Part shown: piece by piece, positions 1 to 8,915 of the stretch
How positions within the stretch are numbered: position 1 is the stretch's first letter
Layout of the letters: each line of letters starts with the position of its first letter
IMG/VR virus record: IMGVR_UViG_3300029157_000022
Reading direction: 5' to 3' (one strand)
Source: a virus
Taxonomy: Duplodnaviria > Heunggongvirae > Uroviricota > Caudoviricetes
Length of the DNA stretch: 8,915 nt
Made by a program: the position numbers and the translations under genes
Notes under the pieces: model-generated
What the model saw: only the letters and a program-made list of their open reading frames with translations
The model's database searches: none
What the model was told of the DNA's origin: nothing

Positions 1-69
1 TCTGAGGCAGCACCTGGCACGGCTGGGACGGAAGTCGCTGTCGTTTTCAAAATCGGTGGAGCTGCATGA
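1..69 (+). CDS. Possible 3' end of an upstream gene running off the left edge (frame 1, ...[22 protein letters not shown], stop TGA 67-69); partial
   Basis: Frame 1 is open from the window edge to TGA at 67-69, with Ala/Gly/Thr/Val-rich codons like the downstream genes. Frame 2 is also open to TAA at 110-112, so the frame is uncertain. Too short to call firmly. Confidence 0.2.
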
Positions 70-136
70 CAAAGTCATCGGGCATTATCTGAACATAAAA
101 CACTATCAATAAGTTGGAGTCATTACCAACAACTGA

Positions 137-148
137 AAGGAAAATAAT
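137..148 (+). promoter_or_regulatory. Ribosome-binding region of gene 1 (AAGGAAAATAAT; AGGA core 10 nt before the ATG)
   Basis: Purine-rich Shine-Dalgarno-like AAGGA at 137-141, ATG at 152. The identical 12-mer recurs before gene 2. Confidence 0.6.
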
Positions 149-151
149 CTT

Positions 152-535
152 ATGGCTAACCCATATGGAAAATTAAAAGCAGTGAATGCGGATAACTCCC
201 GTTCACGCTGTAAGGTAGTAGCTTACGCTGCTGATCCAGTGCTGCAAGATCGCCTCGTCAAACTGGCTTCACCTCTCACTGACGATCTTATTGTCGGGGC
301 TTTGCTGAAAGCCGATGGCACCAAAGCAACAACCGCTTCTGATATTGCTCACGTAGTAGTTGAACCGGCTTATGAAGGACAGGAAAGCGTAGTGGTTGCA
401 CATCCTACTTTCGTTATTCTGGCTGAAGATGGGATTGAATTTAACAGCATGGAAAAGGCAAGTGTTATTGCAAAACTGCAATCTCTCGGCTTTGTAATTG
501 CTGGTTATGAAGAACTTGCGATCCCTACGACTTAA
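152..535 (+). CDS. Hypothetical protein, 127 aa; candidate small virion-associated (decoration-like) protein, function unassigned
   Basis: ORF with ATG at 152 and TAA at 533-535, preceded by a strong AAGGA RBS. First of a co-directional gene pair (127 aa then 343 aa) separated by 14 nt. No family recognised by eye. Confidence 0.8.
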   Translation: MANPYGKLKAVNADNSRSRCKVVAYAADPVLQDRLVKLASPLTDDLIVGALLKADGTKATTASDIAHVVVEPAYEGQESVVVAHPTFVILAEDGIEFNSMEKASVIAKLQSLGFVIAGYEELAIPTT

Positions 536-536
536 C

Positions 537-548
537 AAGGAAAATAAT
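537..548 (+). promoter_or_regulatory. Ribosome-binding region of gene 2 (AAGGAAAATAAT; identical 12-mer to 137-148)
   Basis: Exact repeat of the 12-mer found before gene 1, here ending 1 nt before the ATG at 550. Confidence 0.6.
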
Positions 549-549
549 A

Positions 550-1581
550 ATGAATGATTTATCAACATATTTTGGCGTTAATACTGCGGTAGTAACTCCA
601 TTTGCTTATGAGAATGCACTTAATACCCTGATTACTAATCTCGATCTGTTCGATGTGCAATATCATACAGAAAACAGCATTCTTCTTACCGACCTGATTG
701 AGCAGTTTGTGCAGGTAGCCGGGGAAACCTCGCCTTACACTCAAAGCAACTGGAACGCTTCTAAACGTCAGGAATGGTCAAACAAACTTTTCCAGATGAA
801 ACACGTCGGCAGTATTAACGCTGTTACTTCTCGTGACCTGGAACAATACAGCCGCCAATATCCAAACCGTTCTGATGCTATGCTGGTAGCGGTTAATGAT
901 TTCTCTGAGGCTCATTACCGTTCACACGCAAACCGTGTTGAAGTGGATCTGATTACCGCGCTGCTGGGACTGAAAGTTGAATCTGAATATGCCGGACAAG
1001 GTGATCTCGACTTCCTCGACGGTCAGGCTAAAACCACGGTACCCGCTATCGACTTTGCATCGACTACTGTTAACCCGTTCCTTGCTATTCGTAAAGCGGT
1101 GCGCTTACAGAGTGAAAAGCTGGGGTCTGGTCTTGCTGCAAAGCGAACTGGTGTAATTATCTTTGCTGCTGGCGCTGCTGCTGATGGTTTGTCATCTAAC
1201 CCGCTGATCAGTGACATGGTGAAATATGCAGGCGATGCGAGTGCTACGGCCCTGTTTACCCGTATGGTTGATTCTAACCCAGCCTATGACTCTTTCCAGA
1301 TTGGTGGGATCACTGTTATTGATGTGTCAATGTTTCCTGAGATTGTTGCTCACATCGGAGAGAACGGTTTCGCAATTGTCCCGGTAATGGATAAAGCGGC
1401 ACAGTGTTACCAGCTTCATAGCGGCGTTGGTGTGCGTCATGCTGAGTTAGGTCAAGATGCCGTGTTGCATCACCAATATCTAATCAAGGATGAATTCCAA
1501 TTCCCATCTGTGGTTACTGAGACATCTTATCTGCCAGTAAACAACATTCCGCAAGCTATCATCTTCGGATCTGCTGCGTAA
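550..1581 (+). CDS. Hypothetical protein, 343 aa; Ala/Val/Thr/Ser/Asn-rich, candidate major structural (capsid-like) protein, unverified
   Basis: Long ORF (ATG 550, TAA 1579-1581) with a strong RBS and a 14-nt gap after gene 1. The size and small-upstream-partner arrangement resemble decoration/major-capsid gene pairs. No catalytic motif recognised. Confidence 0.85.
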   Translation: MNDLSTYFGVNTAVVTPFAYENALNTLITNLDLFDVQYHTENSILLTDLIEQFVQVAGETSPYTQSNWNASKRQEWSNKLFQMKHVGSINAVTSRDLEQYSRQYPNRSDAMLVAVNDFSEAHYRSHANRVEVDLITALLGLKVESEYAGQGDLDFLDGQAKTTVPAIDFASTTVNPFLAIRKAVRLQSEKLGSGLAAKRTGVIIFAAGAAADGLSSNPLISDMVKYAGDASATALFTRMVDSNPAYDSFQIGGITVIDVSMFPEIVAHIGENGFAIVPVMDKAAQCYQLHSGVGVRHAELGQDAVLHHQYLIKDEFQFPSVVTETSYLPVNNIPQAIIFGSAA

Positions 1582-1593
1582 TAAAGCATTAAT

Positions 1594-1611
1594 AGACGAT
1601 TCCCATCGTCT
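1594..1611 (+). promoter_or_regulatory. Perfect hairpin (7-bp stem AGACGAT/ATCGTCT, 4-nt loop TCCC) just downstream of gene 2; possible attenuator or RNA-stability element
   Basis: Inverted repeat read directly in the sequence. It is not followed immediately by a U-tract; a T-rich run lies further downstream at about 1672-1687. Confidence 0.3.
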
Positions 1612-1734
1612 GGAAAATAATGGTAAAGGGATTAACTAACCTGTAGGCGCAAATACAGTAACGAATCTCTTTGCCCTTTTTGTTTTTCTACTGTCTACAA
1701 ACCCAAATAAAAATATATATGTGAGAGAAAACCA

Positions 1735-1932
1735 ATGAATACAGAAAATTCACAGGCATTAATTCTTAAATCTGTAAAAGAACTGGCAGCTATTAGCGAT
1801 GACTCAATAATCAATGTCAGTGCCTTATGCAGAATGCTTTCAATTGATGCAAATAATGTGCGTCAGCGTGTCTTTCAGACTGGATGTAGCACTTTCGAAG
1901 CAATCCAATATTATTGCTCTAAAAAACAATAA
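1735..1932 (+). CDS. Small hypothetical protein, 65 aa; possible helix-turn-helix-like segment
   Basis: ORF with ATG at 1735 and TAA at 1930-1932, preceded by a weak purine-rich RBS (GAGAGAAA). The segment VSALCRMLSIDANNVRQRV loosely fits a helix-turn-helix pattern. The gene is short, so less certain. Confidence 0.5.
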   Translation: MNTENSQALILKSVKELAAISDDSIINVSALCRMLSIDANNVRQRVFQTGCSTFEAIQYYCSKKQ

Positions 1933-1966
1933 CAAACAACAATCATAATACAGGGAAACAATTAGC

Positions 1967-3808
1967 ATGTTAGAGCTAAACGTGGCACGCCTCTCGAACG
2001 TTGTCACCTTCGAAGTTAACCGACCATCATTAGAGAAAGCAAAAGCAGAAGTAGAAAAACTTCGTAAACAAATGGCGGCGGTGAAAGATATAGAATTGCG
2101 TGTTAAGACACATAAACAATCAACCGCTAAAGCAAAAAAAGACGTAGACGATATTGCTAAAAAGCAAGCACAGGCTGATAAAGCTAATGCTAAAGCACAA
2201 TTAGCCGCTCAACGTGTAGTTGCAAGAGAACAAAAAGCCCTGGCAGCACGCAAAGAGAAGGCAGAATTAAAGCTTTTAGACGTTGGATCAAGCATTAGTG
2301 CAATGCACCGTCTTTCTGTAGCGGAACAATATAAAGCTATTGCACAGGCTAGAGAAATTGCCCTCCAATATGAAAGAGGAGCTATTAGTCTGGCACGTAT
2401 GAATAGCCAAATGAAACGCCTACAACAGCAACAACGTAAGATTAATGGCAATCGTAACGCTCACGCTAAAGCCTATGCACCTGTTAAGGGTAGCGGGAGT
2501 ATTGGCGGCGGTGCTGCGGCTGTTATGCTGGGTGGCTTAGGCGCTGGCGCTACGTATATGGCTATGAGCAAAGCCTCTGAATTTGTTACTAACAGCTTTG
2601 CGAATGCTGAAACGCTGGGTGAATTGTATAGCCGTGCGAAGCTGGGCGGTGTAGACGTTAACCAGATGAACAATATTGAACAATGGGCTTATAAAAACGG
2701 CGTTGATTCAATGATGGGCGAACAAGGTAAACGTAAGTATCTCGATCAGATGAAAGATGTACGGGAGAAGGCTACTAAATCTTATGATGAGGCTGAATAT
2801 GTAGTTGATAAGAAAACTGGTAAAGGAGAATGGAAGGGCGGCGATAGCGGCATCAATACTTTAATGAATGAAGGATTCCTAACTAAAAAGGATCTAAAAG
2901 ACTTTGCTGATAATCCGGCTGGTCTGGTTAGTAAAGCAGTTCAGGGAATGGTAGCTAAAGGCTATTCAGATGCACAAATCGGTAGTCGTCTGGAAGATCT
3001 GGCTGATGATTTGATGCTCACCTCTAAATACTGGACACGCTCCGCTAAAGAAGTGGAACAATCAGCACGAGAACAACGAGAATCAGGGCGCTGGGTAACG
3101 CAGGCACAACAGGAAAGCGTTATTAAATTCCGTGAACTGAATAATGCACTTAGTGGGCTTTCTGACTCACAAGGGATCGCCTTTGTTGATGGCTTTATGA
3201 AATCTCTTGATCCGAAAGTGATTGAAGAGTTTAAAAAGAGCATGGTTGCAATGCTGCCAATGTTTACCAAATTAGGCGAGGCTATCGGCGGATTGGTTAA
3301 CGCTGTAATGAAAGCAATCAACTGGCTGATGAAAAACGACGAGAAGACGGCTGCTATTCAAAAGAATTTAGGTGATGCACCGCCACTGTCTAACGAAGGA
3401 ATGAAGCAGAATCTTTCTAATCTCACTCCTAACCAATATAAAGGCGCTGGCACCGGAACAACTAAGCCAGATAACAGCAATTCCCTGGTTAACACTATTA
3501 AAGGCTGGTTTACGCCAGAAGAGACGGTAGGCGGGGCGCAGGCTGTAAATCAATACACTCTCGAAGGACAAAACATTGCAAATCTGAAACAGAGTGCAGC
3601 ACAACAAGCTATCAAGACTCCTTCTTACACCTTTGCACCTGTTATTAACTTCAATCCAGAATTACAAGTAAATGCAGAAGTGCCGCTAACTATCGAATCA
3701 GACACCGGACGATTGAGCGAATTTATCGACTTCAAATCAAAGGCATCTTCCGCTGAGTTTAGCAAGCTATTAACGCTGGGTGTTATGTCAGGCGGGTCAA
3801 CCTATTAA
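1967..3808 (+). CDS. Hypothetical 613 aa protein: N-terminal Lys/Ala/Gln-rich coiled coil, glycine-zipper hydrophobic segment (aa 175-200), then a roughly 400 aa C-terminal region of unknown function
   Basis: ORF with ATG at 1967 and TAA at 3806-3808; RBS AGGGAAA at 1952-1958. Residues about 20-165 are heptad-like and charged (KAKAEVEKLRKQ...AKKQAQADKANAKAQLAAQ). Residues 175-200 read GSGSIGGGAAAVMLGGLGAGATYMAM (nt 2489-2566). Confidence 0.9.
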   Translation: MLELNVARLSNVVTFEVNRPSLEKAKAEVEKLRKQMAAVKDIELRVKTHKQSTAKAKKDVDDIAKKQAQADKANAKAQLAAQRVVAREQKALAARKEKAELKLLDVGSSISAMHRLSVAEQYKAIAQAREIALQYERGAISLARMNSQMKRLQQQQRKINGNRNAHAKAYAPVKGSGSIGGGAAAVMLGGLGAGATYMAMSKASEFVTNSFANAETLGELYSRAKLGGVDVNQMNNIEQWAYKNGVDSMMGEQGKRKYLDQMKDVREKATKSYDEAEYVVDKKTGKGEWKGGDSGINTLMNEGFLTKKDLKDFADNPAGLVSKAVQGMVAKGYSDAQIGSRLEDLADDLMLTSKYWTRSAKEVEQSAREQRESGRWVTQAQQESVIKFRELNNALSGLSDSQGIAFVDGFMKSLDPKVIEEFKKSMVAMLPMFTKLGEAIGGLVNAVMKAINWLMKNDEKTAAIQKNLGDAPPLSNEGMKQNLSNLTPNQYKGAGTGTTKPDNSNSLVNTIKGWFTPEETVGGAQAVNQYTLEGQNIANLKQSAAQQAIKTPSYTFAPVINFNPELQVNAEVPLTIESDTGRLSEFIDFKSKASSAEFSKLLTLGVMSGGSTY

Positions 3809-3818
3809 TCATCACTGT

Positions 3819-3834
3819 GGGGCGGTTTAGCCCC
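3819..3834 (+). promoter_or_regulatory. GC hairpin (GGGGC / GCCCC, 6-nt loop) between gene 4 stop and gene 5 RBS
   Basis: Inverted repeat read directly in the sequence. No U-tract follows, so it is not a classic terminator. Confidence 0.25.
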
Positions 3835-3855
3835 CTTAAATAAGGATTACAAATT

Positions 3856-4533
3856 ATGGCAATGGGTCCGTTAACCATTGGTCGCCCGACTGAGGCGAAA
3901 ATCAACAGCACAAGCAACGATAGCAACGGTAGAACAACTAAAGGGGGTAACGGCTTTGCGATCATTACCTCTAACCTCGGCAGTGGTGCAAATGCTGCTT
4001 ACAATGACTACCAGGCATTATCATTTGATAGCGTGGAATCGACGAAAGTTAGCCGAAATGCAGACGTTACAAGCTATGCCGTCGAATCAGGATCAGAAGT
4101 TAGTGATCATGTTCAAATACGGAATAACAAGTTCACATTACAAGGGCGTATCTCTGAAACCGTATTGAAGCTCAATCCCGATATGATTAAGAATGCGGGA
4201 ATTAACGGCAATCGACGTATGCTTATGCTTGAATACCTAAATCAGTTGATGGACAGTCGCCAACCTTTCCTACTTGTCACTGAGTTAAAAAATTATGACA
4301 ACGTTGTGTTAGTTGGCATGTCTTACGCAGAAGAAGCAAGCGAAAGCCTATTGTTTACTCTTGATTTTGAGCAAATCCGTCTTGTCTCTAAAGCAACTAC
4401 AAGCGCAATTGCGGTAAAAACAGCACCAAATAAATCTGTAGGGGGACAGGTTAAAATGCAGGTAAATACAACAGAACAGAAAAATCAAAAAAGCCCAGGG
4501 CAAGACGTTGTAACGCCAGTATTTAAACAATAG
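3856..4533 (+). CDS. Hypothetical protein, 225 aa; Ser/Thr/Asn/Gly-rich N-terminal region and Lys/Gln-rich C-terminal tail
   Basis: ORF with ATG at 3856 and TAG at 4531-4533; RBS AAGGA at 3842-3846. Last gene of the co-directional module. Confidence 0.8.
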   Translation: MAMGPLTIGRPTEAKINSTSNDSNGRTTKGGNGFAIITSNLGSGANAAYNDYQALSFDSVESTKVSRNADVTSYAVESGSEVSDHVQIRNNKFTLQGRISETVLKLNPDMIKNAGINGNRRMLMLEYLNQLMDSRQPFLLVTELKNYDNVVLVGMSYAEEASESLLFTLDFEQIRLVSKATTSAIAVKTAPNKSVGGQVKMQVNTTEQKNQKSPGQDVVTPVFKQ

Positions 4534-4574
4534 CCTTAAACGCCTATGAAACGCTCTGTAACGAGATAATCATA

Positions 4575-4610
4575 AAAGAGGCATCAGTCTATATTGAAGC
4601 CTCTTTATTA
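4575..4610. terminator. Candidate bidirectional terminator between the convergent module and the integrase gene (8-bp stem AAAGAGGC/GCCTCTTT, 16-nt loop, then TTATTA)
   Basis: Inverted repeat at 4575-4582 and 4599-4606, in the 80-nt gap between the gene 5 stop (4533) and the integrase stop (4614). The loop is long and the U-tract is imperfect. Confidence 0.45.
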
Positions 4611-4613
4611 CGT

Positions 4614-5891
4614 CTACAGCGTTGTTTTACGCCTTAAATTTGATTTTTTATTGATTGATAAGCCTTTCTCTATTTCAGGGTAGCGTAAAAGCTCAATATA
4701 TTTTTTAAGCTCTACTGGAGAAGCTGCATTCTTGCTATATGTGCGGAATGTTTCTGTATTGCCGCGTGTATGGCCCAGGAGAAGGGCGATCCTGTCTTCT
4801 GGAATTTGATTTCGATCAAGAAGCTGTGCTACTCCGTGTCTCAGAGAATGAAACACTTTCCTTTCTGTTCCCTTTTCCCCTAAAGCCTTTCGTTTAGCTC
4901 TTGTAAATCTCTGCGTATGCCACGTGGAACGTTTACCATCAGCACGCTCTGTAATGCTGGCGTGATAGAACAAAAAGCCATTGTGAGGCTTTTCACGCAG
5001 CGACAACACCAACGGAGTGATAAGGCTATGTACAGGCACAACACGTGCCGCTGCTTTCGTCTTTCCCTGTGTGATTTCAAAACACAGCACACCTTCGATC
5101 TCTTTCACATCGTCTATTGTGAGACTTGCTATCTCATTGATCCGCATACCTGTATAGGCACCGATAAGACACAAAGCCATCATTTCTTTGTTTTCTGCTG
5201 AATCACCGGAAAATACTTGCAACACCTGCAATAGCTCTTTGTTAGAAAATGCCTCGTAGCTCTCTCTACTTTGTGCCACATCAAGCCTATGCCCTCGCCA
5301 GGGGGAGAGCGCCCTTTCTGGCGCATCGTGGTAACGTGATGAAGCTAATTCCCATAGCTGGGCCATTGGGCTGATATAATTTGCAATTGATTGTTGTGAA
5401 AGGGTTTTTTGCATGTGTTCAATCCAGCCTGTAACAGTGGTGCGGCTTACATCTTGCAATGCAATATCAGGCTTTTTACGGTAGGAGAGAAACATCTCTA
5501 CCGCTTTTCTTGCCTTAGCTAAAGTGGCTGGCTTATTCTTCGTGCTGTTAATTGTCAGGTAGATTTCAAGAATTTTAAGCAATGACGGACACGAAGACGC
5601 TGTATCTTGCATTCTGGTAGCTGTTTTGGCGTATTTAGCCTTACTGCGTAACAGTTCCAGCGTGTTTTCTATTGTGCTGTTTACAGGGGCGACACTCTCC
5701 CGTAAGCAATGGTATTCATCTGCAATCTGATCACGCTTTCTACGTGCAACACGAAGATTACTTGTGTGTAGACTTCTGACAAACGTCCTTTTTCCTTCAA
5801 AAAAGGGCTGCATATACACAGGCAGCGTTATCCTTAAATAGTAGTTACCGTAAGAATCACAGATTAAGTATTGGTTAGGCTTGTATCTCAT
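4614..5891 (-). CDS. int: Tyrosine recombinase / phage-type integrase (425 aa from the RBS-supported ATG; the open frame continues to a TTG at 5978)
   Basis: Catalytic-domain signatures are present: GMRINE (box I Arg), HSLRHG (His-x-x-Arg), LLGH, and a terminal Tyr in FRTYSK. The ATG at 5889-5891 has GGAG 5 nt upstream on the minus strand. The gene lies beside a tRNA 3' fragment. Confidence 0.9.
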   Translation of the reverse strand: MRYKPNQYLICDSYGNYYLRITLPVYMQPFFEGKRTFVRSLHTSNLRVARRKRDQIADEYHCLRESVAPVNSTIENTLELLRSKAKYAKTATRMQDTASSCPSLLKILEIYLTINSTKNKPATLAKARKAVEMFLSYRKKPDIALQDVSRTTVTGWIEHMQKTLSQQSIANYISPMAQLWELASSRYHDAPERALSPWRGHRLDVAQSRESYEAFSNKELLQVLQVFSGDSAENKEMMALCLIGAYTGMRINEIASLTIDDVKEIEGVLCFEITQGKTKAAARVVPVHSLITPLVLSLREKPHNGFLFYHASITERADGKRSTWHTQRFTRAKRKALGEKGTERKVFHSLRHGVAQLLDRNQIPEDRIALLLGHTRGNTETFRTYSKNAASPVELKKYIELLRYPEIEKGLSINKKSNLRRKTTL

Positions 5892-5985
5892 AAAATCTCC
5901 GGCTAAAGTGTCGGAGCGTTTGTAATGTGAAAATTGATTGTGATGCATAGAAAATGATGATTTTTCTATAAGATTCAATCAATTA

Positions 5986-6052
5986 GTAATGGTCGTAGGT
6001 GATGGCATTAACACGAGATTAATCGAGTGTTTTACTCCTATTATCGGCACCA
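5986..6052 (+). other. tRNA-Thr-like remnant / attachment-site core: 3'-terminal 19 nt ACTCCTATTATCGGCACCA (6034-6052) plus upstream tRNA-like pieces GTAAT and GGTCGTAGGT (5986-6000); not an intact tRNA
   Basis: The segment ends in the CCA acceptor with a T-arm-like ACTCC. As I recall it, this matches the 3' end of E. coli tRNA-Thr(CGU) thrW. No complete cloverleaf can be formed, since the 5' half is replaced by unrelated sequence. Confidence 0.5.
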
Positions 6053-6178
6053 TTAAAATCAAAGAGTTACCCCATATTTAAATACACCACGTTTCCTCCT
6101 GTGCCGTATTTGTGCCATTGTAACCTTGGCAATTCATCAAAATACTGTTCTGACATCAGGCAGTGCAGGTGCAGACAT

Positions 6179-6499
6179 TTAAGCCAATTGCTGCCGCCAT
6201 TCTTTGACGTAGTCAATCAGGGCGCGGAGCTTTGGTGCAATATTGCGACGCTGTGGGAAATACAGATAGAAGCCCGGAAATTGTGGAAGAAAGTCATCAA
6301 GCAGCGATACAAGCTTACCGCTTTCAATATATGGCCTGAAAGTTTCCTGAGTGGCAATTGTTATTCCTCCGCCGGCAAGAGCCAGCCTCAACATCAGACG
6401 CAGATCATTAGTCGTAATCTGCGGTTCAATCGCAAGGTCGAAAGTTCTCCCGTTTTCTTCAAATGGCCAGCGATAAGGCGCAACCTCCGGGGACTGACG
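6179..6499 (-). pseudogene. yagP: 5'-truncated LysR-family transcriptional regulator remnant (C-terminal part of the effector-binding domain only; no HTH domain)
   Basis: The open frame from the stop at 6500-6502 to the stop at 6179-6181 encodes about 106 aa ending ...GGGITIATQETFRPYIESGKLVSLLDDFLPQFPGFYLYFPQRRNIAPKLRALIDYVKEWRQQLA, typical of a LysR C-terminus. Only 65 nt separate it from the upstream paoD stop, so the N-terminal roughly 200 aa are absent. The symbol is from recalled K-12 synteny. Confidence 0.6.
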
Positions 6500-6567
6500 C
6501 TAGCCGATACACTTATGGGTATTTCCCCCGGAGGCGAGAAAGCGCTCTCCACGCCCGGCCGCAAGGA

Positions 6568-7524
6568 TCAGGACGACGGGGGCAGGCATGAATCCTCCTC
6601 CTGATGGAGACGTACAGAGGCGACTTCTGCCAGCACGGAGAGTGCCAGAGTATGCGCATCCCGGGCTTTGGGGAATATCCCGACGGGTGCCCGGATTTGC
6701 GTTGTTTCCTCCCTGGACCATCCCAGCTCGTGGAGCTTTTGCAGACGTAACGTGTGGGTTCGATAGCTGCCCAATGCGCCGAGATAAAAGGGTTTTGCTT
6801 CTCGCGCGGCCTGCAACACTGGCAGCTCCCGGTTGAGATCATGGCACAGCAAAATGACCGCCGTATCGGTATCGATCTGAGCGCTGGCTGAGGCCGGAAA
6901 AAGATCGAAGATATGGCTGTCATAGCCTGTGGCTGCTGCAAGACTCGCGGTTGCCTGCGCCTCAAGAGAACGTCCGTAAATCATCAGCCTGACGCATGGC
7001 CTGAACCCCACCTCAAAGCCATTGAGATTCCAGCCCGTCCGGGTTTGCGTGGGCAGGCACACCAGCGATTGTGCTTGCGGATCGTAGCGCAGCCCCACCG
7101 GTTTTCTCTGTTCCAGGCGGTTCAGCACGGCGAGCAGAGGCTGTGCCGAGCGTAGTTTATGGAGCGTCAGCGTGATCCCACCGCCGCAGGGCAGAACGAT
7201 GTCAAACCACGGCGAACCTTCGCCATAGCGAATTTCGCGATCGCGGCCTGAGCCCATCATCTCCAGCGCTTCAAAAGCGGCAGCGGCCTCCACGCAGCCG
7301 CCAGAGACAAAACCGCAGTAACGACCATCTTCGCGCACCACCATCTGCGCCCCGAGCGGGCGCGCCGCGCCGCCGCGTATCTCCACCAGCGTCACCAGCA
7401 CCGCTCCTTTACCGGACATTAGCGCCTCTACGGCGAAGCGCAGAATGGTCCGGTGGTCATCGGTGAGAAACGCCTGCTCTGGCTTATGCCAGTGTTCGTC
7501 TTTGTCAAAAAGCGGGTATGACAT
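6568..7524 (-). CDS. paoD: XdhC-family molybdenum cofactor insertion chaperone for aldehyde oxidoreductase (318 aa)
   Basis: ORF of 318 aa with ATG at 7522-7524 and a perfect GGAGG 5 nt upstream. It lies immediately downstream of the molybdopterin-subunit gene, and the product and symbol follow from that synteny and a recalled match to E. coli yagQ/paoD. Confidence 0.75.
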   Translation of the reverse strand: MSYPLFDKDEHWHKPEQAFLTDDHRTILRFAVEALMSGKGAVLVTLVEIRGGAARPLGAQMVVREDGRYCGFVSGGCVEAAAAFEALEMMGSGRDREIRYGEGSPWFDIVLPCGGGITLTLHKLRSAQPLLAVLNRLEQRKPVGLRYDPQAQSLVCLPTQTRTGWNLNGFEVGFRPCVRLMIYGRSLEAQATASLAAATGYDSHIFDLFPASASAQIDTDTAVILLCHDLNRELPVLQAAREAKPFYLGALGSYRTHTLRLQKLHELGWSREETTQIRAPVGIFPKARDAHTLALSVLAEVASVRLHQEEDSCLPPSS

Positions 7525-7533
7525 TGTTCCTCC

Positions 7534-8915
7534 TTAAACCACATCCGGCAGCTTATCGAGCAGCTTATCCAGAGTGATGGGATAATCCCGTACCCGAATA
7601 CCGGTGGCGTTATACACCGCGTTGGCGATAGCCGCGCTCACGCCGCACAGGCCCAGCTCACCGACACCTTTGGCCTTCATCGGGGAGGATATGGGGTCGG
7701 TATCATCCAGGAAAATCACCTCCTGTTTTGGGATATCCGCATGAACCGGCACCTCATACCCCGCCATATCGTGATTAACGAAGTAGCCCAAACGGTCATC
7801 CACCGCCAGCTCCTCCATCAGTGCCGCGCCCATGCCCATAGTCATTGCGCCAATGACCTGGCTGCGCGCAGTTTTCGGATTCAGGATGCGTCCTGCAGCA
7901 CACACAGCGAGCATACGCCGGACCCGAACTTCTCCCGTCGCGCTATGCACGCCGACCTCCACAAAATGCCCGGCAAAGGTCGACTGCTGGTACTCTTTGC
8001 TCAGTGTTCCGAATTCAATGCTCTCTTCCGCTGTCAGTCTGCCGCCTGCGGTGGCTTCATGTAGCGTGGCGCTTCGGGTACCGTTGGTAATCTTGCCGTC
8101 GGCAAACTGCGACTGCTCAGGATCAAACCCGACTGCCGAGGCAATCATTTCGCGAAGCTTCATACAGGCGGCGTAAACGCCGGAGGTGGAGGTATTCGCG
8201 CCCCATTGTCCACCAGAACCCGCAGAAACCGGGAAACTGGAATCGCCGAGGTGAACCGCAACCTGCTCCAGCGGTACGCCAAGCATTTCCGCTGCCGTCT
8301 GGGCCAGAATGGTGTAGCTGCCGGTGCCAATGTCGGTCATGTCCGTTTCTACGGTAACGGTGCCGTTTTGTTCGAGGTGAACCCGAGCACCCGATTTTTC
8401 CAGCAGATTATTGCGAAAGCCCGCCGCAACACCGTGGCCGACTAGCCACTCCCCGTCGCGCACCTGTCCGGGTGTGGCGTTGCGCTGCTTCCAGCCAAAT
8501 TTATCCGCTCCGGTGCGCAAGCACTCGATAAGCTGACGGCGAGAGAAGCAGCGCGTCGGGTCGGCGGGGTCAACCTGAGTGTCATTCAGGATGCGAAACT
8601 CGACGGGATCGATGCCCGCTTTTTCCGCCAGTTCGTCGATCGCGATTTCGAGCGCCATCAGACCGGGGGCTTCGCCGGGCGCACGCATGGCGTTCCCTTC
8701 CGGCAAATCAAGCGTGGCGAGCCGCAGGCCGGTATGACGATTCGCCCCGGCGTAGAGTAATTCGCTTTGCTGTACCGCCGTTTCCGGCGTGCCGCCGGGC
8801 AGGTTTCCAGACCAGCTTTCATGTGAGATAGCGGTGATTTTCCCGCTCTGGTCGGCACCGATACGCAAGTGCTGAAGGGTGGCGGGGCGGTGCGTGGTGT
8901 TATTGGGAATAGAGG
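7534..8915 (-). CDS. paoC: Aldehyde oxidoreductase molybdopterin-binding large subunit, C-terminal about 460 aa (partial; 5' end beyond the right edge)
   Basis: The frame is open on the minus strand from the window edge to TAA at 7534-7536. The ORF-track start at 8868 is an internal TTG, not the true start. Product and symbol rest on synteny with the downstream chaperone gene and a recalled match to E. coli yagR/paoC. Confidence 0.75.
   Translation of the reverse strand, partial: SIPNNTTHRPATLQHLRIGADQSGKITAISHESWSGNLPGGTPETAVQQSELLYAGANRHTGLRLATLDLPEGNAMRAPGEAPGLMALEIAIDELAEKAGIDPVEFRILNDTQVDPADPTRCFSRRQLIECLRTGADKFGWKQRNATPGQVRDGEWLVGHGVAAGFRNNLLEKSGARVHLEQNGTVTVETDMTDIGTGSYTILAQTAAEMLGVPLEQVAVHLGDSSFPVSAGSGGQWGANTSTSGVYAACMKLREMIASAVGFDPEQSQFADGKITNGTRSATLHEATAGGRLTAEESIEFGTLSKEYQQSTFAGHFVEVGVHSATGEVRVRRMLAVCAAGRILNPKTARSQVIGAMTMGMGAALMEELAVDDRLGYFVNHDMAGYEVPVHADIPKQEVIFLDDTDPISSPMKAKGVGELGLCGVSAAIANAVYNATGIRVRDYPITLDKLLDKLPDVV

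What the first reader, a model, noticed from the sequence alone, without database searches (positions are those of the whole stretch)
152..4533. Compact five-gene co-directional module of unassigned function in the integrase-proximal cargo slot of a tRNA-Thr-site island
Five plus-strand genes (127, 343, 65, 613, 225 aa) are packed with short gaps and strong AAGGA-type RBSs, and end at a hairpin shared with the convergent integrase. I cannot place any product in a named family. There are two competing readings. (a) A minimal virion-like structural module: a small protein plus a 343 aa structural-looking protein, then a coiled-coil / glycine-zipper membrane-interacting protein reminiscent of ejection or tape-measure-like proteins. 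The window shows no portal, terminase, tail-tube or lysis genes, which would fit a satellite-like element that builds or modifies particles. (b) An accessory or anti-phage cargo module, since integrase-adjacent variable regions of satellites and islands are known hotspots for defence systems. Either way it is a plausible undescribed system.
Basis: partly seen in the sequence, partly recalled or inferred. Interest (0 to 1): 0.8.

Follow-up and report, generated by a model that had tools for sequence, protein, structure and literature searches.

The report
Candidate satellite of large lytic coliphages
The five genes are virus-particle genes (a capsid protein, a tail tape-measure protein, a tail-tube initiator and two small proteins) of a conserved 13-kb island in enterobacterial tRNA genes, which looks like an undescribed parasite ("satellite") of large lytic phi92/phAPEC8-type phages.

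Summary
Five intact co-directional genes (152-4533) end at a hairpin shared with a convergent integrase. A 20-bp copy of the tRNA-Thr (thrW) 3' end at 6034-6053 marks the island's right border.

The products can be assigned:
- The 343-aa protein is a gpE/HK97-type major capsid protein.
- The 613-aa protein is a full-length homologue of the phi92 gp134 tape measure.
- The 225-aa protein is a homologue of the phi92 gp135 tube initiator (Pfam Dit_like).
- The 127-aa protein is a possible decoration protein (weak evidence).
- The 65-aa protein is a small HTH protein (weak evidence).

The module is not variable cargo. It is the conserved core of a 12.7-14.3 kb element family found in at least 10 enterobacterial genera. 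Four elements have exact att repeats in tRNA-Thr or tRNA-Gly. The elements carry iterons and an HTH Rep-like gene, and the five genes are under purifying selection. No member has portal, terminase, neck, sheath, tube or lysis genes.

The E. coli members also carry a mimic of the phAPEC8-type terminal-repeat boundary and a regulator gene 98% identical to one in phage inny.

[quoted passage not shown] All evidence is computational, and no description was found in the literature searched.

The parts
1..127 (+). 3' end of an IS1 copy, ending in its terminal inverted repeat. It is inserted 24 nt upstream of gene 1, inside the 3' end of the island's upstream 65-aa ORF.
   Evidence: Homology to related islands starts at base 128. 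Bases 1-127 match tens of thousands of places in E. coli genomes. The identification as IS1 is from my own recall of the IS1 sequence.
152..535 (+). 127-aa protein, a possible capsid decoration (cement) protein. This is inferred, not shown.
   Evidence: It lies directly upstream of the capsid gene, as phi92 gp123 (130 aa) does. One family member hits PHROG 2680 'head decoration' at 1.7e-5. There are co-linear but non-significant profile matches to decoration proteins 9zbi_G, 9c2d_J and 9ncf_J. A 28-column motif aligns with phi92-type cement protein. The AF2 model failed with pLDDT 42. The gene is a core gene of the family, with dN/dS 0-0.18.
550..1581 (+). 343-aa major capsid protein, HK97 fold, lambda gpE family.
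   Evidence: PF03864 is found in 10 of 14 family members. The family profile hits the phage inny major head protein at 3e-8. It aligns full-length at 21% identity to the phiWec188 capsid protein. All top Foldseek hits are HK97 capsid proteins (PhiTE, ICP1, lambda), although the model is poor. PHROG 29 scores 3e-5.
1735..1932 (+). 65-aa small helix-turn-helix protein. Its role is unknown; candidates are an excisionase/AlpA-like regulator or a packaging-specificity factor.
   Evidence: It is conserved at this position in 9 family members. There are only sub-threshold HTH hits: Sigma70_r4_2 in 6 of 9 members, HTH_17, and excisionase PHROGs. No homologue was found in phage inny.
1967..3808 (+). 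613-aa tape measure protein homologue.
   Evidence: PHROG 16051 'tail length tape measure' scores 1e-30. phi92 gp134 scores 4.6e-21. It aligns end-to-end with the phiWec188 TMP, and both termini are conserved. The family profile scores 5e-106 against inny_105. It has a Gly-rich hydrophobic segment around residues 175-200.
3856..4533 (+). 225-aa tail tube initiator (Dit-like). Within the family this gene is variable (present or absent).
   Evidence: Pfam PF21821 scores 1.4e-27, 96.7 bits against a cut-off of 24.2. phi92 gp135 'tube initiator' scores 4.9e-53. It is 53% identical to the gene right after the TMP in phAPEC8-like phages. It is present only in the two E. coli variants and in Phytobacter.
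4575..4606 (.). Hairpin between the convergent stop codons; a likely bidirectional terminator.
   Evidence: z = -2.9.
4614..5978 (-). Tyrosine integrase. The ORF runs to 5978; the RefSeq-type start is at 5891 (425 aa).
   Evidence: Pfam Phage_integrase, DUF6538 and Phage_int_SAM_5. Annotated as a tyrosine recombinase in 139 genomes.
6034..6053 (+). attR core: a 20-bp direct repeat of the thrW tRNA-Thr 3' end, marking the right border of the island.

Best explanation
The five genes are the particle-building module of a roughly 12.9-kb integrative element. I read this element as a helper-dependent phage satellite of phi92/phAPEC8-like lytic myophages (Stephanstirmvirinae).

Proposed cycle:
1. 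The element sits in thrW (other members sit in glyU).
2. Infection by a helper triggers excision by the tyrosine integrase. Replication then starts from an iteron origin through the element's HTH Rep-like protein.
3. The element's own capsid protein, probably with the 127-aa protein as decoration, builds a small shell on the helper's portal. Portal, protease/scaffold and neck proteins come from the helper.
4. The helper terminase recognises a copy of the helper's terminal-repeat boundary carried by the element, and packages the element.
5. The capsids join helper tails. These tails incorporate the element's own tape measure and, in some members, its tube initiator.
6. Helper lysis releases the particles, and the DNA integrates in a new cell.

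Shown: the homologies, the conserved architecture, the att sites, the uniform size, purifying selection, the terminal-repeat mimic, and near-identical DNA shared with phages.

Inferred: induction, small capsids, packaging, transfer, and why the element needs its own tape measure.
For: **Structural homologues in phage order.**
- Capsid protein, TMP and tube initiator match phi92 gp124, gp134 and gp135.
- Their functions are established by the phi92 cryo-EM paper PMC13450770.

**Nothing else of a virion.**
- The rest of the island in STEC316 holds a serine invertase, small regulators and an HTH Rep-like gene.
- It has no portal, terminase, neck, sheath, tube, baseplate or lysis genes.

**Conserved family.**
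- The same gene order occurs in Escherichia (two variants), Klebsiella, Citrobacter, Buttiauxella, Kosakonia, Phytobacter, Scandinavium and Raoultella, and more distantly in Yersinia. Proteins are 22-87% identical.
- Exact 20-34 bp att repeats of the tRNA-Thr or tRNA-Gly 3' ends flank four elements. Their sizes are 12,689, 12,871, 12,969 and 14,263 bp.
- dN/dS is 0-0.24 for all five genes.

**Replicon.**
- There are 22-bp iterons (4.4 copies) in the E. coli thrW element. Several other members (Klebsiella, the E. coli glyU variant, Phytobacter) have their own repeats at the same relative place.
- The HTH_36 / replication-initiator-like protein is shown.

**Packaging signal.**
- L001 14294-14371 is about 82% identical to the concatemer junction of phAPEC8-like genomes. 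It covers the last 53-56 nt of the genome and the 21-22 nt beyond the repeat boundary. It includes an exact 20-mer, TTGTCGCTGCGTGGACCTGA, and the conserved TTCGCGTTA|AA at the end point.
- The 328-bp terminal repeat is documented for Schickermooser (PMC6563267) and for the subfamily (PMC12695924).

**Recent exchange with these phages.**
- The island's 55-aa gene is 98% identical to inny_185.
- The two island Rep-like variants match the two HTH domains of inny_184 at 36% and 75% identity.

**Prevalence.** 139 of 5,426 complete E. coli genomes carry at least 80% of the region.
Against: - No experiment shows induction, packaging or transfer.
- The attP junction 44-mer was not found in metagenome or IMG/VR contigs.
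- The IMG/VR hits are nearly all prophage-style calls from isolate genomes.
- The terminal-repeat mimic was found only in the two E. coli variants. It covers only one boundary of the 328-bp repeat.
- The capsid protein is only about 21% identical to the putative helper's. It has no tblastn match in 50,697 phage records. Compatibility with a helper portal and scaffold is therefore assumed.
- The decoration role of the 127-aa protein is statistically unsupported.
- No known satellite needs its own tape measure, and I have no tested reason for it.
- In this window's strain IS1 separates the module from the rest of the island, so this copy may be inactive.
Confidence: 0.6

Rival explanations
1. 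Assembly-poisoning defence island. The element is not, or no longer, transferred. Its divergent capsid, tape-measure and tube-initiator paralogues act as dominant-negative decoys. They enter the assembly pathway of infecting phi92/phAPEC8-like phages and yield defective heads or tails, protecting the population. This is the logic of Tai systems and of PLE interference.
For: The TMP keeps both termini that contact phage partners, and the tube initiator is 53% identical to the phage one, so incorporation into phage tails is plausible. Tail-assembly interference is a documented defence strategy carried by satellites and prophages (PMC11364771). The phage-side nuclease-like chimera inny_184 suggests that these phages are harmed by the island.
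Against: This reading does not explain the uniform 12.7-14.3 kb size, the iteron replicon, the terminal-repeat boundary mimic, or spread to at least 10 genera and two tRNA sites with intact att repeats. There are no PADLOC hits. Interference and satellite transfer are not mutually exclusive, as PLE shows.
Confidence: 0.15
2. Satellite of a different, unsampled helper. The element is a satellite, but its true helpers are uncharacterised relatives, possibly temperate, whose capsid protein is much closer to the island's. The links to Stephanstirmvirinae would then reflect shared ancestry and occasional gene exchange only.
For: The capsid protein has no match in the phage collection at E <= 1e-3 and is only 21% identical to phi92-type capsid proteins. 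Members from other genera lack the phAPEC8-type end mimic. The Klebsiella element has a weak 48-bp match near the ends of T5-like phage genomes.
Against: For both the E. coli and Klebsiella members, TMP hits in the phage collection are dominated by Stephanstirmvirinae genera (Phapecoctavirus, Justusliebigvirus) and include no family with a different tail type. The best hits of the tube initiator are Phapecoctavirus phages; weaker hits extend to phages of Klebsiella, Pseudomonas, Cronobacter and other hosts. The 98%-identical gene and the 20-mer-exact end mimic show current physical contact with exactly these phages.
Confidence: 0.15
3. Inert remnant of an old prophage. The five genes are leftovers of a decayed temperate myophage at thrW and have no present function.
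For: The site is a known prophage hotspot; CP4-6 occupies it in K-12 (my own knowledge). The element lacks most virion genes. This copy is hit by IS1, and the O104:H4 copies by ISKpn26.
Against: The same reduced gene set and order is kept at 22-87% protein identity across at least 10 genera and two integration sites. All ORFs are intact, dN/dS is 0-0.24, and att repeats are exact. Independent decay would not converge on one architecture and one size.
Confidence: 0.05

Closest known systems
PLE of Vibrio cholerae, satellite of the lytic myophage ICP1
   Same: Both are small integrative islands (PLE about 18 kb). Both are apparently tied to a large (125-150 kb) lytic myophage whose capsid protein belongs to the same structural clade: ICP1 capsid is among the top fold hits. 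Both have an iteron-type replicon. The phage side shows a chimeric protein combining a satellite-Rep-like DNA-binding domain with a T5orf172 nuclease domain. That is the architecture of ICP1 Odn (PMC8263062).
   Different: No sequence homology to PLE genes was seen. PLE steals the ICP1 coat protein and shrinks the capsid with the TcaP scaffold. This element encodes its own capsid protein, and also a tape measure and sometimes a tube initiator, which PLE lacks. Nothing here is experimentally shown.
Capsid-forming PICIs (cf-PICIs)
   Same: Both are integrative elements of about 13-14 kb in Enterobacteriaceae that encode their own HK97-fold capsid protein and depend on a helper for the rest of the virion (PMC10085698).
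   Different: cf-PICIs carry a complete head and packaging set (terS, terL, portal, protease, head-tail adaptor and connector) and no tail genes. Tail genes are 'forbidden' in the SatelliteFinder model. This element is the reverse: no terminase, portal, protease or connectors, but a tape measure and tube initiator. cf-PICI helpers are temperate phages of about 40 kb.
P4-like satellites
   Same: Both are tRNA-integrating elements of about 11-13 kb. Both carry a packaging site copied from the helper (cos in P4; the terminal-repeat boundary here) and probably a capsid decoration protein (Psu in P4).
   Different: P4 uses P2's capsid protein with the Sid external scaffold and encodes a primase-helicase (alpha). 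No homologues of psu, sid, delta or alpha were seen here. The helper class differs.
Structural module of phi92/phAPEC8-like phages (gp123 cement, gp124 capsid protein, gp134 TMP, gp135 tube initiator)
   Same: The four proteins occur in the same order. TMP and tube initiator are clear homologues. The capsid protein is a distant but full-length homologue.
   Different: The nine or so genes between capsid and TMP in the phage (head completion, neck, sheath, tube, chaperones) are absent and replaced by one 65-aa HTH gene. The island genes sit in a 13-kb integrative replicon.

Membership tests
Phage satellite (generic) | Integrative element with its own integrase and att repeats | tested here: met
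   Tyrosine integrase. Exact 20-34 bp tRNA 3'-end repeats flank four elements.
Phage satellite (generic) | Lacks the full set of virion and lysis genes, so it cannot form particles alone | tested here: met
   No portal, terminase, protease, neck, sheath, tube, baseplate wedge, fibre or lysis genes in the 12.9-kb island or its relatives.
Phage satellite (generic) | Own replication module | tested here: inconclusive
   Iterons (22 bp x 4.4) plus an HTH_36 protein with weak replication-initiator PHROG hits of 1e-7 to 3e-9. No primase or helicase. Function not shown.
Phage satellite (generic) | Packaging signal matched to a helper phage | tested here: met
   The E. coli members carry a 78-83 bp mimic of the phAPEC8-type terminal-repeat boundary, including an exact 20-mer. 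It was not found in members from other genera.
Phage satellite (generic) | Helper-dependent induction, packaging and transfer | not testable with these tools
   Needs infection experiments. The attP junction was absent from metagenome and virome contigs.
cf-PICI | Own terL, terS, portal, protease, head-tail adaptor and connector; no tail genes | tested here: not met
   None of these genes is present. A tape measure and tube initiator are present. The model definition is in PMC10085698.
P4-like satellite | psu, sid, delta, alpha primase-helicase, cos | tested here: not met
   No Pfam or PHROG hits to these in any island protein.
PLE | Homology to PLE core genes (RepA_N replicon, TcaP and others); Vibrio host with ICP1 as helper | tested here: not met
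   No RepA_N or other PLE-type hits. The host family is different. The resemblance is functional only.
Phage major capsid protein E (PF03864, HK97 fold) | Profile match and HK97 fold | tested here: met
   10 of 14 family members hit PF03864, best 1.6e-8; the window protein itself is below threshold. The profile scores 3e-8 against the inny capsid protein. Top 20 Foldseek hits are all HK97 capsid proteins, from a low-confidence model with pLDDT 51.
Tape measure protein (phi92 gp134 type) | Full-length homology to a structurally assigned TMP, located next to the tube-initiator gene | tested here: met
   synteny. Whether it sets tail length cannot be tested here.
Dit-like / tube initiator (PF21821, phi92 gp135) | Pfam match above the gathering score; homology to a solved tube initiator | tested here: met
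   96.7 bits against a cut-off of 24.2. 4.9e-53 to 21vq_N, and also to the 9cuy_K and 7yfz_a tube initiators.
Capsid decoration / cement protein (beta-tulip, phi92 gp123 type) | Significant sequence or fold similarity to a decoration protein | tested here: inconclusive
   Only positional and sub-threshold signals. The structure prediction failed.
Known anti-phage defence systems (PADLOC) | Match to a defence-system protein model | tested here: not met
   No hit for any of the five proteins. The Rep-like protein gave only generic HTH hits.

The most novel reading that the evidence does not exclude
This is the first satellite family of Enterobacteriaceae that parasitises large strictly lytic myophages (phi92/phAPEC8 group). 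It uses a hijack strategy not seen before. It brings its own capsid shell and its own tape measure (sometimes also a tube initiator), while stealing portal, terminase, neck, sheath, tube and baseplate, and it copies the helper's terminal-repeat cut site. Some helpers (inny, muut) fight back with an Odn-like chimeric nuclease that carries DNA-binding domains copied from two satellite variants.
Probability: 0.45. Interest if true: 0.9.

Novelty: new variant of a known kind. Interest (0 to 1): 0.8.

Why it matters
phi92/phAPEC8-like phages are widely isolated and are proposed for therapy and biocontrol of E. coli and Klebsiella. A resident satellite that exploits or blocks them is present in about 2.6% of complete E. 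coli genomes, including O104:H4 and STEC lineages. It would affect phage efficacy and host range, and it would move DNA between genera.

It would also extend the PLE-ICP1 type of arms race to the best-studied bacterial family. That includes a possible phage-encoded origin-directed nuclease. It would give a tractable E. coli model for two questions: how a foreign capsid protein assembles on a helper portal, and what a tape measure does beyond measuring.

Current satellite finders forbid tail genes and require terminase or portal genes for capsid-encoding satellites. They would therefore miss this family.

Tried and rejected
- **Structure predictions.** The 127-aa protein gave pLDDT 42, which is unusable. 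The capsid protein gave pLDDT 51, used only cautiously for one Foldseek run.
- **127-aa protein against solved structures and the inny proteome.** Profile searches gave no significant decoration hit. hhalign to three phi92-type cement proteins gave only a 28-column motif at 10% probability.
- **Capsid protein against 50,697 phage records (tblastn).** No match.
- **65-aa protein.** No significant family.
- **Defence reading.** No PADLOC hits.
- **Rfam scan of the whole island.** Only thrW was found.
- **Excised-circle (attP) junction 44-mer.** Zero matches in metagenome and IMG/VR contigs.
- **IMG/VR relatives.** All are near-identical E. coli copies, mostly from isolate genomes, so they are not evidence of encapsidation.
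- **Terminal-repeat mimic or its 20-mer in members from other genera.** Absent. The Klebsiella element gave only a weak 48-bp match to T5-like phage ends.
- **Literature.** Six searches found no description of this family: satellite terms combined with Stephanstirmvirinae, rV5 and phAPEC8; tape measure; terminal repeat; protein accessions; and 'family of satellites'. The library lacks most subscription journals.
- **Decayed-prophage reading.** Considered and rejected on conservation, selection and size uniformity.

Full report
**1. The observation.**

The window holds the five + strand ORFs exactly as described: 152-535, 550-1581, 1735-1932, 1967-3808 and 3856-4533. The gaps are short and RBS-like motifs precede each gene. 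A convergent tyrosine integrase follows at 4614-5978. A hairpin at 4575-4606 lies between the two stop codons.

ARAGORN finds no tRNA in the window. But 6034-6053 is an exact 20-bp copy of the 3' end of thrW tRNA-Thr. In E. coli STEC316 the same DNA (98.3% identical) lies at the integrase-proximal end of a 12,871-bp island between thrW and that repeat, next to the yagP remnant and paoD/paoC.

The island is AT-richer (37-49% GC) than the pao flank (55-63% GC).

Window 1-127 is the end of an IS1 copy inserted 24 nt upstream of gene 1. Similarity to all related islands starts at base 128. No complete E. coli genome shares this junction.

In all, 139 of 5,426 complete E. coli genomes carry at least 80% of window 1-6100.

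**2. What the five proteins are.**

- **225 aa.** It matches Pfam Dit_like at 96.7 bits against a cut-off of 24.2. It matches phi92 gp135 at 4.9e-53. It is 53% identical to the gene that follows the tape measure in phAPEC8-like phages.
- **613 aa.** It hits PHROG 16051 'tape measure' at 1e-30 and phi92 gp134 at 4.6e-21. It aligns end-to-end with the 651-aa phiWec188 protein, with both termini conserved.
- **343 aa.** It is a gpE-family HK97 capsid protein. Ten of 14 family members hit PF03864. The family profile finds the phage inny major head protein at 3e-8 among 1,203 ORFs. It aligns full-length at 21% to the phiWec188 capsid protein. A low-confidence model still retrieves only HK97 capsid proteins (PhiTE, ICP1, Bas63, Sf14, lambda) as top Foldseek hits.
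- **127 aa.** It sits where phi92-type phages have their 130-aa cement protein. Similarity is sub-threshold. One distant family member hits 'head decoration' PHROG 2680 at 1.7e-5. I call it a possible decoration protein.
- **65 aa.** It is a small HTH protein with only weak hits.

The functions of the phi92 proteins are taken from the cryo-EM study PMC13450770: gp123 is the cement protein, gp124 the capsid protein, gp134 the trimeric tape measure, and gp135 the hexameric tube initiator.

**3. The element around them.**

In STEC316 the rest of the island encodes:
- a serine invertase;
- several small ORFs;
- a 55-aa protein that looks like a ribbon-helix-helix regulator (my reading of the sequence);
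- a 208-aa HTH_36 protein with weak replication-initiator hits;
- no other virion or lysis gene.

A 22-bp iteron array (4.4 copies), followed by AT-rich repeats, lies upstream of these genes.

Capsid-protein relatives are few: 17 clusters among 5.8 billion proteins. The contexts examined (two of those clusters, plus eight loci from the genome scan) all have the same layout: regulators, Rep-like gene, small genes, the 127-aa gene, capsid gene, small HTH gene, TMP, tube initiator (present or absent), then a convergent integrase.

This layout occurs in a second E. coli variant at glyU and in Klebsiella, Citrobacter, Buttiauxella, Kosakonia, Phytobacter, Scandinavium and Raoultella. A more distant version occurs in Yersinia.

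Four elements with both borders on the contig have exact att repeats of the tRNA-Thr(CGT) or tRNA-Gly(CCC) 3' end. Their sizes are 12,689, 12,871, 12,969 and 14,263 bp.

All five genes are under purifying selection (dN/dS 0-0.24).

A decaying prophage would not keep one reduced gene set, one order and one size across at least 10 genera. The module is therefore the core of the element, not cargo. Only the tube-initiator gene is variable.

**4. Links to a specific phage group.**

TMP hits in the 50,697-record phage collection are dominated by Stephanstirmvirinae genera (Phapecoctavirus, Justusliebigvirus), and include no family with a different tail type, for both the E. coli and Klebsiella elements. 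The tube initiator's best hits are Phapecoctavirus phages; its weaker hits extend to phages of Klebsiella, Pseudomonas, Cronobacter and other hosts.

A blastn search of the non-structural half of the island gave two further links.

*(a) A mimic of the phage genome end.* L001 14294-14371 is non-coding and lies beside the invertase gene. It is about 82% identical to a non-coding stretch in about 65 phAPEC8-like genomes.
- In WPEC4 and Schickermooser this stretch spans the inner boundary of the 328/329-bp direct terminal repeat.
- It covers the last 53-56 nt of the genome plus the next 21-22 nt of the concatemer junction.
- It has an exact 20-mer, and TTCGCGTTA|AA is conserved at the end point.
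- The 328-bp repeat is documented for Schickermooser (PMC6563267) and for the subfamily (PMC12695924).
- This is what a copied terminase cut site would look like.

*(b) Near-identical DNA shared with phages.* L001 16653-16882 is 96.5% identical to phage inny (97.9% to muut over 16653-16894).
- The 55-aa protein is 98% identical to inny_185.
- The neighbouring phage gene inny_184 (367 aa) has two HTH_36 domains and a C-terminal T5orf172/MUG113 nuclease-like domain.
- Its first HTH domain resembles the thrW-island Rep-like protein (36% identity, with an identical ALPLTDAHITPP motif). Its second is 75% identical to the glyU-island one.
- The island iterons are absent from the inny genome.
- This is the architecture of ICP1 Odn, the phage nuclease that copies the PLE RepA DNA-binding domain to cut the PLE origin (PMC8263062).
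- I did not test this. It is a lead, but it fits an arms race between these phages and this island family.

**5. Mechanism.**

The best-supported reading is a helper-dependent satellite of lytic phi92/phAPEC8-like myophages (confidence 0.6).

Shown:
- the homologies;
- the absence of the other virion genes;
- att sites and uniform small size;
- the iteron replicon;
- purifying selection;
- the end mimic;
- recent DNA exchange with these phages.

Inferred:
- the helper induces excision and replication;
- the island capsid protein forms a small shell on the helper portal; a 13-kb genome would suit about T=3-4, against T=13 for phi92;
- the helper terminase cuts at the mimic;
- the particles use helper tails that contain the island tape measure and tube initiator.

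Why the element carries its own tape measure is unexplained. It is a core gene, 600-634 aa against 651-659 aa in the phages. Possible reasons are control of ejection or entry, evasion of exclusion, or interference with helper tails.

Rivals:
- an assembly-poisoning defence island (0.15; compatible with satellite life, as in PLE);
- a satellite of an unsampled helper (0.15);
- an inert prophage remnant (0.05).

**6. Comparison with known systems.**

It works most like PLE/ICP1: a lytic large myophage as helper, and an Odn-like phage gene. It shares no PLE genes, and unlike PLE it encodes its own capsid protein.

It resembles cf-PICIs in encoding a capsid protein. It fails their definition, because it has no terL, terS, portal, protease or connectors, and it has tail genes that the SatelliteFinder model forbids (PMC10085698).

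It has no P4 markers and no PADLOC defence hits.

Six literature searches found no description of this family. The searchable library is incomplete, so prior description cannot be excluded.

**7. Verdict.**

I rate this a new variant of a known kind, namely a new phage-satellite family with an unprecedented hijack gene set. Interest is 0.8.

The copy in this window is cut off from the rest of the island by IS1, so it may be silent.

Negative results to note:
- no attP junction in metagenome or virome contigs;
- the end mimic was found only in the E. coli members;
- both structure predictions were poor.

Noticed in passing
window 1-127: End of an IS1 copy in the same orientation as the module, inserted 24 nt upstream of gene 1. 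It lies inside the 3' end of the island's upstream 65-aa ORF. No complete E. coli genome has this junction, so the window may come from an IS1-rich strain, or from Shigella.
   Followed up: partly
L027 2733-3836 (phage inny gene inny_184; record MN850601.1 119446-120549): A phage gene with two HTH_36 domains plus a T5orf172/MUG113 nuclease-like domain. The first HTH domain resembles the thrW-island Rep-like protein (36% identity). The second is 75% identical to the glyU-island one. The island iterons are absent from the phage genome. It looks like an ICP1-Odn-type anti-satellite nuclease with two specificities.
   Followed up: partly
L001 16665-16832 and L027 2513-2695: The island's 55-aa protein, which looks like a ribbon-helix-helix regulator, is 98% identical to phage inny_185. 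The DNA is 96-98% identical to inny and muut. This indicates very recent gene exchange between island and phage.
   Followed up: yes
L001 14294-14371 (outside the window, upstream part of the island): A 78-bp non-coding mimic of the phAPEC8-type terminal-repeat boundary. It lies directly beside a serine invertase gene. That gene is 100% identical between the thrW and glyU E. coli elements, although the rest of those elements is only 33-87% identical. The invertase and mimic seem to move as one cassette.
   Followed up: partly
L001 15434-15530; L006 4601-4653; L003 5203-5292; L011 2919-3001: Variant-specific tandem repeats (22, 23 and 32 bp) followed by AT-rich repeats, upstream of the regulatory and Rep-like genes. 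These are probable iteron origins that co-vary with the Rep-like protein.
   Followed up: partly
one search hits H22-H25 (E. coli O104:H4 genomes): In the O104:H4 outbreak lineage the same island carries an ISKpn26 (IS5-like) insertion that splits the tube-initiator gene.
   Followed up: no
L003 5956-6001 (Klebsiella element): A 48-bp, 87.5%-identical match to non-coding DNA near the genome ends of T5-like Salmonella phages (E = 1e-4). It could be a promoter, or a hint of a different helper.
   Followed up: no
L014 9920-14774 (Yersinia massiliensis): A distant relative with the same capsid, TMP and convergent-integrase order. Capsid protein is 29% identical, TMP 28% and integrase 24%. This suggests the family is older and wider than Enterobacteriaceae sensu stricto.
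   Followed up: no
window 1582-1734: A 153-nt gap after the capsid gene holds a short hairpin (AGACGA...TCGTCT) and a T-rich tract. It may be an attenuator that lowers expression of the downstream tail genes relative to the capsid gene.
   Followed up: no
window 6179-8868: The right flank is ordinary E. coli chromosome: a LysR-type yagP remnant, paoD, and the 3' part of paoC, at 55-63% GC.
   Followed up: yes

What the first reader, a model, noticed from the sequence alone, without database searches (positions are those of the whole stretch)
152..1581. Gene pair 127 aa + 343 aa resembles a decoration / major-capsid arrangement
The pair matches in size and order the small-decoration plus about 340 aa major-capsid pairs of lambda-type heads (D about 110 aa, E about 341 aa, from memory). 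Both genes carry an identical strong RBS, and the larger protein is Ala/Val/Thr/Ser-rich with no recognisable catalytic motif. If this is a capsid gene, it sits unusually close to the integrase end of the element.
Basis: inference. Interest (0 to 1): 0.55.

Follow-up and report, generated by a model that had tools for sequence, protein, structure and literature searches.

The report
Capsid gene pair in satellite-like island
The two genes do encode a phage head decoration protein and a major capsid protein, but they sit in a small, widespread, apparently undescribed 12-13 kb island that carries only four virion genes, so it probably needs a large virulent helper phage.

Summary
ORFs 152-535 (127 aa) and 550-1581 (343 aa) are intact and share the 12-mer AAGGAAAATAAT before their start codons.

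- The 343 aa protein is a divergent lambda-gpE-family (HK97-fold) major capsid protein. The evidence is indirect: Pfam-positive relatives, and capsid-only Foldseek hits from a low-confidence model.
- The 127 aa protein has the gpD/SHP decoration fold (pLDDT 77.5). It is also homologous to decoration proteins solved in the Sf14 and Bas63 capsids.

The context is unusual. The pair belongs to a roughly 13 kb island at thrW, with attR at 6034-6053. IS1 cuts the island 24 nt upstream of the first gene. The island's only virion genes are decoration, capsid, tape measure and tail-tube initiator. The last two find phage relatives only in phi92/phAPEC8-like virulent myophages of about 150 kb.

The same architecture recurs in at least 12 enterobacterial genera under strong purifying selection. 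Intact relatives also carry an iteron array, a Rep-like gene and anti-phage cargo. I found no published description.

My best reading is a new phage-satellite family that supplies its own capsid shell (p about 0.45-0.5). Assembly interference and an inert remnant are the rivals.

The parts
1..127 (+). End of an IS1 copy (transposase C-terminus and terminal inverted repeat). It is a strain-specific insertion that interrupts the island.
   Evidence: Bases 1-151 match thousands of E. coli loci annotated as IS1 family transposase. Homology to uninterrupted islands begins exactly at 128. L021 is 99.9% identical over 128-8899 and has no IS1 there.
128..147 (+). Last five codons plus stop (QLKGK*) of the ~65 aa island gene that normally precedes the decoration gene. 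IS1 has cut it off.
   Evidence: The L001 ORF 19823-20020 ends ...IKQLKGK. Window sequence.
137..148 (+). Shine-Dalgarno block AAGGAAAATAAT of the decoration gene.
152..535 (+). Head decoration (cement) protein, 127 aa, with the gpD/SHP-like fold.
   Evidence: AF2 pLDDT 77.5. Foldseek PDB and BFVD top hits are decoration proteins. hhalign to phiEa21-4 gp51 gives probability 93%, E=3.3e-7, and gp51 is homologous to the solved decoration proteins 9c2d_J and 9ncf_J. dN/dS is 0.1-0.3 in most pairs.
537..548 (+). Identical Shine-Dalgarno block AAGGAAAATAAT of the capsid gene.
550..1581 (+). Major capsid protein, 343 aa. It is a divergent branch of the lambda gpE family (PF03864) with the HK97 fold.
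   Evidence: BLASTP to the ESCO5 capsid protein gives 24% identity over 183 aa, E=9e-5, with the shared motif (I/V)DFASTTV(N/S)P. The hhalign alignment to it is full length, E=7.9e-5. dN/dS is 0.05-0.09 in the Klebsiella/Enterobacter/Cronobacter subgroup.
1612..1646 (+). Third copy of GGAAAATAAT, followed by an 8-codon mini-ORF (ATG at 1620, stop at 1644-1646). It may be the relic start of a gene lost between the capsid and tape-measure genes.
1735..1932 (+). Conserved 62-66 aa protein, possibly helix-turn-helix, always found between the capsid and tape-measure genes.
   Evidence: An ORF of 62-66 aa sits at this position in all 13 related loci, with sequence similarity detected in most. The Klebsiella homologue has weak HTH hits (DUF2089-HTH E=0.0011). 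No family hit for the window copy.
1967..3808 (+). Tape-measure-like protein, 613 aa.
   Evidence: phrog_16051 E=1e-30. Matches Phi92_gp134 at E=4.6e-21. tblastn finds 134 phage records, nearly all ~145-155 kb phi92/phAPEC8-like myophages, at about 30% identity. The first 34 aa are 47% identical to the ESCO5 tape-measure N-terminus.
3856..4533 (+). Tail-tube initiator (Dit-like), 225 aa.
   Evidence: Pfam PF21821 E=1.4e-27. Matches Phi92_gp135 at E=4.9e-53, the PhiTE 'tube initiator' at 4.7e-10 and the Pam3 tube initiator. About 53% identical to the Phapecoctavirus homologues.
4614..5978 (-). Tyrosine integrase (DUF6538, SAM-like and catalytic domains). The longest ORF starts at TTG 5978; the PGAP-equivalent start is ATG 5891 (425 aa).
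6034..6053 (+). attR core: a 20 nt stretch identical to the 3' end of the thrW tRNA-Thr gene. It marks the right boundary of the island.
   Evidence: The tRNA-Thr lies at the other end of the intact island in L001.

Best explanation
Shown. ORF 152-535 encodes a gpD/SHP-fold capsid decoration protein. ORF 550-1581 encodes a lambda-gpE-family, HK97-fold major capsid protein. They are a tightly spaced pair with identical Shine-Dalgarno blocks, and I infer that they are co-transcribed. The pair is the first half of a five-gene late module: decoration, capsid, small HTH-like protein, tape measure, tail-tube initiator. That module lies in a roughly 13 kb island integrated at thrW. The island has no portal, terminase, protease, scaffold, connector, sheath, tube or baseplate genes. 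In this window IS1 has inserted 24 nt upstream of the decoration gene.

Inferred. The island is a phage satellite of phi92/phAPEC8-like (Stephanstirmvirinae) virulent myophages. On infection it would excise using its integrase and replicate from its 22-bp iteron array with its Rep-like protein. It would then express its own capsid and decoration proteins to build a shell sized for about 13 kb on the helper's portal and scaffold. Its own tape measure and tube initiator would seed tails made from helper tube, sheath and baseplate parts.

My estimate for the protein identities is about 0.9. My estimate for the satellite mechanism, given those identities, is about 0.5. The confidence given for this explanation (0.5) is for identities and satellite mechanism together. 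The IS1-cut copy in this window may be crippled.
For: Identity of the pair.

Island anatomy:
- The intact island in STEC316 runs from tRNA-Thr to the integrase. It carries a serine invertase, a Rep-like wHTH protein (phrog_270, E=1e-7) and small genes ahead of the late module. No other structural genes were detected.
- It has four to five 22-bp iterons and a GC content of 32-48%, against 51% in the flanks.
- attR lies at window 6034-6053.

Family conservation:
- The order decoration-capsid-orf62/65-tape measure-(tube initiator)-integrase recurs in Escherichia, Klebsiella, Enterobacter, Cronobacter, Citrobacter, Buttiauxella, Kosakonia, Phytobacter, Scandinavium and Raoultella, and more divergently in Yersinia, at several chromosomal sites.
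- The decoration family has 138 clusters, all in Enterobacteriaceae and all annotated as hypothetical.
- Capsid dN/dS is 0.05-0.09 at dS above 1.

Helper link:
- The tube initiator is 53-64% identical, and the tape measure 30-40% identical, to phi92/phAPEC8-like phage proteins. All three island tape-measure variants hit 134 phage records out of 50,697, with the same organism and host breakdown.
- The four genes keep the phage order: phi92 gp123-124 and gp134-135, and the same order in ESCO5.
- The tape measure keeps the phage-like N-terminal 34 aa as well as the C-terminal two-thirds.

Satellite-like cargo: PD-T7-4 (E=6e-96) and a type IV restriction-like HNH protein lie at the attL side of some islands.
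Against: - There is no experimental or virome evidence of packaging. The IMG/VR hits are prophage calls from isolate genomes plus one metagenome contig.
- No helper has been demonstrated.
- The island capsid protein is only about 24% identical to the putative helper's, so compatibility with the helper portal, scaffold and protease is doubtful.
- Neither the late-module DNA nor the island's two large non-coding stretches resemble any of 50,697 phage genomes, so no shared pac/cos site or promoter was seen.
- No terminase small subunit or other packaging-redirection gene was recognised.
- The capsid AF2 model is poor (pLDDT 50.7), and the protein itself does not reach any Pfam threshold.
- I know of no described satellite that encodes a tape measure (from memory).
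- The copy in the window is IS1-interrupted.
Confidence: 0.5

Rival explanations
1. Assembly-interference (decoy) island. The element is mobile only through its integrase, or is not mobile at all. Its diverged copies of capsid, decoration, tape-measure and tube-initiator proteins act as dominant-negative subunits that poison head and tail assembly of infecting phi92/phAPEC8-like phages, protecting the population. The island's own DNA would not be packaged.
For: The structural paralogues are specifically related to one group of virulent phages. Known defence genes are co-resident in the same islands. Strong purifying selection shows that the proteins are used. Anti-phage systems that block virion or tail assembly have been published (titles and abstracts seen: PMC10884400, PMC11364771).
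Against: A poison subunit should stay close enough to co-assemble with its target, but the capsid protein is about 24% identical and the decoration protein is related only at fold level. A capsid protein conserved together with a matching decoration protein and identical translation signals looks like a self-sufficient shell. The iteron origin and Rep-like gene are not needed for a pure defence island. Interference and satellite transfer are also not mutually exclusive.
Confidence: 0.2
2. Inert remnant. The pair is left over from an ordinary temperate prophage that decayed at thrW, like cryptic CP4-6 in K-12 (from memory), and has no present function.
For: Most virion genes are missing. This copy is cut by IS1. 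The tube-initiator gene is split by ISKpn26 in O104:H4 strains. An 8-codon mini-ORF with the same ribosome-binding motif after the capsid gene looks like a deletion scar.
Against: The same reduced gene set, in the same order and with intact ORFs, occurs in at least 12 genera at different integration sites, down to 29% capsid identity. Capsid dN/dS is 0.05-0.09 with saturated synonymous sites. No complete phage among 50,697 genomes carries a related capsid gene detectable by tblastn. This may still describe the individual IS1-hit copy, but not the family.
Confidence: 0.12
3. Not a capsid pair at all. The 343 aa protein would be a tail or enzymatic protein and the 127 aa protein something unrelated, or the pair would form an encapsulin-like nanocompartment.
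For: Neither protein has a direct Pfam or NCBIfam hit. The capsid model is of low confidence. Encapsulins appear lower in the Foldseek list.
Against: All significant fold matches of both models are capsid or decoration proteins. Homology to Phage_cap_E through intermediates holds for 10 of 10 distant relatives scanned. The neighbours are tail genes, not encapsulin cargo enzymes.
Confidence: 0.03

Closest known systems
Lambda gpD / gpE (and phage 21 SHP) decoration and major capsid pair
   Same: The gene order is the same (small decoration gene directly upstream of a ~340 aa capsid gene) and so are the sizes. The capsid protein belongs to the same Pfam family through intermediates (PF03864) and the decoration protein has the same fold.
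   Different: No direct sequence similarity to lambda E or D (hhalign probability below 1%). Foldseek ranks lambda below the myophage capsids. Here there is no adjacent portal, protease or scaffold, and no FI/FII connector genes.
phi92 / phAPEC8 / ESCO5 (Stephanstirmvirinae) gp123-gp124 and gp134-gp135
   Same: The four island virion genes keep the order of the phage's decoration, capsid, tape-measure and tube-initiator genes. The tube initiator is 53-64% identical and the tape measure 30-40% identical. The capsid protein aligns end to end with a shared DFASTTV motif.
   Different: The capsid protein is only about 24% identical, and the decoration protein shows no detectable sequence similarity to the phage's. 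The nine or so genes between them in the phage (connectors, sheath, tube, chaperone) are absent. The island is integrative and about 13 kb; the phages are virulent and about 150 kb.
FelixO1-like (Ounavirinae) decoration proteins: Sf14, Bas63, phiEa21-4 gp51
   Same: These are the closest detectable sequence relatives of the 127 aa protein (hhalign probability 93%) and the best fold matches (TM 0.60-0.66). They occupy the same position directly upstream of a Phage_cap_E capsid gene.
   Different: About 20% identity. Those phages are complete virulent myophages of about 85 kb.
Capsid-forming PICIs (cf-PICI)
   Same: A small integrative island that brings its own capsid protein rather than only remodelling the helper's.
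   Different: From the literature, cf-PICIs carry a whole head module (capsid, protease, portal, connectors, small terminase) and steal only tails (PMC10085698, read, mentions 'specific core components of cfPICI'; the component list is from memory). This island has only capsid and decoration genes for the head, and adds tape-measure and tube-initiator genes. A cf-PICI capsid (9gyi) is a weak Foldseek hit, E=0.03.
PLE of Vibrio cholerae (satellite of virulent myophage ICP1), and P4
   Same: These are small integrative parasites of myophages that end up in small capsids. The ICP1 capsid protein is among the best fold matches of the island capsid protein (8g1r). Some islands also carry a defence cargo region, as described for P4-like satellites (PMC9122126 abstract).
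   Different: PLE and P4 re-size the helper's own capsid protein with an external scaffold (TcaP for PLE, title of 8g1r and PMC10945586 abstract; Sid for P4, from memory). This island encodes its own capsid protein. No homologues of their marker genes were seen in the family scans.

Membership tests
Lambda gpE-type major capsid proteins (Pfam PF03864 Phage_cap_E) | The protein itself scores above the Pfam gathering threshold (22.9 bits). | tested here: not met
   No Pfam hit at E<=0.1 for the window protein. Only PHROG phrog_29 'major head protein' at E=3.4e-5.
Lambda gpE-type major capsid proteins (Pfam PF03864 Phage_cap_E) | Homology to accepted family members, shown through intermediates or a profile. 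| tested here: met
   Relatives at 44-48% identity score 23.0-29.3 bits. All 10 distant full-length hits of the family profile that I scanned score 23.4-87.2 bits. The hhalign alignment to the ESCO5 capsid protein (itself 125 bits to PF03864) is full length, E=7.9e-5.
Lambda gpE-type major capsid proteins (Pfam PF03864 Phage_cap_E) | HK97-like fold. | tested here: met
   The 19 Foldseek PDB hits with E<=1e-3 are all phage capsid chains, including lambda gpE (8k39), and the top hit is PhiTE at E=4.5e-9. Caveat: model pLDDT is 50.7 and TM only about 0.43.
Lambda gpE-type major capsid proteins (Pfam PF03864 Phage_cap_E) | Assembles into an icosahedral shell. | not testable with these tools
   Needs expression and electron microscopy.
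gpD/SHP-like trimeric head decoration proteins (Pfam PF02924 HDPD and relatives) | Direct profile match to a curated decoration family. | tested here: not met
   No Pfam hit to HDPD. PHROG 'head decoration' phrog_2680 only at E=0.068. The family profile finds nothing significant among PDB sequences.
gpD/SHP-like trimeric head decoration proteins (Pfam PF02924 HDPD and relatives) | The decoration-protein fold. | tested here: met
   AF2 pLDDT 77.5, pTM 0.69. The top 13 PDB hits are PhiTE, Sf14 and Bas63 decoration proteins and phage 21 SHP (TM 0.54-0.68). Lambda gpD follows with TM 0.49-0.66 but weak E-values. Every named hit among the top 12 BFVD matches is a head decoration protein, best E=4.6e-8.
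gpD/SHP-like trimeric head decoration proteins (Pfam PF02924 HDPD and relatives) | Sequence homology to an experimentally located decoration protein. | tested here: met
   hhalign of the 39-sequence profile to phiEa21-4 gp51 gives probability 93%, E=3.3e-7. gp51 matches chains in the Sf14 and Bas63 capsid reconstructions at E about 1e-27.
gpD/SHP-like trimeric head decoration proteins (Pfam PF02924 HDPD and relatives) | Gene lies immediately upstream of the capsid gene. | tested here: met
gpD/SHP-like trimeric head decoration proteins (Pfam PF02924 HDPD and relatives) | Trimerises and binds capsid three-fold sites. | not testable with these tools
   No multimer prediction or experiment was available.
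Phage satellites (generic) | Small integrative element with its own integrase and att sites. | tested here: met
   About 12.9 kb from the thrW tRNA gene to attR in L001. The integrase and the 20-nt attR core are present in the window.
Phage satellites (generic) | Own replication module. | tested here: inconclusive
   A Rep-like wHTH protein gives only weak matches (phrog_270, E=1.2e-7). An array of four to five 22-bp iterons is present. Both lie outside the window, in intact relatives.
Phage satellites (generic) | Lacks a complete virion gene set, so depends on a helper. | tested here: met
   No portal, terminase, protease, sheath, tube or baseplate gene was found by Pfam or PHROG in the island.
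Phage satellites (generic) | Induced, packaged and transferred by a helper phage. | not testable with these tools
   No virome-derived or particle-derived evidence was found. An experiment is needed.
cf-PICI | Full head module: capsid, prohead protease, portal, head-tail connectors and small terminase. | tested here: not met
   Only capsid and decoration genes are present. None of the others was detected.
P4-like satellites | The psu, sid, delta, alpA and alpha primase-helicase marker set (list from memory). | tested here: not met
   No such PHROG or Pfam hits among the island proteins.

The most novel reading that the evidence does not exclude
The island is the founding example of an undescribed, Enterobacterales-wide family of phage satellites that parasitise large virulent phi92/phAPEC8-like myophages. 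Its strategy would be new. Instead of re-sizing the helper's capsid protein (P4, SaPI, PLE) or bringing a whole head module (cf-PICI), it would supply only the shell (its own capsid and decoration proteins) and the tail-initiating pair (tape measure and tube initiator), and take everything else from the helper.
Probability: 0.45. Interest if true: 0.8.

Novelty: new variant of a known kind. Interest (0 to 1): 0.6.

Why it matters
The gene pair on its own is ordinary: one more divergent lambda-E/gpD-type capsid and decoration pair.

The interest lies in where it sits. It is in a compact island with iterons, a Rep-like gene and an integrase. That island is present in about 2.6% of complete E. 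coli genomes and in many other enterobacterial genera. It keeps exactly four virion genes under strong purifying selection.

If the island is a satellite, it would be the first reported for the Stephanstirmvirinae group of large virulent coliphages, as far as my literature searches reach. Phages of that group are being explored for biocontrol and therapy (abstracts of PMC5374246 and PMC10269720). It would also add a fourth capsid strategy, 'bring only your own shell protein', to those known for satellites. It would be the first satellite I know of with its own tape measure.

If the island is instead an assembly-poisoning defence, it would be a new kind of decoy system.

Either way it gives a direct, testable link between a common chromosomal island and one phage group. 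It also gives names to several hundred proteins now annotated as hypothetical.

Tried and rejected
1. Direct family scans of both proteins (Pfam, NCBIfam, PADLOC) gave nothing usable.
2. tblastn of the capsid protein against 50,697 phage genomes gave no hit at 1e-3. Megablast of the late module found nothing. Distant blastn of the island's two large non-coding stretches found nothing either, so no shared pac/cos site or promoter DNA was seen.
3. Profile searches against PDB sequences were weak for the capsid protein (9zbi capsid protein E=0.013; Phi92_gp124 E=0.45) and gave nothing for the decoration protein.
4. hhalign against lambda E and D, and against the ESCO5 decoration protein, found no similarity. 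The relationship to lambda proper is therefore at family and fold level only.
5. The first AF2 run on the capsid protein used only 14 sequences and gave a poor model (pLDDT 50.7).
6. I looked for an invertible segment that the island's serine invertase might flip. No convincing flanking inverted repeats were found.
7. Rfam found nothing in the window or the island apart from thrW. Promoter and terminator scans were at background level.
8. IMG/VR hits were checked as possible evidence of encapsidation. Nine of the ten are prophage calls from isolate genomes and one is a metagenome contig, so they are not virome particles.
9. I considered and rejected a tail sheath, tail tube or enzyme identity for the 343 aa protein, and an encapsulin reading.
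10. Seven literature searches covered satellites together with capsid/tape-measure terms, Phapecoctavirus/Stephanstirmvirinae/phi92, and the RefSeq protein accessions. None found a description of this island. Term look-ups in the SatelliteFinder paper and a Pakpunavirus paper found none either.
Full report
OBSERVATION

The window holds two adjacent + strand ORFs exactly as described: 152-535 (127 aa) and 550-1581 (343 aa). Both are preceded by the same 12-mer, AAGGAAAATAAT (137-148 and 537-548). The core 10-mer GGAAAATAAT occurs three times on the + strand, against 0.03 expected. The third copy (1612-1621) lies just after the capsid gene and precedes only an 8-codon mini-ORF. The Ala/Val/Thr/Ser richness is real (33.8%) but no greater than in neighbouring genes.

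The rest of the window reads as follows.
- Bases 1-127 are the end of an IS1 copy.
- Three more + strand genes follow the capsid gene: 65 aa, 613 aa and 225 aa.
- A tyrosine integrase lies on the minus strand (4614-5891/5978).
- A 20-nt copy of the 3' end of tRNA-Thr thrW lies at 6034-6053.
- E. coli chromosomal genes come next: a LysR fragment, paoD and paoC.

THE 343 aa PROTEIN

It has no Pfam or NCBIfam hit of its own. It has one modest PHROG hit, phrog_29 'major head protein', E=3.4e-5. Four lines of evidence nevertheless identify it as a capsid protein.
- A search of 5.8 billion proteins found only 17 relatives. Several at 44-48% identity are named 'major capsid protein E' and carry PF03864. 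When rescanned, three reach the gathering score: 29.3, 23.7 and 23.0 bits against 22.9.
- An exhaustive HMMER search of 1.84 billion representatives with the family profile found only 60 proteins at E<=1e-3. All 10 distant full-length hits that I scanned are Phage_cap_E, at 23-87 bits.
- The AF2 model from a 14-sequence alignment is poor (pLDDT 50.7, pTM 0.53). Even so, its Foldseek hits in the PDB are HK97-fold shells only. The order is PhiTE (E=4.5e-9), ICP1, Bas63, Sf14, YSD1/Chi and lambda gpE. Encapsulins appear only further down.
- Against the ESCO5 capsid protein (Phapecoctavirus; itself 125 bits to PF03864), BLASTP gives 24% identity over 183 residues, E=9e-5, with the shared motif (I/V)DFASTTV(N/S)P. 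hhalign aligns the two end to end, E=7.9e-5.

Lambda E itself is not detectably similar in sequence.

Conclusion: this is a divergent, isolated branch of the lambda-gpE capsid family.

THE 127 aa PROTEIN

Sequence scans gave only hints: phrog_4146 at E=0.018 and phrog_2680 'head decoration' at E=0.068. A profile search found 138 clusters. All are in Enterobacteriaceae and all are annotated 'hypothetical protein'.
- The AF2 model from 39 sequences is usable (pLDDT 77.5, pTM 0.69).
- Every Foldseek PDB hit with E below 0.01 is a capsid decoration protein: PhiTE, Sf14, Bas63 and phage 21 SHP, with TM 0.54-0.68. Lambda gpD follows with weaker E-values.
- In BFVD, every named hit among the top matches is a head decoration protein, best E=4.6e-8.
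- At sequence level the family profile aligns to phiEa21-4 gp51 with hhalign probability 93%, E=3.3e-7. gp51 lies between the prohead protease gene and a strong Phage_cap_E capsid gene. Its homologues are chains in the Sf14 and Bas63 capsid reconstructions, one of them named 'Head stabilization/decoration protein'.

No similarity to lambda D or to the ESCO5/phi92 decoration protein is detectable by sequence.

Conclusion: this is a gpD/SHP-fold decoration protein.

THE CONTEXT: A COMPACT ISLAND, NOT A PROPHAGE

The window from 128 onward matches 139 of 5,426 complete E. coli genomes at up to 98.3% identity. It matches one IMG/VR isolate contig at 99.9% with no IS1. The IS1 is therefore strain-specific. 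It cuts the ~65 aa gene that normally precedes the decoration gene, five codons before that gene's stop.

In STEC316 the intact element runs from thrW to the integrase, about 12.9 kb. It contains:
- small ORFs and a serine invertase;
- a 1.5 kb non-coding stretch with four to five 22-bp iterons;
- a Rep-like wHTH protein (phrog_270, E=1e-7) and several small genes;
- a ~1 kb non-coding stretch;
- the late module: ~65 aa gene, decoration, capsid, 65 aa gene, 613 aa gene, 225 aa gene, then the integrase.

Its GC content is 32-48%, against 51% in the flanks. No portal, terminase, protease, scaffold, connector, sheath, tube or baseplate gene was found.

THE TWO TAIL GENES

The 613 aa protein is tape-measure-like (phrog_16051, E=1e-30). 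It matches Phi92_gp134 in the PDB at E=4.6e-21.

The 225 aa protein has the Pfam Dit_like domain (E=1.4e-27). It matches Phi92_gp135 (E=4.9e-53), the PhiTE 'tube initiator' and the Pam3 tube initiator.

By tblastn the tube initiator is about 53% identical to its Phapecoctavirus and Justusliebigvirus homologues. The tape measure is about 30% identical. The tape-measure search returns 134 of 50,697 phage records, nearly all ~145-155 kb phi92/phAPEC8-like myophages. A second E. coli allele and the Klebsiella island version each return 134 records with the same organism and host breakdown. The Klebsiella version aligns over its full length with the tape measure of a Klebsiella phage of that type.

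In ESCO5 the gene order is scaffold, decoration, capsid, connectors, sheath, tube, chaperone, tape measure, tube initiator. The island keeps the two ends of that series and lacks the middle. The island tape measure also keeps the phage-like first 34 residues at 47% identity.

THE FAMILY

The same core recurs next to a tyrosine integrase at several chromosomal sites. The core is the decoration gene (115-128 aa), the capsid gene (339-347 aa), a 62-66 aa gene and a tape-measure gene (600-633 aa), with or without the tube initiator. Genera with this core are Klebsiella, Enterobacter, Cronobacter, Citrobacter, Buttiauxella, Kosakonia, Phytobacter, Scandinavium and Raoultella. There is also a second E. 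coli lineage, and a Yersinia massiliensis member with only 29% capsid identity.
- Purifying selection is strong. Capsid dN/dS is 0.05-0.09 at dS 1.3-2.4 within the Klebsiella/Enterobacter/Cronobacter subgroup. Decoration dN/dS is 0.1-0.3 in most pairs.
- One E. coli island keeps the same capsid and decoration genes (98% identical DNA) but carries a different tape-measure/tube-initiator allele. That allele's tube initiator is 61-64% identical to the Phapecoctavirus protein, which indicates a module swap.
- The attL-side cargo varies and includes known defence genes: PD-T7-4 (E=6e-96) and a type IV restriction-like HNH protein.

MECHANISM

Shown: the identity of the four virion proteins, the island's boundaries and gene content, its conservation and selection, and the link of its tail genes to one phage group.

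Inferred: the island is a helper-dependent satellite of phi92/phAPEC8-like virulent myophages. It would excise with its integrase and replicate from its iterons with its Rep-like protein. Its own capsid and decoration proteins would form a shell suited to about 13 kb. For scale, P4 packages 11.6 kb in a T=4 head (from memory). Its tape measure and tube initiator would seed tails built from helper parts. I put this at about 0.45-0.5.

Main weaknesses:
- there is no evidence of packaging;
- no shared pac/cos site or promoter DNA was found;
- no packaging-redirection gene was recognised;
- the capsid protein is very distant from the helper's, which raises the question of compatibility with the helper's portal and scaffold.

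Rivals:
- an assembly-poisoning decoy island (about 0.2), which could coexist with satellite transfer;
- an inert remnant (about 0.12 for the family, more plausible for this IS1-hit copy);
- not a capsid pair at all (about 0.03).

COMPARISON WITH KNOWN SYSTEMS AND NOVELTY

The pair works like lambda D/E, and still more like the decoration and capsid pairs of PhiTE, Sf14 and phi92-type myophages. Membership of PF03864 holds through intermediates and fold, but not through the protein's own Pfam score.

The island does not meet the definitions of cf-PICI (it has no portal, protease, connectors or small terminase) or of P4-like satellites (it has no psu, sid, delta or primase). PLE and P4 re-size the helper's capsid protein rather than encoding one.

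Seven literature searches found no description of this island. Term look-ups in the SatelliteFinder paper and a Pakpunavirus paper found none either. The searched library excludes most subscription journals, so this absence is not proof.

VERDICT

The proteins are new members of known families. The element that carries them is best called a new variant of a known kind, a satellite-like island with an unprecedented gene set. Interest is 0.6.

Noticed in passing
window 1-147: An IS1 end abuts the island at base 127/128. It cuts the ~65 aa gene that normally precedes the decoration gene, five codons before that gene's stop, and so separates the capsid operon from its native upstream region. A 99.9% identical relative (L021) has no IS1 there.
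   Followed up: yes
window 1612-1646: A third exact copy of the ribosome-binding motif GGAAAATAAT lies 31 nt after the capsid stop codon and precedes only an 8-codon ORF (MVKGLTNL*). It may be the scar of a deletion that removed the genes between the capsid and tape-measure genes.
   Followed up: partly
window 5991-6053: A pseudo-tRNA-like stretch. GGTCGTAGGT and then the 20-mer ACTCCTATTATCGGCACCAT both match thrW, with about 33 nt of unrelated sequence between them. The 20-mer is the attR core.
   Followed up: yes
L019 11418-14049, compared with window 1967-4533: An island with 98% identical decoration and capsid genes carries a different tape-measure (633 aa) and tube-initiator (218 aa) allele. 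Homology breaks at the tape-measure start, so the tail half of the module is exchanged independently of the head half.
   Followed up: partly
E. coli O104:H4 genomes (hits H22-H25): In the O104:H4 outbreak-lineage genomes the tube-initiator ('phage baseplate protein') gene of this island is split by an ISKpn26 insertion. This is a second, independent IS hit on the late module.
   Followed up: no
L001 15434-15543: Four to five tandem 22-bp units (GGTAGGTCACTGTGAGCTAGGG) lie in the 1.5 kb non-coding stretch between the invertase gene and the Rep-like gene. They look like an iteron-type replication origin. This stretch lies outside the window, beyond the IS1.
   Followed up: partly
L001 14375-14932; L002 3835-4395; L009 4213-4773; L011 3907-4485: At the same island position, E. 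coli islands carry a 185 aa serine invertase/resolvase, whereas Klebsiella, Enterobacter and Cronobacter islands carry a 186-192 aa protein with a tyrosine-recombinase domain. Its target is unknown, and no flanking inverted repeats were found.
   Followed up: partly
L009 2401-3036; L010 2250-2972: The variable cargo at the attL side of related islands includes the defence genes PD-T7-4 (E=6e-96) and a type IV methyl-directed restriction-like HNH protein.
   Followed up: partly
window 4614-5978 (minus strand): The longest integrase ORF starts at a TTG (454 aa). RefSeq annotation of the equivalent gene starts 29 codons later at an ATG (425 aa, window 5891).
   Followed up: no
window 6179-6394 (minus strand): Only the C-terminal 71 aa of a LysR-type regulator remain (substrate-binding domain). 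RefSeq annotates the equivalent as a pseudogene next to the island's attR.
   Followed up: no
L006 4881-5252 (phiEa21-4 gp51) and relatives: The FelixO1-type decoration protein is annotated in GenBank variously as 'tail protease', 'methyl-accepting chemotaxis protein' or 'putative tail specific protease'. Solved capsid structures (9c2d, 9ncf) show it is a head decoration protein.
   Followed up: yes

What the first reader, a model, noticed from the sequence alone, without database searches (positions are those of the whole stretch)
1967..3808. 613 aa protein with Lys/Ala-rich coiled coil followed by a glycine-zipper hydrophobic segment
Residues about 20-165 are a long charged heptad-like helix. 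Residues 175-200 (GSGSIGGGAAAVMLGGLGAGATYMAM, nt 2489-2566) form a small-residue-rich hydrophobic stretch typical of glycine-zipper membrane helices. The remaining roughly 400 aa have no motif I recognise. This combination occurs in phage tape-measure, ejection and pilot proteins and in some membrane-targeting effectors. Here there is no adjacent tail-tube gene, so its role is open; it could be a membrane-active effector or a DNA-conduit-type protein.
Basis: seen in the sequence. Interest (0 to 1): 0.6.

Follow-up and report, generated by a model that had tools for sequence, protein, structure and literature searches.

The report
Tape-measure gene on satellite-like island
The 613-residue protein is a full-length relative of the tail tape-measure protein of phi92-type E. 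coli phages, but it sits on a small mobile island that carries only a few virion genes, so it most likely lets a phage parasite build part of its own tail from a helper phage's parts.

Summary
The ORF (1967-3808, 613 aa) is real and intact. [quoted passage not shown]

The next gene (3856-4533) is a homologue of the phi92 tube initiator gp135 (E 5e-53). The 343-aa gene upstream is a divergent major capsid protein.

These genes lie on a 12.9-kb island at thrW. The island has an integrase, att repeats, a replication-initiator-like gene and iterons. It has no sheath, tube, chaperone, hub, portal or terminase genes.

The same module occurs at three or more chromosomal sites with different integrases. 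It also occurs as integrase-less circular contigs of about 13.2-13.8 kb in independent samples.

The gene is under purifying selection (dN/dS about 0.12). Its length is tightly held at 609-621 aa, against 646-662 aa in the phages.

Best reading: a satellite-encoded TMP that, with its tube initiator, replaces the helper's counterparts to make chimeric tails, as shown in 2026 for Vibrio PLE satellites. The helical N-terminal region and the Gly/Ala-rich hydrophobic segment are confirmed as family features. A heptad coiled coil and a classical transmembrane helix are not. The membrane-effector idea is not supported.

The parts
1967..3808 (+). 613-aa tape-measure protein (TMP) homologue; the finding itself
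   Evidence: PHROG 16051 'tail length tape measure protein', E 9.9e-31. PDB 21vq_V Phi92_gp134, E 4.6e-21. Collinear BLASTP with the phage PHB05 TMP, 28% identity over residues 84-455 plus 39% over the N-terminal 33 residues. dN/dS 0.12-0.13.
1967..2023 (+). N-terminal motif (residues 1-19, MLELNVARLSNVVTFEVNR), shared by phage and island TMPs
   Evidence: Consensus MxLxINxSKIxNxVTFxVD across 30 homologues. In island variant L018 the first 25 residues are 23/25 identical to the PHB05 phage TMP, although the whole proteins are about 27% identical. The family profile also matches the N-terminus of another myophage TMP, 9cuy_W.
2024..2461 (+). Lys/Ala-rich long helical region (residues 20-165)
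   Evidence: Composition. AlphaFold helices 19-37, 42-111, 118-136 and 142-169 at high pLDDT. Heptad periodicity not significant. This region is shorter than in the phage TMPs, which carry an extra Pro/Gly-rich insert and a longer Arg/Glu-rich helix.
2489..2566 (+). Gly/Ala-rich moderately hydrophobic segment (residues 175-200)
   Evidence: Kyte-Doolittle 19-residue maximum 1.28. Conserved in position in 28/30 homologues. Low AlphaFold confidence.
2582..3160 (+). Conserved central domain (residues 206-398; NGVDS...DxxKDVRE...GxWKGGD...LxDDL)
   Evidence: Holds all invariant columns but one. dN/dS 0.06. pLDDT 80-95, helical with a beta-hairpin at 277-290. No Pfam family and no solved-structure fold match.
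3242..3298 (+). Second hydrophobic stretch (residues 426-444, MVAMLPMFTKLGEAIGGLV)
   Evidence: Kyte-Doolittle 19-residue maximum 1.34, the global maximum of this protein. Conserved LGxxxGxL motif.
3674..3805 (+). C-terminal segment (residues about 570-613), aligned with the part of phi92 gp134 that sits inside the baseplate
   Evidence: Aligns with the phage C-terminus V.V.PD...LTL...S. In phi92 only residues 631-656 are resolved, in the baseplate interior (PMC13450770).
3856..4533 (+). 225-aa tube-initiator (Dit-like) protein, likely partner of the TMP
   Evidence: Pfam PF21821 Dit_like, E 1.4e-27. PDB 21vq_N Phi92_gp135, E 4.9e-53; 9cuy_K 'tube initiator protein'. 53% identical to Phapecoctavirus proteins.
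1735..1932 (+). 65-aa protein always found just upstream of the island TMP gene; looks like a helix-turn-helix protein; function unknown
   Evidence: Present at this position in 12 of the 13 island loci checked by ORF list (63-93 aa; none of 55 aa or more was listed in L037) and aligned. No Pfam or PHROG match. No homology to the small ORF that precedes the TMP gene in the phage.
550..1581 (+). 343-aa divergent major capsid protein
   Evidence: PHROG 29 major head protein, E 3.4e-5. A profile of island homologues hits the Phi92_gp124 MCP at E 2.1e-15 and other capsid proteins. No tblastn match in 50,697 phage records.
152..535 (+). 127-aa protein in the position and size of the phage head-decoration/cement gene
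   Evidence: Synteny with the PHB05 decoration-MCP pair. Homology is not significant, so this is assigned by position only.
4614..5978 (-). Tyrosine integrase of the island (RefSeq homologue annotated as 425 aa, i.e. 4614-5891)
   Evidence: Pfam Phage_integrase, E 2.9e-17, plus DUF6538 and a SAM-like domain. RefSeq annotation.
6027..6054 (+). attR: repeat of the 3' end of tRNA-Thr (thrW); right boundary of the island
   Evidence: 28-nt direct repeat, 89% identical, spacing 12,871 nt in strain STEC316. Core ACTCCTATTATCGGCACCAT at window 6034-6053.

Best explanation
The gene encodes a tail tape-measure protein of the phi92/Stephanstirmvirinae type. It belongs to a roughly 13-kb phage-satellite-like mobile element, not to a phage.

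Proposed mechanism, by analogy with Vibrio PLE satellites: when a phi92-like virulent myophage infects the cell, the island is expressed and replicates. Its TMP, as a trimer, and its tube initiator, as a hexamer, take the place of the helper's gp134 and gp135 equivalents on the helper's hub. The helper's tube and sheath then polymerise around the island's TMP. The resulting chimeric tail joins a capsid built from the island's own capsid protein.

Because the island TMP is about 46 residues shorter than the phage TMP, its tails should be about 5-7 nm (one to two tube rings) shorter. On this model the long N-terminal helices are the ruler. The C-terminus docks in the baseplate. The Gly/Ala-rich hydrophobic segments are generic TMP features that may act on the membrane after ejection.

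Shown here: homology, gene context, mobility of the element family, purifying selection and the length constraint. Inferred: helper dependence, incorporation into tails and the effect on tail length.
For: 1. Full-length collinear homology with a TMP located by cryo-EM: PDB Phi92_gp134 E 4.6e-21, PHROG 16051 E 1e-30, N-terminus to C-terminus alignment. The best matches among predicted viral structures are tape-measure proteins.

2. The downstream gene is a homologue of the phi92 tube initiator gp135 (E 5e-53). [quoted passage not shown]

3. Context. The 12.9-kb island is bounded by att repeats at thrW and has an integrase, a replication-initiator-like gene and 22-bp iterons. About 35 island loci share the order decoration-like, MCP, small ORF, TMP, (tube initiator), integrase. 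None has sheath, tube, chaperone, hub, spike or neck genes. All 16 true phage loci carry whatever part of that structural block their (often short) contig spans.

4. Mobility. The same module sits at thrW, at yciQ/rluB and at a tRNA-Gly site, each with a different integrase. An integrase-less form occurs as stand-alone 13.2-13.8-kb contigs in at least six samples. These contigs are permuted relative to one another, and three have 30-nt end overlaps, which indicates circles.

5. Function is retained. dN/dS is 0.12-0.13 at dS 0.66-0.80. Almost all of 120 sequence clusters are full length, and one is seen on 675 contigs. Island TMP length is 609-621 aa, against 646-662 aa in the phages checked.

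6. Precedent. PLE satellites encode their own TMP, chaperone and hub protein and build chimeric tails. The PLE11 TMP is 95 aa shorter and the tail is 10 nm shorter. Deleting tmp cuts transduction by 96-99.9% (PMC12987554).

7. Ties to the helper group. The tube initiator is 48-75% identical to Justusliebigvirus/Phapecoctavirus proteins. The TMP N-terminus is nearly identical to the phage's in some island variants.
Against: There is no experimental evidence, and no helper has been identified.

Identity to phage TMPs is only about 28%. No tail-assembly chaperone was recognised on the island, whereas PLEs have one. The small upstream ORF looks like a DNA-binding protein rather than a chaperone.

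Some island variants lack the tube-initiator gene.

The sample types of the circular contigs are unknown, so packaging into particles is not shown.

In this particular window an IS1 end abuts the structural module at position 127. This copy may be cut off from its upstream regulatory and replication genes.

The shared-promoter search was inconclusive.
Confidence: 0.6

Rival explanations
1. Decoy or interference. The island TMP (with its tube initiator) acts mainly as a dominant-negative competitor that poisons the helper phage's tail assembly. On this view it protects the bacterial population and is not a building block of transducing particles. This could also operate alongside the structural role.
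For: Satellites commonly interfere with helper assembly. PLE11 targets the helper's TMP through Rta, and tail-assembly interference is a described defence strategy. The island TMP keeps phage-like N- and C-terminal motifs that could engage helper partners.
Against: The tight length constraint (609-621 aa) and the purifying selection along the whole ruler region (dN/dS about 0.1 for residues 20-165) are what a working ruler would show. A mere blocker would not need them. The island also encodes its own capsid protein, which points to particle production. No PADLOC defence family matches.
Confidence: 0.2
2. Decaying remnant. The gene is a leftover of a degraded phi92-like prophage and has no current function.
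For: The neighbours are a subset of a phage structural operon in phage order. An IS1 end interrupts this copy of the island. RefSeq annotates the genes as hypothetical.
Against: The same reduced gene set recurs at three or more integration sites with different integrases, and also as circular elements. dN/dS is 0.12 and the ORFs are intact in hundreds of assemblies. The island has its own replication module and iterons. phi92-like phages are described as virulent (established knowledge) and have 145-150-kb genomes, so they are unlikely to leave prophages.
Confidence: 0.05
3. Membrane-active effector or toxin. A coiled-coil stalk delivers a glycine-zipper helix that permeabilises membranes, independently of any tail.
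For: There is a Gly/Ala-rich hydrophobic segment and a second hydrophobic stretch. It is established knowledge that TMPs of some siphophages insert into membranes during ejection.
Against: Hydrophobicity is below the usual transmembrane thresholds and the segment is not predicted to be helical. The segment is shared with bona fide phage TMPs. There is full-length homology to a virion protein. No signal peptide or effector or defence family was found.
Confidence: 0.03

Closest known systems
Tape-measure protein gp134 of Escherichia phage phi92 (PDB 21vq chain V; PMC13450770) and its orthologues in Justusliebigvirus/Phapecoctavirus (PHROG 16051)
   Same: The architecture is collinear: N-terminal MLEIN..VTF.VD motif, long helices, Gly/Ala hydrophobic segment, conserved central domain, second hydrophobic stretch and C-terminal V.V.PD...LTL motif. 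As in the phage, the gene lies directly upstream of a gp135-type tube-initiator gene.
   Different: Identity is only about 28%. The protein is about 46 residues shorter because it lacks the Pro/Gly-rich insert and part of the Arg/Glu-rich helix. It is encoded on a 13-kb island without sheath, tube, chaperone or hub genes, rather than in a 145-150-kb virulent phage.
TMP/TAC/BhuB tail module of Vibrio cholerae PLE satellites, which build chimeric tails with phage ICP1 (Nature 2026, PMC12987554)
   Same: A satellite-type element parasitising a virulent myophage. It carries its own, shorter TMP, distantly related to the helper's (about 20-28% identity), plus one baseplate-core protein, and lacks tube, sheath and fibres.
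   Different: No sequence relationship was tested. The island has a tyrosine integrase. It encodes a tube initiator rather than a hub protein. No chaperone was recognised. It also encodes its own major capsid protein, whereas PLE remodels ICP1's capsid protein with TcaP (cited). Function here is inferred, not shown.
Capsid-forming PICIs (cf-PICIs), some of which carry putative tmp genes (Extended Data Fig. 10 of PMC12987554)
   Same: A chromosomal island with an integrase, its own capsid protein gene and, in some members, a putative TMP.
   Different: cf-PICIs are described as carrying a full capsid and packaging module (portal, protease, connectors, small terminase; from my own knowledge). 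This island has no ORF of portal or protease size and no such family hits. It does have a tube initiator.
Satellite P4 of E. coli
   Same: An 11-13-kb integrative element that can also exist as a plasmid and depends on a myophage for virion parts (established knowledge; P4 features are noted).
   Different: No Sid, Psu, Delta or alpha-primase homologues were found. P4 encodes no capsid protein, TMP or tube initiator.

Membership tests
Phage tail tape-measure protein, phi92 gp134 type (PHROG 16051) | Significant sequence homology to a TMP whose place in the virion is experimentally established | tested here: met
   PDB 21vq_V Phi92_gp134, E 4.6e-21. PHROG 16051, E 9.9e-31. gp134 is modelled as a trimeric TMP in the phi92 cryo-EM study.
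Phage tail tape-measure protein, phi92 gp134 type (PHROG 16051) | Full-length collinearity, not just a shared domain | tested here: met
   The N-terminal 33 residues, the hydrophobic segment, the central domain and the C-terminal motif all align in order with the PHB05 TMP and 28 other homologues.
Phage tail tape-measure protein, phi92 gp134 type (PHROG 16051) | Gene lies between the tail-assembly chaperone gene and the tube-initiator/baseplate-hub genes | tested here: inconclusive
   The downstream tube-initiator gene is present. No chaperone, tube or hub gene is on the island. The upstream 65-aa ORF is unrelated to the phage's small ORF.
Phage tail tape-measure protein, phi92 gp134 type (PHROG 16051) | Long, mostly alpha-helical protein whose length is constrained (ruler) | tested here: met
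   Helices cover most of residues 19-467 in the AlphaFold model. Island homologues are 609-621 aa despite identity as low as 24-30%.
Phage tail tape-measure protein, phi92 gp134 type (PHROG 16051) | Present as a trimer in the tube lumen and sets tail length | not testable with these tools
   Needs virion proteomics, cryo-EM and tail-length measurements.
Phage satellite that builds chimeric tails (PLE-like in function) | Discrete mobile element with a recombinase and att sites | tested here: met
   Tyrosine integrase. 28-nt att repeats 12,871 nt apart at thrW. Other integration sites with other integrases.
Phage satellite that builds chimeric tails (PLE-like in function) | Own replication functions | tested here: met
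   Either a 208-aa HTH_36 / PHROG 270 replication-initiator-like protein or a 492-aa helicase-like protein. Four 22-bp iterons. These are family matches, not proof of activity.
Phage satellite that builds chimeric tails (PLE-like in function) | Lacks most virion and packaging genes, so it cannot form particles alone | tested here: met
   No sheath, tube, chaperone, hub, spike or neck homologues in about 35 island loci. No other large ORFs on the island.
Phage satellite that builds chimeric tails (PLE-like in function) | Induced, packaged and transduced only with a helper phage; satellite TMP incorporated into particles | not testable with these tools
   The only indirect hint is the stand-alone circular contigs of 13.2-13.8 kb in independent samples.
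Phage satellite that builds chimeric tails (PLE-like in function) | Sequence homology to PLE genes | not tested
Membership of the PLE family itself is therefore not claimed.
Capsid-forming PICI | Own portal, protease/scaffold, head-tail connectors and small terminase | tested here: not met
   No such ORFs or family hits on the island. Only an MCP and a possible decoration protein are present.
P4-like satellite | Sid, Psu, Delta and alpha primase-helicase | tested here: not met
   No matching Pfam or PHROG families among the island proteins.
Glycine-zipper transmembrane protein or membrane effector | A segment hydrophobic enough to be a stable transmembrane helix | tested here: not met
   Kyte-Doolittle 19-residue maxima are 1.28 and 1.34, below 1.6. 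The summed Hessa-scale energy is positive. The segment is not helical in the model. Dedicated predictors (DeepTMHMM) were not available.
Coiled coil | Heptad periodicity of hydrophobic residues | tested here: inconclusive
   The long helices are predicted with confidence. The 3.5-residue periodicity over residues 20-165 is no higher than in shuffles. No dedicated coiled-coil predictor was available.

The most novel reading that the evidence does not exclude
The window may hold one member of an undescribed, widespread family of E. coli/Enterobacteriaceae phage satellites that parasitise virulent phi92/rV5-type (Stephanstirmvirinae) myophages. These elements would encode their own capsid protein, their own tail ruler and their own tube initiator. 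They would therefore build both a private small capsid and a chimeric, slightly shorter contractile tail.

The family would include an integrase-less lineage. That lineage would persist either as a 13.6-kb circular episome or as a strictly co-infecting 'virulent' satellite.
Probability: 0.5. Interest if true: 0.8.

Novelty: new variant of a known kind. Interest (0 to 1): 0.65.

Why it matters
Satellite-encoded tape-measure proteins and chimeric tails were first demonstrated only in 2026, for Vibrio cholerae PLEs. That paper noted putative tmp genes in other satellites but did not study them.

An E. coli counterpart would matter for three reasons:
- Up to about 12% of complete E. coli genomes have at least a partial match to the element. 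About 2.5% carry the form in this window.
- It would give a tractable model for how a parasite swaps the tail ruler and tube initiator.
- It is relevant to phage therapy, because phi92-, Phapecoctavirus- and Justusliebigvirus-type phages are popular therapeutic candidates. Such islands could block them or hitch-hike on them.

It also gives a name and a testable role to a large set of RefSeq 'hypothetical proteins'.

Tried and rejected
1. Pfam, NCBIfam and PADLOC scans of the 613-aa protein gave no family.

2. Foldseek of the AlphaFold model against the PDB gave no match (best E 0.37). The central domain has no solved relative.

3. A Fourier test for heptad periodicity was not significant.

4. 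I searched for a promoter-like motif shared between phage and island upstream regions (CACTAACA, or TTTATTTGTCT after a terminator). It was not consistent across phages and islands, so I dropped it.

5. Profile comparisons of the 127-aa protein with the phage decoration protein, and of the 65-aa protein with the phage's small pre-TMP ORF, were not significant.

6. The circular element has no megablast match in the phage collection and only two partial matches in the plasmid collection.

7. Rfam and tRNA scans of the window and of the circular element found nothing.

8. I checked whether the island is one of the known thrW occupants of O157 Sakai. Sp1 is a degraded lambdoid prophage and Sp2 is P4-like, so it is neither.

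9. Five literature searches for a described satellite of phi92/rV5-type phages, or for an E. coli satellite with a TMP, found none. The library is incomplete, so earlier description cannot be excluded.

10. A genome-contig scan with the 30-sequence alignment failed because no stretch was conserved enough, and I did not repeat it.

11. My comparison of N-terminal identity to phage TMPs was spoiled for four phage loci whose genes start with non-ATG codons. I use only the directly read N-termini.
Full report
**What is in the window.** The window is E. coli chromosome. Its right third carries a LysR fragment, paoD and part of paoC. Positions 128 to about 6054 belong to a mobile island inserted at tRNA-Thr (thrW).

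In strain STEC316 the same island is 98% identical. It is bounded by a 28-nt direct repeat of the tRNA 3' end, with a spacing of 12,871 nt. The right-hand copy lies at window 6027-6054.

The plus-strand island genes in the window are:
- a 127-aa ORF (152-535)
- a 343-aa ORF (550-1581)
- a 65-aa ORF (1735-1932)
- the 613-aa ORF of the finding (1967-3808)
- a 225-aa ORF (3856-4533)

A tyrosine integrase lies on the minus strand at 4614-5978. The first 127 bases of the window differ from the island in other strains and look like the end of IS1.

**Checking the observation.** The ORF, its length and the quoted peptide are as stated.

Residues 20-165 are Ala/Lys-rich and nearly free of Pro and Gly. 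AlphaFold2, run on a 35-sequence alignment, predicts helices 19-37, 42-111, 118-136 and 142-169 with pLDDT 85-96. A simple test for heptad periodicity did not exceed shuffles (0.42 of shuffles reach the observed value). 'Long charged helix' therefore stands, but 'coiled coil' is unproven.

The Gly/Ala-rich segment at 175-200 is real. It is the hydropathy maximum in 28 of 30 homologues. It is only moderately hydrophobic (Kyte-Doolittle 1.28; positive summed Hessa energy, scale values from memory) and is modelled with low confidence.

The rest of the protein is not featureless:
- Residues 206-398 form the best-conserved and best-predicted domain.
- A second hydrophobic stretch lies at 426-444.
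- The C-terminus carries a family motif.

**What the protein is.** It matches PHROG 16051 'tail length tape measure protein' (E 1e-30). It matches chain V of PDB 21vq, Phi92_gp134 (E 4.6e-21).

The phi92 cryo-EM paper identifies gp134 as the trimeric tape-measure protein. Its C-terminal residues 631-656 sit inside the baseplate. The same paper identifies gp135 as the hexameric tube initiator, gp124 as the capsid protein and gp123 as the cement protein (PMC13450770).

BLASTP against the TMP of phi92-like phage PHB05 aligns three parts in order: the N-terminal 33 residues (39% identity), the hydrophobic segment and the central domain (28% over residues 84-455). A 30-sequence alignment extends the collinearity to the C-terminus.

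Foldseek against predicted viral structures returns tape-measure proteins at the top. The PDB holds no fold relative for the central domain.

The downstream 225-aa protein is a clear gp135 homologue (E 4.9e-53; Pfam Dit_like).

A profile of the 343-aa protein and its island relatives hits the phi92 capsid protein gp124 (E 2.1e-15).

The 127-aa protein matches the decoration/cement gene only in position and size.

**The surprise is the context.** In phi92-like phages the order is decoration, capsid, neck genes, sheath, tube, chaperone, small ORF, TMP, tube initiator, hub, spike. The island has only decoration-like, capsid, small ORF, TMP and tube initiator, followed by an integrase.

I surveyed 55 loci by tblastn:
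- About 35 island loci have this reduced set, and none has sheath, tube, chaperone, hub, spike or neck genes.
- All 16 genuine phage loci carry whatever part of that structural block their contig spans; several are short fragments.

Upstream, the islands carry a small serine recombinase, either a replication-initiator-like protein or a helicase-like protein, several small ORFs and 22-bp iterons.

The same module is found at thrW, at yciQ/rluB and next to a tRNA-Gly gene, each time with a different integrase.

An 87%-identical form of the TMP lies on stand-alone contigs of 13.2-13.8 kb from at least six independent samples. These contigs are circularly permuted relative to one another. Three of them have the 30-nt end overlap expected of a circle in a k=31 assembly. 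They lack an integrase and carry other genes instead, one of which in most of them belongs to the Imm superinfection-immunity family.

Of 5,426 complete E. coli genomes, 139 hold at least 80% of the window's island part. In addition, 629 have at least a partial match to the circular form.

**Is the gene functional?** Between the window and the 87% variants, dN/dS is 0.12-0.13 at dS 0.66-0.80. It is 0.06 in the central domain and about 0.1 in the helical region.

Nearly all of the 120 closest sequence clusters are full length.

Island TMPs as little as 24-30% identical to one another still measure 609-621 aa. The phage TMPs I could check measure 646-662 aa. The difference lies in a Pro/Gly-rich insert and a longer Arg/Glu-rich helix in the phages.

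This is what a working ruler would show. It is not what a relic would show.

**Mechanism proposed.** The closest functional precedent is the 2026 Nature paper on Vibrio cholerae PLE satellites (PMC12987554):
- PLEs encode their own TMP, chaperone and hub protein.
- They use ICP1's tube, sheath and remaining baseplate to make chimeric tails.
- PLE11's TMP is 95 residues shorter and its tails are 10 nm shorter.
- tmp deletions cut transduction by 96-99.9%.
- A PLE11 inhibitor (Rta) blocks the helper's TMP.

By analogy I propose that the 613-aa protein is the island's own tail ruler and that the 225-aa protein is its matching tube initiator. Helper tube and sheath would polymerise on them.

At 1.5 Å per residue, 46 fewer residues predict tails about 7 nm shorter than phi92's 24-ring tail, that is one to two tube rings. 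This is my own inference.

Two observations hint at contacts with helper proteins:
- In some island variants the first 25 residues are 23/25 identical to the phage TMP, although the whole proteins are about 27% identical.
- Islands that lack their own tube initiator keep a phage-like C-terminal end (…SGQSSTGG). The window's lineage, whose tube initiator is only 48% identical to the phage's, has a divergent end (…SGGSTY). The sample is small and not phylogenetically independent, so this is only a lead.

**Rivals.**
- A decoy role, poisoning helper tail assembly, is compatible with the homology and could coexist with the structural role. It does not explain the length constraint or the island's own capsid gene.
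- A decaying prophage remnant is contradicted by recurrence at several sites, by the circular forms, by the replication module and by the purifying selection.
- A free-standing membrane effector is contradicted by full-length homology to a virion protein, by weak hydrophobicity and by the presence of the same segment in phage TMPs.

**Known or new?** The protein is a member of a known family, the phi92-type TMPs. A satellite-encoded TMP is a kind of thing known since 2026.

I found no description of this E. coli island family or of any satellite of phi92/rV5-type phages. It is not Sp1 or Sp2, the thrW elements of O157 Sakai.

It fails the gene-content definitions of cf-PICIs and of P4-like satellites. 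Its relation to PLE could not be tested by sequence.

I therefore rate it a new variant of a known kind. The library searched is incomplete and everything beyond homology and context is inference.

**Caveat for this particular copy.** The IS1 end at window position 127 replaces the island sequence just upstream of the structural genes. No complete E. coli genome in the collection shares this junction. The TMP gene itself is intact, but this copy of the island may be disabled.

Noticed in passing
window 1-127: The window's first 127 bases differ from the island sequence found in other strains. They match a sequence present about 10 times per E. coli genome, and from memory they look like the right end of IS1 (…AAGTTGGAGTCATTACC). 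In this strain the insertion sequence therefore abuts the structural module. No complete genome in the collection shares the junction.
   Followed up: partly
L003 (SRR31140684), L004, L056, L057, L058, L059; whole contigs of 13.2-13.8 kb: An integrase-less lineage of the element occurs as stand-alone, mutually permuted contigs in six independent samples. Three have 30-nt end overlaps, which indicates circles. Where the integrase would be, most of them carry an Imm superinfection-immunity-family gene (PF14373; absent from L057), and all carry ORFs of about 134-150 and 142 aa. This lineage could be an episomal or strictly co-infecting form of the satellite.
   Followed up: partly
L001 15434-15543 (island in strain STEC316, upstream of the window's part): Four tandem 22-bp repeats (GGTAGGTCACTGTGAGCTAGGG) lie in a 1.5-kb stretch without annotated genes, between the serine recombinase gene and the replication-initiator-like gene. 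They look like iterons of a replication origin.
   Followed up: no
window 1735-1932: A 65-aa ORF is conserved immediately upstream of the TMP gene in 12 of the 13 island loci checked (63-93 aa). It has a helix-turn-helix-like core (LLNLxxVCRxLxIDxxxVRQ). It is unrelated to the small ORF at the same position in phi92-like phages. Its role is unknown.
   Followed up: partly
window 1622-1690: A conserved stem (AAAGGGATTAAC … TCTCTTTGCCCTTTTT) lies between the capsid gene and the 65-aa gene. It is retained in the 87%-divergent circular element and looks like a terminator that splits the structural genes into two units.
   Followed up: no
L006 (strain G3X16-2) and L033-L039: Some island variants have the TMP gene but no tube-initiator gene. 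Their TMP C-termini end in SGQSSTGG, like the phage TMP. Variants with a divergent tube initiator of their own have a divergent TMP C-terminus. This may reflect co-adaptation of the two proteins.
   Followed up: partly
window 550-1581: The island's capsid protein is very divergent. It has no tblastn match in 50,697 phage records. It is recognised only through a profile (phi92 gp124, E 2e-15). Island lineages carry at least two capsid-protein types that are only 17-20% identical to each other.
   Followed up: partly
one search hit list (MG065639 and others): Several records named 'Campylobacter phage' (146 kb) carry phi92-like TMP and tube-initiator genes almost identical to those of E. coli phages. 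These may be mislabelled hosts or contaminating coliphages.
   Followed up: no

What the first reader, a model, noticed from the sequence alone, without database searches (positions are those of the whole stretch)
5892..6178. Island/chromosome junction with tRNA-Thr 3'-end remnant (attachment-site core)
The 19-nt ACTCCTATTATCGGCACCA at 6034-6052 looks like a tRNA 3' end (T-arm, acceptor, CCA) and matches my recollection of the E. coli thrW 3' terminus. Shorter tRNA-like pieces (GTAAT, GGTCGTAGGT) lie at 5986-6000, separated by about 33 nt of unrelated sequence. This may reflect a degenerate att duplicate or successive integration events. The integrase is divergent from this remnant, and base composition changes around it. 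The thrW site is a known integration hotspot, so different strains can carry different cargo here.
Basis: partly seen in the sequence, partly recalled or inferred. Interest (0 to 1): 0.5.

Follow-up and report, generated by a model that had tools for sequence, protein, structure and literature searches.

The report
Island end at thrW tRNA site
This is the right-hand attachment site (attR) of a roughly 12.8-kb phage-like island inserted into the E. coli threonine tRNA gene thrW, a well-known and ordinary kind of junction, although the island's arm carries an oddly split copy of the tRNA.

Summary
ACTCCTATTATCGGCACCA at 6034-6052 is unique in the window and equals nt 58-76 of thrW (tRNA-Thr CGU). 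In the similar strain ES5 the intact thrW lies 12,774 bp upstream as the partner repeat. 948 of 5426 complete E. coli genomes have the uninterrupted site (thrW joined directly to the window's right flank). Left of the core is island DNA, with a tyrosine integrase at 4614-5891 (minus strand). Right of it is chromosome (yagP fragment, paoD, paoC). The crossover lies within 6034-6053.

The shorter pieces (5986-6000) are real thrW sequence, nt 35-39 and 45-54, but they are not a local scar of successive integrations. Together with the 33-nt spacer they are part of the element's own arm. They precede the core in 44 of 44 metagenome and viral loci, which show 13 different downstream 30-mers (at least 7 distinct contexts). 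About 442 of 444 E. coli carriers have them. Citrobacter relatives with 55% integrase identity keep the same layout.

This is a textbook tRNA att junction. K-12 has the analogous junction for CP4-6 at the same spot. Novelty and interest are low. The only unexplained feature is the conserved split architecture of the arm.

The parts
1..127 (.). End of an IS1A copy inserted in the island. Not part of the att site.
   Evidence: 100% match to IS1A in thousands of records. Island homology to other strains starts at 128.
4614..5891 (-). Tyrosine integrase of the island, 425 aa, transcribed away from the att core.
   Evidence: Pfam PF20172 DUF6538, PF13102 and PF00589; phrog_1 integrase; annotated as a tyrosine-type recombinase in ES5.
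5892..6033 (.). Element-derived arm of attR (P arm), which also holds the integrase leader and presumed promoter region.
   Evidence: Present only in genomes that carry this integrase (453 of 5426). Absent from empty-site genomes. The distance from the int ATG to the CCA end is 157-166 nt across six of the relatives examined.
5897..5916 (.). Hairpin CTCCGgctaaagtgtCGGAG in the int leader. In the int sense its 3' arm contains the GGAG Shine-Dalgarno sequence.
   Evidence: Picked up by the stem-loop scan. The consensus fold in 7 relatives is weak, -4.1 kcal/mol with 2 compensatory pairs.
5977..5989 (+). IHF-consensus-like motif AATCAATTAGTAA (one mismatch to WATCAANNNNTTR), at the inner edge of the conserved arm.
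   Evidence: Read from the sequence. Aligned motifs in relatives match the consensus exactly (L022 AATCAATAACTTA, L024 AATCAATGACTTG). The consensus is from my own knowledge; binding was not tested.
5986..6000 (+). thrW-derived 5' piece: GTAAT (thrW 35-39) plus GGTCGTAGGT (thrW 45-54).
   Evidence: Precedes the spacer in 44 of 44 loci, one of them with GCAAT instead of GTAAT. The Citrobacter homologue has GTAgTtGCGAAGGTCGTAG.
6001..6033 (.). 33-nt spacer GATGGCATTAACACGAGATTAATCGAGTGTTTT, with inverted repeat AACAC (6010-6014) and GTGTT (6027-6031) around a 12-nt centre.
   Evidence: Homologous to the 35-nt Citrobacter spacer: alignment score 10 against a shuffle maximum of 7, so 0 of 5000 shuffles reach it. 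Absent from thrW and from empty sites.
6034..6053 (+). att core. 6034-6052 equals thrW 58-76 (last 3 nt of the T-loop, T-stem 3' strand, acceptor 3' strand, discriminator, CCA), followed by one T. This is a 20-nt perfect direct repeat with attL and contains the crossover.
   Evidence: The left partner is constant and the right partners vary, switching right after CACCA(T).
6054..6178 (.). Native chromosomal flank downstream of thrW (B' side).
   Evidence: Identical in K-12 downstream of the CP4-6 repeat. Contiguous with thrW in empty-site genomes.
6179..6517 (-). Truncated LysR-family gene (yagP-like), chromosomal.
   Evidence: Pfam LysR_substrate. RefSeq annotates it as a partial pseudogene in ES5, and it is yagP in K-12.
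6568..7524 (-). paoD, chromosomal.
   Evidence: Pfam XdhC_CoxI and XdhC_C; annotated as paoD.
7534..8915 (-). 3' part of paoC. The gene continues beyond the window.
   Evidence: The reading frame is open to the window edge; annotated as paoC in ES5 and K-12.

Best explanation
Positions 5892-6178 are the attR junction of an integrative element of about 12.8 kb inserted into the 3' end of thrW by its own tyrosine integrase (4614-5891).

Shown: attL is the intact thrW followed by the element's other arm (CACCAT|caagaaaatcaataac). attR is the element arm, then the 20-nt core, then the native downstream flank (CACCAT|taaaatcaaagag). Strand exchange therefore took place within ACTCCTATTATCGGCACCAT (6034-6053). 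The tRNA stays intact at attL, and a duplicate of its last 19 nt remains here. The 15-nt thrW-like piece and the 33-nt spacer to the left belong to the element's attP arm and are carried from site to site.

Inferred: the arm provides integrase and IHF-type binding sites. It also holds the int promoter and leader, so integrase may regulate its own expression, as proposed for divergent integrase-tRNA arrangements.
For: - The 19-mer is identical to thrW 58-76 and unique in the window.
- The direct-repeat partner is 12,774 bp upstream, at the intact thrW, in ES5. The same island sits between thrW and yagP/paoD in O104:H4.
- The empty site is contiguous in 948 of 5426 genomes; the 12 listed are 100% identical to the reconstruction.
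- The right flank is identical to K-12 downstream of CP4-6.
- The integrase domains are as expected.
- The same arm, spacer and core are joined to 13 different downstream 30-mers, at least 7 distinct contexts (native flanks of several lineages, P4-like arms and other elements), in 44 viral and metagenome loci. Tandem arrays also occur. This is the footprint of repeated site-specific recombination at the core.
- Integrase relatives (55-66% identity) sit at the same distance from 3' fragments of thrW or leuX.
- The divergent (OD) integrase/pseudo-tRNA geometry and its predicted autoregulation are described for K-12 ptwF-intF (PMC2951348).
Against: - No excised circular junction (attP) was found in the viral or metagenome collections, so present-day mobility is not shown.
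- The intact thrW cannot be seen in the window itself. It is inferred from genomes 98-99% identical to it.
- The island in the source genome carries an IS1 insertion and may be decaying.
- The binding sites and the promoter in the arm are inferred. The promoter scan found nothing on the int strand.
Confidence: 0.93

Rival explanations
1. The pieces at 5986-6000 and the 33-nt spacer are a local scar. Two elements integrated one after the other at thrW in this lineage, and the second was then deleted, leaving a composite degenerate att duplicate.
For: - Tandem arrays at thrW are common.
- Sequence just left of the core (GTGTTTT) resembles the attR of other thrW elements, such as GTGTGTTTTTCTCC and GATGTGTTTTGTTCC.
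- Rare variants have an uninterrupted copy, GTAATGGTCGTAGGTTCGACTCC.
Against: - The piece and the spacer are linked to the element arm in 44 of 44 loci, whatever lies to the right, and in about 442 of 444 E. coli carriers.
- Citrobacter elements with only 55% integrase identity have the same layout and a homologous spacer.
- No thrW allele is interrupted by the spacer in 5426 genomes.
- An ancient event of this kind in the element's ancestry is not excluded. An event at this locus is.
Confidence: 0.04
2. The junction is a fossil. The island was fixed here and spread between strains only by homologous recombination of the flanking chromosome. The integrase and att site no longer function.
For: - No attP junction was found in the viral or metagenome collections.
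- IS insertions occur in several copies: IS1 in this window, ISKpn26 in O104:H4 and IS3 replacing int in FDAARGOS_1300.
- Some copies have 1-3 nt deletions in the core.
Against: - The integrase ORF is intact here and in most carriers.
- The same arm is joined at the core to many unrelated right-hand partners, including other elements' arms and the flanks of other Escherichia lineages. Flank-mediated homologous recombination cannot produce that pattern.
- A 96%-identical integrase has moved to a new site, srsR, with a clean 52-bp duplication.
Confidence: 0.2
3. The 19-mer is a chance match, or an independent decayed tRNA pseudogene unrelated to integration.
For: ARAGORN and Rfam find no tRNA at this position.
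Against: - No match is expected by chance.
- The match is exact to thrW.
- The repeat partner, the empty site and the adjacent integrase all fit an att site.
Confidence: 0.01

Closest known systems
Right end of cryptic prophage CP4-6 in E. coli K-12 (pseudo-tRNA ptwF next to intF)
   Same: - The same chromosomal site: thrW on the left and the same flank (ttaaaatcaaagag..., yagP, paoD) on the right.
- A partial direct repeat of the thrW 3' end at the island/chromosome junction.
- The integrase lies next to attR and diverges from the pseudo-tRNA, the 'OD' shape of PMC2951348.
   Different: - CP4-6 is 34 kb and has a contiguous 49-nt repeat (thrW 28-76).
- IntF is only about 24% identical to this integrase, and only over part of the catalytic domain.
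- Here the perfect repeat is 20 nt, and the arm carries a split thrW-like block.
tRNA-gene attachment sites of tyrosine-integrase islands and prophages in general (sublocation classes of Williams 2002; recalled from memory, not read here)
   Same: - The element carries a copy of the tRNA 3' end.
- Integration regenerates the tRNA at attL and leaves the duplicate at attR.
- The identity block starts in the T-loop, as in the T-loop class.
   Different: - The integrase is next to attR rather than next to the tRNA gene.
- A thrW-derived piece lies 33 nt upstream of the identity block, which the standard model does not predict.
Other thrW islands (PAI III536, the vat/tsh islands, P4-like satellites, CbtA/YeeU islands)
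   Same: - They use the same hotspot. thrW is listed among the most targeted tDNAs (PMC7545054).
- They are often stacked in tandem with this element.
- Their crossovers fall in the same CTCCTATTATCG region.
   Different: - Their integrase families differ: P4-like Arm-DNA-bind_3 + Phage_int_M against DUF6538 + SAM_5 here.
- Their arms and cargo differ.
leuX-targeting relatives of this element in E. coli, Klebsiella and Enterobacter
   Same: - Integrases are 57-66% identical.
- Neighbouring genes are the same (about 613-633 aa protein, Dit-like protein, capsid-like protein).
- The distance from int to the tRNA CCA end is the same.
- Several have an analogous split tRNA-like block with a palindromic spacer.
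   Different: - The target is leuX.
- The identity block is 43-66 nt.
- The spacer sequence is different.

Membership tests
attR of a tyrosine-integrase element integrated in a tRNA gene | Exact copy of the 3' end of a host tRNA gene at the island/chromosome boundary | tested here: met
   6034-6052 equals thrW 58-76. It is unique in the window and not expected by chance.
attR of a tyrosine-integrase element integrated in a tRNA gene | Direct-repeat partner at the intact tRNA gene at the other end of the element | tested here: met
   In ES5, which is 98.4% identical to the window, the repeat pair is 12,774 bp apart and the left copy lies inside the intact thrW. The same holds in O104:H4, FDAARGOS_1300 and VTB96935v. 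It cannot be seen inside the window itself.
attR of a tyrosine-integrase element integrated in a tRNA gene | Tyrosine recombinase gene next to the att site | tested here: met
   425-aa ORF at 4614-5891 with PF00589, 2.5e-17. Its start codon is 142 nt from the core.
attR of a tyrosine-integrase element integrated in a tRNA gene | Precise empty site (attB) in related strains | tested here: met
   The reconstructed thrW plus right flank is contiguous in 948 of 5426 genomes; the 12 listed are 100% identical.
attR of a tyrosine-integrase element integrated in a tRNA gene | The same element arm joined at the core to different partners (independent recombination events) | tested here: met
   In 44 of 44 loci the left side is constant, while the right side shows 13 different downstream 30-mers, at least 7 distinct contexts.
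attR of a tyrosine-integrase element integrated in a tRNA gene | Detectable excised form (attP junction) | tested here: inconclusive
   The exact 37-nt predicted attP junction is absent from the viral and metagenome contig collections. Absence from assemblies does not exclude excision.
attR of a tyrosine-integrase element integrated in a tRNA gene | Integrase-dependent integration and excision shown experimentally | not testable with these tools
   Needs wet-lab work.
CP4-6 / IntF-type thrW prophage (K-12) | IntF-like integrase and a 49-nt thrW repeat (nt 28-76) | tested here: not met
   Integrase identity is 24% over 136 aa only. The perfect repeat here is 20 nt.
P4-like integrase islands and satellites at thrW | Integrase with Arm-DNA-bind_3 and Phage_int_M domains | tested here: not met
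   Pfam gives DUF6538, Phage_int_SAM_5 and Phage_integrase. P4-like integrases are the separate neighbours in tandem arrays.
Functional tRNA gene | Complete cloverleaf recognised by a tRNA finder or covariance model | tested here: not met
   ARAGORN finds no tRNA gene in the window. Rfam gives no tRNA hit at E <= 10.

The most novel reading that the evidence does not exclude
The split tRNA-like block may be a functional part of a distinct att-site architecture used by this DUF6538-type integrase family. It consists of a thrW T-arm 5' half, a conserved 33-35-nt palindromic spacer, and the crossover core. The displaced copy of the attB left half-site and the AACAC-N12-GTGTT palindrome could act as accessory binding sites, for integrase, a directionality factor or IHF, or as an operator for int. 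On this reading they are not evolutionary debris. Analogous split blocks in leuX-targeting relatives would then reflect a shared design.
Probability: 0.12. Interest if true: 0.35.

Novelty: new member of a known kind. Interest (0 to 1): 0.13.

Why it matters
The junction fixes the right boundary of an accessory element present in about 8% of complete E. coli genomes, including outbreak O104:H4. It shows that everything to the left of about 6034 is mobile cargo and everything to the right is core chromosome. That helps annotation, island typing at the thrW hotspot, and the design of PCR assays for occupancy or excision. It does not change how tRNA-targeted integration is understood. The only open point is why the element's arm keeps a split copy of the tRNA.

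Tried and rejected
1. The 33-nt spacer as a relic of a CP4-6-type attR. A 9-nt match (GCATTAACA) to the K-12 arm prompted the idea. IntF is unrelated, the offsets differ, and I treat the match as chance.
2. The spacer plus core as a degenerate in-register copy of the thrW 3' half. Ungapped identity is only about 40% by hand count, which is not convincing.
3. A thrW allele interrupted by the spacer, either as the source of the split block or as the by-product of alternative excision. None exists in 5426 genomes.
4. A contiguous form (arm + thrW 45-76 + native flank) as the common state. It is found in only 2 of 444 carriers. It cannot arise from the split form by simple deletion, because the TCG is restored.
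5. Similarity between the 52-bp srsR repeat of strain Tig228 and the spacer plus core. Not significant, p = 0.26.
6. The excised attP junction in the viral and metagenome collections. None found.
7. Integrase relatives in the GTDB genome set. The single-protein query returned only one near-identical locus, so I obtained relatives through the protein database instead.
8. Phage records. Only distant integrase hits, below 28% identity.
9. Literature on DUF6538. No papers.
10. A sigma-70 promoter for int in the arm. The scan found none on the minus strand.

Full report
**Observation**

ACTCCTATTATCGGCACCA lies at 6034-6052 on the + strand. It is the only match in the window even with three mismatches allowed, and none of 200 shuffles produced one. 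ARAGORN finds no tRNA gene in the window, and Rfam gives no tRNA hit around the site. It is therefore a fragment and not a gene.

The thrW gene read from strain ES5 (L001 7504-7579) is identical to the K-12 copy, and ARAGORN calls it tRNA-Thr with anticodon CGT. Its sequence is GCCGATATAGCTCAGTTGGTAGAGCAGCGCATTCGTAATGCGAAGGTCGTAGGTTCGACTCCTATTATCGGCACCA. The 19-mer equals nt 58-76: the last three T-loop bases, the 3' strands of the T and acceptor stems, the discriminator base and CCA.

GTAAT (5986-5990) equals thrW 35-39, and GGTCGTAGGT (5991-6000) equals thrW 45-54. They are followed by 33 unrelated bases (6001-6033). Taken alone the 10-mer is only modestly unlikely: 0.006 are expected, and the shuffle p-value is 0.012.

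The integrase ORF (4614-5891, minus strand) carries DUF6538, a SAM-like domain and the Phage_integrase domain. It points away from the fragment. GC content is 0.434 for 1-5891, 0.376 for 5892-6178 and 0.586 for 6179-8915.

**What the locus is**

The window is E. coli chromosome. From position 128 on it is 98.4-98.7% identical to several complete genomes. Positions 1-127 are the end of an IS1A copy.

In ES5 the gene order is as follows:
- proB, proA, thrW;
- an island of about 12.8 kb encoding a DNA invertase, an O-like initiator, small ORFs, a capsid-like 343-aa protein, a 613-aa tape-measure-like protein, a Dit-like 225-aa protein and the integrase;
- a yagP-like LysR fragment, paoD, paoC.

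The best direct repeat across that interval pairs GTTCGACTCCTATTATCGGCACCATCAA inside and after thrW with GTTTTACTCCTATTATCGGCACCATTAA at the position of the finding, 12,774 bp apart. O104:H4 has the same island at the same place.

Right of the CCA, the window is identical to K-12 downstream of prophage CP4-6.

A synthetic empty site, built from thrW and its upstream sequence joined to window 6053-6352, matches 948 of 5426 genomes as one contiguous place. The 12 listed, including ATCC 8739, are 100% identical. Comparing the three junctions:
- attB: GGTTCGACTCC...CACCAT|taaaatc
- attL: GGTTCGACTCC...CACCAT|caagaaaatc
- attR: gtgttttACTCC...CACCAT|taaaatc

Strand exchange must therefore lie within the 20-nt perfect repeat at 6034-6053.

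**Evidence for repeated site-specific recombination**

The element-only part (5500-6033) occurs in 453 genomes. I scanned the viral and metagenome collections for the spacer plus the start of the core and found 44 loci. In all 44 the left side is the same arm with the 15-nt piece (one locus has GCAAT instead of GTAAT). The sequence after CACCA(T) shows 13 different 30-mers, falling into at least seven distinct contexts: the native E. coli flank, flanks of other Escherichia lineages, two kinds of P4-like arm, and other elements.

Strain FDAARGOS_1300 shows a tandem array: thrW, this element, a pseudo-tRNA, a P4-like satellite, another pseudo-tRNA, and the vat island. A constant left partner with variable right partners switching at the core is what integrase-mediated recombination leaves behind. 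Homologous recombination through chromosomal flanks would not produce that pattern.

**The shorter pieces and the spacer**

The data place these sequences in the element's own arm.
- About 442 of 444 E. coli carriers have the split form.
- A contiguous arm + thrW 45-76 + native flank is essentially never seen.
- The two exceptions are FDAARGOS_1300, where int has been replaced by IS3, and VTB96935v, which has a GGC deletion in the core. thrW is intact in both genomes.

Integrase relatives were found in the protein database and read in their contigs.
- Citrobacter elements with 55% integrase identity have GTAgTtGCGAAGGTCGTAG, then a 35-nt spacer, then ACTCCTATTATCG(G)CACCA.
- That spacer is homologous to the one here. 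The alignment score is 10 against a shuffle maximum of 7, so none of 5000 shuffles reaches it.
- Both spacers contain AACAC-N12-GTGTT.
- leuX-targeting relatives (57-66% identity) show an analogous layout: leuX 26-39, a spacer of about 31 nt with a GCTTGC/GCAAGC palindrome, then leuX 43-85. Others carry contiguous copies (L024 has 66 nt of leuX; L022 has at least 30 nt of thrW).
- In six of the relatives the distance from the int start codon to the CCA end is 157-166 nt, and an IHF-consensus-like motif sits at the inner edge of the conserved arm.

No thrW allele interrupted by the spacer exists in 5426 genomes. The split block is therefore old, inherited and element-borne. How it arose and whether it does anything remain open, and I could not resolve this. 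A crossover in the core never moves sequence that lies to its left. The contiguous variants also cannot be derived from the split form by a simple deletion, because the TCG of the T-loop is restored.

**Mechanism**

Shown:
- the identity of the site;
- the boundaries of the insertion;
- the window within which exchange occurred;
- the fact that the arm has been joined to many partners.

Inferred:
- The integrase recombines an attP made of this arm, the 20-nt core and the caagaaaatcaataac arm with the 3' end of thrW. This regenerates the tRNA and leaves this duplicate.
- IHF-type bending sites may flank the core. A perfect consensus match also lies 8 nt past the CCA in the element's other arm and in the native flank (read).
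- The int promoter and leader lie inside attR, so integrase binding could repress its own gene. Panis et al. proposed this for divergent integrase-tRNA pairs and list K-12 ptwF-intF as one (PMC2951348).
- A small hairpin that includes the int Shine-Dalgarno sequence (5897-5916) is conserved in position, but covariation support is weak.

I found no excised attP junction in the public viral or metagenome contigs. Current activity is therefore unproven.

**Comparison with what is known**

thrW is a recognised integration hotspot (PMC7545054). K-12 carries the analogous junction for CP4-6, whose annotated limits run from thrW nt 28 to the base before a 49-nt repeat. This locus is not a CP4-6 relative:
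- IntF is only about 24% identical, over part of the catalytic domain;
- the repeat here is 20 nt.

It is not a P4-like island either, because the integrase domains differ. It is another member of the ordinary class of tRNA-gene att sites, belonging to an integrase family for which I found no literature.

**Verdict**

This is a routine attR and interest is low. The modest oddity worth recording is the conserved split tRNA-like block in the arm.

Side observations, listed separately:
- the phage-like cargo of the island;
- a 96%-identical integrase that has moved to the srsR gene with a swapped att cassette;
- the IS1 end at the window's left edge.

Noticed in passing
window 1-127: The first 127 nt are the terminal part of an IS1A copy (100% identical; tens of thousands of copies across E. 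coli genomes and plasmids). Homology to the island in other strains begins at 128, so the source strain has an IS1 insertion inside the island.
   Followed up: yes
window 152-4533; L001 7580-14300: The island cargo looks like a miniature phage or satellite. It encodes a capsid-like 343-aa protein (550-1581; phrog_29; relatives hit Pfam Phage_cap_E), a 613-aa tape-measure-like protein (1967-3808; phrog_16051), a Dit-like protein (3856-4533), a lambda-O-like initiator and a DNA invertase. Four iteron-like repeats lie at L001 9961-10103. I identified no terminase or portal among the proteins checked. The element is in about 8% of complete E. coli genomes, including O104:H4, with leuX-borne relatives in Klebsiella and Enterobacter. 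It does not obviously match the satellite families I know.
   Followed up: partly
L027 8071-8122 and 21466-21517 (strain Tig228): A 96.2%-identical integrase with the same arms is integrated inside the LysR gene srsR, flanked by a 52-bp direct repeat. The att cassette is swapped exactly between ...CAATTAGT and AAGAAAATCAATAAC. The integrase differences cluster around residues 150-250. This looks like a recent change of target site.
   Followed up: partly
window 5897-5916: The hairpin CTCCGgctaaagtgtCGGAG lies just upstream of the int start codon. In the int sense its 3' arm contains the GGAG Shine-Dalgarno sequence. The position is conserved in seven relatives, but the consensus fold is weak (-4.1 kcal/mol, 2 compensatory pairs).
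   Followed up: partly
L004 6100-6140 (FDAARGOS_1300); L025 4094-4130 (VTB96935v): Two rare variants lack the 33-nt spacer and have a contiguous GTAATGGTCGTAGGTTCGACTCC... copy. One lies next to a P4-like satellite and its int has been replaced by IS3. The other lies next to the native flank and has a GGC deletion in the core. How the T-loop TCG was restored is unexplained.
   Followed up: partly
L008 (FDAARGOS_1300), reverse strand 5167, 17235 and 33944: Three thrW-core copies delimit a tandem array at thrW: this element, a P4-like satellite, and the vat island. The pao genes are missing downstream. Many metagenome loci also place this element directly upstream of a P4-like integrase.
   Followed up: partly
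L003 (O104:H4 2009EL-2071), attR: The attR core in O104:H4 has a 1-nt deletion (ATTATCG-CACCA). The same deletion is seen in the attR of several other thrW elements (L006, L007) and in some metagenome copies. In O104:H4 the island's Dit-like gene is also split by ISKpn26.
   Followed up: no
window 6179-6517; L007 7143-8042: The LysR-family gene next to the att site is a C-terminal fragment here and in most strains (yagP). O157:H7 F3113 has a full-length 900-nt LysR gene, plus extra genes, between the att site and paoD. The native flank is itself variable.
   Followed up: no
window 6055-6070; L001 7586-7600: Sequence just past the CCA is similar in the native flank (TTAAAATCAAAGAGTTA) and in the element's other arm (TCAAGAAAATCAATAACTTA). 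Both contain a perfect match to the IHF consensus WATCAANNNNTTR. The resemblance between attP and attB therefore extends about 25 nt beyond the tRNA in degenerate form.
   Followed up: no
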